Positions 1 to 64,000 of a stretch of DNA of 64,000 nucleotides are shown here, in pieces. The stretch spans positions 160,001 to 224,000 of the forward strand of contig OY970172.1 of assembly GCA_963707655.1 (NCBI GenBank). The letters run 5' to 3'. The notes below the pieces were generated by a model, which ran no database searches, was not told the origin of the DNA, and saw only the letters and a list, made by a program, of their open reading frames with translations. A program made the position numbers and the translations under genes. This DNA comes from an uncultured bacterium (GTDB taxonomy: Bacteria; Babelota; Babeliae; Babelales; Vermiphilaceae). Position 1 is the first letter of the stretch. Each line of letters begins with the position of its first letter.

Positions 1-598
1 AATGACTCAGGTTTTTTCTGAAAAAAAAGGTTGTTCCGGTTACCGCTATTGATGTTTCTAATTGGGTAGTAACTCAAATTAAAAACGAAGAGCGAGATGG
101 CTATGATGCGGTTCAAGTTGGCTGTGTCAAGAGATCGTTATGCGAAGCAAGATTTTTCGATTGATTGGTTTAAAAAACCAAACAATTATTTTAACTTTAT
201 TCGAGAAGTGAGAGTTAAGAAAGATCAGGAGCATCCGCAATTTGTTGTTGGACAACCAGTTGATTTTCATCATTTGTTAACAGCAGGTGATATGGTCGAT
301 GTTATTGGGAGTAACAAAAGGGCGTGGCTTTGCAGGTGTTGTTAGACGACATGGTTTTACTGGGGGCGTGGCAAGCCATGGTTCTACCTTGGGTAAAAGT
401 CCAGGCTCTATTGAGCTTTATGAGATCACAAGGTACGTGTTATTAAGGGTAAAAAGATTGCCAGGGCACATGGGTGCGGAAACAGCATGGTTGAAAAATC
501 TTGAGGTTGTCAAAATTGATCCTGAAGAAAATCTTGTTTTGGTCAAAGGATCAGTTCCCGGCAAATCTGGTTCATTAGTTTTTATGCGAAGAGCGTAG
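1..598 (+). CDS. rplC: 50S ribosomal protein L3 (5'-partial, frameshifted in this assembly)
   Basis: [20 protein letters not shown] and [11 protein letters not shown] motifs spread over several frames; first gene of the S10 block seen here. Confidence 0.95.
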
Positions 599-606
599 GT
601 ACAATA

Positions 607-1266
607 ATGAGTAAACAAAAGATAGCAAAGACGCAAGCTAGAGTAGAATCAGATATTGTTCAAGTAGTATCATCACAAGAATTGAATCTTGATCATGTTG
701 TAAACAGCGACTTCAAATGTCGGTTTTTCAACATGGATACGCGCATTAATGCAAAATTGGCGTCAAGGAACTGTTGGTTGCAAAGATCGCTCTGAAGTTG
801 CTTTTTCCAATAAAAAGCCGTGGAAACAAAAAGGAACCGGTCGCGCTCGTGCAGGATCTGCTCGTTCTCCTGTTTGGCGTGGTGGTGGTGTGACCTTCGG
901 CCCTCAACCGCGTGTAAGAACTTTGCAAGTTAATAAGCAAGTGAAAAAGAGTGTCTTGGCTGACATAGCTTCTCATTACGCGAATAACGGCAAAATAGTT
1001 TCGTTGAATTGGGCTTTGAGCGAACAGCGACCAAGGACAGCCGAAGCATTCAATGCGCTTAAGGAAGCCGGATTAAAAGAGTTAGAATAAATCTTTTTCT
1101 ACCATTGAGCGATGCTTTGAGCTTTGCATCATTTGCAAATATTCCTAATGTAAGAATATTATTCTTTGACCAGGCAAATGCATTTGATATAAGCAACTCG
1201 GATCGCTGGGTGTTTTTGAAAAAAGATTTTGATCACTTTAAAGAGATGGTTTCACAATGGATTTAA
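607..1266 (+). CDS. rplD: 50S ribosomal protein L4 (frameshifted)
   Basis: [41 protein letters not shown]; continues in other frames to TAA at 1266. Confidence 0.95.
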
Positions 1267-1590
1267 GTATTTATCATATTATCTTGAAGCCGATCATCAA
1301 TTCGAACAAAGCTGTTAATTTGAACAGAATGTTGAATAAGTTGGTTTTGAGTGTACATCCAAAAGCAAATAAAGCGTTGGTTGCGGAAGCCTTGAAAAGA
1401 TTTTTAATGTGAAAGTTAAAAAAATCAATATTATTGTTCGCAAAGGCAAAAATCGCCAAGTTCAACGACGTACGGTACAGGAACGCTTACCAAAAAAGCT
1501 ATTATTACTTTAGCAGAAGGATATTCTCTCAATCTTCTAGATCAAGCAGGAACTCCGATGGCATCAGTAGAAGAGCGAAAAGAAGCATAA
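1257..1590 (+). CDS. rplW: 50S ribosomal protein L23 (frameshifted, not in ORF track)
   Basis: Manual translation gives [48 protein letters not shown]; lies between rplD and rplB. Confidence 0.9.
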
Positions 1591-1599
1591 GGGTATACA

Positions 1600-2420
1600 A
1601 TGGCTATAATTAGAAGAAAACCTCGAAATTCTTCTCTACGATTTCAAACCTTTCTTGATTCCAGTGATATTACTACGAATAATCCTGAAAAAAGTTTGGT
1701 TATAGGTTTGAAAAAGGGAGGAGGAAGAAATGCATACGGTCGCATAACAGTGCGTCATCAAGGTGGTGGAGCGGCTCGAAAGTACCGTATGATCGATTTC
1801 AAACGAACTCAAAAAGATGTTAAGGGACGTGTTGCTACGGTGGAATATGATCCAAACCGTAACGTACGTATTGGATTAGTTATTTATGAAAATGGGGCAA
1901 AGGCGTATATGCTTCATCCCGAAGGTGTAGTAGTTGGACACGCAGTGATTGCGAGCCAAGGTGCCGAAGCAAAAGTTGGCAATTGCCTACCATTGCGCAA
2001 TATCCCTGTTGGTTTTATGGTGCATAATATTGAAATCGCTCCTGGATCAGGCGGCAAGTTTGCTCGTAGTGCAGGAACATCATCTCAGTTTGTTGCTAAA
2101 ACAGAAGATGATTATGCAACATTAAGAATGCCATCAGGGGAAATTCGCATGGTTCTCTTGATTGTTGGGCAACTGTGGGTGTCTTAGGTAATGCTGATTA
2201 TCAAAATATTACCTGGGGTAAAGCGGGACGCACGAGATATCGTGGTATTAGGCCAACGGTGCGTGGTATGGCAATGAACCCTGTTGACCATCCACATGGT
2301 GGTGGTGAAGGTCGTTCTAAGTCTGGATCTCATCCGGTGAGTCCATGGGGTAAGGGATCTAAGGGTACTAGAACACGCGTACGTAAGAATCCTTTGATTC
2401 TCAAGCGACGTCGCCCATAG
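1600..2420 (+). CDS. rplB: 50S ribosomal protein L2 (one frameshift near 2160-2185)
   Basis: [45 protein letters not shown]. Confidence 0.97.
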
Positions 2421-2461
2421 TGGTTATAACATTAGTTTAAGAATATTTATTGAGGTTTATT

Positions 2462-2746
2462 ATGGCAAGATCTGCTGATAAAGGCCCATATGTGCATCCT
2501 TCGTTGCTGAAGAAAGTCAAAAAAGTTAAAGAATCTGGCAAGCGAGATGTTATTAAGACATGGTCGCGAGGAAGCATGGTAATACCAGAATTTGTTGGAT
2601 TAACCATTGCGGTTCATAACGGCAAAAAATTTGTCTCAGTCTTTATAACTGAGAATATGGTAGGTCATTATCTTGGCGAATTTTCACCAACTAGCACCTT
2701 TAAGCTTCATAGTGGTCAGCGTCAAGCTGGTGAAGCTGGAAAATGA
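2462..2746 (+). CDS. rpsS: 30S ribosomal protein S19
   Basis: [34 protein letters not shown]. Confidence 0.97.
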
Positions 2747-2836
2747 TTGATAAAACTCATAATTTCGGTGTACAGCCTGTTGTATATCTGATATTATGAA
2801 AAGAGCAAATTTAAGTAATTGATAAGGTTTTTTATA

Positions 2837-3178
2837 ATGCAAATTACCGCAAAAGCAAAATATATACGTCTCTCCCCTTACAAGATTCGCCCTTTGGCGG
2901 ATGTAGTTCGCGGCAAGACGTGCGCTTTATGCCTTAATTGGCTCGCTACTTGCGCAGTTAAAAGAGCAATTCCGCTTCAAAAATTGATTGAATCAGCAGT
3001 TGCCAATGCTAAGCACAATAACAATATTGAATTAAGTGCATTATTGGTTAAAGATATTCGTATTGATCAAGGTCCGATCATTCGCTATTTCAAGCCGGGC
3101 GCTATGGGGCGTGCGAATATTTACAGAAAACGTTTGAGTCATATGAGTGTTGTTTTAGAATCTCAGAAAGAGGTATAG
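2837..3178 (+). CDS. rplV: 50S ribosomal protein L22
   Basis: AKAKYIRLSPYK, SAVANAKHN, DQGP..R..PGAMGRA. Confidence 0.96.
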   Translation: MQITAKAKYIRLSPYKIRPLADVVRGKTCALCLNWLATCAVKRAIPLQKLIESAVANAKHNNNIELSALLVKDIRIDQGPIIRYFKPGAMGRANIYRKRLSHMSVVLESQKEV

Positions 3179-3179
3179 C

Positions 3180-3812
3180 GTGGGACAAAAGGTTAATCCA
3201 ATAGGATTTCGTTTAGGTGTCTACCGTGATTGGGATGCTCGCTGGTTTGCCAGAAAGTCTTACGGACTAGAGCTTTTGGAAGATATTTCTATAAGAAATT
3301 ATTTGAATCGAGCTTTGGAAAATGCTGAAATAGCTCGTGTTGAAATTGAAAAATCTGTTGATAGTGTTCGCATCATTCTCCATTCTGGTCGCTCCGGTGT
3401 TGTGATTGGTAAAAGAGGCCAGGGAATTGAAGCTTTGAAAAATGATTTGGCTTCCTTGCTCAAGAAAAAGAATATAGAAATTTCGGTGCAAGAAGTTAAG
3501 AGCCCCGAGCTTAACGCTACCTTGGTAGCTAAAAACATTGCTGATCAATTGGTCAAGCGAGCAAGCTTTAAAAAAGTGATGAAAAGAGCAGCTCTTTCTG
3601 CTATTAAGAGTGGCGCAAAGGGTATAAAGATTTGCTGTGCCGGCCGTTTGAATGGCGCTGAGATAGCGCGAGAAGAGTGGACTCGCGTAGGATCTATTCC
3701 TTTGCATACATTACGATCAGATGTTGATTATGGGGTTGCAGAAGCTAAAACGACTTATGGTATTATTGGTATTAAGGTGTGGATCTGCAAAGGCGAATAT
3801 CAGCTTCCTTAG
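3180..3812 (+). CDS. rpsC: 30S ribosomal protein S3
   Basis: MGQKVNPIGFRLG, GRLNGAEIAR, PLHTLRSDVDYG. Confidence 0.98.
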   Translation: MGQKVNPIGFRLGVYRDWDARWFARKSYGLELLEDISIRNYLNRALENAEIARVEIEKSVDSVRIILHSGRSGVVIGKRGQGIEALKNDLASLLKKKNIEISVQEVKSPELNATLVAKNIADQLVKRASFKKVMKRAALSAIKSGAKGIKICCAGRLNGAEIAREEWTRVGSIPLHTLRSDVDYGVAEAKTTYGIIGIKVWICKGEYQLP

Positions 3813-3838
3813 TTTAAAGCAAAAGAAAGAATGTAATC

Positions 3839-4264
3839 ATGTTAATGCCCAAAAAAACTAAATTTAGAAAAGTACAAAAAGGTACTATGAGGGGCCGTTC
3901 CAAGGGTGCTCGCACGCTTGAGTTTGGTGAGTATGGATTGCAGGCAATTGAACCGGTAAGGTTAACTGCCCAGCAAATAGAAGCAATACGGGTAACAGTA
4001 ACAAGAAAATTGAAAAAAGTTGGTAAGTTTTTCTTACGTGTGTTTCCTGATAAACCAGTGACCAAAAAGCCTGCTGAAACTCGTATGGGTAAAGGTAAGG
4101 GGAATCCTGAGGTTTGGGTCTCTGTGGTAAAACGTGAAAGAATTATTTGCGAGCTTGCTGGCCTTACAGAAGTTGAAGCACGTGAAATTTTTAAAGCCGC
4201 TTCTTATAAATTACCAATGAAAACAAGATTTGTTAAAAAAGAAGCTGAGCTTGGTGCTCAATAA
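3839..4264 (+). CDS. rplP: 50S ribosomal protein L16
   Basis: [33 protein letters not shown]. Confidence 0.98.
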
Positions 4265-4291
4265 AAAGGCTGTTGATCGAAAGAATGATTC

Positions 4292-4498
4292 ATGAAAACA
4301 AGTGATTTCAAAAAAGAGTTGAAACAGGTGTCTCGTCAGCAATTGGGAGAATATCTCGATGGGTTGCAGAGGGAGCTTTTCAAGTTGAAGCTTAATGTGT
4401 CAACAATGCATAGTAAAGATTATTCTCTTTTCAAAAAAATTAGAAAAAATATTGCGCGCGTTTTGACGAGTATGAACGCAAAACAAGAATCTAAATAA
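4292..4498 (+). CDS. rpmC: 50S ribosomal protein L29
   Basis: ELFKLK..IRKNIARVLT; operon position. Confidence 0.92.
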   Translation: MKTSDFKKELKQVSRQQLGEYLDGLQRELFKLKLNVSTMHSKDYSLFKKIRKNIARVLTSMNAKQESK

Positions 4499-4528
4499 GA
4501 TTTTGGCTTAAATGAATGAAAGTGACCG

Positions 4529-4801
4529 ATGGCAACGAATGAACAAAAAACAAGACGTACATGGACGGGTGTAGTAACTTCAGATAAAATGGACAAAACA
4601 GTAGTTGTCCAGGTTACTAGATCGTTCAAACACTCCGAGTTTCACAAATTTTTAAAAAGTACGAATAAGTTTAAGATACATGACGAAAACAATGAGGCAA
4701 AAGAGGGCGATGTTGTTGAGTTCTACGAAGGTCGTCCGATGTCAAAAACTAAGTATATGTATCTTGCCCGCGTGATCAAAAATCATTCAGCCAAACAATA
4801 A
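4529..4801 (+). CDS. rpsQ: 30S ribosomal protein S17
   Basis: GVVTSDKMDKTVVV, HDENNEAKEGDVV, RPMSKTK. Confidence 0.97.
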   Translation: MATNEQKTRRTWTGVVTSDKMDKTVVVQVTRSFKHSEFHKFLKSTNKFKIHDENNEAKEGDVVEFYEGRPMSKTKYMYLARVIKNHSAKQ

Positions 4802-4819
4802 GGCACTTTCGAGGTAAAT

Positions 4820-5188
4820 ATGGCTATTCAAAAACAATCTTATTTAGAAGTTGCAGATAATTCTGGCGCCAAAGAAGTACAATGCATTCATATCGAGGGA
4901 AGTACTCGTAAGCGTTATGCTCGTATTGGCGACACTATCGTTTGCGCAGTGAAAAAGGCTATTCCGGGAGGGATAGTTAAAAAGGGTCAAGTAGTTAAAG
5001 CAGTAATCGTGCGCACCGTTAAAGAATTTCGACGCGAAGATGGCAGTTATATCCGTTTCGGAGATAATGCCGCCGTTATCATCAAAGATGGTGAACCAGT
5101 TGCTACACGTATTTTTGGTCCTGTTGCCCGTGAATTGAGAGCAAGAGGATATGGTAAAATTATATCTTTAGCTCCAGAAACTTTATAA
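4820..5188 (+). CDS. rplN: 50S ribosomal protein L14
   Basis: [33 protein letters not shown]. Confidence 0.98.
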
Positions 5189-5203
5189 AGAGGATCTTAT
5201 ATC

Positions 5204-5512
5204 ATGGTAGCAAGAGTGAAAAAAAATGACACCGTTATGATTATTTCGGGAAAAGATAAAGGTAAAAAGGGACTGGTTCTTGAGATAGTTCCTGAGAAAA
5301 ATTTGGTGAGAGTGAAAGATGTTGCGGTAGTCACACGTCACGTTAAAGCGCGTCGCCAGGGAGAAGTTTCTGGTGTTAAAAAAGAAGAAGGTTTTATTTC
5401 TTTGAGTAAAGTTATGCCGATATGTGATGGGCTGCCTACACGAGTCAACAGTAAGGTCCTGGAGGACGGAAAAAAAGTGCGTATTAGCAACAAAAGCAAG
5501 GCGCAGTTCTAA
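5204..5512 (+). CDS. rplX: 50S ribosomal protein L24
   Basis: KKNDTVMIISGKDKGKKG KOW motif. Confidence 0.96.
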   Translation: MVARVKKNDTVMIISGKDKGKKGLVLEIVPEKNLVRVKDVAVVTRHVKARRQGEVSGVKKEEGFISLSKVMPICDGLPTRVNSKVLEDGKKVRISNKSKAQF

Positions 5513-5534
5513 TATTGCTTAAATGAGGATATCA

Positions 5535-6077
5535 ATGGAAAAAGCACGACTTCGCGAATTGTATATTCAAGAGATTCGTCCCCAGTTACAAAAAACGCTG
5601 GCTTTAAAAAATATAATGGAAGTTCCTAAAATAGAAAAAATAGTCCTTAACGTTGGCGTTAAAGAGGCTATTGCTGACAGTAAAGCTATACAAGGTGTTA
5701 TTGACGCTTTGGGTAAAATTACTGGTCAAGCTCCAGTTAAAAGATTGGCGCGTAAATCTATTGCTGGTTTCAAATTGCGTGAAGGAATGGCCATTGGTGC
5801 AATGGTTACTCTGAGAGGCGAGAAAATGTACAACATGCTCGATAGATTGATTAATTTGTCGTTGCCAAAGGTGCGTGATTTCCAGGGGGTAAAAACCACT
5901 TTTGATCGCCAAGGTAATTATAACTTGGGAATCAAGGATTGGACCATATTTCCTGAAATGAGTTTTGAGGCGGGAGAAAAGACTCACGGATTGAACATCA
6001 CGATTCAAACTACCGCTGAAAATGATGCTCATGGATTTGAATTATTAAAAAGTTTTGGAATGCCATTCCGTAAATAA
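5535..6077 (+). CDS. rplE: 50S ribosomal protein L5
   Basis: [39 protein letters not shown]. Confidence 0.98.
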
Positions 6078-6099
6078 GGCAATTTTTGAGGTAAAAGAT

Positions 6100-6285
6100 A
6101 TGGCCAGAAAGGCGTTAATAGAAAAATCTAAAAAGACTCCGAAATTTGCAGTAAGAGTGCGCAATCGCTGTAAGTTGTGCGGAAGGCCGCGTGCTTACAT
6201 GAGACTTTTTATGATGTGTCGTATGTGTTTTAGAAAAAATGCTTTGGCGGGATTACTTCCGGGCGTTAAGAAAACTAGTTGGTAA
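6100..6285 (+). CDS. rpsN: 30S ribosomal protein S14, short zinc-binding type
   Basis: 61 aa, [25 protein letters not shown]. Confidence 0.97.
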
Positions 6286-6303
6286 TCTTGTGGAAGGACG
6301 ATA

Positions 6304-6702
6304 ATGTCAATTGATGCTATCGGTGATTTTTTAACTATCATTAGAAATGGATTGATGGCTTCTAAGCCGTCAGTAGTAGCTCCCTACTCTAAAATGCGCG
6401 CAGATATTGCTCGTATTTTACAAGAAGAAGGGTTTATACGTGATTTCGTGATAATCAATGAAGATTCATCAGCAAATAAATCACTTAAAGTTTTGTTAAA
6501 ATATGTTGATGGTGAATCAGTGATTCATGAAATTGTGCGTATAAGCAAGCCATCACGCCGCCGTTATACTGCAATCACTCAAGTAAAACCAGTGATTGGA
6601 GGATTAGGCATTTCAATTCTTACCACAAATCGTGGCATTGTTTCCAATAAACAAGCAAAAGAGTTGAAAGTTGGGGGCGAAGTACTTTGTACCGTTTGGT
6701 AA
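6304..6702 (+). CDS. rpsH: 30S ribosomal protein S8
   Basis: DAIGDFLTIIRNG, RISKPSRRRY, GGEVLCTVW. Confidence 0.97.
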   Translation: MSIDAIGDFLTIIRNGLMASKPSVVAPYSKMRADIARILQEEGFIRDFVIINEDSSANKSLKVLLKYVDGESVIHEIVRISKPSRRRYTAITQVKPVIGGLGISILTTNRGIVSNKQAKELKVGGEVLCTVW

Positions 6703-6711
6703 GGATATAGC

Positions 6712-7266
6712 ATGTCGAAGATTGGCAGAAAGCCGATAGATCTTAATGGTGTAACAGTTGATATTCAAAACAACGATATACACTATAAAGGTAAAAAAAA
6801 TTCAGGCACTTATCATTTGCCTGTTGTGTTAAAAGCAGATGTTGTTGATGGTAAATTACACTTGCAGGTTAATAAATCGGCGCCAGTGAAAGAACTAAAG
6901 ACGGCAAATCGTGTTTGGGGATTAAATCGAGCATTGTTGGCCAACACATTAAAAGGTGCTAACCAAGATTTCGAGAAGAAATTAGAAATTAATGGATTGG
7001 GATTCAAAGCCGCGCTTTCAGGAAGTAAGATAGTTTTTACTTTGGGGTTTAGCCACAAAATAGACTTTGAATTACCTAAAGAAGTAGTGTTTGAGGTTGA
7101 TAAGACCGGACAAAAATTGCTTTTTAAGTCTCCAAATAGAGAATTGCTTGGTCTTGTATGTAGCAAAATACGAGCATTAAGACCACCAGAACCATACAAA
7201 GGCACTGGTATTAAGTACAGCAATGAAGTTATTGTTCGTAAAGCTGGTAAAACAAAAGCTGCATAA
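6712..7266 (+). CDS. rplF: 50S ribosomal protein L6
   Basis: MSKIGRKPI, LGFSH, RPPEPYKGTGIKY. Confidence 0.98.
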   Translation: MSKIGRKPIDLNGVTVDIQNNDIHYKGKKNSGTYHLPVVLKADVVDGKLHLQVNKSAPVKELKTANRVWGLNRALLANTLKGANQDFEKKLEINGLGFKAALSGSKIVFTLGFSHKIDFELPKEVVFEVDKTGQKLLFKSPNRELLGLVCSKIRALRPPEPYKGTGIKYSNEVIVRKAGKTKAA

Positions 7267-7281
7267 TAGATGGAGTAGACT

Positions 7282-7635
7282 GTGATTAACAAGAAAACTA
7301 CAATAAGAGCTCAAAGAAGAGCTTTGCGGGTAAGAAGACGTATCAAAGAAGAAAGTACGCATCACCGCGTGTCCGTTTTTAGGAGTTCGAGTCATATTTA
7401 TGCGCAGATTATCGATGATGCTGCACATAAAACATTGGTAAGTTGTTCAACGCTGGAACTTAAAGATCTTACCGGAAACAAGAAAGAAATTGCTCATGCC
7501 ATAGGTATTGAATTGGCAAAGCGAGCAAAACAAGCGGGTGTTACGGTAGCTGTATTTGATCGAGGCCAATTTCTGTATCACGGACGCGTAAAGTCCTTGG
7601 CAGAGGGCATTCGTGAAGGTGGATTACAAATTTAA
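7282..7635 (+). CDS. rplR: 50S ribosomal protein L18
   Basis: [42 protein letters not shown]. Confidence 0.97.
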
Positions 7636-7658
7636 TTAAGCATGCGTAGGAAATACTA

Positions 7659-8201
7659 ATGGCAGAACGCAGAGATGCTAAGGGCGCTAACAAAGATACT
7701 AAAGCAACAAATTTCGTAGATTATGTTGTTAACGTAAATCGCGTGACCAAAGTTACTAAAGGTGGTAAAAGGTTTTCTTTTTCAGCGCTTGTTGTGTGCG
7801 GGGATCAAGAAGGAAAAGTGGGTATAGCTTTAGGTAAGAGCCGTGAAGTTTCATTGGCTATTGCTAAGGCAACCAATAAAGCACGTAAAAATATGATAAC
7901 TGTTCCTCTTAGAGGGAATTCCATTCCTTACGATGTGACCGGTTCTCATGGAGCAAGCAGGGTGGTTATTCGTACAGCTTCAAAAGGTACCGGCGTTATT
8001 GCGGGTGGTGCTATGCGTTCTGTTATGGAAGCGCTTGGAGTTAAGGATGTTCTTGCAAAGTCACTAGGTGCTTCTAATAGACAAAATGTCGTTAAGGCAA
8101 CATTGAACGCATTTGCAAAATTACGTTCAATTAGACATGTGGCGAAGCTAAGAGGTAAAACAATACAAGAATTGACAGGAAAAACGAATGCAGCTCAGTA
8201 A
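7659..8201 (+). CDS. rpsE: 30S ribosomal protein S5
   Basis: [34 protein letters not shown]. Confidence 0.98.
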
Positions 8202-8637
8202 TTTATCTTCATCAGGTAAAAAAAGAAAAACTATTGGTCGTGGTGGCAGCAGGGGTGGAACTGCGGGCAAGGGACACAAAGGGCAAAAAGCTCGTTCAGG
8301 TGGATCACCGCGAGTTGCTTTTGAAGGGGGACAAACACCTCTTTTTCGTCGTCTTCCAAAACGAGGATTCAATAATTTTGAGTTCAGAAAAGTATATGAA
8401 ATTGTTAGCTTGCAACAATTAAACGATGCATTTAAAGATGGTGAAGAAGTAACTAAGCTGTCTTTACACGAAAAAGGTATTGTTAAGTTTAAGAAAGCGC
8501 AACCAGCATTCCTTAAGGTTTTGGGTAGCGGTTCTTTGAGCAAGAAGCTTATTGTGCACGCAGATGCATTTAGTAAATCTGCAGAAAAAGCGATTCAGGA
8601 ACGTGGTGGTGAGGCGCGATTAACAAAGGAGATCTGA
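8188..8637 (+). CDS. rplO: 50S ribosomal protein L15
   Basis: [39 protein letters not shown]. Confidence 0.98.
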
Positions 8638-8641
8638 AGCC

Positions 8642-9958
8642 GTGGTAATACTAAAAAATTTTATTAACATTTTTTATATTCCAGAATTGTTTAAAAAAGT
8701 AATATTTACTTTGGGAGTGCTTATTATTTATCGCTTGGGAACACATATTCCCGTTATTGGCGTTGATATTAATGCATTGCAAGAGATTATGCAGCAGTCT
8801 AAGGGATTGGGTGGCTTTTTTGGCTACCTTGATCTTTTTTCTGGTGGTACCTTGCGTCAATGTACTCTCTTTGCATTGGGTATGGGGCCCTATATTACTG
8901 CATCGATCATGATGCAGATATTAGGTTTTAGTATCCCCGCGCTTGAGCAGTTGCTCAAAGAGGGTGAGTACGGTCGAAAATTGATTAATCAATATACCAG
9001 GTACCTAGCGATATTGGTAAGCGTAGTGCAAAGTAGCGGTATTATTTTGCTTCTAAGACAAAATAACTTGGTTTTGGACTCTAGCTTTGGGTTCTACTTC
9101 ATGTTTATTTTTTCTCTTACTGTCGGTTCCATTTTTCTTATGTGGCTTGGTGAGCAGATCTCTCTTTTTGGTCTGGGCAATGGTAGTTCAATGATTATTT
9201 TTGCTGGTATTGTCTCCTCATTCCCTCAGGATGTTTCTAAGACGTTGTATAGCGTTTTTTCTCTTGAAAGTATGAGTGGCATAGTGGCGCTTTTCCTGTT
9301 GTTTTTCTTCATTGCTATAGCGGCATGTATTGTATTCCTTGAAAAAGGTGAGCGGAAAATTCCTGTGCAATATACTCGCCGTGTTGTAGGCAATAGAGTC
9401 TATGGCGGTCAAAGCACGTATATCCCATTTAAAATCAACACTCCGGGTGTTATGCCGGTGATCTTTACTGGTGCCGTTTTAAACATACCCATGTTTATTG
9501 CGAGCCTATTGGCCACACGCTTCTCAATATTTCAATCGTTAACCAATAGTCTTGAGAGGCTCGGCGCACTTCACAATGTGCTTGAATTTATTTTAATTAT
9601 AGCTTTTTCATATTTTTACACTGCTATTATCTATAATCCTGAAGAGCTGGCTGATAATATTAAGAAAAGTGGTGGCTTTATTCCGGGAATACGCCCAGGA
9701 AGAAAAACAGCTGATTTTTTTAACTATATTCTCACCAGAATAGGTTTAGTCGGTTCTATTTATTTGGCTTTTCTAGCCATAGCACCAAACATTTTGTACA
9801 AACTTGTCTATATGCCCTTCTTTTTAACAGGGACCGCGTTACTCATTGTTGTTGGTGTTGCGATGGATACCGCAGCTCAATTGGAAGCATATCTTATCGA
9901 GCATCGGTATGAAGGATTCTTGACCTACGGTCGGATGAAAATGAGGGGCGCGCGTTGA
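8642..9958 (+). CDS. secY: Preprotein translocase SecY
   Basis: Multi-TM; ALGMGPYITASI, MWLGEQI, GVMPVIF, GGFIPGIRPG. Confidence 0.98.
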   Translation: MVILKNFINIFYIPELFKKVIFTLGVLIIYRLGTHIPVIGVDINALQEIMQQSKGLGGFFGYLDLFSGGTLRQCTLFALGMGPYITASIMMQILGFSIPALEQLLKEGEYGRKLINQYTRYLAILVSVVQSSGIILLLRQNNLVLDSSFGFYFMFIFSLTVGSIFLMWLGEQISLFGLGNGSSMIIFAGIVSSFPQDVSKTLYSVFSLESMSGIVALFLLFFFIAIAACIVFLEKGERKIPVQYTRRVVGNRVYGGQSTYIPFKINTPGVMPVIFTGAVLNIPMFIASLLATRFSIFQSLTNSLERLGALHNVLEFILIIAFSYFYTAIIYNPEELADNIKKSGGFIPGIRPGRKTADFFNYILTRIGLVGSIYLAFLAIAPNILYKLVYMPFFLTGTALLIVVGVAMDTAAQLEAYLIEHRYEGFLTYGRMKMRGAR

Positions 9959-10653
9959 ATAATAGTCGGCTCAAAGATATATACATTTTCATAGGTCCGC
10001 CAGGTTCGGGGAAAGGGACTTTGTCTAACCTTTGCGTTTCTCAGTTTGGTTGGGAGAAATTATCAACAGGCAATTTATGCCGCAAGCATATAATTGAACA
10101 AACTGAAATAGGAAAACAAATAGATTTTGCCTTAAAATCTGGTAAACTTGTTTCTGATAGTCTTATTATTTGTTTGGTCGAAGAATGGTTTGAGCACATA
10201 AGCACAAAAGCTGACGCGGTTATCTTAGATGGCTATCCGCGCACGGTTGCCCAGGCTCAGGCACTTGATGCATATATCAGCAAAAATTTACCATTAGTTA
10301 AAACAACTATTATGAGATTTTTTGTTGACGATGATGTGGTAGTTGCTCGGTTAGGGAGTCGATATACCTGTACGAATAAAGATTGTCAGGCGGTTTATTC
10401 TCTTGTCGAAGGGTCTGCTTTGGCACCAAAGCATGCTGGCGTTTGTGATTATTGTTCATCTCCTCTAGGTAAGAGATCTGATGATGAGAGCCGAGCTATA
10501 AGAGAACGATTGGTTGTGTATCATAAGCATGAGCAAGACCTCTTGTCGTTTTATGCTTCGCGAGAATATGGACTGATTGAGTTTAATGTCGACAAGAATT
10601 TAGACGCTGTTTTTAGTGATTTTAAGCAGTTGACGTGTTTGAATAGCATATGA
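9955..10653 (+). CDS. adk: Adenylate kinase with zinc lid
   Basis: GPPGSGKGT, LDGYPRT, lid Cys pairs, RSDD. Confidence 0.96.
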   Translation: MNNSRLKDIYIFIGPPGSGKGTLSNLCVSQFGWEKLSTGNLCRKHIIEQTEIGKQIDFALKSGKLVSDSLIICLVEEWFEHISTKADAVILDGYPRTVAQAQALDAYISKNLPLVKTTIMRFFVDDDVVVARLGSRYTCTNKDCQAVYSLVEGSALAPKHAGVCDYCSSPLGKRSDDESRAIRERLVVYHKHEQDLLSFYASREYGLIEFNVDKNLDAVFSDFKQLTCLNSI

Positions 10654-11411
10654 TTACGATTAAAAATAAGGCTGCCATTCGCAAGATGGAAGAAGCCGGT
10701 AGATTATTAATTGAAATTTTTGATCAAATTCCAGCACTATTAAAGCCGGGATTAAGCACACTTGAGCTCGATTTGTGGATTGAAGAGCAACAAAAGATGC
10801 GAAACCTCGTCTCGAAGTCAAAGGGTTATAGGGGTTATCGTCATGTGAGTTGCATATCGATCAATGATGAGGTTGTGCACGGTGTTCCGAGTGCGAAAAG
10901 AATCATGGTTGATGGTGATTTGGTAAAAGTTGATGTTTGTGCGTCTTGGAATGGTTATTGTGCCGATATGGCTCGTTCCTTTTTTATAGGAAGTCATTCT
11001 GTGCAGGCGCAAAAATTGGTTGAAGTTGCACAGCAGGCTTTGGACAAGGGCATTGAGAAAGCGCGTCCGGGAAATCGTTTAACCGATATCTCTGCGGCGA
11101 TTCAAAAAGAAGTTGAGCGCATGGGTTTGGCGTAGTTCGTGATTTTGCTGGCCATGGTATTGGCAAAAAAATGCATGAGGATCCGGAAATTTTAAATTAT
11201 GGAAAAGCCTGGACAAGGGCCATTGTTGCAACCGGGCATGACATTTGCCATTGAGCCGATGATTACCCTGGGCAAGTATGATGTATATGTTACCAATGAT
11301 GGATGGACGGTGAAAACTGTTGATAAAAGTTTGGCAGCACATGTAGAGGATACTATCGTGATAACTCAAGACAAGCCAAAAATTATAACCAGAAGCAATG
11401 ATAGGAATTGA
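10650..11411 (+). CDS. map: Methionine aminopeptidase type I (frameshifted)
   Basis: [36 protein letters not shown] across frames. Confidence 0.95.
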
Positions 11412-11427
11412 GCTGATATGAAGCAAG

Positions 11428-11655
11428 ATGCAAAAGCAAAAAGAAGAGGTTATAAGAGTAGATGGTGTGGTAAAAGAGACATTGCCTAATGCAATGTTTC
11501 GTGTTGAAATAGAAGGTGGGCATGAAGTGTTGGGGCATGTTTCAGGAAAAATGCGCATGCATTACATTAGAATTTTACCAGGAGATAGAGTTGCTTTAGA
11601 GTTATCTCCCTATGATTTGACGCGCGGAAGAATTGTATTGCGTTACAAAAATTAA
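11428..11655 (+). CDS. infA: Translation initiation factor IF-1
   Basis: [33 protein letters not shown]. Confidence 0.98.
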
Positions 11656-11695
11656 TAAGAATTAAAATACTTTTTTATATTTCGGGGAAACTTCC

Positions 11696-11813
11696 ATGAA
11701 AGTAAGAACATCGGTAAAAAAGATTTGTAAAGATTGTCGTATTATTAAACGTGATCGGTGTTGTTCGCGTTATTTGTAAAAGAAATCCGCGTCATAAACA
11801 GCGTCAAGGTTAA
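11696..11813 (+). CDS. rpmJ: 50S ribosomal protein L36 (one extra base, not in ORF track)
   Basis: Manual translation MKVRTSVKKICKDCRIIKRD/GVVRVICKRNPRHKQRQG*. Confidence 0.95.
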
Positions 11814-11837
11814 TGATTTATATTCAATAAGGAATTG

Positions 11838-12228
11838 ATGGCAAGAATAGAAGGTGTAAATTTACCTCTCAAAAAACGAATAGAATATGCTCTGCCTTAT
11901 GTGTTTGGTATAGGGCTTAAGGGTTCACGAGATATTTTAAATAAACTTAAAATTAATTTTGATACGCGTGTTAAAGATTTGACTGATGAAGAAATTGCAG
12001 CAATTCAAAAAGAAGTTTCTGCAAATTATGTCACCGAAGGTGAATTGCGTAAAGAAATTACGTTTGAATATTAAGCGACTTCAAGAAATTGGCTCCTACC
12101 GTGGATCCCGTCATAAAAAAGGATTGCCAGTACGTGGTCAACGTACAAAAACCAATGCGCGTACAAGAAAAGGTCCACGTAAAGCAGGCAGCGCAGTTGC
12201 GTTAAAGCGTAAAGTAACTAAGAAATAA
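11838..12228 (+). CDS. rpsM: 30S ribosomal protein S13 (frameshifted)
   Basis: [10 protein letters not shown]..; [26 protein letters not shown]. Confidence 0.96.
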
Positions 12229-12264
12229 CTTTAAAAACATTGCTAATTGAATACAAAGGACAGG

Positions 12265-12647
12265 ATGGCATATAAAAAGAAACCAAAAAAACAAAACGAC
12301 AAGTAGATTCTGTTATTGCGCATGTTAAATCTACCTTTAATAATACGCTTGTTTCTATAACCACCATGGAAGGTGATGTCTTATTGCGTGGAAGTGCAGG
12401 ACAACTTGGTTTTAAGGGTTCACGTAAAGGAACACCTTTTGCTGCATCACAAATTGGTTCAAACCTTGCAAAAGAAATGCATGTGTTGGGTGTGAAAAAT
12501 ATTGAAGTTAATCTTCAAGGGCCAGGATCTGGAAGAGATTCTGTTGTGCGTGCATTGCAAGCTTCAGGTCTGAATGTTTCCATGTTACGAGACGTTACAC
12601 CATTGCCTCATAATGGTTGTCGTCCTCCTAAGAAACGTCGTGTTTAA
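12265..12647 (+). CDS. rpsK: 30S ribosomal protein S11 (frameshift near start)
   Basis: HVKSTFNNT, GFKGSRKGTPFAA, GPGSGR, DVTPLPHNGCRPPKKRRV. Confidence 0.96.
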
Positions 12648-12697
12648 TAAGTGTAATGCTATCTTAACTAGGTATTCAAACAATGGATAAGGTTATT

Positions 12698-13265
12698 ATG
12701 GAAAGCAGATCTCCAAAAGGTATCGACAAAATACCGAACAAACATCGGCTGCGTCAGCAAAACGCCAGCGCAAAGTATCTGAGTATGGAAGCAGCTTGAA
12801 GAAAAACAAAAAGTTAAAGAAATGTACGGCATGCGTGAAAGACAATTCAAACGTTTCTTTGCTATAGCTGCACGTAAACGTGAAGGCGTACTGGTGAAAG
12901 CTTATTGAGCTTGCTTGAACGTCGTCTTAGATAATGTTGTTTATCGTTTAAAACTGGCAACAACTCGTACTCAAGCGCGTCAAATCATTGTTCATGGCAT
13001 ATTCTTGTGAATGGTCAAAAAGTATACTTCTCCTTCATATTTGGTTGAAGTGAATGATGAAATTTCGTTAGCTCCTAATGTACTTAAAAAACAATGTTTT
13101 TAGAGCAAGTTGTTGACAAAAGACTTAATATTGGTGTTAAAGTTCCTGAATGGTTGGAATTAGATAAGAAAGAACGTGAAGGACAAAGTTTTGCGCTATC
13201 CGGTTCGTTCTGATATTCAAGTGCCAATTGAAGAACATTTAATTGTTGAATTGTATTCTAAATAA
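12698..13265 (+). CDS. rpsD: 30S ribosomal protein S4 (multiple indels, short N-terminus)
   Basis: Manual reading across frames: RKVSEYG.QLEEKQKVKEMYGMRERQF, LLERRLDNVVYRL, TRTQARQIIVHG, LIVELYSK*. Confidence 0.92.
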
Positions 13266-13322
13266 TAATGAGCTGTCTGATTAATAATTATAGAATGATG
13301 AATCTGTTTCCAGGGAGGTTGA

Positions 13323-14371
13323 ATGAATAAAAAAGAGTATCAGTCCCTTAACTATTCCTACAATTAAGTTGGAATAAAAAAGTCTTAACTGAAACGTATG
13401 GTGAGCTAGTTGCCCAACCATTGAACCAGGTTTGGTATAACACTTGGCAATGCTTTACGACGTGTTTTGCTTGGTGGAGTTGAAGGGTCTGCGGTAACAT
13501 CGGTAATTATTAAGGGTGTTAATAATGAGTTTTCAACACTCCCTGGTGTTGTTGAAGATGCGATGCAAGTATTCTTAATATTAAAGGTATTGTTATACGT
13601 AATAAAGATGGCAAGCCGGGCAAAATGCGCTTAAAAGTCAAAGGGGAATCCGCTGCAACTGTTGCAGATATTGAAGCAGATGAGCATCTAGAGTTGGTTA
13701 ATAAAGATCATATTATTGCTCATGTTGCAGCTGATGGCGAACTTGATATTGAGTTCTTTGTTGAAACTGGACGTGGTTATCAACCAGCTCAATGGCCAGT
13801 GGGTAAATCATTGCAAGAAGATGATCGTATTTATCTTGATGCGATGTTTTCTCCTATCTCAAAGTTATGTTTGATGTGGAAAAAACTCGTGTTGGTAAAG
13901 ATATTGATTACGATAAATTGATATTGACGAATTCATACTGATGGTTCGGAAAATCCTGTTGATGTTTTACATTATGCAGTTTCTGTATTGCGTACCCAAC
14001 TAGAACATTTCTTGCTCAGTGCAGAAATTCCGTTTAATGAAATTTCTAAGACACCTGAAGAAGATAAAGAAAAAGAACCAGTTGAACTTGATCAATACGG
14101 TCTAAAAGGTATTTCCGTTGAACTTCTTTTAAAACCAATTGATGAGCTTGAACTTTCGGTTCGCGCTCATAATTGTTTAATCAATGCGGGTATTAAACGT
14201 GTTATTGATTTGGTTAACATGAGCGAAGATGATGGACTAAAAATTAAAAATTTTGGTCGTAAGTCATTGAATGAAGTTAAAGAAGGCATGAAAGCATTTG
14301 GTCTTTCTTTTGGTATGAATATCAAAGAAAGAGATTTGAAAAAACTCATGCTTATCGAAGAAGAAGAATAA
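13323..14371 (+). CDS. rpoA: RNA polymerase alpha subunit (multiple indels)
   Basis: [58 protein letters not shown]. Confidence 0.95.
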
Positions 14372-14395
14372 CATTAAGATAAAAGGTTTACAGCC

Positions 14396-14752
14396 ATGAT
14401 ACATCAAAGTGGTAAAAGAAAATTAAATGTTAAGCCGTCTCATAGAAAATCATTGATGCGAAATCAAGTGATTCATCTGATTACTTATGGCCATTTGGTT
14501 ACAACTAAAGCCCGAGTTAAAGAAGTGCAACGTTTTGCTGAAAAATTGGTAACGGTTGCGCGTGAAGGCAATACATTTAATGCGCGTCGTCGTGCAAAAG
14601 CATTGTTGCCTTATAAAGAAGAGGCGTTAGTAAAATTGTTTAATGAGATTGCTGTTAAATATACTCAGCGTCCTGGCGGTTACACACGTGTTATTTCACT
14701 TGGCCGTCGTCCAAGCGATACCGCGTATGTTGCTAAATTGGAATGGGTATAA
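14396..14752 (+). CDS. rplQ: 50S ribosomal protein L17
   Basis: SHRKSLMRN, TTKAR.KE, RPGGYTRV. Confidence 0.96.
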   Translation: MIHQSGKRKLNVKPSHRKSLMRNQVIHLITYGHLVTTKARVKEVQRFAEKLVTVAREGNTFNARRRAKALLPYKEEALVKLFNEIAVKYTQRPGGYTRVISLGRRPSDTAYVAKLEWV

Positions 14753-14761
14753 TAAGGCTCT

Positions 14762-15001
14762 ATGGAATTAAATTCTACCATAGCAGTTATTGAAGAAGTC
14801 CTTGCACAGCTTCGCCCCGTTATTCAGGGCGACGGTGGTGATATCACGTTCGTTAAATACGAAAATGATATTGTATATGTAAAGCTCGCGGGCGCCTGTA
14901 TAGGGTGCCCTGCTTCAATGTACACACTCAAGCTTGGCGTTGAAGAAGCATTGCGAGATAAGTTGCCAAATTTATCTGAAGTGATTGCGCTTGAAGAATA
15001 A
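14762..15001 (+). CDS. NifU/NfuA C-terminal domain Fe-S carrier protein
   Basis: LRPVIQGDGGD..LAGACIGCPASMYTLKLGVE. Confidence 0.92.
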   Translation: MELNSTIAVIEEVLAQLRPVIQGDGGDITFVKYENDIVYVKLAGACIGCPASMYTLKLGVEEALRDKLPNLSEVIALEE

Positions 15002-15056
15002 TTGTCGGCGGCGCATAGCTTAAGCACACTATTTTGATTGTTACCCAAGAATATAT

Positions 15057-15087
15057 AAAAAAGCTCTTTTTAAAAAAGAGCTTTTTT
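15057..15087. terminator. Intrinsic terminator ending the ribosomal superoperon
   Basis: AAAAAAGCTCTTTTT/AAAAAAGAGCTTTTTT inverted repeat. Confidence 0.75.
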
Positions 15088-15241
15088 CATGTCTTAATTA
15101 AAAAAGGTATCCCCCTTTTTCCCTCTGCCGATGATTCACATAGGTAATTTTATAGATTTAAAATACTTAAATATATTATAATTGTATTATAAATAAAATG
15201 TTACAATGAACTAATTGTTTTCAAAATAAGGAGTTTTTAAA

Positions 15242-15784
15242 ATGAAGAAACAAATTTTGGCTATGGCTCTGCTTGCCGTATTGGGTTTTGCCCAAACGGC
15301 AGATGCTTTTTGTTGGTACAACAAATCGCAAAAAGCGCCGGAAGTTACCGTGTGGGGTTTTTATTCTATTGACCAAGCAAATACCTTTAAAAAAGCGCAA
15401 GGCATTATAACAACGGTTGCCGACAAGGCTTCCGGATTAGCCGACTCAAACAAAGAGAGCACTGCTGGTCAAGTGGCGACACAAGCTATACCTATACTCA
15501 ACAAAGTTGTTGATGCCATTGCTACTGCAATAGCCGTTAAATTTAAAGCAACACTCACTGCAGAATCTAAATCTTGCTGGAACTTTAACGACATACTTAA
15601 GGATGCAAAGAAGCAGCTTAAGGGCGCTAATGGTCAGGAAACTATGTATTTTATGATATGGCAAAGTGGTAACGAAGGTACTGCCAAAGTTATTTGGGAA
15701 GGTGCATGTAATATTCGTAATGGTTTAACGTTACGAGATGGTAATCCGGGTGAGCCTGAGTTTGTTGTAGATGGACAATTCTAA
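15242..15784 (+). CDS. Hypothetical secreted protein
   Basis: AAGGAG RBS; signal peptide MKKQILAMALLAVLGFAQTADA; Cys/Trp motifs FCWYN and SCWN. Confidence 0.8.
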   Translation: MKKQILAMALLAVLGFAQTADAFCWYNKSQKAPEVTVWGFYSIDQANTFKKAQGIITTVADKASGLADSNKESTAGQVATQAIPILNKVVDAIATAIAVKFKATLTAESKSCWNFNDILKDAKKQLKGANGQETMYFMIWQSGNEGTAKVIWEGACNIRNGLTLRDGNPGEPEFVVDGQF

Positions 15785-15812
15785 GCTCTGCAATTAAAAG
15801 ACAATAGACGAC

Positions 15813-15850
15813 TAGAGCCGAGGAGATTATTCTTCCCGGCTCTATTTTTT
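15813..15850. terminator. Terminator between convergent genes
   Basis: TAGAGCCG..CGGCTCTA stem followed by T-run. Confidence 0.75.
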
Positions 15851-18571
15851 TATTCTTGTTCTAAAACTTTTACTGTGCTTCCCTGCGACCCTTTTTCTAT
15901 AATAAAATGCACGGGGAATTGCTCTTTCATGCTCGGTAAGTGGGAAACGATAATAATTCGTTGAAAATCTTCTTGGATTTTATAAATGGCTTCCATAATA
16001 TGGGCGAGCCCCTCTTCATCTTGCGACCCAAATCCTTCATCGATCAATAAGTGTTTGTAGAGCCGTACCTGCGCGTCGTGCAAGTAGTTTGGAAATAGCA
16101 ATGCGTAGAGCAAAATCGATGCGAAATGCTTCTCCGCCGGAAAATAATTCATAGGGACGAATACCAATAGCATCTGATATTTTTATATCTAATGTTTCTT
16201 TGGTTCCTCCTTTTTTTAAATCGCGTAATGACTCAATTGAGAGATGTGCCTGGTTATCGGTTAACTTGGCAAGTAAACTATTTGCTTCCTGTTCAATTTC
16301 AGGAATGGCATCTTCGATTAAAAGAGCTTGAATGCCATCTTTACCAGCAGTTTGAGCAATAATGGTGTAATCGTCGATAGTTTGCGAAAGTTCATGCACC
16401 ATTTTTTGCTGATTTTTATATTCCGACTCAAGGCTGAGGAGCTTAGTTTTTTGTGCTTCCAAATTGCCTTTTTGCTCCAAACACTGATTTTTCTCTTGCC
16501 GTAACTGTTGTGTCGATGCGTTATATAAGCTCATTTTTTGCTGCAAGATTTTAATTGAATTTTCAAGATGCGCATACCGTTGCTCCTCTTGGAGCAGCCC
16601 CATTTTCTCTTTACGCATTTCTTTAACGGCCCCACATGTTTTACTTATTTCAAGCAGGCGTTGTCTTTGCAGATGAAGTTGTTCTTCAAGATGTTTGCAT
16701 TCGCTTAATTGAATTTCTATTGTTTGTATAGCGTTATGGATCGTCTGTTGCTCTTGCATCTGTAAGACGAAATCCTTTGTTTGAAGCTCTTGTTCATGAA
16801 ATTGCTGATAGATGGTCGCGTATTCACTATTGGTGCGCATGCTATTTTCATTAAAAGTTGTTATCTCTTTGAGCCCATTTTCTTCATTTGCAATGGCGAA
16901 AGACATTTTTTTATTCTGGTTGACTAGAGTCGTTATCTCTTCTTTGTTATCGTTTGTTTTCTTTGTCAGATTGAGCTGTTGCTTTTCAATTTCATGGATC
17001 GTTGCTTGTAGTGCCGCATGCCTATTTTCTGTTTGCTTGTGCGTTTCCAGCCATGTATGATCGTGCAAAAGGAGCTCTTTGAGAGTGCTGATAAGACGAC
17101 TTAATCGTCCTATGCGATAGGTTAAAAAGTTTTTTTGCTCAGAGAATTTATTTTTCAAAAATTTTTTGCGTGAAGCTGAAAGGTTTTGCTCGCACAATGG
17201 GCAGCTGGGATCATTGTCATCATGGACGAGTAGTTGTTTTTTTTCAAGAGCGGTCAGCTCATTTTTTGAACCGTTTCCCTGAGCGATAAAGCGATGATAA
17301 TACTCTTTTCTTCTTTCAAATTGTTTTTCAACTGTTTCTTTGTGCTTAAGGGCCATCGCAGTTGTCCCGAGCTCACTCGCCAGAGCTTTGTGTTTGTCGG
17401 CCAGCTGCTTTGTCTCTCGGGCAATAGCTATCTCTGCTTCTTGTGCGCGCATAAGCGATTGTGTAGCGGTTTGTTGTTCGTATTTCATTGTGTTGATCAA
17501 GAGTTGTTTTTGTTGCACCTTATGAGCGTGCTCTATGCGTAATGTTTGTTCAATCGCCGCAAGCTTTGCTTTGTTCAGCAGATACTCTTCTTTAATAACA
17601 AGGAGCTTCTGTATGGTATTTTGTTGCTCCTGTAGCTGAAGGGTAAGCTTATTTTTTTGTTTTTCAAGGGACTGATAATCGGATGAATTTTTCTGTTGCC
17701 TGCGTATGGATCGCCATTGATCTTTAATAGTGCGTATATGCGTGATGAGTTCATTTTCATCTTTGCCAAGTTGTTGTTGCTTCAGGCGCAATAATTCATA
17801 GCTGTTTTGATCTTGCATGAGTTGTAGATATTGTTTTTCTCCTGTGCTGTGCTCGAGAGCGATATCTTTTTCTTTCTGATCAATGGCAGCTATTTTTTCA
17901 TTAATCTGAGCAATATCTATGCAAATCATCCCTAAAGAATTGAGTTCTTGCTCATATTTCTGTTGAAAGGTAAGGAGCGTTGCCTTCTCGGTAGAAGCAC
18001 TTTTTATTTTTTCAGTAGCAAGTTTGCGTATTGATTCATAATGGTTGAGCCCCAAGATTGAGGCAATAATATCTTTGCGTTCCTTGGGAGATTTTTTTGA
18101 AAATTCGTTTGATTGTCCCTGCCGCAAGAATGCCGAGTTGATAAAGGTATCAAAATCGAGATGCAAGGTTTTTTCAATTTTGTCCTGTGTGGCCCTGATC
18201 GTTTTATCGGTGAGCGGAATTAACGTTTCCGTCTCTTGCTGTATAAGGCCAAATTCAAGAACCGCATAAGGTTTGCCAAAGTTGTGAGAATATTCTCGGC
18301 GAATGCGGTAGCAAATGTTGTTGCACGAAAAATCGATAATTACCATCATGCTACTCTGACCCAAATGGAGCAAACCCTGGTCCGCTTTAGAAGTGTTTCC
18401 TATCTTGCGTGCTTGGCCCCAAATTGCCCAGGTAATTGCATCGAGCAATGCAGATTTGCCATGCCCGTTTTTTCCGGAGAAGCAAATCAGCGGATAATGT
18501 GAAAAATCAATCGTTTGAATTTCAGCGCCATAGCTTAAAAAATTTTTGATCTGCAGTTTTAAAGGGATCAT
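15850..18571 (-). CDS. sbcC: SbcC/Rad50-type SMC ATPase (frameshift near 16040-16060)
   Basis: Walker A GKNGHGKS, CPLC zinc hook, coiled coil, FSGGE signature, IDEGFGSQD, VSH. Confidence 0.93.
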
Positions 18572-18751
18572 GAATCAAGACTCCAATTATAAAAAATTCC
18601 GTTACCCAGTCTATCACGCCGGCTAGCGAGTTACTAATGAAAATGGGGTTTTGTGATCTATGATTTTTTTGATCGATGTTTTTTTATTCTCATGATACGT
18701 TTATTTTTATGAGCTATTCATTTTTTAGAGAAAGAATAAGGAGGGTTGATC

Positions 18752-20158
18752 ATGCAAGATGTAGTATTTAGAGAATATGACATACGAGGCAAAATCGGCC
18801 AAGAGCTGATCATAGATGAAATGTATGATCTTGCCAGAGCCATAGCCTATTATTTTGTGAGCAAAAATCCCGCGGTGCAAACCATTGCTCTTGGCATGGA
18901 CGGCCGATTGCATTCTGCAGCGATTAAACAAGAGGTGTGCGCGGCATTCAAAGATAGCGGTATTGATGTAGTTTTTATTGGCATTTGTCCATCACCCGTG
19001 CTCTATTTCGCCTTACACACATTACCCGTTGATGCGGGCATTATGATTACGGCGTCCCACAATCCAAAAGAATATAATGGGTTGAAGCTGTGCTTGGGCA
19101 CCACATCATTGTGGGGTGCGCAGGTTAAAGAAATTGCTTCATTATTCAAACAAAAGAAGCACCTTGGTCCCCGCGAAGAGGGAAAGTATCAGGAAAATTT
19201 TTTAATCGATGCCTATATTGAATGGCTGGCAAACCATTTTTCTTCTTTAATAGGTGCCACTTTTTCTGCTGTCATCGATTGTGGTAACGGAGCGGGAGCA
19301 GCGGTTATTCCGGCTCTTATACAACGCATGAATTGGCCACATGTCAGCTCTTTATGTGATACTATTGACGGTTCCTATCCCAATCATGAAGCGGACCCGG
19401 TTGTTGCTGAAAACATGCATGAAGTTAAACATGCCCTTGCAACCAGTTCTATCGCCGTGGGAATCGGCCTTGATGGGGATGCCGATCGTATGGCCCCCAT
19501 GAGCAAGAGCGGCTACTTGGTTCCCGGCGATGAATTACTGGCTCTCTTTGCCAAATCTATTCTCGCCAAATCTCCCCATACAGCCATTATCTGCGACATT
19601 AAAAGTTCAGTAGGGTTATTGCATACCATTGAAAAAGCTGGCGGGCGCGCCTATATGGTGCCTGCCGGACACGCTATTATTAAAGAGCATATGCACAAAA
19701 AAGATGCTTTGCTTGGCGGTGAATTGAGTTGCCATTTTATTTTTAGAGATCGCTACTTTGGCTATGATGACGGCATCTATGCAATGTTGCGGCTTTTTGA
19801 ATTATTGGGCCAATCGGGCAAAACGTTGGATGAGCTTTTAATTGATTATCCTCATTTGTACAGCTCGCCAGAATTTCGCCTACCATGTGATGAAGATAAA
19901 AAAGAGAAAGTGATTGAGCGTGTAAAGAGCTATTTTGCAGAAAAACCGGGCGTTTCTTTGCTGCTCGTTGACGGTGTGCGCGCAAATTTTGAAGGTTGTT
20001 GGGGATTAATTCGTGCATCAAATACGCAACCTATGGTATCAATACGCTTTGAAGCAACTACGGCGCAAGGCTTTGAAGAGATGAAACAAGACTTTATTTT
20101 TGTGTTACATGAATATCTTGACGTAACGAGCTTGCGCACGCATCGGATGCATGCATGA
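18752..20158 (+). CDS. Phosphomannomutase/phosphoglucomutase
   Basis: FREYDIRG, TASHNP, DGDADR, GELSCH, RASNTQP. Confidence 0.95.
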   Translation: MQDVVFREYDIRGKIGQELIIDEMYDLARAIAYYFVSKNPAVQTIALGMDGRLHSAAIKQEVCAAFKDSGIDVVFIGICPSPVLYFALHTLPVDAGIMITASHNPKEYNGLKLCLGTTSLWGAQVKEIASLFKQKKHLGPREEGKYQENFLIDAYIEWLANHFSSLIGATFSAVIDCGNGAGAAVIPALIQRMNWPHVSSLCDTIDGSYPNHEADPVVAENMHEVKHALATSSIAVGIGLDGDADRMAPMSKSGYLVPGDELLALFAKSILAKSPHTAIICDIKSSVGLLHTIEKAGGRAYMVPAGHAIIKEHMHKKDALLGGELSCHFIFRDRYFGYDDGIYAMLRLFELLGQSGKTLDELLIDYPHLYSSPEFRLPCDEDKKEKVIERVKSYFAEKPGVSLLLVDGVRANFEGCWGLIRASNTQPMVSIRFEATTAQGFEEMKQDFIFVLHEYLDVTSLRTHRMHA

Positions 20159-20976
20159 GACACATAGGATTACATCTGCGTTTACAGAGTACTATGCATG
20201 ATCTTTATAACAGAGCGCATGCATTGCATCTTTCGACTTTTCAATGTTTTTTTATTTTTCAAGCGACAGGAAAATTAATCAAATTATCGGCTGCTGACAG
20301 TGCGGCCTGTCGTGGGATGAATTCTTTGTTTGCCATGCGTATACTCCATGGCTCGTATTGGATAAATCTTGCCAACTCCCAAACGCGGCATAGAGCCCTT
20401 GAACGAGAACTTTCTTTGGCAAAAAAGCTTGATTTTACGCATATTGTTCTTCATCCCGGTTCTGCTCGCGGGTCAGAGAGCCGTGAGCAGAGTATTGATT
20501 TTCTTGCCCGCACCGTAAACATGTTGCTGAAAAATGAGCATGATATTCAGCTTGTGCTTGAAAATACGGCGCATGGGGGAATGTCTATAGGGGGAGATTT
20601 GCACGATTTTTACCTCTTGAAACAGAGGCTAGAGCAGCCTGAAAAACTGAAATTCTGCATCGATACGGCTCATGCCTTTTCTTACGGATATGATATTCGT
20701 GATGCGAGTGGACAAGATGCCTTTATTGCTACATTAGAAAAAACCATTGGCATTAACTCTATTGTACTCATTCATATGAATGATACCCATGACACATTGG
20801 GATCAAAGCTTGATAGACACGCCATGCCGGGCGCAGGGCACATTGGGCTTGAGCCATTAAAACGCTTTGTTATGAATCCATTATTAATCAATATTCCCCT
20901 GATTATGGAGATCCCGCAGGTAAGTCAGGATGAAGAGTGGAAGATTGTTGAATTGGTAAAAAGCTGGCACGAGTAA
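20155..20976 (+). CDS. nfo: Endonuclease IV
   Basis: HGSYWINLA, HPGS, LENTA, CIDTAH, HMND, DRH. Confidence 0.93.
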   Translation: MRHIGLHLRLQSTMHDLYNRAHALHLSTFQCFFIFQATGKLIKLSAADSAACRGMNSLFAMRILHGSYWINLANSQTRHRALERELSLAKKLDFTHIVLHPGSARGSESREQSIDFLARTVNMLLKNEHDIQLVLENTAHGGMSIGGDLHDFYLLKQRLEQPEKLKFCIDTAHAFSYGYDIRDASGQDAFIATLEKTIGINSIVLIHMNDTHDTLGSKLDRHAMPGAGHIGLEPLKRFVMNPLLINIPLIMEIPQVSQDEEWKIVELVKSWHE

Positions 20977-21005
20977 TTTTTTGTGTAACTCATGCCAGCA
21001 ATAAT

Positions 21006-21461
21006 TTAGTTTGAGAGATCTGCGTAATCGTACAGTAACTCTTTTATCATAATCGCATTCTCATGCGAGCGTGAACGATTAATAGTATCACAAGCAATAA
21101 GTCCTATCGTGCTAATTATGAGGCCCACGAATGATAGGTGCATATAATAATATTCTTCCAATACTGCGAAGCTTGCTGCTCCGGTTGAACATGCTAATGT
21201 GGTAAGCGCCCAGTAATCCATAGCCTTTAAGCTTACACTCGGTGTTTCGCCGGGTTTAGAATTTAATTGATCGCGCCGCGTTCTGATTATCTGTTCAGCA
21301 ATATCAAGATATTTAATTAGCTGCTTGTCTGTTGGTCTACTTTCAGCCAATAACATGCGTACTTTGTGCATATCACTTTTTCTGATTGCATCGGATATTT
21401 GATCTGCAGGGCTGAAGCTTGCAATACATAGGAATGATGATAGAGATAATTTTTTCATCAT
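21006..21461 (-). CDS. Hypothetical exported/membrane protein
   Basis: Signal peptide, helical N-terminal segment, two hydrophobic helices. Confidence 0.7.
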   Translation of the reverse strand: MMKKLSLSSFLCIASFSPADQISDAIRKSDMHKVRMLLAESRPTDKQLIKYLDIAEQIIRTRRDQLNSKPGETPSVSLKAMDYWALTTLACSTGAASFAVLEEYYYMHLSFVGLIISTIGLIACDTINRSRSHENAIMIKELLYDYADLSN

Positions 21462-21596
21462 GTAAGTGGTCTCATAGTATAAGGTTTTATTTATAGAAGA
21501 CAGTGTATACGATTATAACTTTTTTGGTGTCATGATAATTTTGCCATTTTTTCATATGAAATACTTATTTTATAAACAAGTTCTGCCGTTGTTTCC

Positions 21597-21902
21597 TTAT
21601 GCTGCATAATCGAGACAATCAGGAAACTCATTGTCTCGAAATGCTTTATACGCTTTAACCACTACAACTTGTATCGCTTTTTTACTTGGTCCTTCAAAGT
21701 ACTTTATTTCACTGTGAAGGTTGTCTAAATCTATTTCAGCAATCGTATCTTTACATTCGGCTGATCGATAAAATTTTAATTTTTTTTGATTATTATCAAT
21801 GCTAATGTAAAAAATTCCCCCTTTTTCAAAATCTTCCGTAACCTTATAATAAAAAATGCTATCTTTCTGAAAATATTGCATTATTTCTATAAGAATTCCC
21901 AC
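21597..21902 (-). CDS. Putative immunity protein
   Basis: About 100 aa; GTG start overlaps the TAG of the upstream toxin-like fragment (TAGTG). Confidence 0.55.
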   Translation of the reverse strand: MGILIEIMQYFQKDSIFYYKVTEDFEKGGIFYISIDNNQKKLKFYRSAECKDTIAEIDLDNLHSEIKYFEGPSKKAIQVVVVKAYKAFRDNEFPDCLDYAA

Positions 21903-22254
21903 TACACTCTCCCATCTATAAGTTTTTTCCAATTAAAATATGTATACAATTTTGTGCGCCGTATTATATTCAACCCTAGTTCCTTGCATGATTAAGGCTT
22001 CAGTAAATTCATGTTGTAGCCACATTAAATCTGATTGAACAAAGTCGCCATTTGTTAATCTCTTCCAAGCATCAGTCATATCAAGGTCGCCATCAAACTT
22101 CTTTATTGCATGAGATAAAATATGATCTTCATAAAATACGTGATTTTTAATTCTACTGACAATTTCTTGTGGTATTCCAGTATTCTGGGCAATTCGTGAA
22201 ATATCATCTTGATTTTATTCTAATTTCGGCGAATATATTTTCATCCAGTCGCAT
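21902..22254 (-). pseudogene. Orphan polymorphic-toxin-like C-terminal domain, frameshifted
   Basis: Manual translation AEIR/NQDDISRIAQNTGIPQEIVSRIKNHVFYEDH..KFDGDLDMTDAWKRL..DLMWLQHEFTEALIM..YNTAHKIV/FNWKKLIDGRV*. Confidence 0.65.
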
Positions 22255-22327
22255 TCCTTATCATAGATGAAAAAAGAAAAATAGATCAAAACGACGGAGT
22301 GCTGCCGTTGAGGGGGATAGATTAAGC

Positions 22328-22741
22328 ATGGTTATCAAGGGTGAAGCGAGTGAAATAGAGATCAATGTAACCAATGGTAATTCTGGTTATCGTAATGATG
22401 GTTGGATTATCGCAGACATCAAAATTGCCGTACCCGGTTTAAAGGCTTGGTATGGCGCTGATATACAGATAGCAGAGTTGCATCAGTTTTACCAAGATTT
22501 AATAAAACTGGATAATTTGACAGAAAAATATGCAGAATTTAATACTTTGGAAGAGTGGCTGCATTTAGAATGTGACTTACAAAAAAATGGGCATGTTTTA
22601 TGCTCGGGTCGAGTTGTCACTGAAAATGGGGATAGTTTAAACTTTACTGTACAAACCGATATCGCTTCAATAAGTAAGTTTGTATCGCAACTAAAAACAA
22701 CTTTAAGTAAGTTTCCTGTGAGCATAAATGATAAAGTTTAA
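22328..22741 (+). CDS. WapI-like immunity protein
   Basis: Pattern DGW..I.V.G..A...EL..F..L..L...AEF.TLE.WL.L...GHV..G...L.F...TD...L..FP resembles the WapI family. Confidence 0.65.
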   Translation: MVIKGEASEIEINVTNGNSGYRNDGWIIADIKIAVPGLKAWYGADIQIAELHQFYQDLIKLDNLTEKYAEFNTLEEWLHLECDLQKNGHVLCSGRVVTENGDSLNFTVQTDIASISKFVSQLKTTLSKFPVSINDKV

Positions 22742-23190
22742 TGTGTTTTACACTAACTATCATCCACAACAAAAAAGATTGTCTTATATAACCGAAGATT
22801 ATGCGTTTAATGCGGAACCTCATGTGAGGTTTATAGATTTTGATATTGCCATTAACTATTTATGTTTAACAGTTCTGAATAAAAAAATTATAGAAGTATC
22901 AGGATTTTGCCCCTATGGAGCTTGGATAAAAACAAGTCTTAGGCACCGAATTACAAATCCGGAAGATTGGAAGTGTTAGATGATCGAGAGCCGGGCCTTA
23001 CTTATGCCTTAGACGATAAGGAATGGTCGTAAACAAATCAACAGGATGTGTGTGGGTTGGAAATCCTGAATCTGGCGGAGATGCGGTAGAATTCATGGAT
23101 AATGCAGTTGCTGTAGTGGATGATAAAGAGCTGGTCGCGCTATGGCCCACCCAGAAAAATTACCGGAATATTAAGAGTGTATGCGAAAAC
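22728..23190 (+). pseudogene. Fragmented immunity-like protein
   Basis: ORFs 22728-22979 and 23023-23217 join into one frameshifted gene (GFCPYGAW..APNYKSGRLEV..PGLTY..VNKSTGCVWVG..AVEF..AVAVV..LVALW). Confidence 0.55.
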
Positions 23191-23328
23191 TCATTACAAA
23201 TGGACTGTTTTGCATAAAAAAACTAACTAACTCACTCACCCCATAAAATCTTGCTTTTGCTGAGGCTTTTTGTGTTTACTGTAAATGTATTCAAGAAAAC
23301 AAATAACCAGAAAGGTGAGGTAATTGCA

Positions 23329-24084
23329 ATGAAGAATCTGATGACATTAATCGCTTTAGTGAGCTCTTGTGTCGCAATGAGCGATGGAGATAAGGAAGAA
23401 CAAGCTTGTAATCCGGATAGTACTAAATCTTCTCAGCCCTTTAATCGACCACGATCCACACGATTGCCGAGCTCTGCAATGCCATTAGTTAGCGGCGTTG
23501 AGCCAATCGCCGCATCTTCTTCTGAGGCTGTTGTAGGCAGGCCACGCGCCGGCGCGGTAGTTAAGCCAATGCCAGCGAGCAGTTCTGATGCGGGTAGCAG
23601 TACAAATGAGGCCACCTGGGGATACGCCTCATTTGAGGATGCAATGAGGAGTAAAAATACGTTAATGCTGCAAGTAGCTCAGCTGCTTGATCAACGCGTG
23701 AATATGAATGCAAGTGAGCCAAAAACCCGGACAGCACGGATAGAAGAACAAAAAGGGTTATTGAAGTTATGGATCCCGGTAATGACGGGCATGAAAACAT
23801 TATTACAATACTTGGAAGCACGAGCTCGCATTCGGCCTGACAATTTGATGAGAAATAAAGTGAACAAGCTTATTGAGCGAACTGAAGAGAGAATAGAGAT
23901 GCAAATTAATAATAAAGAATATGCGCTGCAAGAAAATGACAAGCTGCTCTCTGAACTTGAGGTGTGTTCGTCAAGCATACAACAAGCAATAGGCGAAAAA
24001 ATTAATGAGCTTGTTAATAAGAACCCAGAGAGTTCAGTAAAATTTCCTCCCGGAGTAAACATCTTCCCACGGGATCAGAAGTAA
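23329..24084 (+). CDS. Hypothetical secreted protein, Ser/Pro-rich N-terminus plus coiled coil
   Basis: GAGG RBS; signal MKNLMTLIALVSSCVA-MS; helical C-terminal half. Confidence 0.75.
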   Translation: MKNLMTLIALVSSCVAMSDGDKEEQACNPDSTKSSQPFNRPRSTRLPSSAMPLVSGVEPIAASSSEAVVGRPRAGAVVKPMPASSSDAGSSTNEATWGYASFEDAMRSKNTLMLQVAQLLDQRVNMNASEPKTRTARIEEQKGLLKLWIPVMTGMKTLLQYLEARARIRPDNLMRNKVNKLIERTEERIEMQINNKEYALQENDKLLSELEVCSSSIQQAIGEKINELVNKNPESSVKFPPGVNIFPRDQK

Positions 24085-24120
24085 CAGTAGTCTTGGTGTC
24101 TGAAAGTCTGATATAAAATA

Positions 24121-24149
24121 GGGGCTGGATAATTTATCCAGCCCTTTTC
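24121..24149 (+). terminator. Intrinsic terminator
   Basis: GGGCTGGATAA-T-TTATCCAGCCC then TTTT. Confidence 0.8.
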
Positions 24150-24293
24150 TTTGTATGGCGACATAAAAAAACAAGATTACAAAAAATCGACATAGGGTTT
24201 TTCGCGCATGCTTTCTGAAAACGTTTTTTAAAGTTGTTCTTCACAAAAGCTGATATTTCTTCTATCTTAGAGATGTGCAATTAATGCACGGTG

Positions 24294-24370
24294 GGGCCCA
24301 TAGCTCAGTTGGTTAGAGCAATCGGCTCATAACCGAGAGGTCCCAGGTTCAAGTCCTGGTGGGCCCACCA
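24294..24370 (+). tRNA. tRNA with CAT anticodon, likely tRNA-Ile2 (lysidine)
   Basis: GGGCCCA/TGGGCCC acceptor stem, CGG-CTCATAA-CCG anticodon arm, GTTCAAGTC T-loop, CCA end; resembles Ile2 rather than Met. Confidence 0.9.
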
Positions 24371-24434
24371 ACCATTCAAAGGTTCCTGTTTTGGCAAATA
24401 CATCGGTGAACACCTTTTATAAAAGGGACGTCTA

Positions 24435-25160
24435 ATGAACCGTGATCCTTTCCAATCATTTATAGATCTTATCCAGTTTGATCAGCAGATTTACTCATTA
24501 AAACAACAAATAGAACAAAGCAATAGCACTCTTGATAAAATTGATCAGGAAGAGCAGCTTTTAGCCGGGAACGTAACGCAGGCTCAACAACGCGGGAACC
24601 AGGCAAAAAAAACCGTTGATGAGCGTGAGCTTGAAATGAAGCTGCTTGAAGAGCAGGAGCGTACTAAAAAGAATCAACTCGATAACCTTAAAAATCCTAA
24701 AGATTATTTTTCCCTCAATGCCGATCTTGAGCATATTAAAAAAAAGCAGCATGCTCTGGAAGATGAGATTATTCAGGCATGGCACACTCTTGAACAGGCC
24801 AAGCGCGCTCTTGATCAGATTAAAAAAGAGGTGGAAGACAAAAGGCAGCAGCTTGAAGGATCAAAAAACCAGCAAAAAGCTTTGCGTGAGCAATCTCTAG
24901 AGCAATTAAAACGCATAGAAGATTCACGACCCGAAAAACTTGTAGGCATTCCCGATGAATGGCTCGAAAAATATAGCGCGATGCGCGAACGCATTCCCGA
25001 TCCGGTAGTGCCGGTTCAATCGGGTAGTTGCAGCGCCTGTTTTCATAGTCTAGTGGCGCGGGATATACAATTATTGAATAAACGCGCATTGTTGCAATGC
25101 AGGGGCTGTTTCCGGTTCCTCTATATTCCCGGCACTGTTGATGTTGAGCAGGGCGCATAA
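24435..25160 (+). CDS. Coiled-coil protein with C4 zinc ribbon (DUF164 / CT398-HP0958-like)
   Basis: LIQFD..long coiled coil..Y..MR..VVPV..GSCSAC..CRGCFRFLY. Confidence 0.88.
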   Translation: MNRDPFQSFIDLIQFDQQIYSLKQQIEQSNSTLDKIDQEEQLLAGNVTQAQQRGNQAKKTVDERELEMKLLEEQERTKKNQLDNLKNPKDYFSLNADLEHIKKKQHALEDEIIQAWHTLEQAKRALDQIKKEVEDKRQQLEGSKNQQKALREQSLEQLKRIEDSRPEKLVGIPDEWLEKYSAMRERIPDPVVPVQSGSCSACFHSLVARDIQLLNKRALLQCRGCFRFLYIPGTVDVEQGA

Positions 25161-25162
25161 CA

Positions 25163-25681
25163 ATGAAGCAGCTATTCTTATTTGATGATCTTGATAATAC
25201 GCAAGAATCATCAGTCAAAAAAAAATCAATTCTTTGGCAACTATATGTTGATGGTGCATCACGCAATAACCCAGGGCCCTCCGGCGCCGGCCTTTGTATT
25301 TTTAAAGATGGGGAAGTGGCAGAAAAGCATGGTTTTTACTTGGGAAAACGCACCAATAATCAGGCAGAATATTTGGCATTGCTTTTGGGCATATTCTTTT
25401 TGAAAAAGCAGATATCTGGCGGTGATTTTGTTGAGATTGTCTCTGATTCTCAGTTGTTGGTTCGGCAATTGCTGGGTGCATACCGGGTAAAAAACAGTGA
25501 ATTGCAGCCATTACATACACTGGCAAAACAAATGCTCGCTTCTGTTACCCACAAAGTGATTCATGTGTTGAGACACAAAAACACTCTCGCAGATGAATTG
25601 GCGAATAAAGGTATTGATGAAAAAATAGGGGTCCCTGATGAATTTAAAAAAATGCTTTTTAATCATCACATTATGTTCTAA
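25163..25681 (+). CDS. rnhA: Ribonuclease HI family protein
   Basis: YVDGASRNNPGPSGAG, TNNQAEYLA, SDSQLLVRQ, N..ADELAN. Confidence 0.9.
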   Translation: MKQLFLFDDLDNTQESSVKKKSILWQLYVDGASRNNPGPSGAGLCIFKDGEVAEKHGFYLGKRTNNQAEYLALLLGIFFLKKQISGGDFVEIVSDSQLLVRQLLGAYRVKNSELQPLHTLAKQMLASVTHKVIHVLRHKNTLADELANKGIDEKIGVPDEFKKMLFNHHIMF

Positions 25682-26810
25682 TTTTATTTGCTCTGCTACG
25701 CCTGCCGAGGTTCTTCAGCCGGCTTGCGCGCTTCCCGGTCCGCAGAAATCTTTGCGCATCAAAGTATTGCTCGATGAGCAGGTGCTTGATGAAAAACGAG
25801 AATGGCAGATTGGATCAGAACATGATGTTACTATTGCAGATCCTGATACACTCGGAAAAAAAATTAATATACATACGCGTAACCTTGCCGTGCGGGTGCA
25901 TGAAGGCTCTTTCTTTTTAGACAAACACCGTATCAAAATGAAAAAGGTTTTGATTGCTCCTTCTCAGGGGCATCTTTCATTTCAAGGGAAAACATATCCG
26001 GGAGCATTGTTGTTAGTGCTGCAGGATAATAAACAATATGCGATAAATGTCGTTGATCTTGAAGAGTATGTTTATTGTGTTTTGAAAACTGAAAGTTGGC
26101 CCGGCTGGCCCTTGGAAGTGAATAAAGTTTTTGCGATTGCCTGCCGCAGCTATGCCCTGGCAATGATGACGCGGTCAGCTAAACTCAAAGTTTCTTTGCC
26201 TTATCATATTAAAAATAGTAATAGTCACCAGACGTATACCGGCATTCACATCAATCCGCTGCTACGACAGGCAGTCGATCAAACGGCCGGCGTTTTTTTG
26301 GCTTATGATAAGCAACCGATTATTGCTATGTTTGATTGCTGCTGTGGTGGTATTGTTCCGGCACGCATTGCGGGATTTGATTTTAAAAAAGCACCTTATT
26401 TATCGCGTGATTATCCCTGCACTTTTTGTAAATCATGTAAAATATATTCGTGGAAAGCAGAATTTGCTATGCAAGATCTGGAACGTTTTTTACAGAGCGA
26501 GCAGCGGCTGAGAGAATTGAGAGTGGTGAAAAACGATAAAGCCGGATTAGTTGAAGAGATTGTTTTGCGGAGCGGAAGAAAATCGAGTACAATTTCAGGA
26601 AAAAAACTCTATTCCTTATTGGATGAAGTGAAAAGTTATTGTTTTACTATTCGCAGAAGAGGATCCAAGTTAACTATTAGTGGCCGCGGCTACGGGCATC
26701 ACATGGGGTTGTGTCAGTGGGGCGCGCGTCAAATGGTGAGTGATGGATGGGATTATCAAAGTATTTTACAATTTTATTATCCAGGCACAAAACGTATGAA
26801 ATTGGCTTAG
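25638..26810 (+). CDS. SpoIID/LytB domain lytic transglycosylase
   Basis: INVVDLEEY, AIACRSYA, HQTYTG, GRGYGHHMGLCQWGA, IL.FYYPG. Confidence 0.92.
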   Translation: MNLKKCFLIITLCSNFICSATPAEVLQPACALPGPQKSLRIKVLLDEQVLDEKREWQIGSEHDVTIADPDTLGKKINIHTRNLAVRVHEGSFFLDKHRIKMKKVLIAPSQGHLSFQGKTYPGALLLVLQDNKQYAINVVDLEEYVYCVLKTESWPGWPLEVNKVFAIACRSYALAMMTRSAKLKVSLPYHIKNSNSHQTYTGIHINPLLRQAVDQTAGVFLAYDKQPIIAMFDCCCGGIVPARIAGFDFKKAPYLSRDYPCTFCKSCKIYSWKAEFAMQDLERFLQSEQRLRELRVVKNDKAGLVEEIVLRSGRKSSTISGKKLYSLLDEVKSYCFTIRRRGSKLTISGRGYGHHMGLCQWGARQMVSDGWDYQSILQFYYPGTKRMKLA

Positions 26811-26833
26811 CCTTCTCAAGAAAAGGTTTTTAT

Positions 26834-27169
26834 ATGAAAACAATCAATATATTTTTTTTGATATTGTTAGGAAGTGTGCAATATGCTCAGGCTATGGAGC
26901 GTGAGCAAGAAATATCTTGCAGGAAAAGTTTTTCTCCTGAAACTATCGAAGCGCTCAAAACTCTTTCTGATGGGTATTGGTATTTAATGCGATTTCCTAC
27001 GACTGAAAATCGAGAGAAAGCTTGTGAAAACGCTGCTGAAGACATTGGCGATCCTGATGATGGGATTTTATATTATTGGGTGAATAATAGATTAGACATG
27101 CAAAATGTGCGGCCGGAAGAAATATCTCCGCATGCTGTTTGTCGGTATTTTGGTAAAAAAAGAAAATAA
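26834..27169 (+). CDS. Hypothetical secreted protein (YWVNNR family, copy 1)
   Basis: Signal MKTINIFFLILLGSVQYAQA-ME. Confidence 0.75.
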   Translation: MKTINIFFLILLGSVQYAQAMEREQEISCRKSFSPETIEALKTLSDGYWYLMRFPTTENREKACENAAEDIGDPDDGILYYWVNNRLDMQNVRPEEISPHAVCRYFGKKRK

Positions 27170-27199
27170 AAAACATGTCAAATTACAAAGGGTAGATGT

Positions 27200-27574
27200 A
27201 TGAAGTATTATGTTTTCTTAGTGTTGCTTTGCGCAACCGCTCCATCTCTTCACGCGATGGATCATTGTGATGCACCAAAAATTCTTAATAAGAATAGACT
27301 CAATCAAAACCTCCGAGCGTTTATAGAGCGACTTCCTAATGGGGAAATTCATTGGGTAACGTTACAGATGTATGATAATGATGGCAACCCCACGAAAAAA
27401 GACCGATCTAATTTTATGTATAAAACCTATTGGGTGAATAATCGATTTCAAATTCGACACATCGATGCTGATCAATTCATCTATGACGATGAAGAAATAG
27501 GGCATGATAGAATCCACACAAATGGCATAGTTGTTAGAATTGATAGTGATGATGATCTTGGTATGAGAGAGTAA
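27200..27574 (+). CDS. Hypothetical secreted protein (YWVNNR family, copy 2)
   Basis: Signal MKYYVFLVLLCATAPSLHA-MD. Confidence 0.75.
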   Translation: MKYYVFLVLLCATAPSLHAMDHCDAPKILNKNRLNQNLRAFIERLPNGEIHWVTLQMYDNDGNPTKKDRSNFMYKTYWVNNRFQIRHIDADQFIYDDEEIGHDRIHTNGIVVRIDSDDDLGMRE

Positions 27575-27602
27575 TAAAAAATTTAGGATAAAATAACACA
27601 CT

Positions 27603-28067
27603 ATGTCTAATTACAAAGGCCACCTTGCAGGCGGCCTATTCTTCTATCTGATTACTTTGTACGGTATCGCATCATATTATGTATGCCCCGCTCTGCCTAC
27701 GGCAATTGAATGGCTTTTATTTGCATTGGCCGGTTCATTGTTTCCTGATGTAGATATAAAAAGCAAAGGACAGAATTATTTTTATTGGCTTATTTTTGCT
27801 CTTTTGCTCTTTTTATTTTTCATGAAACGTTTCACATTAATGGCGATAGTCGGAGTAATAGCAGTGATCCCGCAACTGGTGCGGCATCGTGGTATTTTTC
27901 ATCGTCTTTGGTTTGTTATTCTTCTGCCGATTTTTTTGGCCATGGCACTCTGTTTATATATACCCAGCTGTAAGACCATTATCTTTTTTGATGCGCTCTT
28001 TTTTGTTGTTGGTGCATTGTCCCACTTATGGCTTGATCTGGGGTTGCGACGCATGCTTCGTGGCTAA
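27603..28067 (+). CDS. Membrane-bound metal-dependent hydrolase (YdjM-like)
   Basis: YKGH, GSLFPDVD, RHRGIFH, SHLWLD. Confidence 0.85.
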   Translation: MSNYKGHLAGGLFFYLITLYGIASYYVCPALPTAIEWLLFALAGSLFPDVDIKSKGQNYFYWLIFALLLFLFFMKRFTLMAIVGVIAVIPQLVRHRGIFHRLWFVILLPIFLAMALCLYIPSCKTIIFFDALFFVVGALSHLWLDLGLRRMLRG

Positions 28068-28127
28068 TTTATATTGATTCTGCTACTATGATCTATACCA
28101 TTGTTACCATTATTTTCAGGAGTGTTC

Positions 28128-29549
28128 GTGATTACTTGGATGTTGGCTGCTTTTTGCGTATATATCATTATTTTGTTAGTTATCGGCTTGTTTGCCTCCC
28201 GCTCGCAAGACACAGCAGCTCGCGAATCAAACTTTATTAGCGGTCAGCGCTCTATCAACTGGTGGGTCACGGCAATATCGGCACATGCTGCAGATATGAG
28301 TAGTTGGCTTTTTATGGGGTTGCCGGCAGCTATCTATATGCATGGCATGGTTGATGTCTGGGTTGCCATAGGACTGGTCATTGGTATGTTTATGTCATGG
28401 CATTATGTTGCGCCCGCATTGCGTCGTGCCGCAGCCCATTATGAATCGCCTACATTGACCTCCTACTTTGATAGTAAATACAAAGATCGTTCCGGCGCTA
28501 TAAGCATTTTGAGTGCCTGCATCATGACATTTTTTTTTATCATATATTTAGCAGCAGGGATAAAAGGGGTGGGGGATTTATTAAGTTCCACGTTTGATTT
28601 GTCAGGATCGCTTGGTGGCTTGGTAACATTGGTGGTGATTCTTATTTACACCTTTATGGGGGGCTTTGTTGCGGCCGCGTGGGTTGATTTTTTTCAAGGG
28701 GTGTTTCTGCTTGCTTCGATCTTGATTACCGCTTTGCTTGGCTATTACCATGTCGGCGGTTATCATGCAATTGTTGACGCAGCAATGGCTAAAGGGGTTT
28801 CGCTCTCTCTCTTGCCAAAACCGGCGGCTTTTATTGAAATTCTTTTAGGACCGATTGCATGGGGGTTGGGCTATTTTGGGATGCCCCATATTTTATCAAA
28901 ATTTATGGCGGCGCGTGATGTTAAGGAAATGTATAAATCCAAATATATTGGCATTGCTTGGCAAATTTTGGCTTTATCAGGAGCGCTTTTGTCTGGCTTG
29001 GTTGGTATTGCTTTTTTTACCTCTTTGGCCAATCCAGAGCTCCTTTTTATTACTATGACAATGCAGCTCTTGCCAAGTTTTATAGCGGGCTTCATTTTAT
29101 GTGGCATTCTTTCTGCAACTCTTTCTACCATGAATGCGCAAATGTTGGTATTGGGCGGTATCGTATCGCATGATTTATACAAAAAATTTTATCACATGCG
29201 TGCCACGTCGCATGAACTTATTTGGGTTTTTCGTATTACTATTTTATTTGTTTCAGCAGTAGCATTTGCTGTTGCTTGGTCAGGCAACAGCTCTATTTTT
29301 GATTTAGTGCAATTAGCGTGGGGCGGGTTAGGAGCATCATTTGGTCCCCTTACGCTGCTTTCATTGCATACCAATACCATTAATCGCCACGGTGCTTTTT
29401 GGGGTATTTTTGCTGGCGGTATTACATCAATTGGATGGCGACTTTCAGGATTTACCTTATGCGGCTATGCGATAAATGAAGTGTTGCCCGGATTTTTACT
29501 TGGGGCCGCGGTTATTATTCTTGTATCAAAAATTACTGCGAAAAAGTAA
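28128..29549 (+). CDS. putP: Sodium/proline symporter
   Basis: AISAHAADMSSWLFMGLP, WGLGYFGMPHIL, AWGGLGASFGP. Confidence 0.9.
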   Translation: MITWMLAAFCVYIIILLVIGLFASRSQDTAARESNFISGQRSINWWVTAISAHAADMSSWLFMGLPAAIYMHGMVDVWVAIGLVIGMFMSWHYVAPALRRAAAHYESPTLTSYFDSKYKDRSGAISILSACIMTFFFIIYLAAGIKGVGDLLSSTFDLSGSLGGLVTLVVILIYTFMGGFVAAAWVDFFQGVFLLASILITALLGYYHVGGYHAIVDAAMAKGVSLSLLPKPAAFIEILLGPIAWGLGYFGMPHILSKFMAARDVKEMYKSKYIGIAWQILALSGALLSGLVGIAFFTSLANPELLFITMTMQLLPSFIAGFILCGILSATLSTMNAQMLVLGGIVSHDLYKKFYHMRATSHELIWVFRITILFVSAVAFAVAWSGNSSIFDLVQLAWGGLGASFGPLTLLSLHTNTINRHGAFWGIFAGGITSIGWRLSGFTLCGYAINEVLPGFLLGAAVIILVSKITAKK

Positions 29550-30368
29550 TTTATTTTTATCCAATCCGCAAAGATGCAAAGCATTTTCCGTTGTTTTTTT
29601 GGCAATTGCTTCAAGCGATTCTTGTCGAAGATGAGCAATATATTCAGCAATGTTTTTTATATATTCTGGATGATTTTGTTTGCCGCGCATTGATTGAATT
29701 GGCAGAAACGGGGCATCAGTTTCGAGCACTATTTTTTCAAGCGGTGTGTTAACTACAATATCGCGCAAGCTGCTGTTTTTTGGATAGGTGATGGTGCCGC
29801 CAATGCCTAAATAAAAATTCCATTCAATTACGGTGTTTGCGAATGTTTGGTCTTCAGAAAAACAATGAATAACACCGCGCGTAATTTGTCCTTTAAATTC
29901 TTCCAGCGAGCGCAATGTTTCATCGTAGGCATCGCGTGTGTGAACCAAAAGAGCAAGATTGTTTTCCAATGCGAGTTCAATCTGAGCCTTGAAGGCATCT
30001 TTTTGTCGTTGCAAATTATAATCGGGATAATGCATGTCCATACCACATTCACCAATGGCAACAATTTTATTTGTTTGTTTATTTTTTACGTCCTGTTTTA
30101 TTGCTTGAAAATCATCGCGCCAATGTGCGGTTGTATCATTGGGGTGAATGCCGACGGCAGCGTATACATGTGGCGATTGTTTTGCAATCTCTATGCAATT
30201 TTTACTTTCAACGAGTGATGTTCCTACATTAATAATTAAAGCGACATCATTATTGGTTGCTTGTTGTATTATGTTTTGTATGTTTGCTTCCAGTGCTTTT
30301 TCCAACGGTATATCAAATTCTTTTTTAACCATCATGTTGATGTGGCAATGTGTGTCGACCAAGAGCAT
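29526..30368 (-). CDS. tatD: TatD family DNase
   Basis: DTHCH, VGIHP, IGECGMD, HTRDA, HCFS, ETDAPFL. Confidence 0.95.
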   Translation of the reverse strand: MLLVDTHCHINMMVKKEFDIPLEKALEANIQNIIQQATNNDVALIINVGTSLVESKNCIEIAKQSPHVYAAVGIHPNDTTAHWRDDFQAIKQDVKNKQTNKIVAIGECGMDMHYPDYNLQRQKDAFKAQIELALENNLALLVHTRDAYDETLRSLEEFKGQITRGVIHCFSEDQTFANTVIEWNFYLGIGGTITYPKNSSLRDIVVNTPLEKIVLETDAPFLPIQSMRGKQNHPEYIKNIAEYIAHLRQESLEAIAKKTTENALHLCGLDKNKLLFRSNF

Positions 30369-30455
30369 ATTTATTCCTTATGTAACGTTTTTTTTGTTTG
30401 TTAATAGTATCACGTTAATCATTCTTAATCGTATAGTAAATTTTTCATTCGTAAT

Positions 30456-30483
30456 TTGACAAACGAATAAATACAACTACTCT
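30456..30483 (+). promoter_or_regulatory. Putative sigma70 promoter for HU gene
   Basis: TTGACA-16 nt-TACTCT about 90 nt upstream of the ATG. Confidence 0.4.
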
Positions 30484-30572
30484 AAGTTACAGGAATTGTA
30501 AAGAAAAAAGAGTAGTGGGAATGAAGAAGCAGTGTTTCAATTAATGTTCAACCATATCATGAGGAGCTAATC

Positions 30573-30860
30573 ATGAATAAAAGTGAATTGATCAATTCGC
30601 TCAGTGAGGAAACGACATTCAGCAAAAAAGATGTTTGCCGTATTGTCGAGTCATTAACTCGTATTATTGAACGTACTCTTAAAAAGGGTGAGAAAGTTTC
30701 GATTACCGGGTTCGGTAGTTTCTGGCTTTCTCGTCGTCCAGCACGTAAAGGAATCAATCCTGCAACAAAGCAGCGTATTGATCTTCCAGAAGTTAACGTT
30801 CCTCGCTTTAAAGCAGGAAAAAACTTACGTGAAGTAGTAAGAGCAGTTAAAATTGGTTAA
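30573..30860 (+). CDS. hup: HU family DNA-binding protein
   Basis: MNKSELI, GFGSF, RPARKGINPAT, PRFKAGKNL. Confidence 0.95.
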   Translation: MNKSELINSLSEETTFSKKDVCRIVESLTRIIERTLKKGEKVSITGFGSFWLSRRPARKGINPATKQRIDLPEVNVPRFKAGKNLREVVRAVKIG

Positions 30861-30897
30861 TTGAAACCTTATTTTAAAAATTGCTTTTTATCCATGC

Positions 30898-30923
30898 AAA
30901 AGGCCGCGCAAGCGGCCTTTTTT
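30898..30923. terminator. Bidirectional terminator
   Basis: AAAAGGCCGC-GCAA-GCGGCCTTTTTT. Confidence 0.9.
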
Positions 30924-30970
30924 GTTGTCATTAATTTTTGAGAATCAAGTGTGGTGGATAATGAAATGTA

Positions 30971-31756
30971 TTATACGGGTTGAGCGCTGTTCGCTGTAGA
31001 TGTCGATGCAGCGGGCTCCGTAGTAGACTTCGATTTCTTTAGAAGTGTCGATTTTTTTGTTGTTAAATTTTCTTTTTTATTTTTCTGTATCAGAGCAACG
31101 AGGCTGTGTGCCGTTGTATCCAAAGCGGCATTTTCTTGTTGGTTTGGCGACTGAAGTTCGGCCCTTGCTCTTGTAGTCAGCTCTAATATATCTTCTGTTG
31201 TTAAATCATTCCCCATTGCCACGGCAGTAATGTCTGCGTAGCGTTTTTCTTTATAAGCAGCATCTCGTGCGGGGTTGTTTATTGCATTTAATAATGCAAT
31301 GTTTGCCGTGTGGCGAAGAAGTATAGAGCTCGTCTTTTGTTGTTGTTGCTGCAAAGAATCAATGTGTTGAAAAGCAACAGCCATGCCATTAACAATTTCT
31401 ATCATTGTCTCATTTTGTTGTCTCGATTTATCTTCGGCTTCTTGCACCATCTCTTGGACTTTTCCTATGTGATCGCACACTGCGTTGTGCATGTCTGTGA
31501 ACTCTTTTTTGCTAACAAAATCGTCGCCAGAGAGTTGAGTAGCGATTGGCGCGAGTTGCGATTCGACTCGTTTAGAAGTTTTTTTGCTACTTGCCCATAC
31601 AACTATTCCTGCTCCCACGGCGCCACCGACGAGTGCCTGAAAGAAGGTGGTGTATTTGGTTACCCACGCAGGCAGCTGCACAGCCGCTGTTTTTTGAGGG
31701 GTAGCTACTAAGAGCAACGCAGCGCACATGCGGATTAGCTTTCTATTATTCATCAT
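30971..31756 (-). CDS. Hypothetical exported protein with TM helix and coiled coil
   Basis: Signal peptide, Gly-rich hydrophobic helix ALVGGAVGAGIVVWA, Gln-rich coiled coil. Confidence 0.7.
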   Translation of the reverse strand: MMNNRKLIRMCAALLLVATPQKTAAVQLPAWVTKYTTFFQALVGGAVGAGIVVWASSKKTSKRVESQLAPIATQLSGDDFVSKKEFTDMHNAVCDHIGKVQEMVQEAEDKSRQQNETMIEIVNGMAVAFQHIDSLQQQQQKTSSILLRHTANIALLNAINNPARDAAYKEKRYADITAVAMGNDLTTEDILELTTRARAELQSPNQQENAALDTTAHSLVALIQKNKKENLTTKKSTLLKKSKSTTEPAASTSTANSAQPV

Positions 31757-31966
31757 AAAGAGACCTTCTATCAATTGAAATTTAATGTAGTTTGAAATAA
31801 TTTTACTGCAAGAATTGATAAAAAGCAAAAAATGTTTCTTCTCAGATGGTATGTTAACTTTAAAGAGTAAATGCGATGATGTATTGATTCTTTTCAAGCC
31901 GTTGCTTTTCTATTACAATAACATGAGTATGAAAGATAGCTTTTTGACCCCTCATTGGGATACCAT

Positions 31967-33211
31967 ATGATTGATTTGGCTAAATTACGAGAAAATTCAA
32001 CCCAGACCATAGCGTTATTACATAAAAAAGATCCTTCCTTTGATGCTCAAAAATTGTATGAGCTTGATAGCGCAGTAAAGCAGTTGCGCTTTGATGTTGA
32101 AGCATTGCGCCACGCCAAAAATGAATTGGCGCAAAAAGGTAAGGCAGGGGTAACGCCGGAGCTTCGCGAACAATCAATTGCGATTGGCAAACAGCTCAAA
32201 CAGCAAGAAGAAGCGCTTGCCCTTCTAGAACAAGATTTTATGCAGCTGTATCTTGCATGCCCCAACTTAATTCAGGAAGATTTACCTGCCGGGGGTAAAG
32301 AGGCAAATAAAGTAGTAAAAGTATGGGGAGAAAAAAAGAATTTTAATTTTACTCCTAAAAACCACCTTGATATTGCCACCAAGCTCGGGTGGCTCGATTT
32401 TGAATCTGCCGCCATTATGACCGGTAGTCAGTTTGCGTTCTACAAAAAAGACGGCGTAAAACTTCTCTATAACTTGACCATGCTGATGCTTAAAAACAAT
32501 AGTAAGTTTGGTTATGAAATGATGCTTCCTCCTTATTTGGTGAATGAAAAATCATTGGAGGTCGCCAGCAACTTTCCCAAATTCAGGGACCAAGTTTATG
32601 CGGTGCCGGAGGATGGACTCTATCTCATTCCTACCTCTGAAGTAAGTTTAACCAATTTGTACCGCAATCAGATTATTCCCGGCGCAGATCTACCCATTCG
32701 TATGACGTCGTGGACAAGTTGTTTTCGCCGTGAGGCGGGCGGCTATGGTGCGAGTGAACGGGGCCTAATCCGTATTCACCAGTTTGAAAAAGTTGAGTTA
32801 TATACTCTGTGTCATCCGGCAGATGCGAATGCGGAGCAGGAACGTATGCTCGCCTGCGCAGAGAGCATTTTGCAGCAACTGGGGTTGCATTATCGCGTGA
32901 GCTTGTTGGCCGCGCAGGATTGCTCGTTTCCCTCAGCGCGCACGTATGATATTGAAGTGTGGCTCCCGGGACAAAATCAATATTATGAAGTCTCGTCAGT
33001 GAGTAACTGTACCGATTTTCAGGCACGACGCGGTATGATTCGCTTTAAAGACACGCCTGAGAGCAAAGCAGAGTTGGTATATACCCTCAATGGATCTTCG
33101 TTGGCGCTTCCGCGTTTGATGGTTGCTTTGTTAGAGGTGTATCAACAGGAAGATGGTTCTGTGATATTGCCGGATATAATAGCAAAAGACTCAATTTTTG
33201 AAATAGAATAA
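31967..33211 (+). CDS. serS: Serine--tRNA ligase
   Basis: LIPTSEV, CFRREAG, RGLIRIHQFEKVE, EVSSVSNCTDFQARR, TLNGS. Confidence 0.98.
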   Translation: MIDLAKLRENSTQTIALLHKKDPSFDAQKLYELDSAVKQLRFDVEALRHAKNELAQKGKAGVTPELREQSIAIGKQLKQQEEALALLEQDFMQLYLACPNLIQEDLPAGGKEANKVVKVWGEKKNFNFTPKNHLDIATKLGWLDFESAAIMTGSQFAFYKKDGVKLLYNLTMLMLKNNSKFGYEMMLPPYLVNEKSLEVASNFPKFRDQVYAVPEDGLYLIPTSEVSLTNLYRNQIIPGADLPIRMTSWTSCFRREAGGYGASERGLIRIHQFEKVELYTLCHPADANAEQERMLACAESILQQLGLHYRVSLLAAQDCSFPSARTYDIEVWLPGQNQYYEVSSVSNCTDFQARRGMIRFKDTPESKAELVYTLNGSSLALPRLMVALLEVYQQEDGSVILPDIIAKDSIFEIE

Positions 33212-33213
33212 TT

Positions 33214-34083
33214 ATGATTTCGACAGATATACTTAAAAAAATAAAAAACCTGGAAATCCATACTAAAAAAATGGTGAACGGCTTTTTGATTGGACAAGGA
33301 CGTTCTGTTGCAAAAGGGTCGGGATTTGATTTTGATCAAATTCGTGATTATCAGGCAGGCGATGATGTGCGCTCTATAGATTGGAAAAGTTCTGCCCGCA
33401 TGAATAAAGTGCTGATAAAGCAATATAGAGAAGAGAAGAATCAAACGGTTTTGCTGCTTGTTGATATCTCCGAGTCGAGCTGGTATGGAGCCGGCGAGCA
33501 GGGTAAATACGAAGTACTCTCGCGCATTGCAGGGATAATATCGCTGATATGCTCTTATCGCGATGATGCGGTTGGGTTATTGCTTTTTGGTGAAGCGGTT
33601 GAGGTCTATGTTCCGCCGATGAGAGGAAAAAAGCATGTACATGCGCTTTTGGAAACTTTGTTTGCGGTAAAGCCGGTAAAACGAAAAACAAATATTTCTG
33701 CAGCCTTAGACTATGTTGCCCAATTGAAGAAAAAAAATATGATTCTTTTTCTTGTGTCTGATTTTATTGATAATGATTTTAAAAAATCTTTGGGTTTTTT
33801 AGCCCGTCAACATGATGTTATAGCAGTTTCGTGTCTTGATGAGCGAGAGTGCGCATTGCCTGCGCTGGGTTTTTTAACGATGCAAGATCAAGAGTCAGGG
33901 CAGAGTTTAATGCTTGATCTTTCTCGTGGCGGTAGTGCCAAGGTGCTTTCTTTTTTAAAAAAACGCACTCATGATCAGCAGATGGCTTTCAAGCAAGCAG
34001 GAGTAGAGGTGCTTTCTCTTTCTCCGCAGCAGGATAATGAGCGCGAATTGATTAGATTTTTCAAAAAACGAATGATGTATTAG
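33214..34083 (+). CDS. DUF58 family protein (MoxR-associated)
   Basis: GSGFDFDQIRDYQAGDDVRSIDWK.SAR, DISES, SDF. Confidence 0.92.
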   Translation: MISTDILKKIKNLEIHTKKMVNGFLIGQGRSVAKGSGFDFDQIRDYQAGDDVRSIDWKSSARMNKVLIKQYREEKNQTVLLLVDISESSWYGAGEQGKYEVLSRIAGIISLICSYRDDAVGLLLFGEAVEVYVPPMRGKKHVHALLETLFAVKPVKRKTNISAALDYVAQLKKKNMILFLVSDFIDNDFKKSLGFLARQHDVIAVSCLDERECALPALGFLTMQDQESGQSLMLDLSRGGSAKVLSFLKKRTHDQQMAFKQAGVEVLSLSPQQDNERELIRFFKKRMMY

Positions 34084-34084
34084 T

Positions 34085-34618
34085 ATGCAACAAGAATTAG
34101 CAAATTCCGTGCCTAATCGGCTTGATGAATTGGCCGATATTTACGAGTTTTGGCATACACCTTGGTGGCAAACAAAACTTTTTTACATGATCCTCACACT
34201 GCTGGCAGTAATTTTGTTGTGCTTGATCGTCTGGCAGGTGATCCGGGCGCTGCGTTCACGCAAAAAAATAACGCCGTGGGAGCGAGCGCTACATTCTTTT
34301 CAGCATCTTAAAAATGCTTCCTATGCTGACGAGAAAGAAATAGCCGCCGGTTATTTTGCTCTGCGCACTACACTCAAGGGTTATGTAGCTGTTCGTTATT
34401 CAGAATCTTTGCTTGATAAAACTGATGATGAGTTGGTAAAAGAATTATCTCATAGTATCGATCAGGCTGATGTTGTGAATGATATAAAAGAGCTTTTAAG
34501 CCAAAGCGCCCAAGTGGTTTTTGCCGGCATGGAGTCATCGCACCGGTCATTGGCCAACAGTATTGAAAAAGCCATCTCTGTCGTAAAACGCACCGTTCCC
34601 CAAACACCAAATAAATAA
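34085..34618 (+). CDS. Single-TM protein typical of MoxR/Bat loci (DUF4381-like)
   Basis: LADI..W..PWW, TM helix, PWERAL, KTDDEL; follows DUF58. Confidence 0.65.
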   Translation: MQQELANSVPNRLDELADIYEFWHTPWWQTKLFYMILTLLAVILLCLIVWQVIRALRSRKKITPWERALHSFQHLKNASYADEKEIAAGYFALRTTLKGYVAVRYSESLLDKTDDELVKELSHSIDQADVVNDIKELLSQSAQVVFAGMESSHRSLANSIEKAISVVKRTVPQTPNK

Positions 34619-34637
34619 CTACTTCAAGGATTATACA

Positions 34638-35798
34638 TTGAATTACGATTGTTCTGTTGATACCCAATCATTGTATATTCATTGGCCGTTCTGCCCATAC
34701 AAGTGTAATTTTTGTCCATTTGTCGCTCTGGCAGGGCATGATCAGTTTATGGCGCAATATCATGCCGTATTGGTAAAAGAGATACAAAATTTCATCGCTG
34801 AAAACAGCCAAAAGCGGCATCTGAAAACAATATTCATGGGGGGCGGAACTCCCAGTACCTACCCCAATACTCTGCTACTTGACATGTTTGATACACTATA
34901 TAAGGGATTCGTTATTGATAAAACAACGGAGATCTCCATAGAAGTAAATCCAGGTACGGTTAAGCTTGAACAGCTTACAGTGTGGAAAGAAGCGGGTATT
35001 AATCGTTTGAGCATAGGAGTACAGAGCCTTAAAGATTCGGCGTTGAAATCACTCAATCGTCATCAGTCAGCTGCTGATGTGGAGTGGCTGCTTGGCCAAG
35101 CATCAGCATTGTTTGATAACATTTCTGTTGATCTTATCCTTGGTCTGCCAGATGTTTCGGTGTCAGATTGGAAAGAGTTGTTGGCGCGCGTTGTGGCATG
35201 GCCGATTAATCATGTTTCGGTCTATTTTTTGACTGTGCATGAAAATACGCCATTGTATTTTAAAGTGCAACGCAATCAAGTGGTCTTGCCGCCTGATGAT
35301 ACGATTATAGATTTGTATCACTGGACTGTTGACTTGTTGGCAAGGCATGGATTAAAACAGTATGAGCTTTCCAATTTTGCGCGCACCGGCTATGAATGTA
35401 AGCATAATACGGTGTATTGGGAGCGTAAGCCCTATAAAGGTGTAGGGTTGGGCGCATGCTCTTTTGATGGATTGTTGCGCTTGCAAAATGAAAAAAATTT
35501 AATGAAATATATGGCTGGCATAGAAAAAAATCAATGCTCGCCGATTGTTTCTGTCGAACAGCTTACGCAGGAACAGGTGCATTTGGAAAAATTGATGTTG
35601 GGCTTGAGGAGAGCTGCGGGGATAAAACGTTTTGATTTGATGATGGGAGTTAAGCATGAGCGAAGAAATCAGTGTGATCAGAAAATTGATACATTGATAG
35701 AAAATGGTTTTTTGCGTGAAGAAAATGATCGTCTTGTGCTGACGCCCAAAGGTCTTATTTTAGAAAATGAGATTATTGTGCAATTGGCACCGGATTAA
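34638..35798 (+). CDS. hemW: Radical SAM heme chaperone HemW (HemN-like)
   Basis: YIHWPFCPYKCNFC, GGGTPS, EVNP, NRLSIGVQS, YELSNF, HNTVYW. Confidence 0.9.
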   Translation: MNYDCSVDTQSLYIHWPFCPYKCNFCPFVALAGHDQFMAQYHAVLVKEIQNFIAENSQKRHLKTIFMGGGTPSTYPNTLLLDMFDTLYKGFVIDKTTEISIEVNPGTVKLEQLTVWKEAGINRLSIGVQSLKDSALKSLNRHQSAADVEWLLGQASALFDNISVDLILGLPDVSVSDWKELLARVVAWPINHVSVYFLTVHENTPLYFKVQRNQVVLPPDDTIIDLYHWTVDLLARHGLKQYELSNFARTGYECKHNTVYWERKPYKGVGLGACSFDGLLRLQNEKNLMKYMAGIEKNQCSPIVSVEQLTQEQVHLEKLMLGLRRAAGIKRFDLMMGVKHERRNQCDQKIDTLIENGFLREENDRLVLTPKGLILENEIIVQLAPD

Positions 35799-35854
35799 AA
35801 AAAATAAGAAATTGATGATTACACTTTTTAAATGATAAAGGCGGGGATTTCACT

Positions 35855-36316
35855 ATGGCGAAACATGTTGGTATCAGGCTACCGGATGATTTGATTACCG
35901 TGTTAAAAACAGGCAAGACAGTGGCAGTATTGTCAACATTTTCAGAAAAAGGTTTGCCTCATACAACACCTATTCAATGTATCTATCCAAAGGGATTGGA
36001 AAGTATTTTGATATCCATTAATAAAGATCACACCGGTTACCATAACATGGTATGGCAAAAAAAGGTGATGGTTTGTTTTATGGATGAAGGCAACGTTGCT
36101 TATAGTGTGCTGGGTCGTGCCGGCGTTGTTCGTGCTCCGTCGTTGGTGCATCCATTGATGAATATAGTACGGATTGACATTATCGATATCAAAAGTGATC
36201 GTTCAGTATTAACAAAAGTTGATGCCGGCGTGCGTTGGTCATATACTTCAGCAGAGGCAGAAGAGCTGTCCAATGCTTTGATGAGTGAGTTGAGGGAATT
36301 GTCCAAAACGCTTTAA
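35855..36316 (+). CDS. Pyridoxamine 5'-phosphate oxidase-like split-barrel protein
   Basis: VLSTFSEKGLPH..T..N..KV pattern. Confidence 0.6.
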   Translation: MAKHVGIRLPDDLITVLKTGKTVAVLSTFSEKGLPHTTPIQCIYPKGLESILISINKDHTGYHNMVWQKKVMVCFMDEGNVAYSVLGRAGVVRAPSLVHPLMNIVRIDIIDIKSDRSVLTKVDAGVRWSYTSAEAEELSNALMSELRELSKTL

Positions 36317-36343
36317 TATATTATTGATAAAAAGGAGTATAAT

Positions 36344-37729
36344 ATGCGTAAAATAGTCTTCTTGTTGTGGGGAATCAGTTTTGTTGCAGCGTCAAGCATG
36401 CGAGGGTCAGAAAATGATTCTGAGCATGCGGATATTACAGAACATCATGATGATGCTCATAGTAACGCGCCTGAAGAGAAAGCCATTGATCAGAAAACAG
36501 CTCCTGCTCAGGATCAGAACAAGCAAGAAGTAAAAAAAGAGGGGCAGTCGACACAAGTAAAAGCGCCTGCTCCGTCTGAAAAATCAGCAGATGAGCATGC
36601 TGAAGAGAAGAAAGGAGAAAAAAAGGAGAATGCTCCCGCTGAAACAAAAGGTAAGGAGAGTGTAGAGCACAAAGAAGAAAAATCTGCTCCTGAAAAAACA
36701 AAAGTCGCCGAAAAGCCGGCAAAAGAAGAACAGGCAAAAGCACCGGAAGCACCCCCAGCTGCCCAGAAACATGAAGAAGAAAAACCGGTAAAAGAGAAAT
36801 CTCATCCAGCGTATTACAATCCGGAAGAAGCGGAGATAGAAGCGGTTGATATAGATACCATAGATCTTGCCGAGCCAAAAGGTAATTGGTTGCTCAAGCG
36901 GCAGTGGTGGGAAGCAGCCGAGCGCTCATATGAACAGATCAAACAGACGCTTGATCAAATTTTTGATCTGCGCTTAACTTTTTATAATAATCGCACGGAG
37001 CTTGATCAATCAGTCTTTAACAATTTTTTCCATTCCATTGGTATAGGCCAAGGAGAATTGCAAGAAATTATCGAAACTCTTACGCAAGATTTAGACAACG
37101 ATAAAAAAGCTCATGGATCTCTTACTAAAAAAGAGGAAGAGGTAGTGGCGCACGTGCAAGAAGAGAAAGATCGGCTTAAGAAGCTGTATGACACGATTGA
37201 TCATATTAATGAGCTTGAAAAAGCACTTAACGCAGCGCTCATTACGATGAGACAACAAATTGAGTTGGCGCGTGAAAATGAGCACAAGGCGTGGAATAAT
37301 TTTAAGGCGATTGCTCGCGAGTTAAGCGATCATAAGGCATATGAGTTGTATTATGCCATGAATAGTTTTGCGACCAATGTTTCTGAGATTTTAAAATATC
37401 TTAAGGGGCCTTTTGCTGATTATTATCATCAATTGGGTGTAAAAGCTAAAAAAGATATTGAAGAAGTTGTGGATACTATGAAGGTCCTCAGAGAGAAAGG
37501 CCTTGATTTAAAGCAACAGGCAGAAGAGCAGTTGCACAAACAAACATGTCATCGTCCCGATGAAGATGAGAAAGAGCATGATGAGGAAGAGTCCGTAGGA
37601 TTTGTGGGTACTGTGTGGCATTATGTAAAATCGCCATTTGTTTGGATAGGGTCGCTGTTTTCAGGCGCTTATGACGGTGTGCGTTCACTGTTTGTAAAAG
37701 AGCCGGTTGATGAAGAAGAAGCTGACTAA
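36344..37729 (+). CDS. Hypothetical secreted protein with Glu/Lys-rich linker and coiled coil
   Basis: AAGGAG RBS, signal peptide, low-complexity region, helical core, C-terminal hydrophobic helix and acidic tail. Confidence 0.8.
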   Translation: MRKIVFLLWGISFVAASSMRGSENDSEHADITEHHDDAHSNAPEEKAIDQKTAPAQDQNKQEVKKEGQSTQVKAPAPSEKSADEHAEEKKGEKKENAPAETKGKESVEHKEEKSAPEKTKVAEKPAKEEQAKAPEAPPAAQKHEEEKPVKEKSHPAYYNPEEAEIEAVDIDTIDLAEPKGNWLLKRQWWEAAERSYEQIKQTLDQIFDLRLTFYNNRTELDQSVFNNFFHSIGIGQGELQEIIETLTQDLDNDKKAHGSLTKKEEEVVAHVQEEKDRLKKLYDTIDHINELEKALNAALITMRQQIELARENEHKAWNNFKAIARELSDHKAYELYYAMNSFATNVSEILKYLKGPFADYYHQLGVKAKKDIEEVVDTMKVLREKGLDLKQQAEEQLHKQTCHRPDEDEKEHDEEESVGFVGTVWHYVKSPFVWIGSLFSGAYDGVRSLFVKEPVDEEEAD

Positions 37730-37742
37730 ATAGAATAAGAAT

Positions 37743-37792
37743 AAAAAACCATTTTTTGATACATGAATAGTGCATCAGAAAATGGTTTTTTT
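37743..37792 (+). terminator. Terminator-like inverted repeat
   Basis: AAAAAACCATTTTTTGAT..ATCAGAAAATGGTTTTTTT. Confidence 0.65.
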
Positions 37793-37840
37793 AATTGATT
37801 AATTCATCGAATATGATACATTTACGTGAATAAAATACGT

Positions 37841-37927
37841 GCCGAGGTGGTGAAACTGGTATACACGCAGCCTTGAGGTGGCTGTGGGAGAAATCCTGTA
37901 GGGGTTCGAGTCCCCTCCTCGGCACCA
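37841..37927 (+). tRNA. tRNA-Leu(GAG)
   Basis: GCCGAGG/CCTCGGC acceptor, CAGCC-TTGAGGT-GGCTG arm, long variable arm, CCA. Confidence 0.95.
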
Positions 37928-38106
37928 GTCTTTGCTTATCCGGGCCTGGTGCTCCTGAAGAGCACTATTTTAGTCTCGGCAAGCTTCGACTCGCTGACGC
38001 CAGCACATGAAATATTTGATATAAAAAAAGCGAAGCCTGGACAGGCATAGCCAACAGAAAATTGAATGAAGTTTTGAAACATAAATAGTATTAAGGAGTT
38101 TATTGT

Positions 38107-39657
38107 ATGAATTCTTCGCTTCGACGAATGAGCTTTTCTTGGTTATCATTTTGGATTGTTATAGCTATGCTCAGCCTGTACATGCTGTGGCCATTGCGTA
38201 AAACATTGCGCTTTGGTATTGACCTTGTCGGCGGCACGTACATAATGTTGCAGGTGCAAACAGAAAAAGCTGTTGAAGCTGATTTGCAATCACGCGCAGC
38301 AGCAGTAAATTCCTATCTTCAAAAAGCGAATGTTTCTTTGCCTTCTCATAGCGCAGTTTCCGGAAACATTCTTACTTTAACTTTTGATTCATTAAATACC
38401 GCACAAGCTGCATCAAGCGCGCTTAAAAAAGAGTGGTCAGATATGAGCGTGACCACAGAGGGCAATGTGGCCCGCTTTGCTTTGAGTAAAGCAGCAGAAA
38501 AAGCAATAGCAAACGACGCCGTTGCTCGCAATATAGAAGTTTTGCGCTCTCGTCTTGATCAATTAAGCGTTTCTGAAATTAGCATTGCTACCCATGGGGA
38601 TAAAGATATTGTTATTGAACTTCCCGACGTTAAAGATCCGCAACAAGCAAAAGCAATGATTGGTAAAGCGGCTGTTTTAGAATTTAAGATGGTTAAGGCA
38701 GCAGGCAACAGCGCTGAAGATATTATATATGATCTTGGCGGTGAATTACCTTATGATCTTGAAATTCTGCCTGGTCAAGAAAACGATGCTCGTCATCAGA
38801 GCTATTATGCGGTTTCCCGCCACGCTGAGTTGACCGGCTCTTCTTTAAGAACAGCGCGCGCTCAATTGGGAGACAAAGGAAACATGGTGGTGGGGTTTGA
38901 GTTTACTCCTGAAGCAGGTGAAATTTTTGGTGAGCTTACCGGTAGAAACATTGGCAAGCGCCTTGCGATCGTGTTGGATGGTGTGGTTATTTCTGCTCCC
39001 GTTATTCAATCAAGAATTAGCGACAAGGGCCAAATTACCGGTTCTGAAAATTCTGATGAAGCAAAAAATTTGGCATTGCTTCTGCGTTCCGGTGCATTCG
39101 TAGCTCCTGTTACTTTTGAAGAAGAGCGTCAAATCGGGCCTTCGCTCGGTGCACAGGCGATTCATCAAGGCTTGATAGCATGTCTGGTTGGTCTTGCTCT
39201 CCTCTTTATATTTAGCATTGTTTATTATAAATTCGCCGGATTACTCGCGTTTCTTGCATTGATATTTAACGTATTGTTGGTTCTACTCGGCCTTTCTTTG
39301 CTCCATGCTACCTTAACTTTGCCGGGCATAGCGGGTATTGTTTTAACATTGGGCATGGCGATAGACTCTTCTATTTTAATCTTTGAGCGCATTAAAGAAG
39401 AATTGGCGAATAAATCTTCAATCCGCCATGCAGTGAAATCAGGATTTTCTGATGCTATGATGGTTATCTTGGATGCGAATATTACTACCTTTATCGTGGG
39501 CATTGTGCTCTATTGGTTCGGTACCGGGCCGGTACAAGGCTTTGCCGTGACCATGATGCTTGGTATTATAGCAACATTGCTTACCGGGCTCTTCTTCTTA
39601 AAATCTCTCTTTATCTTTATTTTAGATAATTTTTCGCTTCAAAAGCTTCGTATTTAA
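38107..39657 (+). CDS. secD: Protein translocase subunit SecD
   Basis: GIDLVGG, IVIELP, LAIVLDG, LRSGA, IGPSLG, TLTLPGIAG, ERIKEE, DANITT. Confidence 0.96.
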   Translation: MNSSLRRMSFSWLSFWIVIAMLSLYMLWPLRKTLRFGIDLVGGTYIMLQVQTEKAVEADLQSRAAAVNSYLQKANVSLPSHSAVSGNILTLTFDSLNTAQAASSALKKEWSDMSVTTEGNVARFALSKAAEKAIANDAVARNIEVLRSRLDQLSVSEISIATHGDKDIVIELPDVKDPQQAKAMIGKAAVLEFKMVKAAGNSAEDIIYDLGGELPYDLEILPGQENDARHQSYYAVSRHAELTGSSLRTARAQLGDKGNMVVGFEFTPEAGEIFGELTGRNIGKRLAIVLDGVVISAPVIQSRISDKGQITGSENSDEAKNLALLLRSGAFVAPVTFEEERQIGPSLGAQAIHQGLIACLVGLALLFIFSIVYYKFAGLLAFLALIFNVLLVLLGLSLLHATLTLPGIAGIVLTLGMAIDSSILIFERIKEELANKSSIRHAVKSGFSDAMMVILDANITTFIVGIVLYWFGTGPVQGFAVTMMLGIIATLLTGLFFLKSLFIFILDNFSLQKLRI

Positions 39658-39704
39658 TGTATAATAAAGAGCACTAAGGGTATTGAAATAATGCAATAAT
39701 TCGT

Positions 39705-39781
39705 GGCGACGTAGCTCAGCTGGTTAGAGCGGCGGAATCATAATCCGTAGGTCCGGGGTTCGAGTCCCTGCGTCGCTACCA
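39705..39781 (+). tRNA. tRNA-Met(CAT), elongator-like
   Basis: GGCGACG/CGTCGCT acceptor, CGGA-ATCATAA-TCCG arm, GTTCGAGTC, CCA. Confidence 0.92.
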
Positions 39782-39811
39782 AAAAAACTTCTTCAATTGA
39801 AAAGGCAGGCC

Positions 39812-40432
39812 ATGGTGTTGAAAGAATATAATATACCCACCAAGCTTACCTTGGTGCGCCTGATAATAGCTCCAATCTTTCTTCCTTTCTTATTAGTCTA
39901 TTTTCTCCCCTATAATAATGTTCTCATTAACGGCCTTCTTGCTCAGCTTTTTATTTTATTTGGGCTGACCGATTTTTTTGATGGCTATTTGGCGCGGCGC
40001 TATCATCAAGAGACAGCCTTGGGCAAAATACTTGATCCGATAGCCGATAAATTTTTGGTTTATTCAACATTGTTGGCGCTCTTGGCTATTAATAAAATAT
40101 ATTTTTTTTGGGTCATTTTGTTTGTGGGGCGCGATTTTTTTGTGATGGGGATTCGTCAAATTGCGCTTGAAAGCAATTTTTCAGTGCCGGTTTCTTCCGG
40201 TGGCAAATTTAAAACCGCTATTCAATTTATTATGCTGAGTTTCATCATTTTTAATCCGTATCATCATTTGGGCATAACTGGCTGCATGTATTGGAATTTA
40301 GTTGAGCAATCAATTTTATTTTTCGCGCTTTTTCTTTCTTTGTATACCGTGTATTGTTATTACAAGTTTTTTATGAGCCGTTTGTCTGCACGCATGCTGT
40401 ATCAATCTGAGGCATATCAAGATCATGAATGA
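39812..40432 (+). CDS. pgsA: CDP-diacylglycerol--glycerol-3-phosphate 3-phosphatidyltransferase
   Basis: NIPTKLT..R, TDFFDGYLARR..GKILDPIADK. Confidence 0.93.
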   Translation: MVLKEYNIPTKLTLVRLIIAPIFLPFLLVYFLPYNNVLINGLLAQLFILFGLTDFFDGYLARRYHQETALGKILDPIADKFLVYSTLLALLAINKIYFFWVILFVGRDFFVMGIRQIALESNFSVPVSSGGKFKTAIQFIMLSFIIFNPYHHLGITGCMYWNLVEQSILFFALFLSLYTVYCYYKFFMSRLSARMLYQSEAYQDHE

Positions 40433-41021
40433 AGTTCTATTTCGGTGTCTTATTTTTTTAACAAGTTATTTGATTGGCTCTGTTCCCATTGGTTATTTAA
40501 TCGCTCGGTGGCGCGGCGTTGCCGATATTCGTTTGCATGGCTCCGGCGCCACGGGGGCAACAAATGCGGCACGCGTGCTTGGTTCTGCTTATTTTTTTAT
40601 TATTTTTGCGCTCGATTTTTTTAGAGCATTTGTCACTATGTATATGCTGATTAACTATACATCATGGTCCTCATATTTTTGGCTGGTAGGCATTGCTTTG
40701 ATGATTGGCAACGGCTGGCCGATTTTTATCGGTTTTAGAGGCGGAAAGGGCGTGGCAACTGCTTTGGGCATGCTCACTTTTTTGATGCCAAAAATAGCTC
40801 TTTTTTTGTTTATTATATGGTTGGCCGTGTTCATCTTGGTACGAGTTGTTGGCATTGGATCGGTAGCACTTTTTGTGGCTATGTATCTTTGTGCCATTTT
40901 TACACAGGCTTCTACATCTCAGCTGTTTTTATGCATTGTTTCCTTGATCGGTACACAACTGCATGGCGCAAACATTAAACAATATCTGCAACTGTTAAGA
41001 GAAAAGGTAAAGGCGGTATGA
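40425..41021 (+). CDS. plsY: Glycerol-3-phosphate acyltransferase PlsY
   Basis: YLIGSVP, DIR.HGSGATGATN..R, FRGGKGVAT, H.ANI. Confidence 0.92.
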   Translation: MNEVLFRCLIFLTSYLIGSVPIGYLIARWRGVADIRLHGSGATGATNAARVLGSAYFFIIFALDFFRAFVTMYMLINYTSWSSYFWLVGIALMIGNGWPIFIGFRGGKGVATALGMLTFLMPKIALFLFIIWLAVFILVRVVGIGSVALFVAMYLCAIFTQASTSQLFLCIVSLIGTQLHGANIKQYLQLLREKVKAV

Positions 41022-42757
41022 AATTTATTGAAGTTGCCGACTATTTTCAAAAGATTGAGCAAGAGAGCTCACGATTAAAAATTACTCATCTGTTAGGTGA
41101 ATTGTTTAAACAGGCTGACGCGCAAGAAATCTCTATCATCGCCAATCTCTCTTTGGGCCAACTGCATGCTCCTTATCTTGGCAAACAGTTTAACATGGCA
41201 GACAAAAATTTAATTAAAATTATTGCCGATCTGTTACACGAGACTGAACATACTATAGCCCAAGAGCTAAAATTGGTGGGAGATTTGGGTATTATCGTTG
41301 GCGCAGGCACCTGGCAAGCAAAAAAAGAATTATCGGTCAATGATGTCTATGTCGCATTAAATAGCATGCAACAAATCAGTGGGACAGGATCACAAGAAGA
41401 AAAAAGCATTTATTTGGTTGCGTTACTGAATGATCTCGATCCCCTGTCAGCAAAATATATTGTGCGTATTATTCTGGGCAAGCTGCGGCTTGGCTTTTCT
41501 GATATGACTATAATTGACGCTCTTTCTTGGATGGAAGCGGGCAATAAATCATTGCGCGGCATTATTGAAAATAGCTATAATATATCGGTTGATATTGGCT
41601 ATATTGCGCAAACGCTTAAAAGCAGCGGAGTCAAAGCACTGGAAAATATGCAGATTCGCATTGGTGTGCCTATTCGTCCCGCAGCGGCAGAGCGCTTGCC
41701 AACAGCGCGCGCAATTATAGAAAAATTAGGACCATCGATCGCGCAGCCCAAACTTGATGGCTTTCGTTTGCAAATTCACTTAAAAAAAACCGATAACAAA
41801 ACAGAAATTCATTTCTTTTCTCGCAACCTTCTTGATATGTCATACATGTTTCCTGATATAGCTCGGGCTATTGAAACATTGGATGTGCAAGAGCTCATTT
41901 GCGAAGGGGAAGCAATCGTCTATGACACTCATACCAATACGTTTTTGCCGTTTCAAGAAACGGTAAAAAGAAAACGTAAACATGGTATTGAGCAAGCGGC
42001 AGAAGAGTTTCCTCTGCGCGTTTTCATTTTTGATCTTCTCTATCTCAATGGCAAAGATTTCTTGAATAAAACACATGAAGAGCGCCGCACGCGACTGCTT
42101 TCTCTGTTCAAAGATTTTCCCAGCCAAGCAGTACAAGTTATTGGTGAACTACCGGTGAACACCGCTCAAGAGCTAGAAAATTATTTTGCTGCCAATATTG
42201 CAGCCGGACTTGAAGGGCTCGTAGTAAAACGGGCCGATGCAATTTACCAACCGGGAAAACGTAATTTTAACTGGATTAAATTAAAGCGCCAGGAAGAGGG
42301 CCACTTAGAAGATACCGTTGATTGTGTAATTCTTGGCTACTACGCGGGAGAAGGCAAACGAGCTAGTTTTGGCATAGGTGCATTTTTGGTTGGGCTGTAT
42401 CATCCGCAGCAAGATCGTTTTGAAACAATCGCAAAAATTGGTACCGGTCTTTCTGATGAGCAATGGATTGAATTAAAAAAGAAGTGTGATGCAATTATGG
42501 TGCACGACAAGCCGAAAAATGTGCTGGTAGGCAAAGAACTTGCGCCACATGTTTGGGTTGATCCGTCAATCGTCTGTATCATTCGTGCAGATGAAATTAC
42601 TATATCTCCGGCGCATACTGCCGGCAAAACGGAACATAAACTCGGGTATGCATTGCGCTTTCCCCGCTTTATGGGTTATCGCAGTGACAAAAGTGCCGAT
42701 GAAGCAACAACAATACACGAAATAGAGCGCATGTATCAGGACCAATTCAGAAAATAA
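41018..42757 (+). CDS. ATP-dependent DNA ligase (LigI/archaeal-like, with N-terminal DNA-binding domain)
   Basis: KLDGFRLQIH, CEGE, FDLLYLNG, EGLVVK, Y.PGKR..WIKLK, ALRFPRF..R.DK. Confidence 0.95.
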   Translation: MKFIEVADYFQKIEQESSRLKITHLLGELFKQADAQEISIIANLSLGQLHAPYLGKQFNMADKNLIKIIADLLHETEHTIAQELKLVGDLGIIVGAGTWQAKKELSVNDVYVALNSMQQISGTGSQEEKSIYLVALLNDLDPLSAKYIVRIILGKLRLGFSDMTIIDALSWMEAGNKSLRGIIENSYNISVDIGYIAQTLKSSGVKALENMQIRIGVPIRPAAAERLPTARAIIEKLGPSIAQPKLDGFRLQIHLKKTDNKTEIHFFSRNLLDMSYMFPDIARAIETLDVQELICEGEAIVYDTHTNTFLPFQETVKRKRKHGIEQAAEEFPLRVFIFDLLYLNGKDFLNKTHEERRTRLLSLFKDFPSQAVQVIGELPVNTAQELENYFAANIAAGLEGLVVKRADAIYQPGKRNFNWIKLKRQEEGHLEDTVDCVILGYYAGEGKRASFGIGAFLVGLYHPQQDRFETIAKIGTGLSDEQWIELKKKCDAIMVHDKPKNVLVGKELAPHVWVDPSIVCIIRADEITISPAHTAGKTEHKLGYALRFPRFMGYRSDKSADEATTIHEIERMYQDQFRK

Positions 42758-42788
42758 TGGCTTCTTTGCCTATTAATAGTATTACAAT

Positions 42789-42825
42789 AAAAAGCGGTCC
42801 TTTTTTTTAGAAAGAACCGCTTTTT
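42789..42825. terminator. Bidirectional terminator
   Basis: AAAAAGCGGT..ACCGCTTTTT. Confidence 0.8.
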
Positions 42826-42842
42826 ATTTTTTGGCTATTTTG

Positions 42843-43343
42843 TTATTGTTTGACTGCTTTTTCTATGGTATTAAAAGCGGTATCAACAACCACGTGGCAA
42901 ACGTATCGTAATGTTTGTCTGGCAGCAAATAATACTACTAATGCGTGGGGCATGTCTGCGTCTTTTTGTTCGTGCAAAGCATCATACGGTCTAGGAGACA
43001 GCAAGGCGTTGATCATTTTTTCAACGATTAATGTTTTTGCAGCTTCTCTACCTGTCGCTTTAAGTTGCTCAGCGGGTGTCTTGTTGCCATTGTCAACAAA
43101 CGTAGATGTTGCATTGCCGATTACTTCTATAGCTTCACTCTTATTTAATAGAGTATAACCTCGTATCGATATGAAAGGTGATGAGCGTTTCTGGAGGCCA
43201 ATTTTCAGGCCGTTTTTTATTACCCAACAGATTCTGTCGCTCGATTCAGGGGTTTCAGGAGCTGCGTTGATATCGTCACTCTCGCTTCCATTTATAAAAG
43301 AAATTACCATTAACAATGAAAGCATCAATTTAGAGAAATTCAC
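42843..43343 (-). CDS. Hypothetical secreted protein (paralog A)
   Basis: GTG start after AGGAG, signal peptide; shares AAKT...EK motif with 43634-44179. Confidence 0.75.
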   Translation of the reverse strand: MNFSKLMLSLLMVISFINGSESDDINAAPETPESSDRICWVIKNGLKIGLQKRSSPFISIRGYTLLNKSEAIEVIGNATSTFVDNGNKTPAEQLKATGREAAKTLIVEKMINALLSPRPYDALHEQKDADMPHALVVLFAARQTLRYVCHVVVDTAFNTIEKAVKQ

Positions 43344-43480
43344 GGAACTCCTATTAGAATAAAAAAATAATAAATTTTATATGTTATTGATCGCAACTCA
43401 ATTGTAATTTTAACAGATAGAGTTTTTTTGTAAAAATTATTTTTAAAACATGTGGTTGTGATACGTACAATGTGCCCGTT

Positions 43481-43539
43481 GAAGCAACAACAATACATGA
43501 AATAGAGCGCGCATGTATCAGGACCAGTTTAGAAAATAA
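43481..43539 (+). repeat. Displaced copy of DNA ligase 3' end (matches 42701-42757)
   Basis: GAAGCAACAACAATACAYGAAATAGAGCGC(GC)ATGTATCAGGACCARTTYAGAAAATAA, 780 nt downstream of the original. Confidence 0.95.
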
Positions 43540-43573
43540 AGCGCACAGAAAAATTTAATTCATTGTAGAGCAT

Positions 43574-43610
43574 AAAAAGAGGCAGTCTTTTTTACGAGAC
43601 TGCCTCTTTT
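43574..43610. terminator. Bidirectional terminator
   Basis: AAAAGAGGCAGTCT..AGACTGCCTCTTTT. Confidence 0.88.
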
Positions 43611-43633
43611 ATTATCCAGTTACTATGTCAGTA

Positions 43634-44179
43634 TTATGGTTTGTGATTGTGCTTTGCGGGGCAATATTTTGCTTCTACGCTATTGACCACGGTAGCAGCA
43701 ACGGCACGAGCACTGGTGGTGAGCGCCAAATTTGCAAGGTAGGCAGCGTTTGAATCACCTTGCAAGCATGCAGGAGTAGAGATGCCGGTCATTGCTTGTG
43801 TTTTAGCGATTGCAAATTTAATAAAAGCTACTACTTTTTCAGCTGCATAGGTTTTAGCCGCTTGTGCCACTACGGCGGTTGCTACCGCTTTAGGATCTTT
43901 GTTGCTTCTGTCGGCAGAGCTCAACTCATTGATAATCACAGCGCCAGCATCTGTTGCCACTGCTGCAACATCACTGCTATTTATTACGCTTATGCCTTTT
44001 ACGTTAAATTGTATTTTGTATTTTTTGTCTAGGAGTTGTTTGATGCCTTCTTTAGCAAACACATTCCGAGCTTCAGTAGCATAATTCGCGTCAAGATCAG
44101 CGCGTTTTATCGAGATTGCTGAGTTCGCAGAAGAAATGAGCATTAATAAAGAAAAGATAACAATTTTTGAAGATTTCAT
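43634..44179 (-). CDS. Hypothetical secreted Ala-rich protein (paralog B)
   Basis: Signal MKSSKIVIFSLLMLISSANSA; similarity to 42843-43343. Confidence 0.78.
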   Translation of the reverse strand: MKSSKIVIFSLLMLISSANSAISIKRADLDANYATEARNVFAKEGIKQLLDKKYKIQFNVKGISVINSSDVAAVATDAGAVIINELSSADRSNKDPKAVATAVVAQAAKTYAAEKVVAFIKFAIAKTQAMTGISTPACLQGDSNAAYLANLALTTSARAVAATVVNSVEAKYCPAKHNHKP

Positions 44180-44311
44180 ATGATTCCTTCATAAGAATGA
44201 AACTAAAAATATTACTTCATTGATTTGCATTGAAGTCAAAGCAAATCGGCATCACTCTAATACGGCTCATTAATTTTGTAAATGTTTTTGAAGATCGAGC
44301 CTCATTTTTTG

Positions 44312-45685
44312 CTATTTTTTGTATAGTTTTTTGGTCATAGCTGCCTGTTGAGCATGCTCAACGATTGGGCGCGGATAATGCGCAATTATAGGGCTTTTCG
44401 GTTTGTACCAGGTATGAATAACAGGAGGCGTTAGGAGATTTAATTCTGGCACCCATTTTTTTATATATGCACAATGAGCATCAAATTTTTTCTGCTGAAG
44501 CCACGGGTTGAAAATTCTAAAATAGGGCTGAGCATCACAACCGGTGGAGGAAACCCATTGCCAATTGCCATTATTCACTGCAGGGTCATAATCTATCAAT
44601 TTCTGTGCAAAATAGCGCTCGCCCCAGCGCCAGTCAATGTGTAAATCTTTGACCAAAAATGAGCCAACCACCATGCGAACTCGATTATGCATGTAGCCAG
44701 TGGCATTGAGTTCTCTCATGCCAGCGTCAACGAGAGGAAATCCTGTGGTTCCCGTGCACCAGGCAGTAAATTTTTTTGCATCATTTTCCCAGCGTAAATT
44801 GTTGTAATGTTGCTTAAATGCATGCCCAAACACACGGGGAAAATTAAAGGCTACGTGAGTAAAAAAATCACGCCAGTATAATGCGCGAATTAATTCATGA
44901 GATTTTCCCAACTGTTTGCATAAAGCGTGATACAGTTCACGGATAGAAACGGTACCAAATTTATTATGCGCAGATAGATGGGTTGTTGCGTCAAGTGCAG
45001 GAAATTCCCGCTCATGTGCATAATTTTTGTATTCTGCAAGACTTTTTACAATTTTCATCGCATTACTTCTGCCGCCAGGTATGGCATGTTTATTCTCAGA
45101 AGGGCAGATTTTTTTGTAGAGAGATTCAGGGCAAGCAAGCGCTATTTTTCCCGTATAAAAATGCATGGTAGCGGCCCTTTGCGGCTTGCGGACAGTCATA
45201 GCGCGTGTAGCATGTTTAAAAAAGGGAGTGAACATTAAATAGGGAGTATTGCTTTTTGTTTTTACTTCTTCGGGTTCATGGAGCAGGGCGTCAGCATACT
45301 GATGAAAAGTCACCGCATGCTCAGCGCATATTTTTTTAAGTGCAGCATCCCGCTCAATGCTAAAAGGCGTATAATCTCGATTACAAAAAACTGCTTCTAT
45401 TTTTTCTTGTTTGATCAAAGCAGCGACTATTTTTTCAGGATTGCCATCAAAAAGATAAAGATGTGCTTTGCGGTTTTTAAGCTGTTTATTTAAATCTTGC
45501 AGCGATTGGACCATGAATTGAATGCAGTTATCGCTCTTGTATTCATTTTCATTGCCCACTTGCCGGGGGTCAACTATAAAACAGGGAATAATTGATGCTG
45601 ATATTTTTGCCGCTTGCATAAGGGAAGTATTATCTTCAAGCCGAAGATCTCTTCTAAAGATGAAAAGTGATTTTTTATAACGCAT
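44312..45685 (-). CDS. phrB: Deoxyribodipyrimidine photolyase
   Basis: FRRDLRLEDN, WRDFF, TGFPLVDAGMREL..TGYMHNRVRM, DYDPAVNNGNWQW, RIFNP. Confidence 0.95.
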   Translation of the reverse strand: MRYKKSLFIFRRDLRLEDNTSLMQAAKISASIIPCFIVDPRQVGNENEYKSDNCIQFMVQSLQDLNKQLKNRKAHLYLFDGNPEKIVAALIKQEKIEAVFCNRDYTPFSIERDAALKKICAEHAVTFHQYADALLHEPEEVKTKSNTPYLMFTPFFKHATRAMTVRKPQRAATMHFYTGKIALACPESLYKKICPSENKHAIPGGRSNAMKIVKSLAEYKNYAHEREFPALDATTHLSAHNKFGTVSIRELYHALCKQLGKSHELIRALYWRDFFTHVAFNFPRVFGHAFKQHYNNLRWENDAKKFTAWCTGTTGFPLVDAGMRELNATGYMHNRVRMVVGSFLVKDLHIDWRWGERYFAQKLIDYDPAVNNGNWQWVSSTGCDAQPYFRIFNPWLQQKKFDAHCAYIKKWVPELNLLTPPVIHTWYKPKSPIIAHYPRPIVEHAQQAAMTKKLYKK

Positions 45686-45817
45686 AACACCACCCCTTTT
45701 TATAGCAGACCTGTTTTATTAGCATCATTGCATCGCATTACTATTTTTTCAAGAAATAGGTGGATGATTATGAGCCAAGTGCAGAAAATCTTTATTGGGC
45801 GCGCTTTTTTGAATTAT

Positions 45818-46582
45818 TTAGATGGTCAATAACCGTCGTCTGGATAAGGACTCAAAAGTGATGAAATCTTCATTGCGGAAATCTTCGGGGCAATCGTCTT
45901 CTGAAGAATCGAACGCTGAAGCATCCGCACTTACTATCGCTCGCGCGAGTGGATTTGGTACCGGTTCTATTGTTTTGAGATAGGCTTCGTGTGCCAGCTT
46001 AACTCTTTCCTGCGACTGATTAACGTAGTCTTGAAAACTGCTCGGCTTTAGAGTGACCGGCGGAATAGCAATATGGTTCTCTAAAGGAAATATATTTTTT
46101 GCCGCTTGGGTTCGTCTTTGGCATTGCAACTCTCTAGATTTTTTGATCCATTCTGTCCTTGATATTTCATTCCACCACCAAATTCGGCTGTTTAGTGCGC
46201 CAAGTTCGGTCATGATTTCTTGCGCATGGGGGCACGCCTGTAGTTTGGTTCGGCGTTCTTTTTCTTGTCCCTCTTGTGTGATACATTCGATAGTAATAAG
46301 TTTATCGTATTCTGCTCGAAGCCTATCGCGGTACGAAGTGAGATTTCTACCAATTTTTGCTTCGTTATCGATTATTATTTCTTCAGTAAGAAATTTTGCT
46401 TGCACTTTTCTAACGTAGGGTTTTTCCACCCCAAAGTACCATGCGCTATACACCAAGGAGCCCATACCAACAATGGCACCCGTGGCTATAGCCGTCTTAG
46501 ATGCATACCATGGCTGAATCTCTCCTGCTTGGGCTGATGCGAGCGCTAATAATCCACTTAAGGCGATTTTTTTTGTGTTCAT
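45818..46582 (-). CDS. Hypothetical exported protein
   Basis: Signal MNTKKIALSGLLALASAQA, a TM helix, then a charged helical region. Confidence 0.7.
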   Translation of the reverse strand: MNTKKIALSGLLALASAQAGEIQPWYASKTAIATGAIVGMGSLVYSAWYFGVEKPYVRKVQAKFLTEEIIIDNEAKIGRNLTSYRDRLRAEYDKLITIECITQEGQEKERRTKLQACPHAQEIMTELGALNSRIWWWNEISRTEWIKKSRELQCQRRTQAAKNIFPLENHIAIPPVTLKPSSFQDYVNQSQERVKLAHEAYLKTIEPVPNPLARAIVSADASAFDSSEDDCPEDFRNEDFITFESLSRRRLLTI

Positions 46583-46723
46583 GGCTGACCTCATTTTATA
46601 ACGTATTATTTTAACGTTTTTGAAGCATGCCACATTTTATCATATGTGTAAAATTGCAATAGAATATGAGGGCTGATGAGCAGAAAAGATAGGCTAAGAA
46701 AATCTTCTGTAGGTATATTTAAC

Positions 46724-47353
46724 TTAATGGTTTTTATTGCACAATTCATAATAATAGCGCGCTTCTTCTCGTGGATTTTCGCTGCCGGTAATGCCGCGGC
46801 CAATAACAATACCATGAGGTTTTAAAGAGAGGATCTGTTGAATGACATCTCGTTTTATTTTAGCAGAAATAAATATGGGCACCGAGGCATTGCCTTGTAC
46901 AAAATCCCAATGATCAAGAAAGGCTAAAGCATCTTTTTCATCAGCGGGCTGGTGCAGCAGAAGAGCGTCTACACCCAAGCTTTTTGCTTCCAGGGCTGAT
47001 TGTGCCGGAGAACTTGCATCCACTAAATCGAGCATTACTTTTTTGTTGGCATCATGTGCGCTCATGCAGGCAGCATGAATCACCTGGCGACTTGTGCCGG
47101 CCATGACGGTAATCCAATCAGCCCCGGCTGAAGTGAATATGTGTGCCGCTTCTTTTCCGCGATCAACAATTTTACTATCGGCCATAATAATTTTGTGGGG
47201 AAATTTTTCTTTAAATTGTGTTACTGCATGGTAACCATGATAATAAATAAGCAGAGTTCCTACTTCAAAAATATCGGCATAATCTTGTATTTGTTGCGCA
47301 ACAGCAAGGGCACGAGACAAATCAGTAGTATCAAAAGATATTTGAAGTTTCAT
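46724..47353 (-). CDS. OMP decarboxylase/HUMPS family protein (3-hexulose-6-phosphate synthase-like)
   Basis: MKLQISFD, EVGTLLI, ADSKIVDRG, GADWITV, VIGRGIT. Confidence 0.85.
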   Translation of the reverse strand: MKLQISFDTTDLSRALAVAQQIQDYADIFEVGTLLIYYHGYHAVTQFKEKFPHKIIMADSKIVDRGKEAAHIFTSAGADWITVMAGTSRQVIHAACMSAHDANKKVMLDLVDASSPAQSALEAKSLGVDALLLHQPADEKDALAFLDHWDFVQGNASVPIFISAKIKRDVIQQILSLKPHGIVIGRGITGSENPREEARYYYELCNKNH

Positions 47354-47377
47354 TTTTTCCTTTTTTATCGCCTATCA

Positions 47378-48088
47378 TTATAGCTTCATGAGGCTACGCA
47401 TATCTTTTTTATCAAGCTTATATTGTATCGATAGAGTGCCAAAAAATAGGTTTAAATTGAGCATATAAAGGGCCTCAGCTATTTTATTGATACCAGGCTT
47501 GACGTAGATATCAGGAAGCAATAGATGAGGGCTCGGGTTGGTCACGGTTGCTCCCAACGGAATATAGATATTTTCTGGGCGCGCAAGAATGGTAATAGAG
47601 GCGAGTGGTATAACATTGTCGACCGGTATGGGCGCTTCTTGAAGATCCCAATATAAAAGCCCTGTTTCATGATCTTCTTTTTGTTCGGCCAAGATTATTT
47701 TTACCGGCTCCCCTTTGTTGAGCTCCCAGTGATGAATAGTATTGCCAATCATCATGATTGGGGTAATTTCCGGCGTAACAATTAGATAGAGTCGGCTGCT
47801 TTGTTGTAAGCGAGGAAAGATAATGCGTCCATTGTAATCTGAAACGGAAATGTATCCGGCGTAGGTAGTAAAAATGCCCGATACGAATTTGCTCTCTTTT
47901 TGAAATGCTTGTAGGTGGTTGCCAACATTTAATGAATGATCTAGGTGTTGTTGGGCATTTTGTGCGATGACCGGATAAGGGCGAAAAGCAAGCGAGACAA
48001 CATGGGTTGCCTGCGCGGTACCGGCGACCATACATATGATGAGTACACTGTTTTTTATGAAATGATCATGAATGAATGTATATTGCAT
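47378..48088 (-). CDS. Hypothetical exported beta-rich protein
   Basis: Long ORF with a signal-like segment (VLIICMVAGTAQA); no family recognised. Confidence 0.65.
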   Translation of the reverse strand: MQYTFIHDHFIKNSVLIICMVAGTAQATHVVSLAFRPYPVIAQNAQQHLDHSLNVGNHLQAFQKESKFVSGIFTTYAGYISVSDYNGRIIFPRLQQSSRLYLIVTPEITPIMMIGNTIHHWELNKGEPVKIILAEQKEDHETGLLYWDLQEAPIPVDNVIPLASITILARPENIYIPLGATVTNPSPHLLLPDIYVKPGINKIAEALYMLNLNLFFGTLSIQYKLDKKDMRSLMKL

Positions 48089-48177
48089 GTTTCCAATTCT
48101 CAAAAGAGGAGTATACTGCTTCTACTTATGATGATAGCAGAGAGTTTTTTCTAAAATCTATGGTTCAAGGGCAAGAG

Positions 48178-48852
48178 ATGAATCTTATTGATCAATTAGG
48201 AAAAAAGGGGGAGCAGGCATGGCATCAATTATGCAAAAAATATCAACTAACTGTTGAGCAACAAGAGCAGTTTGCTCGTTATTTAGCGCTGTTGCGTACA
48301 TGGAATGAAAATATCAATCTTACCGCTATAGTTGAGCCGGCAACAATTATTACCCATCATTTTCAAGATTCTTTGGAAATGGGGACTTATATTAACATTG
48401 AAAATCTTACCAGTATTGCTGATGTCGGTTCCGGAGCCGGTTTTCCTGGCATTCCCTTAAAAATTAAATACCCCCATTTACGTATGGTTCTCATTGAAGT
48501 GACCGGCAAGAAAATCGCTTTTTTACGCATGGTCATACAAGAACTTGGTCTTACCGATGTTGAATTGTACACATTGGATTGGCGCACGTTCTTGCGCAAA
48601 ACAGATGATCAGATTGATCTTTTTGTGTCCCGTGCTTCATTGGCTCCTGCGGAATTAATACGTATGTTTAGGCCAAGCTCCCCTTACAAAGATTCATTTT
48701 TAGTCTATTGGGCTTCTAAAGATTGGCAGCGGGGAGAAGAAGAAGCTCCCTTTGAAAAACAAGAATATGCTTATCAGATAGGGATAAAAAAAAGAAGATT
48801 AATTATATTTGGTAATGCTGCATTGCCTGAAAATTTGTTAAAAAAAATATAG
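48178..48852 (+). CDS. rsmG: 16S rRNA G527 N7-methyltransferase
   Basis: WNENINLTAI, HFQDSL, DVGSGAGFPGIPL, KKIAFL, SRA. Confidence 0.93.
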   Translation: MNLIDQLGKKGEQAWHQLCKKYQLTVEQQEQFARYLALLRTWNENINLTAIVEPATIITHHFQDSLEMGTYINIENLTSIADVGSGAGFPGIPLKIKYPHLRMVLIEVTGKKIAFLRMVIQELGLTDVELYTLDWRTFLRKTDDQIDLFVSRASLAPAELIRMFRPSSPYKDSFLVYWASKDWQRGEEEAPFEKQEYAYQIGIKKRRLIIFGNAALPENLLKKI

Positions 48853-48924
48853 GAGAGTAAGATCAGGGAGGCAAATGCCTACCTTGAACCTATAGAACTT
48901 TTTAGCATTCAAAAGGAAAAACAT

Positions 48925-50325
48925 ATGAAAAGAGGATTGTTGGCAAGCTATGTAGCAGGATTGACTGACAGGGAGCACGGCGAAAGCTATCGCACTATGA
49001 TACGCTATTTTTTTCCTGAATTTATTACGTCATTTCTCCTTTATTCCATGCCCTTAATTTTAGATGTTATATTCATCAGCCATTTAAAATCGACGCCTAC
49101 GTACACCGCATTGGGAACTACCAATAATTTTATTCATTTTTTAATCAAAATGGCTGAAGCATTTTCTGTCGGTACCATGATATTATCGGGTCAATTTAAT
49201 GGGGTTAATAGCTTGCGCGATGTGGGACGATCATTGCGCGATGCATTTTGGAGCGCTTTTATTGTTGGCTTGGGTGCGGCTCTCGTTCTCTATTTTGGTG
49301 CAGCAACCATTCTGACTTGGTATGGGGCACATGAGCAGATTCTTCCTATCGCGGTTCCTTTTCTCCGCATTCGCGCTATAGGAGTTTTTTTTATGTTTAT
49401 TTTCTTTGCGCTCATTGGCTTTATGCGTGGCGTCAAAAACACAAAAACCCCCATGTTTCTTTTTATGTTTGGTGCCGCTACTTTTATTTTGTGTGATTAT
49501 CTGTTCATTTTCGGCAAATGGGGAATGCCTGCCCTTGGGTTGCAAGGCTCCGCCTACGCTACCATATGTCAGTATGTACTCATGCTTATTGTTGCTTTTG
49601 GCATTATTTTATCTGATCCCCTCTATCGTAAATATGGGATCGATCTTTTTAATATTTTTAGCGATACCACATACATCAAACAATTTTTGACGGTCACGTG
49701 GCCGGTTGCTCTGGATAAAGCAACCATTGCGTTTGCTTATATTTGGCTAGGGAAAATGATTGCAGGGATGGGGTTGAGTGCGCAAACTACTTTCTGTGCC
49801 ATTAAAGACATTGAGCGCTTTTCTTTTCTTCCCGCTATTGCATTTGCTCAAATTATAACTTTTTTGGTAAGCAATGATCTGGGCAAACAAAAGTGGCAGG
49901 CGATTAAAAGCAATATTAAAAAATCACTTTTTCTCGCGAGTTTTGTGATCGCCCTCTTGCTGATCTTTTGTTATACTTTTTTGGATACGATTATCTCATT
50001 TTTTGATTGTACGAAGGGGATTACTCCTGTCGTACGGCAGATATTTCCGATGGTGAGTATACTTGTTTTCTTTGACCTGCTACAATTAATCTTATCCGGC
50101 GCTTTGCGCGGTTCTGGCAATGTGCGCGTGGTTATGATGGTAAGATTAATGGTATGTATCTGCTACTTTGGCCCATTTTCATATATTCTTTCCCATCTGC
50201 CGATTCAGGATGAAACAGTGAAATTTATGTTGGTTTATGGATCGTTTTATATAGGCAACGCTTTAATGAGCTTGTTATATATTCAACGGTTTCGCGGCCA
50301 GGATTGGAAAACGCATTCAATATAG
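48925..50325 (+). CDS. MATE family efflux transporter
   Basis: About 12 TM, RGVKNTKTPM, GMPALGLQGSAYAT, GALRGSGN. Confidence 0.9.
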   Translation: MKRGLLASYVAGLTDREHGESYRTMIRYFFPEFITSFLLYSMPLILDVIFISHLKSTPTYTALGTTNNFIHFLIKMAEAFSVGTMILSGQFNGVNSLRDVGRSLRDAFWSAFIVGLGAALVLYFGAATILTWYGAHEQILPIAVPFLRIRAIGVFFMFIFFALIGFMRGVKNTKTPMFLFMFGAATFILCDYLFIFGKWGMPALGLQGSAYATICQYVLMLIVAFGIILSDPLYRKYGIDLFNIFSDTTYIKQFLTVTWPVALDKATIAFAYIWLGKMIAGMGLSAQTTFCAIKDIERFSFLPAIAFAQIITFLVSNDLGKQKWQAIKSNIKKSLFLASFVIALLLIFCYTFLDTIISFFDCTKGITPVVRQIFPMVSILVFFDLLQLILSGALRGSGNVRVVMMVRLMVCICYFGPFSYILSHLPIQDETVKFMLVYGSFYIGNALMSLLYIQRFRGQDWKTHSI

Positions 50326-50331
50326 GATATT

Positions 50332-50616
50332 ATGGCAATTATTTCTCGGGAAGAAGTTCTTAAACTTGCGCGTATGTCTAATCTTTCAATTCATGATAAT
50401 GAAGTTGAAGGGATTATGAAACAGATTGAAGATGTTCTTACGTATGCGGCGCGCGTGCAGGAAATTAAAGAAGATGTTACCCTTGCTGCAATGAAAAACA
50501 TTAATAGGGTTCGTGAAGATCTGGTTATTCCTACCGATCCTGCGCCACTTCTTGCACAGGCTCCTGAACAAGAAGCCAACTATTTTGTAGTTCCCGCTAT
50601 TCTAGAACATAAATAA
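50332..50616 (+). CDS. gatC: Asp/Glu-tRNA amidotransferase subunit C
   Basis: ISREEVLKLARMS.L, VRED, AP....YFVVPAI. Confidence 0.92.
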   Translation: MAIISREEVLKLARMSNLSIHDNEVEGIMKQIEDVLTYAARVQEIKEDVTLAAMKNINRVREDLVIPTDPAPLLAQAPEQEANYFVVPAILEHK

Positions 50617-50631
50617 AAGGTTTTTTTAACG

Positions 50632-52086
50632 ATGGCTACTCTTGCTTTTGCAACAATCAAAGAACTCAAAGATAAATTGGAAAAAAAAGAGATATCTTCT
50701 TCTGATCTTCTTGCCCATTCCATTGAACGATTTAAAAAATATGATGTACAATTAGGCTCCGCTTTGGAAGTTTTTGAGCATCAATCAATTCTTAATAAAT
50801 CGAGCAACAAAGGGAACCTTGCGGGTATTCCCGGTCTTGTTAAAGATAATATTGCCCAAGAGGGGCGCGCACTCTCATGCGCTTCAAAAATTTTGTCTAA
50901 TTTTACCTCAACATATGACGCTACAGCAATTGCCCGTCTGAAAAATGAGGGAGCGTTGCTCGTTGGTCGCGCCAACATGGATGAATTTGCCATGGGTAGC
51001 TCTACCGAGACCTCAGCATATTTCAAAACAAAAAATCCATGGGATGCGCAGAGAGTTCCCGGCGGTTCAAGTGGTGGCTCTATAGCAGCAGTTGCCGCTG
51101 GCTTGGTGCCATTCGCCTTGGGTTCCGATACCGGTGGTTCGGTAAGGCAGCCCGCAGCCTTTTGTGGTATCGTTGGGCTTAAGCCAACATATGGTTTGGT
51201 TTCTCGATATGGCTTGGTTGCTTATGGTTCATCTCTTGACCAAATTGGGGTTGCCACCCGTTCTGTGTACGACGCTGCATTAGTTTTATCTGCAATGGCG
51301 GGACAAGATATTAAAGATTCATCAACACTTGCCGCTGAAAAAAAAGATTACACTGACAAGCTCGATGGCAAAATGCCTTCAAAATTGGTCATTGGTGTAG
51401 TGGAAAACGCCGTGAATGCAACGGGAATGGACGAAGAAGTTAAAGCATTGGTTGAGAATGCAATTGTGCAATTGGAAAAATTAGGCGCAACTATCAAACG
51501 TATTACCATACCAAGCATGGATTATAGTGCGGCAGCTTATTTTATTATCAGTCGCGCTGAAGCCGCTTCAAATCTTGCTCGTTTTGATGGAGTGCGCTAT
51601 GGCATGCGTGATAAAAATGCTGCCACATTGGGCCAAATGTATAGCAACACACGTCATGACGGTTTTGGACCTGAAGTAAAAAGCAGAATTTTAATTGGCA
51701 ATTACGTGCTCTCTGCCGGACATGCCGGTGCTTTCTATGAAAAAGCGCGCAATGTACAACGTATGATCCGTCATGAATTTATGGAAGCATTTAAAGACAT
51801 TGATCTTTTAGTCATGCCAACACAACCGGCTCCCGCTTTTGAATTCGGGGCGTTTGATGTAGATAAATTGCAAATGGATTTGCAGGATTATTTTACCTGT
51901 CCCATTAACTTAGCTGGTATTCCTGCGCTTTCAGTTCCCTGTGGTTTCACCAAAAAAGAATCTTTGCCTATTGGTTTTCAATTGGTTGGGCCTCACTTGT
52001 CAGAGGAATTGTTATGCCAGGTAGCACACGCATATGAGCTTTCACAGCCGTGGGCAACAACTCATCCCAAAGCATTTGTAGAGTAA
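50632..52086 (+). CDS. gatA: Asp/Glu-tRNA amidotransferase subunit A
   Basis: KDN, NMDEFAMGSSTE, PGGSSGGS, GSDTGGSVRQPA, EAASNLARFDGVRYG. Confidence 0.98.
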   Translation: MATLAFATIKELKDKLEKKEISSSDLLAHSIERFKKYDVQLGSALEVFEHQSILNKSSNKGNLAGIPGLVKDNIAQEGRALSCASKILSNFTSTYDATAIARLKNEGALLVGRANMDEFAMGSSTETSAYFKTKNPWDAQRVPGGSSGGSIAAVAAGLVPFALGSDTGGSVRQPAAFCGIVGLKPTYGLVSRYGLVAYGSSLDQIGVATRSVYDAALVLSAMAGQDIKDSSTLAAEKKDYTDKLDGKMPSKLVIGVVENAVNATGMDEEVKALVENAIVQLEKLGATIKRITIPSMDYSAAAYFIISRAEAASNLARFDGVRYGMRDKNAATLGQMYSNTRHDGFGPEVKSRILIGNYVLSAGHAGAFYEKARNVQRMIRHEFMEAFKDIDLLVMPTQPAPAFEFGAFDVDKLQMDLQDYFTCPINLAGIPALSVPCGFTKKESLPIGFQLVGPHLSEELLCQVAHAYELSQPWATTHPKAFVE

Positions 52087-52100
52087 GCTATTTAAAAATT

Positions 52101-52133
52101 AAAGAGGCTCGGGATTCCCGGGCCTCTTTTTTT
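52101..52133. terminator. Bidirectional terminator
   Basis: AAAGAGGCTCGGG-ATT-CCCGGGCCTCTTTTTTT. Confidence 0.88.
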
Positions 52134-52158
52134 ATAGTAAACGTTGCTTATATGCTAT

Positions 52159-52488
52159 TTAATTTCCCTTGGGAAAAAAGTAAAAGCCATTGGAATTAGT
52201 TCTTTCGAAAAATTCGGCGGCTGTGAAAGATAACTCGCCGGTATATCCGATGAAGGGTATATGGTAATTCTCTCGGTTTACCGGTGTATGGTGTTTCTCG
52301 TTTATCAGCACTAAGATCTCAGCAAGGGTAGTTTTCTTGGTTATATCTATATCATACGTTGCGGTAGGATCAAACGTTCCGGTATCATTTTTTTGTGCTA
52401 CAAATACTTTAATTATTTTGTGTTGTTCTTCCGCTCCACGAGCCATAGAAAAGCTTGCCAATAAGCAGAGTGCAATCGCTTTAATCAT
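52159..52488 (-). CDS. Secreted small protein, ubiquitin-like pattern (copy 3)
   Basis: Signal + AEE; IKVFV..YDIDITKKTTLAEILVLINEKHHTPVN. Confidence 0.7.
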   Translation of the reverse strand: MIKAIALCLLASFSMARGAEEQHKIIKVFVAQKNDTGTFDPTATYDIDITKKTTLAEILVLINEKHHTPVNRENYHIPFIGYTGELSFTAAEFFERTNSNGFYFFPKGN

Positions 52489-52520
52489 ATCAATTCCCTC
52501 TTTAATAACGATTTTCTATG

Positions 52521-52868
52521 TTATTTAATTGGCTTGGGGAAGAACCCAATGATATCACCCTGAGCTGCGTTAAAAAAATCTTTGACCGTTGCGACCCTCG
52601 TTAGATTGCAGGGTGCTTTTATAATGCTTTCACCGGTATCTCTCACAGCACTTATGCAATATTCGGTTGAATTTAGAGTGTAATTGTGTGCGCTATTCAA
52701 TACCGTTACGAGCTCATCTATGGTACTCTCGCGGGCCATAGTTATCTCAAATAGTTGGTTAAAGCCATTGTTCTGTTGTACAAATACTTTAATTGGTTTT
52801 TGTGCTTCTTCAGCGGCATGAGCCATAAAAAAGCTCGCCAATAAGCAGAGTGTCAATTTTTTAATCAT
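52521..52868 (-). CDS. Secreted small protein, ubiquitin-like pattern (copy 2)
   Basis: Signal + AAEE; IKVFVQQNNG..FEITMARESTIDELVTVL. Confidence 0.7.
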   Translation of the reverse strand: MIKKLTLCLLASFFMAHAAEEAQKPIKVFVQQNNGFNQLFEITMARESTIDELVTVLNSAHNYTLNSTEYCISAVRDTGESIIKAPCNLTRVATVKDFFNAAQGDIIGFFPKPIK

Positions 52869-52878
52869 ATCAATTCTT

Positions 52879-53238
52879 TCATTTTAAGGACTTATGCCAG
52901 AACGCAATAACATTACTATTAGTTTTTCTCAAAACGTCTACCACTGTGTGGGAGGCGAGCGGCGCTGCCGATAGAGTAGGATTGCCTTGATTAAGTTTTG
53001 TACCGTCATTTAATAGCGTGGTTATGAAGTACTCATTGTTGTTTACGGGGCACTTATGGGTATTATTCAATAATGTTTCGAGCTCGATTATTGTAGTGTT
53101 GTTCGTTATATTGAGAGCAAGGGTTTTGACTGTCTTTGTTTTTGTGTACACCAATACTTGAATTTTTTGTGGGGATTCTTCAGCAGCATGAGCTACAAAA
53201 AAAATTACTAACAAGCACAGGGGCATTATTTTAATCAT
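52879..53238 (-). CDS. Secreted small protein, ubiquitin-like pattern (copy 1)
   Basis: Signal + AAEE; IQVLVYTKTKTVKTLALNITNNTTIIELETLLNNTHKCPVN. Confidence 0.7.
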   Translation of the reverse strand: MIKIMPLCLLVIFFVAHAAEESPQKIQVLVYTKTKTVKTLALNITNNTTIIELETLLNNTHKCPVNNNEYFITTLLNDGTKLNQGNPTLSAAPLASHTVVDVLRKTNSNVIAFWHKSLK

Positions 53239-53319
53239 ACCAATTCCTTATATCACGTTGTGTATCAATAGATAATTTAACTAAAGCTATTGTACGGTGA
53301 TTTGTTTAAATGGCAATGA

Positions 53320-53397
53320 TTATTGTGTCGAGTTGCTCATGCTTATGGGCTTTCACAGCCATGGTCTACCAAATCGCCATTTGCTTTCCATGAGTAA
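53320..53397 (+). repeat. Displaced, diverged copy of gatA 3' end (matches 52009-52086)
   Basis: Encodes LLCRVAHAYGLSQPWSTKSPFAFHE* versus GatA LLCQVAHAYELSQPWATTHPKAFVE*. Confidence 0.92.
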
Positions 53398-53496
53398 TAA
53401 AAAACAGCTTTTTTATTTTTACTTGAAAAGAAAAATACACCTTCAGTACACTGTAGTGTGTGGGGCAAGCTTAGGCTTTTGAGCCGGGGTGAGGGT

Positions 53497-54357
53497 ATGT
53501 GGTCGAAAAAAAAAGATCTGATTTACATAATATTTTTCTTTCTGTCATCTGTAAGCATAATAGAAGGCGAGATGCAAAATTCTTGCGTTAAAAAAGGTCT
53601 TGGCTACAAAGAAATTCGTTACCGGCGGGTGCAGGCAGGAAAAAATAAAGATCCTTATATTTTTGCCGACATTTTTAAAGACATTTTTTATTTAAACTAT
53701 AATCTTCTGAGCGTTGATACGTTTAAAGTATTTGTTGGCGTGTTTCCTTTTTATATCGCCGCGCGCATGATTGAGACTCCGTTGCAGAGTAATTTTTATT
53801 GTGGGCAGCATCACAAAAACCTTAAGCAGATGCCTTGGTGGTGTGATGGCGCCGCCCGTTTTGGCTTGGCGCTCCCTTTGGTTGGCTTGGGCAGTCTTGC
53901 TTTTTTTGCACATGATGAAGAGATTCGGCAGACGAGTTGGGCATTTATTTTGGGTATGCCATTTCTGATTTTTGGTAATAAAATAACTAAACGATTTACT
54001 TTTGATGGCTGTGAGCGGCCGTGGCATGAAAAATTCAGTTGCACTAAACGCGCTTGCGGCGGGTTTCCTTCCGGTCATATGGCTGAAGTAACGTATATGG
54101 CCGCCTTATATGGCTCTCGTTTTGGCTACAAATGGGGGATTCCATTGGGTGTTTACGGTGCTTTTGTCGGGGTAAATTTTTTGGTCAGCAATCGCCATTA
54201 TCTTTCACAATTGGTCGGCGGTGTTGGCTGGGGATTAATGTACACCTATGCGGCAAACAAATTGATTGATAGCAAGATGAATAAATATAATATGCGGCTC
54301 TCTATGACCAATGATTTTCGCGGGGCGCCTGCAATGCGTCTTGCTTGTTCTTTCTAA
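53497..54357 (+). CDS. PAP2 family phosphatase
   Basis: K......RP, FPSGH, NRHYLSQ..GG; hydrophobic helices. Confidence 0.82.
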   Translation: MWSKKKDLIYIIFFFLSSVSIIEGEMQNSCVKKGLGYKEIRYRRVQAGKNKDPYIFADIFKDIFYLNYNLLSVDTFKVFVGVFPFYIAARMIETPLQSNFYCGQHHKNLKQMPWWCDGAARFGLALPLVGLGSLAFFAHDEEIRQTSWAFILGMPFLIFGNKITKRFTFDGCERPWHEKFSCTKRACGGFPSGHMAEVTYMAALYGSRFGYKWGIPLGVYGAFVGVNFLVSNRHYLSQLVGGVGWGLMYTYAANKLIDSKMNKYNMRLSMTNDFRGAPAMRLACSF

Positions 54358-54374
54358 GTTCACCTATTTTTCCT

Positions 54375-54402
54375 TTGACCTCTTTATAAAACACTTTACA
54401 AT
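54375..54402 (+). promoter_or_regulatory. Putative sigma70 promoter
   Basis: TTGACC-16 nt-TACAAT upstream of the PRTase gene. Confidence 0.45.
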
Positions 54403-54452
54403 AGATCAATCATTCACCGTAATATTAACTTATATAAGAAGGTTGGTTTATC

Positions 54453-55007
54453 ATGAATAAAACAATTAATAAGGTGGTATTGAATATGGTTACTATGGCA
54501 ACAATCTCTTCAGCACTTTGTTCTGCAGTGTCAGGCGATGAGGTCAAGAAGCATTATGTTGACTGGCAAGAAGTAGAAAAGCTATGCGACACCGTTTATG
54601 AAATAATAAAGCAGGATGACTTTGAGCCCGATCTTATTATAGGTCTTTCTCGTGGTGGATTGATACCACTTGGCTATTTGGCCAATGAAAAAATGTTTGA
54701 TATACGTGACACGCTTTCTATTGCCGTGCGATCATACGATAAAACCAAGCAAGGAAGCATCACCTTGCGTTTACCGGTGCATACAGAAGATTTGCAGCGA
54801 TACAAGTCAATATTGATTGTAGACGATCTTATTGATTCGGGTAAGACTATAGCATTTGTTATGAATTTGTTAAAACAAGACCTTCCCGATGCCATTATCA
54901 AAAGTGCTGTTTTGTTTTACAAACCCGCTTCTGCTTCTGTGAAGCCAGATTATTACGCACAGGAAACGACTGATTGGATAGTGTTCCCCTGGGAAGCTGC
55001 GCAATAA
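54453..55007 (+). CDS. Purine phosphoribosyltransferase (type I PRTase, Gpt-like) with N-terminal extension
   Basis: GLSRGGLIP, ILIVDDLIDSGKT, PDYY, WIVFPWE. Confidence 0.88.
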   Translation: MNKTINKVVLNMVTMATISSALCSAVSGDEVKKHYVDWQEVEKLCDTVYEIIKQDDFEPDLIIGLSRGGLIPLGYLANEKMFDIRDTLSIAVRSYDKTKQGSITLRLPVHTEDLQRYKSILIVDDLIDSGKTIAFVMNLLKQDLPDAIIKSAVLFYKPASASVKPDYYAQETTDWIVFPWEAAQ

Positions 55008-55096
55008 ATCTCATTTTTATTCTCTTGTATATAGTGTTATCTGACTGATTATTGTATAGTTACTTATAGTTTCTATAGCGTTGAACATTGAGGATC

Positions 55097-55915
55097 ATGA
55101 TGTCTTATTTGTTACTCATTGCCAGTCTTGCGTGCGCATTGGTCATTTATTTTGTTGCCAAGCGTCCTCTTGTGAGCATTGGTGTGTTTCTTCTGGGTAC
55201 CGCTCTGGCTGTTTATTGGATACCCAGCCATTGTGAAAAAGATGTACACACGATTACTGTCGGTGTTTCGGCAAACTTTCCTCCCTTTACCTCTTTTGAC
55301 ATTAAAAATAATCAAATAGTTGGTTTTGATATTGATTTAATCAATGAAATAGGAAAGCGTCTTGATAAAAAAATTGTGCTTCAAAATATGCGTTTCACTG
55401 CGCTTTTGCCCGCCTTGCAATTGGGTGGTATACAGGCAATTTGTTCCGGTTTAACCGCGACTCCCGAGCGAGCTAAGCATGTCTTGTTTACCACGCCATA
55501 TTTGGAAGGTAATGCGCTTATTATCGTAAGCCGCTTGTCAGAGCCACTCACTACTGTTGCCGATTTGCATGACAAAGAAGTAATCGTTAATGAAGGGTAC
55601 ACAGCAGATTTATATTTATCAAAAATACCCGGGCTGCACGTAAGACGGCTCAAATCAGTAGCAGAAGCATTTTTGGCGTTGGACAGCGGCCGCGCTGCTG
55701 CATTTGTAACGGCGCAAAATACGGTGCAATCATTCTTTGCGAAAAATGGATCAGCGGATTATCATATTGCGGTAATACCCGATACTGATGAAAATGCCTC
55801 TATTGCCGTATCGCCAAAATGTCCTGCATTGTTAGCCGAGATTCAAAAGGCATTGGATACCATGATGCAAGACGGTTCTCTTGAAACTCTGAAAAAGAAA
55901 TGGAAAATAGAATGA
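55097..55915 (+). CDS. Polar amino acid ABC transporter substrate-binding protein
   Basis: ANFPPF, VGFDIDL, TPERAK..LFT.PY, DGSL..L.KKW; two N-terminal TM helices. Confidence 0.9.
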   Translation: MMSYLLLIASLACALVIYFVAKRPLVSIGVFLLGTALAVYWIPSHCEKDVHTITVGVSANFPPFTSFDIKNNQIVGFDIDLINEIGKRLDKKIVLQNMRFTALLPALQLGGIQAICSGLTATPERAKHVLFTTPYLEGNALIIVSRLSEPLTTVADLHDKEVIVNEGYTADLYLSKIPGLHVRRLKSVAEAFLALDSGRAAAFVTAQNTVQSFFAKNGSADYHIAVIPDTDENASIAVSPKCPALLAEIQKALDTMMQDGSLETLKKKWKIE

Positions 55916-56568
55916 TAAATCTTTTATTGCTCAAACAATCTTTTTTTGCTTTGCTCTCTGGCGCTGTTGTTGCCTTAGAGATTGCAGCGCTTGCTTTAAT
56001 TATTGGTATTATCGGCGGCACACTTTTGGCGCTGATGCTTTTGTATGGTAACAGGCTGGTGCGTATTATTGGGCATATCTATATCACTATTATTCGCGGT
56101 ACCCCAATGTTGATACAGATGATCACGTTATTTTTTATTTTTCCGCTCATTGGTATTACTTTTTCACCCTTTTGGTCAGCAGTGGTGGCAATTGGACTCA
56201 ATAGTATTGCCTATGTGAGTCAGATTGTTCGCGGCGGTATTCAAGCAGTGGGTATCGGGCAGACTGAGGCGGCAAAGACATTGGGATTTTCACCGTTACA
56301 AATTATTAAATTAATTGTCTTGCCGCAGGCGTTTAGAGCAATATTTCCTGCCTTGGGCAATGAATGTGTGATGTTAATTAAAGATTCAAGTTTGGCTTCG
56401 GTAATAGGCGTAGCAGAATTGACTCATCAAGGAGAAATGATTACGAGCATAACCTACGATGCGTTGACGGTGTATGCCGGTGTTGCGCTGATGTATCTGG
56501 TGATGACTTCAATTGTATCTGTGCTTTTACACATCGTGGAACAGAGGTTGGTATATGTTAAAAATTAA
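55912..56568 (+). CDS. Amino acid ABC transporter permease
   Basis: IRGTPML.Q, GQTEAA..LG, LPQA, LIKDSSLAS. Confidence 0.93.
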   Translation: MINLLLLKQSFFALLSGAVVALEIAALALIIGIIGGTLLALMLLYGNRLVRIIGHIYITIIRGTPMLIQMITLFFIFPLIGITFSPFWSAVVAIGLNSIAYVSQIVRGGIQAVGIGQTEAAKTLGFSPLQIIKLIVLPQAFRAIFPALGNECVMLIKDSSLASVIGVAELTHQGEMITSITYDALTVYAGVALMYLVMTSIVSVLLHIVEQRLVYVKN

Positions 56569-57286
56569 AAATATTACCAAGATTGTTAAAGACAAAATAA
56601 TCGTTAACAATCTTTCACTGCAGATTGATTATGGAGAGATTGCCGTACTGCTTGGCTCCTCGGGCGTTGGTAAATCAACCTTGCTGCGTATACTCAATAA
56701 CCTTGAAACAATAGATAACGGGATTGTTGAGCTGGATGGCAAAAAACTTGATTTAGCTCAAGTGAATAAAAATCATACCGTTGGGATTGTGTTTCAACAG
56801 TTTAATTTATTTGAGCATCTCACGGTTGAGCAGAATATAACGCTGGCACTTGAAGTAGTGGCAAAGAAAACTAAACAGGAAGCACATGCTATTGCCATGG
56901 CATTGTTAAAAAGATATGAGCTGCTTGATAAAGCAGATCGCATGATCTCACAGCTTTCTGGCGGTCAAAAGCAACGATTGGCTATTGCGCGTACTCTTGC
57001 GCTCAAGCCGACTATTGTGTGCCTTGATGAGCCTACTTCAGCATTGGATCCGTTATTGACAACCTATGTTGCGGATAACATTACAGAATTGGCAGAGCAA
57101 AAATATATTGTGCTTGTTGCCACGCATGATACCAGTTTGCTTGAAAAGTTGAATTGCACTATTCATCTCATGCGCAATGGCTCTATTGTTGAATCGGCAA
57201 AATCGCCTGATTTTTTTGCCAACAAAAGCAGATATCCTTTGATAGCTTCTTTTGTGCAGGGTAATCATAAAACAGTTTTGGATTAA
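56555..57286 (+). CDS. Amino acid ABC transporter ATP-binding protein
   Basis: GSSGVGKST, VFQQFNLF, LSGGQKQR, DEPTSALDP. Confidence 0.93.
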   Translation: MLKIKNITKIVKDKIIVNNLSLQIDYGEIAVLLGSSGVGKSTLLRILNNLETIDNGIVELDGKKLDLAQVNKNHTVGIVFQQFNLFEHLTVEQNITLALEVVAKKTKQEAHAIAMALLKRYELLDKADRMISQLSGGQKQRLAIARTLALKPTIVCLDEPTSALDPLLTTYVADNITELAEQKYIVLVATHDTSLLEKLNCTIHLMRNGSIVESAKSPDFFANKSRYPLIASFVQGNHKTVLD

Positions 57287-58068
57287 ATAAAATCCAATCT
57301 TTTTTTCAAGTTGCGCATGCCAAGAGTAAAGCAGGTCAGTGAGTAAAAAGTGATTGCTAGTAAACATATATAGAAATTTATATAGCCGCTTTGACCTAAA
57401 ACTGCTGCGCGCATTGCTTCAGTGATATATATCATGGGATTTAGTATGTTTATGTACGCAAGGAGGGGGATCGCTTTATAAAGCGCCAGCCAAGAGAATT
57501 GAAAGCCTCCCATGAACCACATGGGAAAAATAAAACGTGACCATATGCTTCCCAATTTGCTCATATTCGCAATAATGCTTGCGGCCCACAGCACAAAGCA
57601 GGCATAAAAAATGCACTGAAAAATTACTATGACCAAAAATTTAAAGTAATTAATTTGGGTGAGATCAAGCTGGTTCCATAGGCAGATTTTCCCCAGTGGG
57701 AACATTAAGAGAGTTAGGGTTACATAGATGATAAAATAATAGGCAGCTTTGCTTATTATTGCCATCCATGACGGAATAGGCAGAGTGAGATTATAATTAA
57801 TAATGCGATCCCCTTCAAAATCAGAAACAAGTTCAATGGCACTTGTATACAATTCAAAAAGGCCGGCGGCCGCGATGATGCCGCATAATTGAAATACCCC
57901 AAAATCATGCGTCAATCCAAAAAAAGGCATTACATAGCCGGTAACAATAATGGTCAGTACGACCCATATAGAAATATCGATTAATTTATTAAAAAAAGTC
58001 TGTTTAAAAACTGCAAGATCAGCTCGTATTAGTTCTTTACATACGTGTAAATAAAACATTTTATTCAT
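57283..58068 (-). CDS. ABC-2 type exporter permease
   Basis: Six TM helices, NPMIYITEAMRA. Confidence 0.85.
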   Translation of the reverse strand: MNKMFYLHVCKELIRADLAVFKQTFFNKLIDISIWVVLTIIVTGYVMPFFGLTHDFGVFQLCGIIAAAGLFELYTSAIELVSDFEGDRIINYNLTLPIPSWMAIISKAAYYFIIYVTLTLLMFPLGKICLWNQLDLTQINYFKFLVIVIFQCIFYACFVLWAASIIANMSKLGSIWSRFIFPMWFMGGFQFSWLALYKAIPLLAYINILNPMIYITEAMRAAVLGQSGYINFYICLLAITFYSLTCFTLGMRNLKKRLDFI

Positions 58069-58086
58069 AGGGTGCCTTCAATGCTC

Positions 58087-58824
58087 TTAATTGTGTTCTG
58101 TCTTGAGTAATTCAAGAAAGACATCTTCAAGATTTTTCTGTTTAAAATCGGCCATTAATTTATCAGGTGTATCGATAAGTTTTATGTGTCCTTTATCCAA
58201 AATACAGACACGGTCTGAAAGTTTTTCTGCTTCGTCTAGATAATGGGTGGTAAGCAGCACAGTAATGCCATCGTTTTTTAAATTTTTTATCATCTCCCAT
58301 ACATTTCTTCTGATATGAGGGTCAAGCCCAACAGTGGGCTCGTCAAAGATGATAAATTCCGGTTTGTGAATGAGGCTGCGTGCAATCATAAAGCGTTGTT
58401 GGTAACCGCCGGAAAGCACGGCCGCTTTTTGGGGTAGATATTTTTCCAGCTCAAATTGTTGCACAAGCTGTGTGATGCGTATTTTAATTTCATGCTCGGG
58501 CACGCCATAAAATTTGCCAGCAAAAAAGAGATTTTCTTCTAAAGTGAGCATTGGATTTAAATTTGGTTTTTGTGGACAATAGCCCAAACGCAATCTAAAG
58601 GCAGGAATGTCAGTATAGATTGATGCTCCCTGGTATTCGATATCCCCGTCGGTAGCCGGGTGCAGCGTAGCTATGATTGAAGAGAGAGTTGTCTTCCCTG
58701 CGCCATTAACACCAAGAAGGCTTACAATCTCGCCCTGATAGATATCAAGGTTAATGTCTTTTAAAACAACTGAATCACCATACGTTTTTTTAATATTTTT
58801 GATGCGCAATAAGGTATTTTGCAT
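58087..58824 (-). CDS. ABC-2 type exporter ATP-binding protein
   Basis: GVNGAGKTT, LSGGYQQR, DEPTVGLDP, TTHYLDEAE. Confidence 0.93.
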   Translation of the reverse strand: MQNTLLRIKNIKKTYGDSVVLKDINLDIYQGEIVSLLGVNGAGKTTLSSIIATLHPATDGDIEYQGASIYTDIPAFRLRLGYCPQKPNLNPMLTLEENLFFAGKFYGVPEHEIKIRITQLVQQFELEKYLPQKAAVLSGGYQQRFMIARSLIHKPEFIIFDEPTVGLDPHIRRNVWEMIKNLKNDGITVLLTTHYLDEAEKLSDRVCILDKGHIKLIDTPDKLMADFKQKNLEDVFLELLKTEHN

Positions 58825-58887
58825 AGGAAGTCCAATGTTTTTTTGCGATAATTTGTTTGTAATAACCAGTATATTTCAACATTCCTT

Positions 58888-59457
58888 TTATTCAATATTT
58901 TCATCATGAGGCTGTAATTGTTTTTCATAGCGTATGCCGTTTCGGGTCAGGAGTGGCAGTGATTCGTTTAAAGATCGAACAAAATTCTCAGATTCATAAA
59001 GCTTTCTCGCGGCTTCATTTTTATCATTAACATCAAGCTCAACGCGAGTAATTTCGGGCCACTGTTCTTTAATAGTTTCTTCTGCGTTGTGCAATAAGGC
59101 TCTTGCATAGCCCTTTCTTCGGTGGCTTTGCGCAATAGCCAATCCTTGAATTTTTGCCTTCATTGATTCAAGGTACAACTCTTTTTCTTGAAAAAAAACG
59201 ATGAATCCTACAACCGTTTGATCCTCATCTATGATTATTTTTTTAATTTTTGATTGATCGTGCAAACAATCAATCATTATTGATTCTGCACAGCCGCTAA
59301 GCGGGCGTATGGTGCTTCCCACAAAAAGCTGCTGTGAGCTTGCAAGGGCAATAGTGATAATCTGTTCTTTGTGTGATTCATCATAATCGACAATTACGGG
59401 CGTCTCAGCGCAAAAAACAGCGGATATTAACAATAGACTTGATACTAGAGCTTTCAT
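58888..59457 (-). CDS. GNAT acetyltransferase with signal peptide
   Basis: LAI..SHRRKGYARALL, L.V...NEAARKLYE; N-terminus MKALVSSLLLISAVFCA. Confidence 0.88.
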   Translation of the reverse strand: MKALVSSLLLISAVFCAETPVIVDYDESHKEQIITIALASSQQLFVGSTIRPLSGCAESIMIDCLHDQSKIKKIIIDEDQTVVGFIVFFQEKELYLESMKAKIQGLAIAQSHRRKGYARALLHNAEETIKEQWPEITRVELDVNDKNEAARKLYESENFVRSLNESLPLLTRNGIRYEKQLQPHDENIE

Positions 59458-59697
59458 AAGAATCTTCCCCACAAATAATAGTATTTTTCCCCTATTGTTT
59501 ACGGTACCATATTATCTCTTGCGGAGTCCATGCATGAGTGAGCTATCAAGTGTGAAAAAGTGTAAAAGAGCAATAAAAAACATTGCCTGATGTTCAATGG
59601 ATAATGCACGTTATTCATACTGATAATCAACAAGAAACTACCTTAACTGCTGATATGTTTGAAGATTTTAATAGTGCATATAAAGGATCATACTTTA

Positions 59698-60183
59698 ATG
59701 GAACTTCTGTATAACCCTCAAAGAGCTGACTATAAAAAGAGTAATTCTACGCAATGCCCTTTTTGCAATAAGTTTAATTTGTCTGATGATAAAAAATATG
59801 AACATTTAATAGTAAAAACAACAGACCACAGCATAATCATGCTTAATATGTTTCCGTATAATCCCGGACATCTCTTGGTAATGCCCAAGGCTCATATAAG
59901 CGATATATCACAGTTATCAGAAGAATCACGAAATGACCTCTTCGCACTACTCGTTATTGCAATGCAGGCAGCTAAAAATGTTATGCATACTGAAGATATG
60001 AATGTTGGGATAAATATGGGTAAAACATCGGGAGGATCAGTACAATCGCATGTTCATATCCATATAGTTCCTCGCTTCATAGGTGATACAAATTTTCTCG
60101 CGGTGATCGCTGAAACCAAAGTAGTAACAAAAGATATAAGAACTATATACGATCTGTATAAAGAATATTTTAATGGTCTCTAG
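59698..60183 (+). CDS. HIT family hydrolase (Ap4A phosphorylase/FHIT-like)
   Basis: CPFC, LNMFPYNPGHLLV.P, HVHIHIVPR..GDTNF. Confidence 0.92.
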   Translation: MELLYNPQRADYKKSNSTQCPFCNKFNLSDDKKYEHLIVKTTDHSIIMLNMFPYNPGHLLVMPKAHISDISQLSEESRNDLFALLVIAMQAAKNVMHTEDMNVGINMGKTSGGSVQSHVHIHIVPRFIGDTNFLAVIAETKVVTKDIRTIYDLYKEYFNGL

Positions 60184-60200
60184 CAGTTGTTCTTGGGATA

Positions 60201-60914
60201 TTAAACATCAGCCCAATTGATTTCTGCCAAGTGATGCTGTTTTAAGAAAGCATTTGCTTTTGAAAAATGGCGGCACCCCAAAAATTTGGTGACTGATAAT
60301 GGTGAAGGATGAGCAGCTTTTAAAACTAAATGCCGCTTAGGATCAAGATGAATATGCAGATGCTGTACTTTTTTCTGGGCATATGCTCCCCAGAGCATTA
60401 ATACCGTTGGGCGGGGGCGTTTAAGCAATTGTTCAATAATTGCATCAGTAAAAATTTCCCATCCGCGTCCAGCATGGCTTGCTGGCTGACCTTCCTCAAC
60501 CGTTAAAATTGAATTGAGCAGCAATACGCCTTGATGGGCCCAGCCGCTCAAAGTGCCATTTTTTGGTATCGGCATGCCAATGTCATTATGCAGTTCTTTA
60601 AAAATATTGCGCAAAGATGGCGGTTGCGGCACACCGGGTGGCACACTAAAACTGAGTCCATGTGCTTGGCCGGGGCCATGATACGGATCTTGCCCGACAA
60701 TAACAACAGTTACTTTTTCAAATGGTGTTGCGCGGAGTGCGGCAAATATGTTTGCTTTGGCAGGATATATTTTTGCGCCGGCTGCTTCACGTTGTTGTAA
60801 ATAAGCAACCAGAGCATCGATGTGCGGATTTTTGCATACCTCTTCTAAGGGTTTTTGCCATGAAGAGGGCAATGAATCGAAGAATTTTTTTTGTCGTGGT
60901 GTCATTTCTTTCAT
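60201..60914 (-). CDS. ung: Uracil-DNA glycosylase family 1
   Basis: GQDPYHG, PPSLRNIFKE, GVLLLN, HPSPLS. Confidence 0.97.
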   Translation of the reverse strand: MKEMTPRQKKFFDSLPSSWQKPLEEVCKNPHIDALVAYLQQREAAGAKIYPAKANIFAALRATPFEKVTVVIVGQDPYHGPGQAHGLSFSVPPGVPQPPSLRNIFKELHNDIGMPIPKNGTLSGWAHQGVLLLNSILTVEEGQPASHAGRGWEIFTDAIIEQLLKRPRPTVLMLWGAYAQKKVQHLHIHLDPKRHLVLKAAHPSPLSVTKFLGCRHFSKANAFLKQHHLAEINWADV

Positions 60915-60923
60915 AGTAGTAGC

Positions 60924-60952
60924 ATTGTGCCTTGCATTGTTCGCCTTGTCAA
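60924..60952 (-). promoter_or_regulatory. Putative sigma70 promoter of ung, near-leaderless
   Basis: TTGACA-17 nt-CACAAT on the minus strand, -10 ends about 10 nt before the ATG. Confidence 0.5.
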
Positions 60953-60975
60953 ATGAGAAGATGGGGGAAAATCCG

Positions 60976-61405
60976 TCATCTGTCTATTATCTCAGGGATG
61001 CCTTCTGTTTGTTCACCTCGTCTTTTGGTTGGATTATTCATCCACGCATTTTCTAAGTTGGTATATGCTATGTCAGCAATAGGTGCCAACACATCGCCTA
61101 TTGATCGTTGGCACGCATATGTTCCATCTTCAAATTGGAGCGCAGTCATCTCTGAACCGTCATTGAACTTCGCCATATACGATTTCGTTCCGTCTCTGCT
61201 ATGAGAACGAGAACAATAGGCTATTTGATCTACGTGAACCTCCGCCAGTTCAGGATACTTGTTATCTGGAGTGAAAAAATGATTGCTCGCCGATGCACAA
61301 GTAATTTTAGTGAGAAGCAGGAATTGTTTGTCTGTTGAATCTTCCATGCCCCCAAAACAATCGACATTGCTGATAGCAATACGAAAATCATGACGGTTTT
61401 TTCAT
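60976..61405 (-). CDS. Hypothetical secreted protein (signal region broken by homopolymer indels)
   Basis: MKK/TVMIFVLLSAMSIVL/GMEDSTDK reconstructed across frames at an A-run and a T/G-run. Confidence 0.6.
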
Positions 61406-61511
61406 AAGTTTCTCCGTTGAATTTTACCAAAAAATGTTAATAATTCTTTACAATAGATAACAATTTATCACCAAAAAGAGCAATCTCAGCCATTTTAGAT
61501 GAGCAATTTTT

Positions 61512-62678
61512 TTACGCGCTTGCCAATGGTTGAACGTCTTGTTCAAAATATCGGTGAAATTCTTTGGGCAGCTGCTTATAGTCACTCATAGCGGTGACGT
61601 GCGAAAAATCAATGCCGCAATAGGTATTCCAAAACAAAATTTTTTTATCACACAGCGCGTGCTCGGTGGCATCAGCCATGATTGCTGCTATCGGCTTTGC
61701 GCTATAGGTGCCTTCAAGGTTAATGTTTTCTAGATCTTTAAATAGGGTAATGGCATCAGCTGCTTCAGGAATGAAGAGGCCATAGGCGGTGCCGCAGAAT
61801 TGCTTATTCAAGAACAGATCTTGTTCTGGAAATTCTATTATCGGAAATGATGCATCCAGTGCATGCAACATTTCATTGGTGTGCATAAACAATTTTTTTA
61901 TATTCAACAAAAATTCATCAGCTTCTTCTTCTGGCTCAACGCATACGGCAACTATTTTTGATTTCATCTGTGTGGCGTGCAAACCAAGCAGTAATCCCGC
62001 TGTAGTAGCACAACTGCCGGTAGCAACATAAATGAAATCTGGTTCCGGCGTTTCATGCAGTGCAACTTGATGGGCTAATTCAAAAGCGGCATTCACAAAA
62101 CCAAGTACACCAAGTGCATTTGAACCGCCCGTGGGGATAAGATATGCATGCGCATCAGCTTTTAATAGTTCTTCTGCTGCCAATGCCCTGGTCGCGTTGT
62201 TGGGGAAAAATTGCAATTGCGCCTGGTAATAGGTATCAAGCAAGAGGTTATGGCGCACCACATATGAGTTTGGTTGATCTTTCAACATCAAAATAGATCG
62301 TAGCCCCAATTCGTGTGCATACACTGCGGTAGCCAATGCATGATTTGATCCGGCGCAACCATACGTGACGATCGTCTGAGCATTTTTTTGCACAGCATCG
62401 GCCAAAAGAAATTCTAATTTGCGTGGTTTATTGCCCCCATACAGGCGAAGTCCGCCCCCCATGCTTTTTCCCGTTAAATCATCCCGTTTCATGAAAACAT
62501 TGTCACACCCGATTCGATTACCAAAGTTCTCAAGTTTGATGATAGGGGTAGGCAGATCACAGAGAGCAATGTGAGATATTTTTTCTTGCAGGTGAGGAAA
62601 TTTGTTAAATAAATAGGGTTCACCATACGCCGTGGTTATAACAAAACTGATAATGAGTAATGATATTCTCCGTTGCAT
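61512..62678 (-). CDS. D-cysteine desulfhydrase / ACC deaminase family PLP enzyme with signal peptide
   Basis: PTPI, KRDDL, GGNKPRKLEFL, SNHA.ATA, P.GGS, LEGTYSAK. Confidence 0.9.
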   Translation of the reverse strand: MQRRISLLIISFVITTAYGEPYLFNKFPHLQEKISHIALCDLPTPIIKLENFGNRIGCDNVFMKRDDLTGKSMGGGLRLYGGNKPRKLEFLLADAVQKNAQTIVTYGCAGSNHALATAVYAHELGLRSILMLKDQPNSYVVRHNLLLDTYYQAQLQFFPNNATRALAAEELLKADAHAYLIPTGGSNALGVLGFVNAAFELAHQVALHETPEPDFIYVATGSCATTAGLLLGLHATQMKSKIVAVCVEPEEEADEFLLNIKKLFMHTNEMLHALDASFPIIEFPEQDLFLNKQFCGTAYGLFIPEAADAITLFKDLENINLEGTYSAKPIAAIMADATEHALCDKKILFWNTYCGIDFSHVTAMSDYKQLPKEFHRYFEQDVQPLASA

Positions 62679-62883
62679 CTTTGCTTCCTTGTTAATTAAT
62701 TTCATGAGAATTTGTACCATAAAAAAATTGTTGCGCCCGATCAGCTAATTTTGCAAATTCAGTTTTATCCAAGCTGTTCAATTCGTCAGGGGTTACCTAG
62801 TTGACAAATCCAGAGGCTATGATATTAAATTCACCATAAGTCTACAGCATATCAAAACTGTGCTTTGCTCTTTCAATATAAAT

Positions 62884-63822
62884 CTATAAAGTTCCAAACA
62901 ATTTCATTCTTCTTTGACTGATTCTAGTTTCAGTTGTTTGCAATTCATCTTCAGTCATTTTGTCGATCCATGCAAAAGCTGAATTGCATTGCCTGCTTAT
63001 AAATTGGCAATTTGTAGGCGAATAGCCCTTATCCACATCAATCCTATCTAACTGTAAGCCTTTAATATGACCATTCTGCAAAGCCCAAGATTCAAAGTTT
63101 TCAAAATTTTCCAACCATTCTGCACACATTACAATTCCTCTGCCGCCATATCTCGCGTATGATTTATCAGAAGATAAATAGCACCTACGTCTTACATGAT
63201 TCCAAGTTACGTAAAGGGATGTTTTTGATTTTCCATGCGTTCTTAATCGCTCTTTAGTATAACAACCACAGCTTTTTGTCGAACTTCTTTCTAGCGATGA
63301 CGTTGATGCAAAAACCACAGTGCCACAGCGACATGAGCATTGCCAAATAAAACTACCCCATTTATCTGCGTGAGAAAATTTAATAACCTTTAAATAAAAA
63401 AATACCTTATCTATCAGTCTGTTTTCAGTTTGGTACCTACTACAATCAGCGCATTGTTTTAATCCATTTCTTTCTTTTCCTGGATTAAGCGCATGCAAAG
63501 TAGTTTTAAATAAATTTCCACATTCGCATTTTACCTCCCAAGGGGGACGGGAATCAATACCAGATGATCTTTCACCAACCAATAGCTGAACGACGGTAAG
63601 CTTACCAAATTGCTGTCCTTCAATTCTTTTGCGTGGTTCATAACTACAGGAGCTTCCGCATCCTTTTGTCTTTTTCGATCTTAAATCGCCACCGGAGATT
63701 GCTTTCTGCTTGCCGCATATACATTCACACATCCACATTATATGCTTGCCTCTATTTGAGGCACGATGTAATACCTTTAAATAAGTAAAAGTTTTTCCTG
63801 ATAAATTAATAAATTTGCCCAC
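62884..63822 (-). CDS. Phage-type HNH-like endonuclease with three CxCxCG zinc-binding repeats
   Basis: Three repeats G..F..L.V..W...C.CG, then THG.S.T.LY..W...RRC..Y.RYGGRGI..C.EW..LDRID...GY.P.NC; GGAG RBS before GTG. Confidence 0.85.
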   Translation of the reverse strand: MGKFINLSGKTFTYLKVLHRASNRGKHIMWMCECICGKQKAISGGDLRSKKTKGCGSSCSYEPRKRIEGQQFGKLTVVQLLVGERSSGIDSRPPWEVKCECGNLFKTTLHALNPGKERNGLKQCADCSRYQTENRLIDKVFFYLKVIKFSHADKWGSFIWQCSCRCGTVVFASTSSLERSSTKSCGCYTKERLRTHGKSKTSLYVTWNHVRRRCYLSSDKSYARYGGRGIVMCAEWLENFENFESWALQNGHIKGLQLDRIDVDKGYSPTNCQFISRQCNSAFAWIDKMTEDELQTTETRISQRRMKLFGTL

Positions 63823-63842
63823 GTTTGGTATCTCCGTATCTA

Positions 63843-64000
63843 CTAAAGGCCATATTTGCAAAACATACAATGTGGATTGGCGGAAGGCATAGAACCTTGA
63901 TCAAGACATTCACGCACTTCTGGAAGAATATGATCCAACCATGAATCGTCAAATTGGTACGGTTGAATTGTCGATTCAAATTCTAGTTTTTGATTGAAAT
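63843..64000 (-). CDS. C-terminus of a PD-(D/E)XK (RecB/Cas4-like) nuclease, partial
   Basis: Manual translation FNQKLEFESTIQPYQFDDSWLDHILPEVRECLDQGSMPSANPHCMFCKYGL*. Confidence 0.6.
   Translation of the reverse strand, partial: FNQKLEFESTIQPYQFDDSWLDHILPEVRECLDQGSMPSANPHCMFCKYGL

Follow-up and report, generated by a model that had tools for sequence, protein, structure and literature searches.

The 3' ends of tRNA, tmRNA or protein-coding genes serve as insertion sites for integrative elements and genomic islands that supply a replacement end. In rhs, CDI and T6SS toxin loci, C-terminal displacement leaves strings of orphan 3' ends (PMC5361080, citing Jackson et al. 2009). According to that paper, the new 3' end comes together with downstream partner genes while the old end is orphaned downstream, and the new tail is a different toxin domain and itself the payload. 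Homology-facilitated illegitimate recombination was described for Acinetobacter, Streptococcus pneumoniae and Pseudomonas stutzeri and proposed for the T6SS effector-immunity arrays of Vibrio cholerae (PMC5361080). It adds DNA beside a conserved anchor through one homologous and one illegitimate junction, needs no integrase and pushes older material downstream. In the lpl cluster of Staphylococcus aureus, the evolutionary unit consists of the 3' region of one gene, the spacer and the 5' region of the next gene (PMC2568036), and since duplication units of this type are not bounded by gene ends, partial gene copies arise.

In this study, a window of 64,000 nucleotides from the genome of an uncultured bacterium (G000; GCA_963707655.1 OY970172.1:160001-224000) was analysed, in which the ligase gene lig and the gene gatA are each followed by an islet of small genes and then by a relic of their own 3' end. 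The relics look like a recombination scar, not a dedicated cassette system. As in integrative elements, the insert is flanked by direct repeats of the 3' end of the target gene and the gene is intact, but neither an integrase nor a core at the edge of the repeat nor a tRNA was found, and the inserts measure 0.7-1.2 kb. The topology is that of the 3'-end displacement in rhs and T6SS effector loci; in contrast to the rhs, CDI and T6SS loci, the residues encoded by the two tails are almost identical, the end of the protein is unchanged and the payload consists of separate convergent genes downstream. The layout resembles homology-facilitated illegitimate recombination in the added DNA and the displaced older material; it differs in that no more than the final 20-26 codons of a housekeeping gene were displaced with the protein unchanged, and in that the event is reconstructed from one genome and its relatives, the homologous junction and the donor being unseen.

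Results

Structure of the two loci

Features of both loci are listed in Table 1. At both lig and gatA, foreign DNA separates the intact gene from an orphan copy of its 3' end further downstream, and the repeated layout named in the original prediction was recovered in all its parts, namely tail repeats, terminators and convergent minus-strand genes.

Table 1. Features of the lig and gatA loci (positions in the window)
Feature	Position	Strand	Basis or remark
lig, ATP-dependent DNA ligase, 579 aa	41018..42757	+	Pfam DNA_ligase_A_N, _M, _C domains
Functional lig tail (upstream repeat copy)	42696..42757	+	Derived base at 3/3 sites differing from relic
Two-way hairpin terminator, stem GCGGT/ACCGC	42786..42828	.	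-19.1 kcal/mol, z -5.0
s166, 166 aa, lig-islet payload, signal-peptide-like start	42843..43343	-	ORF and translation
Promoter-like site upstream of s166	43407..43434	-	TTTACA-16-TAAAAT with TG, 10/12 matches; consensus match only
lig tail relic	43476..43539	+	2-nt insertion breaks frame; G001 base at three differing sites
Terminator after lig relic, stem GAGGCAG/CTGCCTC	43575..43610	.	-23.4 kcal/mol, z -8.0
s181, 181 aa, small putative signal-peptide protein, second convergent gene	43634..44179	-	Follows lig relic and terminator
gatC, precedes gatA	50332-50616		Pfam GatC
gatA, 484 aa	50632..52086	+	Pfam Amidase 3e-137; 83% identical in G001
Functional gatA tail (upstream repeat copy)	52009..52086	+	Sequence comparison with relic
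Two-way terminator after gatA, part of islet	52101..52129	.	13-bp stem, -22.9 kcal/mol
Tandem paralogs s109 (52159-52488), s115 (52521-52868), s119 (52879-53238)	52159..53238	-	
Promoter-like site of s119, abutting relic	53289..53316	-	TTGCCA-16-TACAAT, 10/12 matches; consensus match only
gatA tail relic: TGA, 25 codons, stop	53317..53397	+	Second gatA match, E 8.2e-5
PAP2-family membrane phosphatase gene, conserved right neighbour of gatA	53458..54357	+	Pfam PAP2

At lig, whose product is 83% identical to its counterpart in the sister genome G001, the final 62 nt are repeated about 0.8 kb downstream. Both copies end in TAA and are about 95% identical across the aligned 60 nt, with a longest identical run of 18 nt. 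The three substitutions are all third-codon transitions, and the remaining differences are a single A/T exchange at the 5' edge plus the 2-nt insertion in the relic. GTGCC (5 nt) stands to the left of both copies, a possible microhomology for which a donor sequence would be needed to place the junction. Shortly before the relic, the plus strand carries a promoter-like TTTAAA-18-TACAAT. The terminator stem behind the relic is also found directly 3' of the lig stop in G001; the terminator behind the gene itself is dissimilar to that of G001 and probably arrived together with the islet.

At gatA, the final 78 nt are repeated about 1.3 kb downstream (53320-53397), with 50/78 bases identical. The relic translates as LLCRVAHAYGLSQPWSTKSPFAFHE and the functional tail as LLCQVAHAYELSQPWATTHPKAFVE, with the stop at the same position. 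A TGA immediately precedes the relic, which has no start codon and lies about 60 nt upstream of the PAP2 gene, where relatives place the real gatA stop. The likeness ends at the stop codon and does not extend into the flanks on either side. The longest identical run (12 nt) is in the middle of the repeat, and the left edges share AAT-like matches only, so that a donor sequence would again be needed for placing the junction. The terminators after lig, the lig relic and gatA are strong hairpins flanked by an A-tract on the 5' side and a T-tract on the 3' side; a search for this arrangement gave none after the gatA relic. The relic-to-islet and tail-to-terminator junctions of gatA each lie within a contig of one public run, possibly the source sample, with 0 differences. 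The contigs given by public runs were short and identical, and there was no circle or alternative joint among them, at a coverage too thin to give this weight.

To set the chance level, 959 gene tails were compared at the protein level with their own 6 kb downstream, with 959 mismatched pairs as the control. Among the mismatched pairs, the median score was 27 and the highest 43, compared with 96 for gatA and 55 for lig (nucleotide level: 38.3 and 75.4 bits, respectively), and chance predicts 0.18 own-pair matches of at least 35 bits per 959 tests. The lig and gatA tail duplications are thus confirmed as real and far above chance.

Origin of the two tails

The gatA pair differs at 16.0/17.2 synonymous sites and at 12.0/57.8 replacement sites, and in the first 15 codons at 9.0/10.2 and 2.0/34.8, respectively. 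The latter pattern equals that of the orthologous G000 and G001 gatA tails over the same codons (7.0/9.5 synonymous, 2.0/35.5 replacement). An excess at third positions is insufficient by itself because the constrained gene copy yields one too; the case for coding constraint is made by the relic carrying so few replacement changes. Local duplication with a neutral relic was simulated in 20,000 runs, with seven rates tried, and the observed pattern was reached in at most 4.5e-4 of them for the first 15 codons or 2.5e-4 for all 25, whichever rate was used. Local duplication followed by neutral decay was therefore rejected for gatA (p<0.001), as had been argued before from the synonymous bias. 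Before they met, both gatA tails had thus been diverging as constrained coding sequence. The relic is of the genus type, with LLC, SQPW and a two-residue extension common to P0006 and P0007 and absent from the other Dependentiae GatA tails among those listed.

For lig, with G001 as the one outgroup, all three substitutions fall on the branch of the functional tail. Under a neutral local-copy model, the functional tail would receive three or more of the four substitutions with p 0.02-0.05, which is marginal with four substitutions and one outgroup. Since G001 carries the relic's base at all three sites and also the relic's terminator, the lig relic is the ancestral 3' end, and the original gene end was thus left downstream of its replacement, in line with the original prediction. 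Together, the coding-like gatA tails and the ancestral lig relic argue that each pair unites the tails of two lineages; the ends were found to be of different lineage for gatA and, with weaker statistics, for lig.

Recombinases and shared motifs

Scanning the 14 proteins that surround the two islets against Pfam revealed no recombinase in or beside either of them. The tyrosine recombinase family PF00589 has four matches in the genome, at 379, 467 (two) and 1003 kb, of which the recombinase at 467 kb is split and the match at 1003 kb is weak, while the islets lie at 202-213 kb; the lack of a nearby integrase stated in the original prediction was thereby borne out. No identical block occurs at the 5' edge of the lig or gatA repeat pair, no tRNA was found at either site, and the two sites share an 8-mer only, a length reached by shuffles in 75-82/300 trials. 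The repeat search gave no repeated palindromic element common to both islets, which speaks, with the lack of an integrase nearby, against an integron-type cassette array with its IntI integrase, attI and cassette-borne attC sites. Of the features of an integrase-mediated element, the repeat was present, and an adjoining recombinase and a 5'-edge core were absent.

The islets could still be remnants of integrase-borne elements at the lig and gatA 3' ends, with the replacement tail in the attachment site and the integrase and most cargo later deleted. Direct repeats of the target gene's 3' end that stop at the stop codon, tails that both look coding and tyrosine recombinases encoded elsewhere in the genome agree with this. 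We nevertheless consider it unlikely. Not even a recombinase fragment was seen, and the islets are wholly filled by small genes. The crossover core should stand at the 5' edge of the repeat, whereas the longest run at gatA is internal, and the sites share neither a motif nor a tRNA. The inserts are moreover 0.7 and 1.2 kb long, and the lig event, being recent, would demand a fast and clean loss of the rest.

Payload genes and relatives

The intervening genes are all on the minus strand and encode 166 aa (lig islet) and 109, 115 and 119 aa (gatA islet); by eye, their N-termini appear hydrophobic and signal-peptide-like. For s166, no Pfam family and no homolog in five relatives were found. It is 28% identical to s181 (pairwise E 1e-5), partly in the signal peptide, and the regions upstream of the two genes are somewhat alike by eye. 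A homolog of s181 (33% identical, 196 aa) at the corresponding G001 locus suggests that s181 is a resident family member. The proteins s109, s115 and s119 are mutually 33-35% identical, and their family was absent from 79 other genomes of the bacterial family save one marginal match in G001. Their AF2 model (pLDDT 71.6) had ubiquitin-like proteins as top Foldseek matches (E 1e-3 to 7e-3), and they possibly adopt a ubiquitin-like fold. As payload families did not occur elsewhere in the own genome or in one genome scanned for each species, the payload genes are regarded as local orphans.

A conserved anchor gene was within reach at 22/29 lig loci; lig lies less than 200 nt from it in seven of these 22, and 0.7-7 kb of varied genes separate them in the other 15. 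PAP2 follows gatA on the same strand in 16/29, with a gap within about 200 nt in ten of the 16 and of 0.6-3 kb in the other six. The empty sites that had been proposed as a check were thus found at both loci, the gap between gatA and PAP2 being about 20-190 nt where the site is empty. Both islet positions are family-wide variable spots whose flanking genes are directly adjacent in many genomes. Tail relics were present at 2/29 lig loci and 1/29 gatA loci (3/58 locus-genome pairs). The one outside G000, in G016 (genus g16), is a 26-nt lig tail relic with 24/26 identical bases and a 19-nt exact run. It follows lig at a distance of 1.9 kb, after genes for an AbiU2-like HEPN protein and an APH-family kinase. 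It is a third, independent case, and its payload is unrelated to those of G000 and has no secreted look. The genus was sampled by two species, the contig of one stopping 453 nt past lig; in this sample, neither the donor state (lig, terminator and s166 without the relic) nor a working gatA with a relic-type tail was found.

The original prediction had read the islets as self-contained mini-cassettes of tail, terminator and payload that enter by a single homologous crossover, driven by RecA or a recombinase acting in trans. The identical layout twice within 10 kb, the third lig-tail case in another genus, tails that evolved as coding sequence and the presence of RecA and uptake genes speak for it. 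In our view this is very doubtful. With longest identical runs of only 12 nt (gatA) and 18 nt (lig), the identity of the tails is too low for RecA, and their synonymous differences must predate the event. The payload families were seen nowhere else in the genomes searched apart from the marginal G001 match, the G016 payload is of another kind and relics are rare among locus-genome pairs.

Tail relics elsewhere in the genome

The genome-wide search for further cases gave two other tail relics in G000. One belongs to a PLA2_B-like gene (G000 708613-710184; relic 708081-708127) and lies within a five-gene tandem array, and the other, of a transketolase gene (993400-995283), lies within a 1.13-kb tandem repeat with 73% identity along its whole length (1133 nt). 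Homology continues past the partial gene copy over the full unit for transketolase and partly for PLA2_B. Both are ordinary tandem duplications, another kind from the pairs described here; they fit lpl-type clusters (PMC2568036), and the lig and gatA pairs do not.

Local tandem duplication with a left boundary inside the tail, followed by divergence, accordingly operates in this genome, where gene-head relics are present too, and the islet genes themselves include tandem paralogs. As the source of the two pairs we judge it hardly probable, with homology past the partial copy absent for gatA and differing terminators for lig. At gatA it is opposed by the simulations and by the lack of a paralog behind the relic. 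At lig, gene conversion would have to keep the tails about 95% identical next to different terminator stems and genes of 28% identity, and it is the relic's terminator, not the gene's, that matches G001. Still, the weak likeness of s166 and s181 and their similar upstream regions mean that lig may have had a local origin with later homogenisation of the tails.

That the relics are kept for a function, as small RNA, peptide or part of a promoter, and so mimic coding-like conservation has only a very slight chance: the lig relic has a promoter-like site before it and a terminator after it and the gatA relic lies directly upstream of PAP2, but the latter keeps its amino-acid meaning with saturated synonymous sites, a pattern that an RNA or promoter role does not predict, and its frame follows a TGA without a start codon. 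The lig relic has lost its frame, the promoter predicted for PAP2 is downstream of the gatA relic, Rfam gave no family at threshold, and G001, whose homology to G000 upstream of PAP2 begins about 10 nt past the gatA relic stop, keeps that upstream region without the relic.

Discussion

In conclusion, the tails of each pair evolved as coding sequence before they came together at a variable spot, with empty sites in relatives and no integrase, and this part of the original interpretation stood. The dedicated cassette integration system did not, given the lack of a common motif, payload families found nowhere else and relics in 3/58 cases.

With moderate confidence, we explain the relics as scars of additive recombination between related lineages at variable spots, with one illegitimate junction in the tail. 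The DNA of a relative would have borne a different gene set behind lig or gatA. One end of the incoming DNA would have been spliced in via the conserved housekeeping region, and the other joined illegitimately within the resident gene's final 20-26 codons. The resulting order would be an intact gene with the tail of one lineage, a foreign terminator and payload, and the orphaned tail of the other lineage, which would have been decaying since. Such an outcome would be expected of homology-facilitated illegitimate recombination, and an insertion followed by a deletion would be equivalent. We infer the relative as donor, the type of junction and the route of DNA entry. If the divergence of the gatA donor was as large as the saturated synonymous sites suggest, anchoring by homology in gatA would have been very inefficient.

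G000 encodes RecA, a ComEC-type competence domain, DprA and Ku, machinery that would permit additive recombination. Since the islets of most relatives are without a relic, the route that forms such scars would be a minority outcome in this family, or the scars are lost quickly.

Organization of the lig and gatA loci

The genome studied here (G000) is a single contig of 1.09 Mb with 41% G+C, and the window corresponds to its bases 160001–224000. Behind the ligase gene lig and the amidase gene gatA, the 3' end of the gene occurs a second time as an orphan copy (relic), with small convergent genes forming an islet in between. The five small genes were named by the length of their products (s166 and s181 behind lig; s109, s115 and s119 behind gatA). 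All five proteins have a hydrophobic, signal-peptide-like N-terminus as judged by eye, and a Pfam scan matched none of them to a family. For annotation, the relics should be regarded as pseudo-fragments and not as genes; a GTG-started ORF that runs across the gatA relic, but is read in a different frame, shows no sign of being a gene.

Features of the lig and gatA loci (window positions)
Feature	Position	Strand or orientation	Remark
ATP-dependent DNA ligase gene (lig)	41018-42757	+	followed by a strong two-way hairpin terminator
s166 (166 aa)	42843-43343	convergent to lig	between the first lig terminator and the lig relic
lig relic	43476-43539		repeats the final 62 nt of lig; followed by a second strong terminator
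s181	43634-44179	convergent to lig	second convergent gene, after the terminator of the relic
DNA photolyase gene (457 aa) and unassigned 271-aa ORF	44312-46633	-	between s181 and o209
gatC, then gatA	gatA 50632-52086	+	terminator 3' of gatA
s109, s115, s119 (three paralogs; 109, 115 and 119 aa)	52159-53238	- (convergent to gatA)	downstream of the gatA terminator
61-aa ORF	53297-53482	+	overlaps the gatA relic
gatA relic	53320-53397		last 25 codons and stop; TGA at its opening
PAP2-family gene			about 60 nt beyond the gatA relic

The lig relic is the ancestral 3' end

Gene and relic of lig differ at three sites, and at all three the lig tail of the sister species G001 has the base of the relic. 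The terminator directly 3' of the G001 lig stop has the same stem (GAGGCAG/CTGCCTC) as the terminator behind the G000 lig relic, while the working G000 lig is followed by another stem (GCGGT/ACCGC) and then s166. Since G001 shares both bases and stem with it, the relic with its terminator is the ancestral 3' end, which has kept its place; the 780 bases preceding it are the newcomer. A recent local duplication was rejected for lig, as the two tails have ~95% identity across 60 aligned nt, yet their terminators are unrelated. For a relic that arose as a neutral local copy, the chance of three or more of four substitutions falling on the constrained lig copy is p 0.02–0.05, a statistic which rests on four changes and is suggestive but weak.

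A homolog of s181 at the corresponding G001 locus is only 33% identical, so these small genes evolve very fast. At that locus, next to o241, one of the conserved ORFs of the region, G001 encodes signal-peptide proteins of 196 and 231 aa as well as a fragment of the s181-like family (L064 on G001:C1, 901–2325, - strand). The s181-like family is thus a genus-wide local array which diverges very fast (25–34% identity). No homolog of s166 was found among five relatives searched; s166 and s181 are 28% identical.

The gatA gene and relic have two coding histories

The gatA gene and relic differ at 4, 6 and 18 first, second and third codon positions, respectively. Such third-position richness by itself is also expected between a gene under constraint and a relic that drifts neutrally, so an outgroup or simulation is needed before two functional histories are inferred from it. 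Neutral decay was our first reading, with polarised relic-specific changes of 4, 4 and 7 by codon position (p 0.55). This even-spread count was dropped, since it ignores seven third positions where all three sequences differ, and site counts and simulation reverse the reading. Between gene and relic, 16.0 of 17.2 synonymous sites and 12.0 of 57.8 replacement sites differ; over the first 15 codons the figures are 9.0/10.2 and 2.0/34.8, the same as between the working gatA genes of G000 and G001 (7.0/9.5 and 2.0/35.5). In the simulation, a local duplication was followed by synonymous changes only in the gene and free drift in the relic (seven rates, 20,000 runs each). For the first 15 codons, no more than 0.045% of runs reached a pattern as extreme as that of the gatA pair, and for all 25 codons no more than 0.025%. 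From these counts and the simulation, the relic was mostly working coding sequence during its separation from the tail of the gene, and the original prediction that both copies evolved as coding sequence holds for gatA.

The relic shows the features of the genus type (LLC, SQPW and a two-residue extension), which among 120 listed tails occurs elsewhere only in P0007 and in P0006, the closest GatA protein (91% over the last 90 residues), which is encoded on an 11-kb contig; it is identical to none of the 120. Its position, immediately ahead of PAP2, is that of the real gatA stop in relatives. The relic is either the resident end or came in together with the PAP2 gene. A PAP2 promoter within the relic was rejected, as the sole consensus match lies downstream of it.

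Tail relics elsewhere in the genome

In G000, 1168 ORF-genes were called, and the last 25 codons of each of the 959 genes of at least 100 aa were scored against the gene's own downstream 6 kb, with 959 mismatched pairs as control. Mismatched pairs had a median protein-level score of 27 and a maximum of 43, against 96 for gatA and 55 for lig, the latter divided by a frameshift. At the nucleotide level, lig scored 75.4 bits and gatA 38.3 bits, where about 0.18 own-pair matches of at least 35 bits are expected by chance per 959 tests. The recurrence of the lig and gatA tails stands beyond chance.

The null maximum was exceeded by 34 tails, most of which match the tail of a full-length tandem paralog. 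Reading of the matches gave two more true relics. One belongs to a PLA2_B-type lysophospholipase gene (G000 708613–710184, - strand); it is 47 nt long and 87% identical and sits in a tandem array of five small signal-peptide genes, between the fourth and the fifth, and its homology runs on more weakly into the flank. The other is the tail of a transketolase gene (993400–995283, - strand), repeated within a 1.13-kb tandem repeat of PGAP1-like lipase paralogs which is 73% identical throughout. A mirror scan of 5' heads gave a few partial copies too. Together these cases indicate that local duplication is active and relic-forming in G000. The further relics sought under the original prediction were found, but the PLA2_B and transketolase cases are ordinary tandem duplications with the unit boundary inside the neighbouring gene. 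Two open frames of 7391 and 4091 aa (G000:C1 555819–577994, - strand, and 442908–455183, + strand) are rich in internal repeats and surrounded by many tandem paralog arrays.

Empty and occupied sites in relatives

The gene order lig>, <o209, <o241, o258>, MatE>, gatC>, gatA>, PAP2> (arrows, strand direction; o209, o241 and o258, conserved ORFs labelled by length in aa) is family-wide. A conserved anchor gene was within reach of lig in 22 of 29 loci. The gap was below 200 nt in 7 of these 22, and just 9 nt between lig and o209 in the relative G003, which assigns the photolyase gene and the 271-aa ORF of G000 to the variable stretch behind lig. The other 15, G000 among them, have 0.7–7 kb of varied genes. 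PAP2 was downstream of gatA in 16/29 loci; ten of these have it no more than about 200 nt away (by our arithmetic), and the other six hold 0.6–3 kb in between. From these gaps, both loci are family-wide variable spots, with the clear empty sites that had been sought in relatives. The 271-aa ORF has a paralog (26% identical) at ~674 kb of G000.

The genus is represented by two species, and the contig of one of them breaks off shortly behind lig. GatA and ligase are each 83% identical between G001 and G000. Behind gatA, G001 has a different gene for a single 289-aa signal-peptide protein and no recognisable gatA relic; homology to G000 upstream of PAP2 starts ~10 nt past the stop of the relic. 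Across the 29 loci of each gene, several with short downstream sequence, tail relics were found in 2 for lig and 1 for gatA. Borderline nucleotide matches behind gatA in the relatives G004 (score 20) and G003 (18) were gapped chance alignments. An order-wide GatA-tail search matched 241 of 261 genomes. Second matches were inspected in 10 genomes and rejected as full-length paralogs, frameshifts or contig splits, with a possible relic on another contig of G243. Five genomes of f3, another family of the order (G104, G107, G109, G120 and G122) have two full-length GatA-like amidase genes in tandem, ~1.46 kb apart.

The MatE neighbour retrieved 25 metagenome loci, and the sole close one (88% identity, 4 kb) stops short of both islets. 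Seven public runs contain small shares of the window, with none listed as RNA; fragments identical to it occur in soil, peat and wetland samples. Four gave only 150–316-nt contigs, window-identical and with no islet-skipping joints or circle junctions, at a coverage too thin to be informative. An assembly chimera was rejected, because the identical runs between copies are too short for a k-mer misjoin and public-run contigs span two junctions.

Payload genes

Scanning a single genome from each species turned up no relatives of the s109–s119 family; a family search matched 2 of 80 genomes, G000 itself and, marginally, G001 (E 0.009). The protein atlas held nothing usable for s181, and leads for s119 were all below 0.9. 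As far as these searches reach, the payload families are confined to G000 or its genus. The AF2 model of s109, s115 and s119 has a mean pLDDT of 71.6. Top Foldseek matches of the family are nearly all ubiquitin, SUMO, NEDD8 or Ufm1 (E 1e-3 to 7e-3), and its language-model neighbours (0.80–0.82) are ubiquitin/Rad60-SLD families. From these weak leads, the three proteins may have a ubiquitin-like beta-grasp fold behind the signal peptide.

In G016, a genome of another genus, a lig-tail relic of 26 nt with a 19-nt exact run lies 1.9 kb downstream of lig (~3573–3598 of locus L033). The islet before it (L033, G016:C19 3597–5106, - strand) encodes an AbiU2-type HEPN protein (192 aa) and an APH-family phosphotransferase (304 aa), and no recombinase was found there. 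The G016 relic is an independent parallel to the G000 cases; the payloads behind lig, behind gatA and in G016 are mutually unrelated.

Discussion

Taken as a whole, and apart from the exact junction chemistry, there is about an even chance that both relics are scars of inter-lineage recombination. In this best-fitting account, DNA of a relative would have been added by way of a conserved region at one end, with the other end joined illegitimately within the gene tail. A crossover between the tails themselves is unlikely: identical stretches reach at most 12 nt in the gatA pair and 18 nt in the lig pair, and the synonymous differences arose before the copies met. The islets match the outcome of homology-facilitated illegitimate recombination and have the same topology as 3'-end displacement in rhs and T6SS loci, both as described in PMC5361080. 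G000 encodes RecA, a ComEC-type domain, DprA and Ku, which are permissive and nothing more. The Ku-domain gene lies at G000:C1 555158–555697 (- strand), and a second, shorter ATP-dependent ligase-like gene at 796408–797247 (- strand).

The dedicated cassette integration system of the original prediction is not supported, given the rarity of relics, the nature of the second GatA-tail matches inspected, the narrow distribution and mutual unrelatedness of the payload families, and islet ends with nothing repeated or structured in common. Another reading, in which the last codons of conserved genes are portable address labels among co-occurring Dependentiae and short modules of tail, terminator and payload are added integrase-free behind the matching gene, seems to us improbable. 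If it were true, the positions behind lig and gatA would serve again and again as docks at which secreted or defence genes are exchanged, and the G016 relic would be a second use of the lig dock in another genus. Insertion by an integrase is not supported: there is no integrase gene in or near either islet, as first noted, the 5' edges of the repeats show no identical core, and the sites have no tRNA and no motif common to both (the best shared 8-mer was reached by 75–82 of 300 shuffles). A tyrosine recombinase domain divided between two frames, with open frames of 271 aa and 95 aa (G000:C1 467385–467892, - strand), looks like a frameshifted or broken gene.

Read as recombination scars, the relics are direct sequence evidence of DNA exchange with relatives in a small-genome, probably host-dependent group (Candidatus Dependentiae/Babeliales by the source names of the closest GatA proteins), and they also show lineage-specific secreted-protein genes gained at fixed spots between conserved genes. 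With orphan tails, one genome suffices to tell which way such gains went and how old they are relative to each other; here, the gain at lig is recent and that at gatA old. Such additions may be the sole viable route for gene gain where neighbouring genes lie only tens of bases apart.

Follow-up and report, generated by a model that had tools for sequence, protein, structure and literature searches.

The window analysed here (a stretch of 64,000 nucleotides from contig OY970172.1) contains, 1.2 kb downstream of the live gatA gene, a relic of 78 bases that we read, with moderate confidence, as the final 25 codons of another gatA allele, which diverged while both alleles worked and was left behind by an old recombination. 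The relic would then be the footprint of an event in which a core translation gene, in a genome that is reduced and depends on a host, underwent recombination with the diverged allele of a related lineage, and the same event would have put an operon of rapidly evolving secreted proteins beside gatA. As to mechanism our conclusion is a modest one, namely that nothing new is revealed, the closest analogues being icd/e14/icdC and C-terminal displacement by one-sided homologous recombination.

The gatA gene (50632..52086, forward strand, 484 aa, Pfam Amidase E=3e-137) ends in 25 codons plus TAA at 52009..52086, here called tail A, which translate as LLCQVAHAYELSQPWATTHPKAFVE followed by the stop. 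The relic (53320..53397, forward strand) likewise comprises 25 codons plus TAA and translates as LLCRVAHAYGLSQPWSTKSPFAFHE followed by the stop; it has no start codon and is directly preceded by an in-frame TGA, with TAG and TAA farther upstream. An earlier note on this DNA had described these features and had aligned the two tails by hand at equal length, and both our translation and a recount by script agree with it: 18/25 residues are identical, and 12 of these are encoded by different synonymous codons. At the nucleotide level the tails differ at 28/75 positions, distributed over codon positions 1/2/3 as 4/6/18 (hypergeometric P = 1.7e-5 for 18 or more of these differences at the 25 third positions). 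The best preserved part is the left one, with 8/10 amino acids identical and 7 synonymous changes; replacements have occurred at two positions where the family is otherwise constant (E to G in AYE and H to S in HP). A search of the whole genome (G000) for GatA returned gatA and the relic as sole matches (relic E=8.2e-5), and the tail scan found the relic with E=1.2e-7, so that the resemblance far exceeds chance expectation. The edges of the similarity (repeat family D2) are sharp, beginning at 53319/53320 and ending at the stop codon. Upstream of the relic, similarity to gatA does not rise above that of shuffles, 977/1000 of which reach its score, and beyond the two stop codons the flank of the relic resembles that of tail A only at shuffle level. 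By its sequence the relic thus appears to be a 3'-terminal gene fragment of gatA, a putative pseudogene without start or the rest of the gene.

Between the two tails lies what the earlier note had called a three-gene islet, and its genes, when aligned, prove to be real tandem paralogues with 38–41% identity and a unit spacing of 380/370 nt (repeat family D1). All three lie on the reverse strand: gene 1 (52159..52488, 109 aa, a secreted orphan protein), gene 2 (52521..52868, 115 aa) and gene 3 (52879..53238, 119 aa); Pfam matches were found for 0/3 of the islet ORFs. On the gatA side the islet is bordered by a GC-rich hairpin followed by a T run (52101..52129, 13-pair stem with 8 GC pairs), a predicted terminator of gatA that probably serves the convergent islet operon too; an Rfam search placed only sub-threshold matches to sRNA models on this hairpin. 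At the other end, a promoter-like site for the islet operon (53289..53316, reverse strand, TTGCCA-16-TACAAT, 10/12 in the consensus scan) stops 4 nt short of the relic, so that the islet forms a complete transcription unit of terminator, three tandem paralogues and predicted promoter. Beyond the relic, the same scan places a second promoter-like site (53423..53452, forward strand, TTGAAA-18-TACACT) ahead of a PAP2-family gene (53497..54357, forward strand, Pfam PAP2), whose start is likely the ATG at 53497 according to an alignment of its N-terminus with those of two relatives (G001 and L058), though the ORF opens at a GTG at 53458. Both promoters are consensus predictions, and the region holds no more such sites than shuffled sequence does; the PAP2 site is however kept in G001 (0/1000 shuffles reach its score) and matches L058 at 29/30 positions. 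The relic itself appears to be an untranscribed, decaying spacer between two predicted divergent promoters.

When a local duplication followed by neutral drift was simulated, the observed pattern (18 identical residues with 12 synonymous differences) was reached in no more than 3/20,000 runs at any divergence (P<=1.5e-4), whereas with both tails under coding selection it was reached in up to 18% of runs. Moreover, where three functional tails do not vary, the relic departs from them at 6/7 third positions but at only 8/42 first and second positions. Given this coding-type divergence and the simulations, the relic has a long history in another lineage, where it terminated a functional gatA. This part of the earlier note's claim about its origin, that it is a true gatA end, therefore stands, with coding constraint acting on it apart from tail A. 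More generally, counts of synonymous and replacement changes can tell a xenologous end from a drifting duplicate even on a relic of 25 codons. Two simpler histories were rejected: an unchanged ancestral tail, as tail A lies nearer to G001 than the relic does, and gene conversion from tail A to the relic, as 18/25 third positions differ.

Comparison with relatives indicates where the relic sits. The order MatE–gatC–gatA was present in 29/29 of the relatives' loci examined (in the window gatC lies upstream of gatA at 50332–50616, Pfam GatC E=7e-12), and in 18/29 of them the PAP2 gene lies at most 1.5 kb from gatA. In the window itself the neighbours of the islet belong to the Pfam families MatE, GatC, PAP2, PRT and SBP. 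The DNA just past the relic is homologous to the region upstream of PAP2 in both G001 (0/1000 shuffles) and L058. The relic thus occupies the place where, in relatives, the gatA end abuts the PAP2 promoter. This position directly upstream of a conserved promoter fits a displaced end, as the earlier note had proposed in calling it the displaced ancestral end, and an orphaned 3' end beside native downstream sequence is also what marks C-terminal displacement. The slot between gatA and PAP2 holds different lineage-specific genes in several relatives, which points to repeated uptake of lineage-specific, effector-like genes in these genomes.

No gatA-tail relic was found downstream of gatA in any of the 28 other relatives scanned. 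Scoring each gatA tail against its own downstream flank of 1.5 kb gave 95 for G000 and 24–43 for 25 relatives, after an ORF filter had dropped 4/30 loci (L007, L011, L021 and L026); over flanks of ~7 kb the scores were 30–40 in 12 relatives, again compared with 95; the latter set takes in the genomes of L007 and L011, and G009 and G015 belong to neither. In G001 alignment scores for a relic were at shuffle level. We also searched for a relic-like tail in other GatA proteins, the closest of which are named Candidatus Dependentiae and Babeliales: none was seen among the best 120 full-length matches (7 sequences read, the rest ranked by identity), nor among 119 shorter matches, likewise ranked on the C-terminal region, where no identity exceeded 76% once the fragment of this organism itself is set aside. 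An exact 24-mer of the relic had 0 matches in metagenome contigs, and a literature search for Dependentiae and gene transfer brought up no relevant paper among the matches listed.

The earlier note had further suggested that the current C-terminus of GatA is the imported one. Our data do not support this: tail A is as near to G001, a member of the same genus, as the gene body is (20/25 amino acids identical and 13/25 third positions different, compared with 82.6% and 50.5% gene-wide) and groups with the tails of relatives (20/25 residues shared with G001, 21/25 with P0002 and 21/25 with L058), whereas the relic is the outlier among known tails (15/25) and differs from G001 at 30 nt, compared with 20 nt for tail A. 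Nor did a recombination breakpoint near 52009, which the note had expected for a replaced tail, emerge with significance from either of two scans. Sliding windows of 25 codons along gatA showed no significant shift against G001 or L058, and partitioning the informative sites against P0002, P0003 and P0004 gave a best cut at codon 385 (P=0.03 uncorrected, for 84 cut points). Against L058 the tail is the most divergent 25-codon window (15/25 third positions, compared with 6–12 elsewhere), a result that fails correction for multiple testing. The relative-rate ratios (differences from G001 over those from G024 and G003) were 0.27 for SecY, 0.38–0.40 for PAP2, 0.39 for a 482-aa protein, 0.40 for MatE, 0.50 for a 579-aa protein, 0.52 for GatC, 0.59 for GatA and 0.63 for an 844-aa protein; GatA is second highest of the 8 genes and no outlier. 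Since a breakpoint at 52009 is expected only under site-specific replacement and not under one-sided homologous recombination, its absence would fit either tail as the imported one.

The age of the event can be bracketed with L058, the closer relative, which shares the tail type, a homologue of the terminator hairpin 3' of gatA and the islet family, and which holds a 5'-truncated pseudogene of islet gene 3 (70% nucleotide identity over 236 aligned bases). It also keeps ~27 nt from the 3' end of the relic (22/27 identical), while about two thirds are gone. As terminator, islet family and relic remnant are shared, the event predates the split of G000 and L058, and the relic becomes a datable marker, older than this split and absent in G001.

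We therefore propose the following course of events. In the ancestral state gatA would have been closely followed by the PAP2 gene, as in relatives. In the last shared ancestor of G000 and the organism of L058, DNA of another, related Dependentiae lineage would have recombined at this locus. One junction would have relied on homology (inside gatA, beyond it or towards PAP2), and the opposite one would have been an illegitimate join at codon 460 of a gatA copy. Such a process would amount to C-terminal displacement by homology-facilitated illegitimate recombination, and its outcome would be, in order, a whole gatA gene ending in its own tail and terminator, the convergent islet operon with its promoter, the orphaned end, and the PAP2 promoter. 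Thereafter the relic would have been decaying, and in L058 little of it is left. Islet and flanks do not differ in GC content, in keeping with a related donor. Homologous recombination between alleles so diverged (about 50–70% different at third positions) should nevertheless be rare. A comparable process is described in two reports on rhs/T6SS effector–immunity loci, where a conserved 5' gene part anchors homology and new 3' DNA enters together with cargo, displacing the former 3' end, which persists farther downstream as an orphan; no integrase is needed (PMC5361080, PMC3240628). The gatA end appears to have been similarly orphaned downstream of incoming DNA, with no integrase in sight. The rhs/T6SS loci, however, diversify toxin tips and build arrays of orphans, while gatA is a housekeeping amidotransferase with a single relic, both of its ends encode the same function, and its cargo is an operon on the opposite strand.

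The islet proteins are fast-evolving, predicted secreted orphans. Their family occurs in no other of 80 genomes of the taxonomic family or 261 of the order, and only two distant homologues were found among 1.8 billion representatives; the related-loci search was run with a single protein (P0125). An AlphaFold model of islet protein 1, built from an alignment of 3 sequences, reached a pLDDT of 75. Foldseek gave a best E of 4.6e-3 with this model, and VIA-align gave Z up to 7.8, within the tool's common range below 8, with hits mostly to UBL, SUMO, ISG15 and MoaD, so that the modelled fold weakly resembles ubiquitin-like beta-grasp domains.

Among other explanations, the one that fares best, and which we still regard as unlikely, is that the islet is the remnant of an integrase element of the icd/e14 type: a mobile element would have integrated at the 3' end of gatA as its attachment site, a substitute gatA end that it carried would have kept the gene intact, the native end would have been displaced to the far side, and the integrase, along with the remaining parts of the element, would later have been deleted, leaving three cargo genes. 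In Escherichia coli K-12, according to PMC13626634, the insert supplies the working 3' end of icd and a homologous C-terminal pseudogene (icdC) remains at its far side; the two ends differ mostly synonymously with few conservative replacements, and by recombining they would yield an intact, chimeric gene again. The layout at gatA is alike, with an intact end beside the insert, the displaced homologous end opposite and mainly synonymous differences. Phage 21 at icd presumably shows the same kind of arrangement as e14. The high divergence of the tail in the window comparison with L058 and the varying gene content of the slot by lineage would also suit such an element, and the longest run identical in tail A and the relic, 12 nt in the middle of the repeat (GCTTTCACAGCC), could be its att core. 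However, 10 nt of this run (TTTCACAGCC) also occur in the tail of G001, so it may be just conserved codons, and a crossover at a central core would mean that the left half of the relic had never been translated, yet this half is the best preserved. The islet contains no integrase, excisionase or transposase, and 0/50 ORFs of at least 150 aa downstream of gatA in 12 relatives encode an integrase, recombinase or transposase. The relic is also missing from the 28 relatives scanned, though their slot is often occupied. Furthermore, the 15-kb prophage e14 carries a site-specific recombinase of its own and has been seen to excise, while the gatA insert measures 1.2 kb and has no recombinase, and at gatA it is the current tail rather than the relic that groups with the tails of relatives. 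At the borders of genomic islands, the 3' ends of tRNA or tmRNA genes may occur in duplicate, mostly as near-identical att sites that an integrase has produced. There, as at gatA, a direct repeat of a gene 3' end brackets an insert, but the gatA repeats are 63% identical and show coding-type divergence.

Distinctly unlikely, in our view, is that the relic is kept for a present role, be it as regulatory DNA or spacing for the divergent promoters between which it lies, or as a reserve end that would restore gatA if the 78-nt repeats recombined and the 1.3-kb insert was thereby lost. Its open frame, unchanged length and kept stop could be read in this way, considering an age beyond the G000/L058 split: if the event predates this split, 8/42 positions have changed compared with 0.33 expected from a calibrated neutral rate (P=0.035), a somewhat better preserved frame than the main reading, too, would lead one to expect. 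The last 27 nt are likewise more alike in L058 than third codon positions, which are 59–63% identical between the two genomes (P=0.016 at an expected difference of 0.40). Yet L058 has lost most of the relic with the PAP2 promoter still in place, and identity between G000 and L058 declines with distance from this promoter (97%, 88%, 81%), the gradient that a promoter-proximal effect would produce, rather than conservation of the relic as a unit. Regulatory constraint, moreover, cannot pile differences onto third codon positions, two replacements fall on family-conserved positions, and the RNA fold of the relic region is not unusual (z=+0.6).

A more far-reaching idea we consider improbable: in this Dependentiae clade the gatA 3' end might be a recurrent landing site for small, integrase-less cassettes of fast-evolving secreted ubiquitin-like effectors, each bringing its own gatA end and terminator, and the displaced end would be kept readable since recombination over the 78 nt sheds the cassette and rebuilds gatA, the relic serving as a reserve, exon-like end. 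In contigs from public runs we saw no joint that removes the islet; none of them spans the whole stretch and several bins are uncovered, so contigs cannot show that such a joint is absent.

Local duplication of the gatA end, whether through a long target duplication or alongside a tandem duplication of neighbouring genes, followed by neutral decay, is very improbable. Relics of this kind do arise in the genome: a transketolase-like gene has its last ~37 codons repeated, frameshifted, ~1 kb downstream (G000:C1:992274-992383), a product of the tandem duplication of a 1.13-kb unit (73% nucleotide identity) that holds a convergent gene overlapping the transketolase 3' end. In both cases tandem lineage-specific genes surround a 3' fragment of a housekeeping gene, found ~1 kb past the gene itself. 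At gatA, however, there is no unit homology around the relic and the flanks of relic and tail A are unrelated; the relic lies past the 5' end and promoter of the last islet gene rather than at a unit boundary, and the islet units repeat at 370–380 nt without any copy of the gatA tail. Together with the simulated drift and the greater distance of the relic from G001, this argues against a local copy.

Finally, an assembly artefact joining two strains is hardly credible, even for a metagenome-type assembly with related strains (diverged contigs) in the same kinds of samples: the genome is one 1.09-Mb contig, a shared run of only 12 nt would not mislead an assembler, short contigs assembled from soil and peat in public runs of two studies match 51965–52219 (X3) and 53223–53400 (X1) exactly with 0 differences each (one of these runs may be the source sample), and the independent contig of L058, another organism, has the same order of parts.

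The gatA gene (50632-52086, forward strand), assigned by Pfam and preceded by MatE and gatC, ends in 25 codons plus TAA (tail A, 52009-52086) that translate as LLCQVAHAYELSQPWATTHPKAFVE, and a second, gatA-tail-like piece, which reads LLCRVAHAYGLSQPWSTKSPFAFHE up to a stop codon, lies in the same orientation at 53320-53397. Between the two is an islet of three minus-strand genes. In a whole-genome search gatA and this relic were the sole GatA matches. A TGA stands in frame immediately 5' of the relic, with more stops farther upstream; the similarity to tail A starts at 53319/53320 and ends with the stop codon, and the flanks of the two copies are unrelated on both sides. The counts in the earlier note proved exact when repeated by script: 18 of the 25 residues are identical, 12 of them encoded by a different synonymous codon. 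The nucleotide differences amount to 4, 6 and 18 at codon positions 1, 2 and 3, respectively, and a repeat finder recovers the pair (as D2) over the first 51 nt with 75% identity. We conclude that the relic once formed the end of a second gatA allele and was probably orphaned by an old recombination that installed a small operon.

Duplication of the tail followed by neutral drift was simulated by copying it at time zero and letting one copy evolve neutrally while purifying selection at omega 0.1 or 0.2 acted on the other; at least 18 identical residues and at least 12 synonymous differences were both needed for success. At none of nine divergences did more than 3 of 20 000 runs succeed, and this origin was rejected; with both copies under selection, up to 18% of the runs did. 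Where three functional tails (this genome, the same-genus genome G001 and L058, a contig of a closer relative) share the same base, the relic is changed at 6/7 third positions but at only 8/42 first and second positions. Together, simulation and site contrast indicate that for most of its separate history the relic terminated a functioning gatA of a different lineage. That lineage was a relative, as C3 and S12-Q13 are common to the relic and the tails of the genus-level clade. The relic as a frozen ancestor of tail A was also rejected, since it shows 30 differences from G001 compared to 20 for tail A. A misassembly is very unlikely: the genome consists of a single 1.09-Mb contig, and short contigs from two studies' public soil and peat runs (one of these runs may be the source sample) match 51965-52219 and 53223-53400 exactly. 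The parts also stand in the same order in L058, which was assembled independently and comes from a related organism.

The best fit would be displacement of the gatA C-terminus through recombination with a diverged allele, one side pairing by homology and the other being joined illegitimately at codon 460. Displacement of this type has been proposed for rhs and T6SS loci (PMC5361080). In E. coli icd/e14/icdC, as described in PMC13626634, a prophage-borne icd end substitutes the native one, which persists as the pseudogene icdC with mainly synonymous differences. The overall layout of gatA, insert and displaced end matches this system, but the recombinase defining the latter is absent at the gatA islet.

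Scanning all gene heads and tails of the genome (G000) for further relics revealed one other, belonging to a transketolase-like gene of 627 aa outside the window (G000:C1:993400-995283). It comprises the last ~37 codons, frameshifted and with 59-71% aa identity, ~1 kb downstream of the gene (G000:C1:992274-992383; L045 2775-2884, minus strand), and arose when a unit of 1.13 kb was duplicated in tandem (the copies share 73% nt identity). The unit contains a convergent lipoprotein-like gene (330-344 aa), the 3' end of which runs into that of the transketolase gene. The gatA relic does not fit such a geometry.

L058, a 4.7-kb metagenome contig (1-4713), was reached via P0125, a distant homologue of the islet proteins. 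In gatA orientation it carries the last 256 gatA codons (93% aa identity to our genome, with 41% of third positions changed). A terminator homologous to the one after our gatA comes next, followed by P0125, encoded on the other strand, and by a pseudogene of islet gene 3 that is truncated at its 5' end (70% nt identity). Then come a stretch beginning AAATCGCCATCTGCTTTTGATGAG, which agrees with the relic's last 27 nt at 22 positions, the PAP2 promoter (29 of 30 nt identical), PAP2 (89% aa), PRT and SBP3. With islet homologue, pseudogene and relic remnant all present, insert and relic are older than the split of the two organisms, and about two thirds of the relic has since been lost in L058. 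Divergence is uneven along these 5 kb (PRT 68% and SBP3 67% identity, against 93% for GatA and 89% for PAP2). Against a neutral rate derived from gatA (~0.5 substitutions per site and branch), the relic in our genome is somewhat better kept than expected (8/42 vs 0.33, P=0.035); between our genome and L058, the last 27 nt of the relic show stronger conservation than third codon positions do (P=0.016). Conservation climbs toward the PAP2 promoter (81%, 88%, 97%), which points to constraint near that promoter.

The earlier note had also raised the possibility that the current gatA end is the imported one, and had named a breakpoint near 52009 as a sign of tail replacement. For an imported current end we found no positive evidence: tail A groups with the relatives, its agreement with G001, the protein P0002 and L058 (20-21/25) being level with that of the gene body, no significant breakpoint was detected in gatA, and GatA was not an outlier in relative rates. 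The relic reaches 15/25 with the same three; part of this distance is decay, the relic having G for E and S for H at family-conserved positions. A breakpoint at 52009 is expected under site-specific replacement only; in one-sided homologous recombination the crossover can lie anywhere upstream. Tail A and relic are each flanked by the islet and, at their other edge, by native DNA. A natural donor would have the order gatA-terminator-islet, its gap being occupied like that of G001, whereas one with islet-promoter-gatA tail would not be natural; on this argument the relic would be the native end.

The gatA stop is followed by a hairpin (52101-52129) that forms a strong terminator. The islet genes (52159-52488, 52521-52868 and 52879-53238) are tandem paralogues, 38-41% identical to one another, and their gaps of 32 and 10 nt suggest a single operon. 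A promoter-like site on the minus strand (TTGCCA-16-TACAAT, 53316-53289) lies 4 nt from the relic, whose stop is directly followed by an A/T-rich stretch and a forward site (TTGAAA-18-TACACT, 53423-53452), the predicted promoter of the PAP2-family gene; the relic thus takes up most of the spacer that separates the two predicted promoters, which are divergent. The first codon of the PAP2 ORF is GTG 53458, but alignment with the N-termini of L058 and G001 and a preceding purine-rich stretch make ATG 53497 the likely start. Islet and flanks have equal GC content, and neither an Rfam family at threshold nor an unusual RNA fold was found in the region.

The three islet proteins constitute an orphan family, and each carries at its N-terminus a hydrophobic leader peptide ending in A-H-A or similar (read by eye). 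Beyond our genome the family occurs in 0 of 80 family and 0 of 261 order genomes; a word search of 5.8 billion proteins matched only the organism's own three, and a sensitive profile search of 1.8 billion representatives added only the distant homologues P0125 and P0126. P0125 is only 37% identical to our islet copies while GatA is 93% identical, so the family is very fast-evolving or turning over. The structure model of gene 1 (pLDDT 75) resembles ubiquitin-like beta-grasp domains (Foldseek best E=4.6e-3; VIA-align Z up to 7.8, UBL-type domains being most of the listed matches), tentatively suggesting such a fold for the mature domain. Dependentiae live inside amoebae and other protists, which would make secreted, host-directed islet proteins plausible.

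The closest GatA proteins carry the source names Candidatus Dependentiae or Babeliales. All of the 29 loci examined in relatives contain MatE-gatC-gatA, and in 18 of them PAP2 lies no more than 1.5 kb after gatA; adjacency of gatA and PAP2 is thus the common state. Other relatives have the order gatA-Dus-MreC-S49. In G001, gatA is followed by a terminator, one unrelated minus-strand gene and the PAP2 promoter, and there is no relic; none was found in the 28 relatives scanned (a set without L021 and L026). Enlarged gatA-PAP2 gaps contain orphan genes, tandem paralogues or an ankyrin-repeat protein; in four relatives, L047 (G017), L049 (G039), L052 (G008) and L057 (G050), the gap is 1.5-5.5 kb larger, its content being a tandem array of three ~248-aa paralogues, a set of six orphan ORFs, one ankyrin-repeat protein or a pair of orphans. 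Among 50 ORFs of at least 150 aa in the gap downstream of gatA in 12 relatives, no match to an integrase, recombinase or transposase was found. In L006 (G018), a short inverted match to its own gatA tail (…QAMHPAL) lies ~267 nt downstream on the opposite strand; its score of 43 is the top background score of the tail scan, and either chance or a small inverted copy may explain it. In two relatives, a gatA match containing 12 internal stops (G044:C2:1099073-1100314) and a SecY region that several stops interrupt (G050:C2:374279-375597) are possible pseudogenes or assembly problems.

Follow-up and report, generated by a model that had tools for sequence, protein, structure and literature searches.

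Three adjacent genes on the minus strand of a 64,000-nucleotide stretch of a Dependentiae genome (the window) form one small, tight operon encoding short, putatively exported proteins whose mature parts have, by prediction, a ubiquitin-like beta-grasp fold. The three proteins (hereafter the trio) are very probably copies of ubiquitin that have diverged very far. As to their role, we favor a tentative reading, to which we give a little less than an even chance: that the trio are exported, non-conjugatable ubiquitin-like (Ubl) proteins from a single operon that act as decoys or adaptors directed at the host. What is new here is a putatively exported Ubl family in Dependentiae to which the trio can be linked weakly, and which may serve in tampering with the host.

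Results

Three paralogs in one operon

The features of the locus are as follows.

52879-53238, minus strand: gene 1, 119 aa; predicted signal peptide, residues 1-18 (53185-53238); mature part of 101 aa, the predicted ubiquitin-like domain
52521-52868, minus strand: gene 2, 115 aa; predicted signal peptide, residues 1-18 (52815-52868)
52159-52488, minus strand: gene 3, 109 aa; predicted signal peptide, residues 1-18 (52435-52488)
53289..53316, minus strand: promoter-like site (TTGCCA, 16 nt spacer, TACAAT; 10/12 consensus matches), 51-78 nt upstream of the gene 1 start codon
52101..52129, strand unassigned (detected on the plus strand): G+C-rich 13-bp hairpin with A and T runs on either side

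The first-pass annotation described three neighboring paralogs of 109-119 aa, and the minus-strand ORFs lie exactly where it placed them; moreover, they are true paralogs by sequence search, the 119-aa protein retrieving the other two copies from its own genome at E 1.4e-13 and 3.9e-9. In the ORF list the genes are separated by gaps of 10 nt (genes 1-2) and 32 nt (genes 2-3). The AAAGAA ribosome-binding site of gene 2 abuts the stop codon of gene 1, and a ribosome-binding region, GGAATTGAT, is common to the trio ahead of the ATG. The promoter-like site is not significant alone, because the region has five such sites, where shuffled sequence would give 5.3. The hairpin sits between the converging gatA (end 52086) and gene 3 (end 52159) and has symmetric flanks; it is probably a two-way terminator, presumably used on the minus strand as well. 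The neighbors of the array are gatC-gatA, a PAP2 phosphatase gene and a phosphoribosyltransferase gene, and no E1-like (ThiF/MoeB) or sulfur-transfer partner gene is found among them.

Conserved signal peptides and divergent mature parts

Each protein begins with M-I-K, continues with a hydrophobic core of approximately 12 residues that ends in A-H-A (A-R-G in the 109-aa copy), and is followed by an invariant A-E-E. Signal peptides and cleavage site were judged by eye: each protein appears to carry a Sec-type signal peptide and, since the junction between A-H-A and A-E-E fits the -3/-1 rule, we infer a signal peptidase I site at that position. The alignment of the three paralogs contains 26 invariant columns out of 124, and the mature parts of the other two copies are 28% and 36% identical to that of the 119-aa copy; the earlier description of signal peptides followed by AEE and divergent mature parts is therefore accurate. 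Less of the proposal that the signal peptides are conserved at the DNA level survives. Identity is indeed 70-81% over codons 1-21 (52-74% over the next 14 codons), but dS across the signal-peptide codons (NG86) is 0.41-1.27, with dN of 0.14-0.26; because synonymous divergence is already high, conservation reflects mostly constraint on the protein and not recent gene conversion.

For the mature parts dN is 0.66-0.71, dS 0.77-1.14 and omega about 0.6-0.9 (below 1); dN/dS was dropped as a test of positive selection, this dS being too near saturation. The high dN, together with turnover of the locus in a sister species (described below), bears out the suggestion of rapid diversification. In gene 3 the hairpin of strands 1-2 is longer, and the loop that follows strand 3 shorter, than in the other copies. 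The C-termini of the trio (...HKSLK, ...PKPIK and ...PKGN) lack Gly-Gly, as had been noted, and the products are therefore not conjugatable.

Predicted fold

AlphaFold was run on the products of genes 1 and 3, both runs resting on alignments of 3-4 sequences that overlap, each including the three paralogs. The gene 1 model (pLDDT 78.0, pTM 0.68) shows the order E-E-H-E-E-H-E (DSSP: E6-13, E19-26, H32-42, E52-59, E64-66, H81-87, E92-97); the gene 3 model (pLDDT 82.4, pTM 0.73; the five models span 79.9-82.4) has the same order of elements, with strand 3-4 weak.

Compared to 48,161 chains using VIA, the gene 1 model comes closest to the Ubl of TINCR (Z 8.9, rmsd 1.8, 72/75 target residues aligned) and the gene 3 model to the Ddi2 UBL (Z 8.5); models that lack any true match often reach a best Z of 7-8. 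Because the top scores are near this background, it is the uniformity of the match lists that counts: among the best 50 matches, rows titled ubiquitin, UBL, UBX, SUMO, ISG15 or Fubi number 27 for gene 1 and 33 for gene 3. The structure-based identity of the models to ubiquitin chains is 12-17%. Other beta-grasp matches are the C-terminal domains of transcobalamin and haptocorrin (Z 7.0-7.1, less than 2 Z units below the top match for gene 1) and MoaD (Z 6.3-6.6). With Foldseek, the best rows for gene 1 are ubiquitin or USP7-Ubl (E 1.8e-3 to 1e-2; zero PDB matches at E <= 0.001), and those for gene 3 are giant-virus ubiquitins in BFVD (E 0.04 and above). Language-model neighbors, treated as leads only, include ubiquitin and Rad60-SLD clusters at 0.89-0.90 and 0.81-0.86.

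Both models and the structure searches agree with the ubiquitin-like beta-grasp fold proposed in the first-pass annotation, and no Pfam or NCBIfam model is matched by the trio. The register that it had drawn against ubiquitin (strands 1-2, helix and Pro; then the T-V-x-D helix and the last strand) is likewise that of the AlphaFold models and of the profile alignment given below. Two narrower readings were rejected. The structural matches include UBX domains; the F-P-K near the trio C-terminus does not fall where UBX proteins have their loop motif. A ThiS/MoaD identity was set aside for want of both Gly-Gly and partner genes.

Direct sequence searches

A Pfam scan of the trio returned only noise below threshold (Vps23_core E 0.08, NusG_II E 0.024), PF00240 gave no match at E <= 1 for the trio or anywhere in the genome (cut-off 25.4 bits), and NCBIfam gave no useful match to the trio. 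The trio profile, A2, compared to PDB sequences found just a capsid protein (E 1.3). A word-indexed search of 5.8 billion proteins yielded the trio's own three proteins, plus the metagenomic protein P0004 when this was included in the query. HMMER over 1.84 billion representatives gave six proteins at E <= 1e-3: the three own proteins, P0004, and two long repeat proteins (cadherin-like and BspA-LRR by Pfam) that were discarded as summed chance matches. On these searches P0004 is the sole close relative of the trio outside the genome. Scans with the trio of JGI metagenomes (175 pattern matches) and of viral contigs (66 pattern matches) left none confirmed.

Within other Dependentiae genomes the trio profile marked eleven weak places (E 1.3e-4 to 0.57), eight of which, including L095, were read (L007, L009 and L010, at E 0.12-0.57, were left out). 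Seven were rejected by eye as stop-bearing frames or stretches resembling unrelated housekeeping proteins, and among the places read no convincing relative of the trio was found across the 260 other Dependentiae genomes. An ORF at 261024-261482 (E 0.024 with the trio profile) was dropped as it looks like a spurious frame.

A signal-peptide Ubl family in Dependentiae

Of 261 Dependentiae genomes, 23 have PF00240 matches (14 above the cut-off), and most of the listed frames have, by eye, a signal-peptide-like N-terminus. By family profile, the genome that encodes the trio contains six further paralogs of a diverged signal-peptide Ubl family, at contig positions 402704-406122 and 471840-472223. 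Profile A6 (11 sequences, all from other genomes) retrieves from this genome five paralogs, with E between 8e-7 and 0.19; profile A7 (16 sequences) matches solved mono-ubiquitin at E about 3e-8, and used in a word-indexed search gives five proteins at E <= 1e-5, none of them named by its source. A literature search found no description of the family in print. The family spans forms from near-canonical ubiquitin to those that keep the core pattern only, and tandem duplication has expanded it.

The family resembles the trio in several respects: same phylum, a signal peptide and one Ubl domain in 100-165 aa, no Gly-Gly, tandem arrays common, a helix pattern T-T-I/V ... P-V and a C-terminal helix-strand motif. 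A second paralog array in the genome also has a similar M-I-K...A-H-A signal peptide. The family nonetheless keeps an E-G-I-P-x-x-Q-Q segment and reaches Pfam or PDB ubiquitin, whereas the trio does neither, and the mature N-terminus (A-E-E in the trio) and the loop differ.

The profile comparisons point to a link between the two. The trio is unlisted at E <= 10 in the A6 search of genomes, and the reverse search with the trio profile did not recover the other paralogs of the genome; a local search with A6 alone scored the 119-aa copy at E 0.055. Aligned with hhalign, A2 against A6 alone gave a probability of 16% (P 1.6e-3), and the trio plus P0004 against A7 a probability of 68% (P 4.8e-5) over 77 columns in structural register. 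When the family profile was run over the 3251 ORFs of the genome (hmmsearch), the trio ranked 6th, 8th and 9th, after five training sequences: E is 9e-4 for the 119-aa copy, 0.034 for the 115-aa copy and 0.22 for the 109-aa copy, the last within noise. As controls, reversed ORFs scored E 0.063 at best, and for each trio protein none of 1000 shuffled versions attained the real score. Taken together, these results suggest, weakly, a link that appears specific. The trio may then represent an extreme, fast-diverging offshoot of a ubiquitin family that is exported and non-conjugatable, and be more diverged than any other of its members.

Organism, export machinery and locus turnover

The organism is a host-dependent, obligate intracellular bacterium of the Dependentiae, a phylum of protist parasites; its GatA is 71% identical to that of a Vermiphilaceae-labelled MAG, which supports the placement. 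The genome is 1.09 Mb in size and has 32 ankyrin matches in 20 open frames. In cultured Dependentiae, proteins with signal peptides are read as host effectors; a share of 44% of CDS with signal peptides is reported (PMC6561590). A putative type II secretion cluster is present: two secretins are encoded, clustered with GspC-like, GspD-N0, PilM-like and T2SSM-like genes. No F-box-like or C48 proteins are detectable with Pfam in the genome; OTU and UCH searches of the genome were blank and, since control genomes also gave no signal, are uninformative.

The same gatA-PAP2 slot in a sister species contains an unrelated 258-aa ORF with a signal peptide. Separately, an 84-aa ORF of the sister species has a signal peptide and a T-I-S-L-like segment in common with the trio, and is a possible relative.

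Discussion

A possible role in the host

If the trio are host-directed decoys or adaptors, the precursors would be exported by Sec to the periplasm and cut after A-H-A, each mature protein comprising a single ubiquitin-like beta-grasp domain of approximately 90-100 residues; the outer membrane would be crossed by way of the encoded type II secretion machinery or in vesicles, and outside the bacterium the free Ubl domains would serve as decoys or adaptors that cannot be conjugated. Candidate host targets are proteins that recognize ubiquitin or UBL domains, such as autophagy adaptors, receptors of the proteasome or of sorting pathways, and deubiquitinases; with these occupied, any attack on the parasite or its vacuole that depends on ubiquitin would be weakened. 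Duplication and fast change of the surface would provide for several targets, or else reflect an arms race. Passage through the outer membrane, action on the host and the host partner are all points that we infer. Indeed, a host role is not to be assumed from the fold, because BfUbb, a secreted ubiquitin homologue of Bacteroides, acts on other bacteria and not on the host (PMC11467351). A broader scenario is conceivable, but on balance we doubt it: Dependentiae took ubiquitin from their protist hosts and made of it a large, fast-evolving family, duplicating in tandem, of exported decoys that cannot be conjugated and that, released into the host cell, jam the ubiquitin receptors of xenophagy, proteasomal or endosomal-sorting pathways, the trio being its most eroded known branch.

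The serious rival, which we nevertheless consider unlikely, is that the trio are resident in the periplasm or envelope: exported by Sec but retained, as small binding modules inside the bacterium. They might be partners of envelope enzymes, of transport or secretion machinery, or chaperone-like adaptors, ubiquitin ancestry being irrelevant to the role. A Sec signal by itself delivers a protein only to the periplasm, the array is flanked by neither a dedicated partner gene nor a secretion signal of effector type, and beta-grasp domains with non-ubiquitin roles (transcobalamin, haptocorrin, MoaD) are among the structural matches. A housekeeping role in the envelope predicts conservation, however, and the trio is not convincingly found in the 260 other Dependentiae genomes (among the weak places read), its slot in the sister species is occupied by another gene, and the mature parts are down to 28-36% identity. 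Furthermore, the family derives from eukaryote-type ubiquitin, for which we know of no periplasmic partner.

It is improbable that the trio is unrelated to ubiquitin and is a lineage-specific family of orphan secreted proteins, the fold and the weak profile matches being convergence on a common alpha/beta arrangement. Every direct sequence search with the trio reaches no known family, Z scores of 8-9 are near the background for best matches, the alignments are 3-4 sequences deep and the first hhalign probability was only 16%. Yet separately run models of two paralogs (from overlapping alignments) give one fold, the match lists are dominated by UBLs across the full length of the domain, and alignment and predicted secondary structure are in the same register; once the training sequences are set aside, all three proteins rank among the first four of the 3251 ORFs, no shuffle attains the real scores, and the other paralog array has a similar signal-peptide pattern. 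About as improbable is that the trio are weapons of the BfUbb kind, taken up by competing bacteria in the same host cell to poison a periplasmic target, with paralogs as specificities: homologues show species-specific antagonism (PMC11467351, PMC5705921) and tandem, fast-diverging copies fit the pattern of polymorphic toxins, but no immunity-like or uptake-related gene adjoins the array, contact with competitors is limited for an obligate intracellular parasite whose genome measures 1.09 Mb, and BfUbb is 63% identical to human ubiquitin (PMC3352274), whereas the trio has no detectable similarity.

Relation to known systems

Should the host-directed reading be correct, the host would be manipulated by the ubiquitin molecule itself, and not by ligases or deubiquitinases. 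Against the ubiquitin system of their hosts, intracellular bacteria are known to deploy ligase mimics and deubiquitinases. A set of signal-peptide Ubl proteins spanning a phylum of obligate protist parasites would also be a different use of ubiquitin from that of BfUbb, and would offer a graded natural record of how much ubiquitin can change without losing its fold. The trio are small, easily expressed candidates for finding host ubiquitin receptors in conflicts between protists and bacteria; more generally, fold prediction combined with lineage-specific profiles can place the many orphan small secreted proteins of Dependentiae.

BfUbb is, to our knowledge, the only bacterial secreted ubiquitin homologue that has been studied experimentally. 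It has a signal sequence, is without a Gly-Gly end, and acts as an antibacterial against related strains, in which it targets a periplasmic PPIase. BfUbb and BoUbb resemble the trio in being bacterial, exported, free-standing proteins with a ubiquitin fold (predicted in the case of the trio) that are outside conjugation; BfUbb, however, is the product of one gene in a free-living bacterium of the gut, and it kills related strains, while the trio is arrayed in tandem in the genome of an obligate intracellular parasite, alongside a sister set of six members. Babela massiliensis, which belongs to the same phylum, has secreted C19 ubiquitin hydrolases, Ulp1-like peptidase fusions, and F-box and RING proteins, with signal peptides (PMC4378268): here too, ubiquitin-system ancestry lies behind signal peptides and is read as host-directed. 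That set consists of enzymes or parts of ligases, the available portion of the report mentioning no ubiquitin-like protein (PMC4378268), whereas the trio is Ubl.

The best structural matches are eukaryotic ubiquitin and integral UBL domains (PF00240; Ddi2, Get5, Dsk2, TINCR, UBX), with which the trio has in common a predicted beta-grasp over the whole domain and, in the case of the integral UBL domains, the lack of Gly-Gly. The trio differs from eukaryotic UBL domains in falling below the Pfam threshold, in its predicted Sec signal peptide, in standing alone and unfused, and in a variable loop insertion of 0-14 residues after strand 3-4.

Organization of the array

The listing of open reading frames (ORFs) exactly reproduces the coordinates that the first-pass annotation had given for three consecutive ORFs of 109-119 aa within 52159..53238.

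Features of the array (window positions)
52879-53238, minus strand: gene 1, ORF of 119 aa
52521-52868, minus strand: gene 2, ORF of 115 aa
52159-52488, minus strand: gene 3, ORF of 109 aa
53316-53289: promoter-like site, a consensus match only (such sites are no commoner in the region than in shuffles)
52101-52129: 13-bp G+C-rich hairpin separating the array from gatA, which converges on it

We read the trio as one three-gene operon. Spacings within the array are 10 and 32 nt, each ATG is preceded at 5-10 nt by a purine-rich ribosome-binding site (that of gene 2 adjoins the stop codon of gene 1), and G+C content (0.36-0.40) is the same as that of the surrounding DNA. Short contigs (151-223 nt) in metagenome runs from soil, rhizosphere and peat, belonging to three studies, are identical to pieces of the array within 52081-53026, with parts of all three genes represented: assembly of the array is therefore reproduced, with the qualification that the source sample may be among these runs. 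In one run, T>C at 52305 and 52334 changes the 109-aa protein at two positions (I62V and K52R). Adjacent to the array, on the plus strand (53458-54357), lies a gene for a PAP2-superfamily phosphatase (299 aa, E 1.4e-7) with a hydrophobic N-terminus.

Signal peptides and divergence of the paralogs

The three proteins are clear paralogs (within-genome E 1.4e-13 and 3.9e-9; 26 of 124 alignment columns invariant). Each begins with M-I-K, a hydrophobic core and A-H-A (A-R-G in one copy), followed by an invariant A-E-E; read by eye against the -3/-1 rule, the junction is a putative signal peptidase I site. The signal peptides had been described as conserved at the DNA level, and their codons are indeed 70-81% identical; however, dS is 0.41-1.27 against a dN of 0.14-0.26 (NG86), and the 5' conservation therefore reflects mainly selection on the peptide. 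Rapid divergence of the mature parts, also claimed at first pass, is borne out: compared with the 119-aa copy they are 28% and 36% identical, with dN of 0.66-0.71 and dS of 0.77-1.14 (NG86), although positive selection is not demonstrable because dS is near saturation. Length differences comprise 5 residues inserted into the first hairpin and a loop of 0-14 residues after strands 3-4, and no copy ends in Gly-Gly, as had been noted. The motif A-[HR]-[AG]-[AS]-E-E also closes signal-peptide-like N-termini in ORFs of 196 and 157 aa (G000:C1:900459-901049 and 984249-984722, in the window's own genome), which beyond it show no likeness to the trio.

Distribution and turnover of the locus

No Pfam or NCBIfam model matched the trio, and no solved chain was matched by sequence. 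Searched exhaustively with a profile, 1.84 billion representatives yielded one real outside relative, P0004, a 112-aa protein of trio-like architecture (E 8.9e-7) from a 678-bp metagenome contig; no convincing relative was found by profile search in 260 other Dependentiae genomes, or in JGI metagenomes or viral contigs. In the same-genus sister species (G001) gatA and the PAP2 gene are kept, at 75-76% DNA identity, and an unrelated signal-peptide ORF of 258 aa (L103:3068-3937) with no Pfam match sits between them in the trio's place: the locus therefore turns over between sister species. Contig C51 of G001 carries an 84-aa ORF (L095:1426-1680) with a signal peptide very like the trio's, ending A-H-A|S-E-E, and a short T-I-S-L segment. 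The remainder is rich in Cys and does not resemble the trio; the ORF could be a remnant or a distant relative.

Predicted fold

The mature 119-aa and 109-aa copies were modeled with AlphaFold2 from 3- and 4-sequence alignments, respectively. The 119-aa model (pLDDT 78.0, pTM 0.68; five models span 58.6-78.0) consists of strand 6-13, strand 19-26, helix 32-42, strand 52-59, strand 64-66, helix 81-87 and strand 92-97; the 109-aa model (pLDDT 82.4, pTM 0.73; span 79.9-82.4) has the same layout, but strands 3-4 are weaker. Compared with 48,161 solved chains using VIA-align, the former is closest to the ubiquitin-like (Ubl) domains of TINCR (Z 8.9, rmsd 1.8, 72 aligned) and Get5 (Z 8.0), and the latter to those of Ddi2 (Z 8.5) and TINCR (Z 7.7). 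Since best Z values of 7-8 are common even without a true match, weight was placed on uniformity of the lists, full-length coverage and agreement between the two models. Counted by title, ubiquitin, UBL, UBX, SUMO, ISG15 or Fubi entries make up 27 of the 50 rows listed for the 119-aa model and 33 of 50 for the 109-aa model; most remaining rows are FERM, RA, tubulin-cofactor, MoaD and transcobalamin entries, which also contain beta-grasp domains. With Foldseek, nothing in the PDB matched at E <= 0.001; the top PDB rows are the USP7 Ubl and ubiquitin chains (E 1.8e-3 to 1e-2), and the top BFVD rows giant-virus ubiquitins (E >= 0.04). Language-model neighbors – to be taken as leads only – include ubiquitin and Rad60-SLD clusters, at 0.89-0.90 in one search and 0.81-0.86 in another. 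With two models in agreement and lists dominated by ubiquitin-type domains, the predicted structures favor the ubiquitin-like beta-grasp proposed at first pass.

A family of signal-peptide ubiquitin derivatives

Matches to the Pfam ubiquitin family (PF00240) occur in 23 of 261 Dependentiae genomes (14 above the curated cut-off), and most of the frames inspected by eye have an N-terminus resembling a signal peptide and, after it, a Ubl domain that lacks Gly-Gly. Near-canonical members are two tandem genes of G239 (96-97 bits) and one of G172 (76 bits); in many proteins of 100-165 aa the match has shrunk to the first 41 positions of the model. The G239 genes (G239:C9:20222-23434) are adjacent, encode 363 and 336 aa, and share an identical signal peptide, each with a near-canonical ubiquitin domain (lacking a Gly-Gly end in the one copy checked) and a long C-terminal extension. 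G178 encodes a signal-peptide protein (G178:C2:12256-15426; >660 aa in the frame read) with a single PF00240 match, in which several consecutive Ubl segments were seen by eye near the N-terminus.

A profile of 11 diverged family proteins, all from genomes other than the window's (alignment A6), finds five paralogs in the window genome (E 8e-7 to 0.19). Directly downstream of dnaK, five signal-peptide ORFs (130-179 aa; G000:C1:402704-406122) form another tandem array, whose one member outside the A6 finds scores only E 0.014 with the family profile, and a further single copy lies at G000:C1:471840-472223. PF00240 detects none of these six sister paralogs at E <= 1, and one of them starts M-I-K...A-H-A, as the trio does. 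Extended to 16 sequences (A7), the family aligns to solved mono-ubiquitin at E ~3e-8 (profile positions 6-53 on ubiquitin residues 2-49) and has members at E <= 1e-4 in 22 of 261 genomes, 14 of these being among the 79 genomes of the family-level group to which the window belongs. The five proteins that a word-indexed search with A7 returned at E <= 1e-5 are named by no source, and the literature, as far as its text was accessible, yielded no paper describing signal-peptide Ubl proteins in Dependentiae, Babeliales or TM6, though a supplementary table may mention them. Secreted bacterial ubiquitin homologues are already known, and we rate the trio and the family as a variant of these.

Relation of the trio to the family

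The trio probably belongs at the far end of this Dependentiae family of exported ubiquitin derivatives. Using hhalign, the trio alone against A6 gives P 1.6e-3 and only 16% probability, and the trio plus P0004 against A7 gives P 4.8e-5 and 68%, over 77 columns that run from strand 2 through the final strand and agree in register with the predicted structure. The helix start T-T-I-x-E-L of the trio falls on T-T-V-x-D-I-K of the family, and H-x-x-P-V-N on E-G-I-P-V-x-Q-Q: the register on ubiquitin suggested earlier is thus recovered by profile alignment. A local HMM (A6 plus the five paralogs, signal peptides removed) was searched over all 3251 ORFs of at least 60 aa. After the five training sequences the 119-aa copy ranks 6th (E 9e-4, 16.7 bits), an untrained sister paralog 7th, and the 115- and 109-aa copies 8th (E 0.034) and 9th (E 0.22). 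Among 3251 reversed ORFs the top score is E 0.063, and each mature protein, shuffled 1000 times, never attains its real score (maxima 8.4, 8.1 and 7.2 bits vs 16.7, 11.7 and 9.1). Against the link, A6 alone scores the 119-aa copy at just E 0.055, and the trio's profile, searched in reverse, recovers no sister paralogs. That the trio is no relative of ubiquitin is considered very unlikely.

Possible export and function

Cultured members of the Dependentiae live obligately inside protist cells, as parasites. The window genome (a single contig of 1,091,075 bp with 41% G+C, estimated from marker counts as 88.6% complete) has a GatA 71% and 70% identical to those of MAGs labelled Dependentiae (Vermiphilaceae) and Babeliales, and 45-50% identical outside the phylum. 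Once their signal peptides were cleaved, the trio proteins would be released from the bacterial cell and could target host proteins that recognize ubiquitin or UBLs, serving there as decoys or adaptors that cannot be conjugated. Our tentative reading is that they are host-directed, non-conjugatable ubiquitin decoys, which we consider possible but somewhat short of probable. Analogy within the phylum lends support: Babela massiliensis is described as having secreted ubiquitin hydrolases, Ulp1-like proteins with signal peptides, and F-box and RING proteins, through which, in its authors' reading, the ubiquitin system of the host is exploited (PMC4378268). Against host-directed decoys, Pfam searches detected no F-box-like or C48 protein in the window genome; searches for OTU and UCH also came back empty, but their control genomes gave no signal, which leaves those two blanks without weight. 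BfUbb of Bacteroides, the only secreted ubiquitin of a bacterium to have been tested, also weakens the case, being reported as antibacterial with a periplasmic PPIase as target (PMC11467351). A periplasmic or envelope role for the trio is on balance less likely but a serious rival, and a BfUbb-like weapon highly improbable.

Two secretins (812 and 888 aa) are encoded at ~881.5-890 kb, clustered with GspC-like (T2SSC + PDZ), GspD-N0, PilM-like and T2SSM-like genes; the genome thus plausibly encodes a way out of the periplasm. In Chromulinavorax, signal peptides are present on 44% of CDS and are interpreted by the authors as an effector route (PMC6561590). The window genome has 32 ankyrin-repeat matches spread over 20 open frames, and its type II secretion-like cluster (G000:C1:880001-893200) is preceded by a MoxR-type AAA ATPase.
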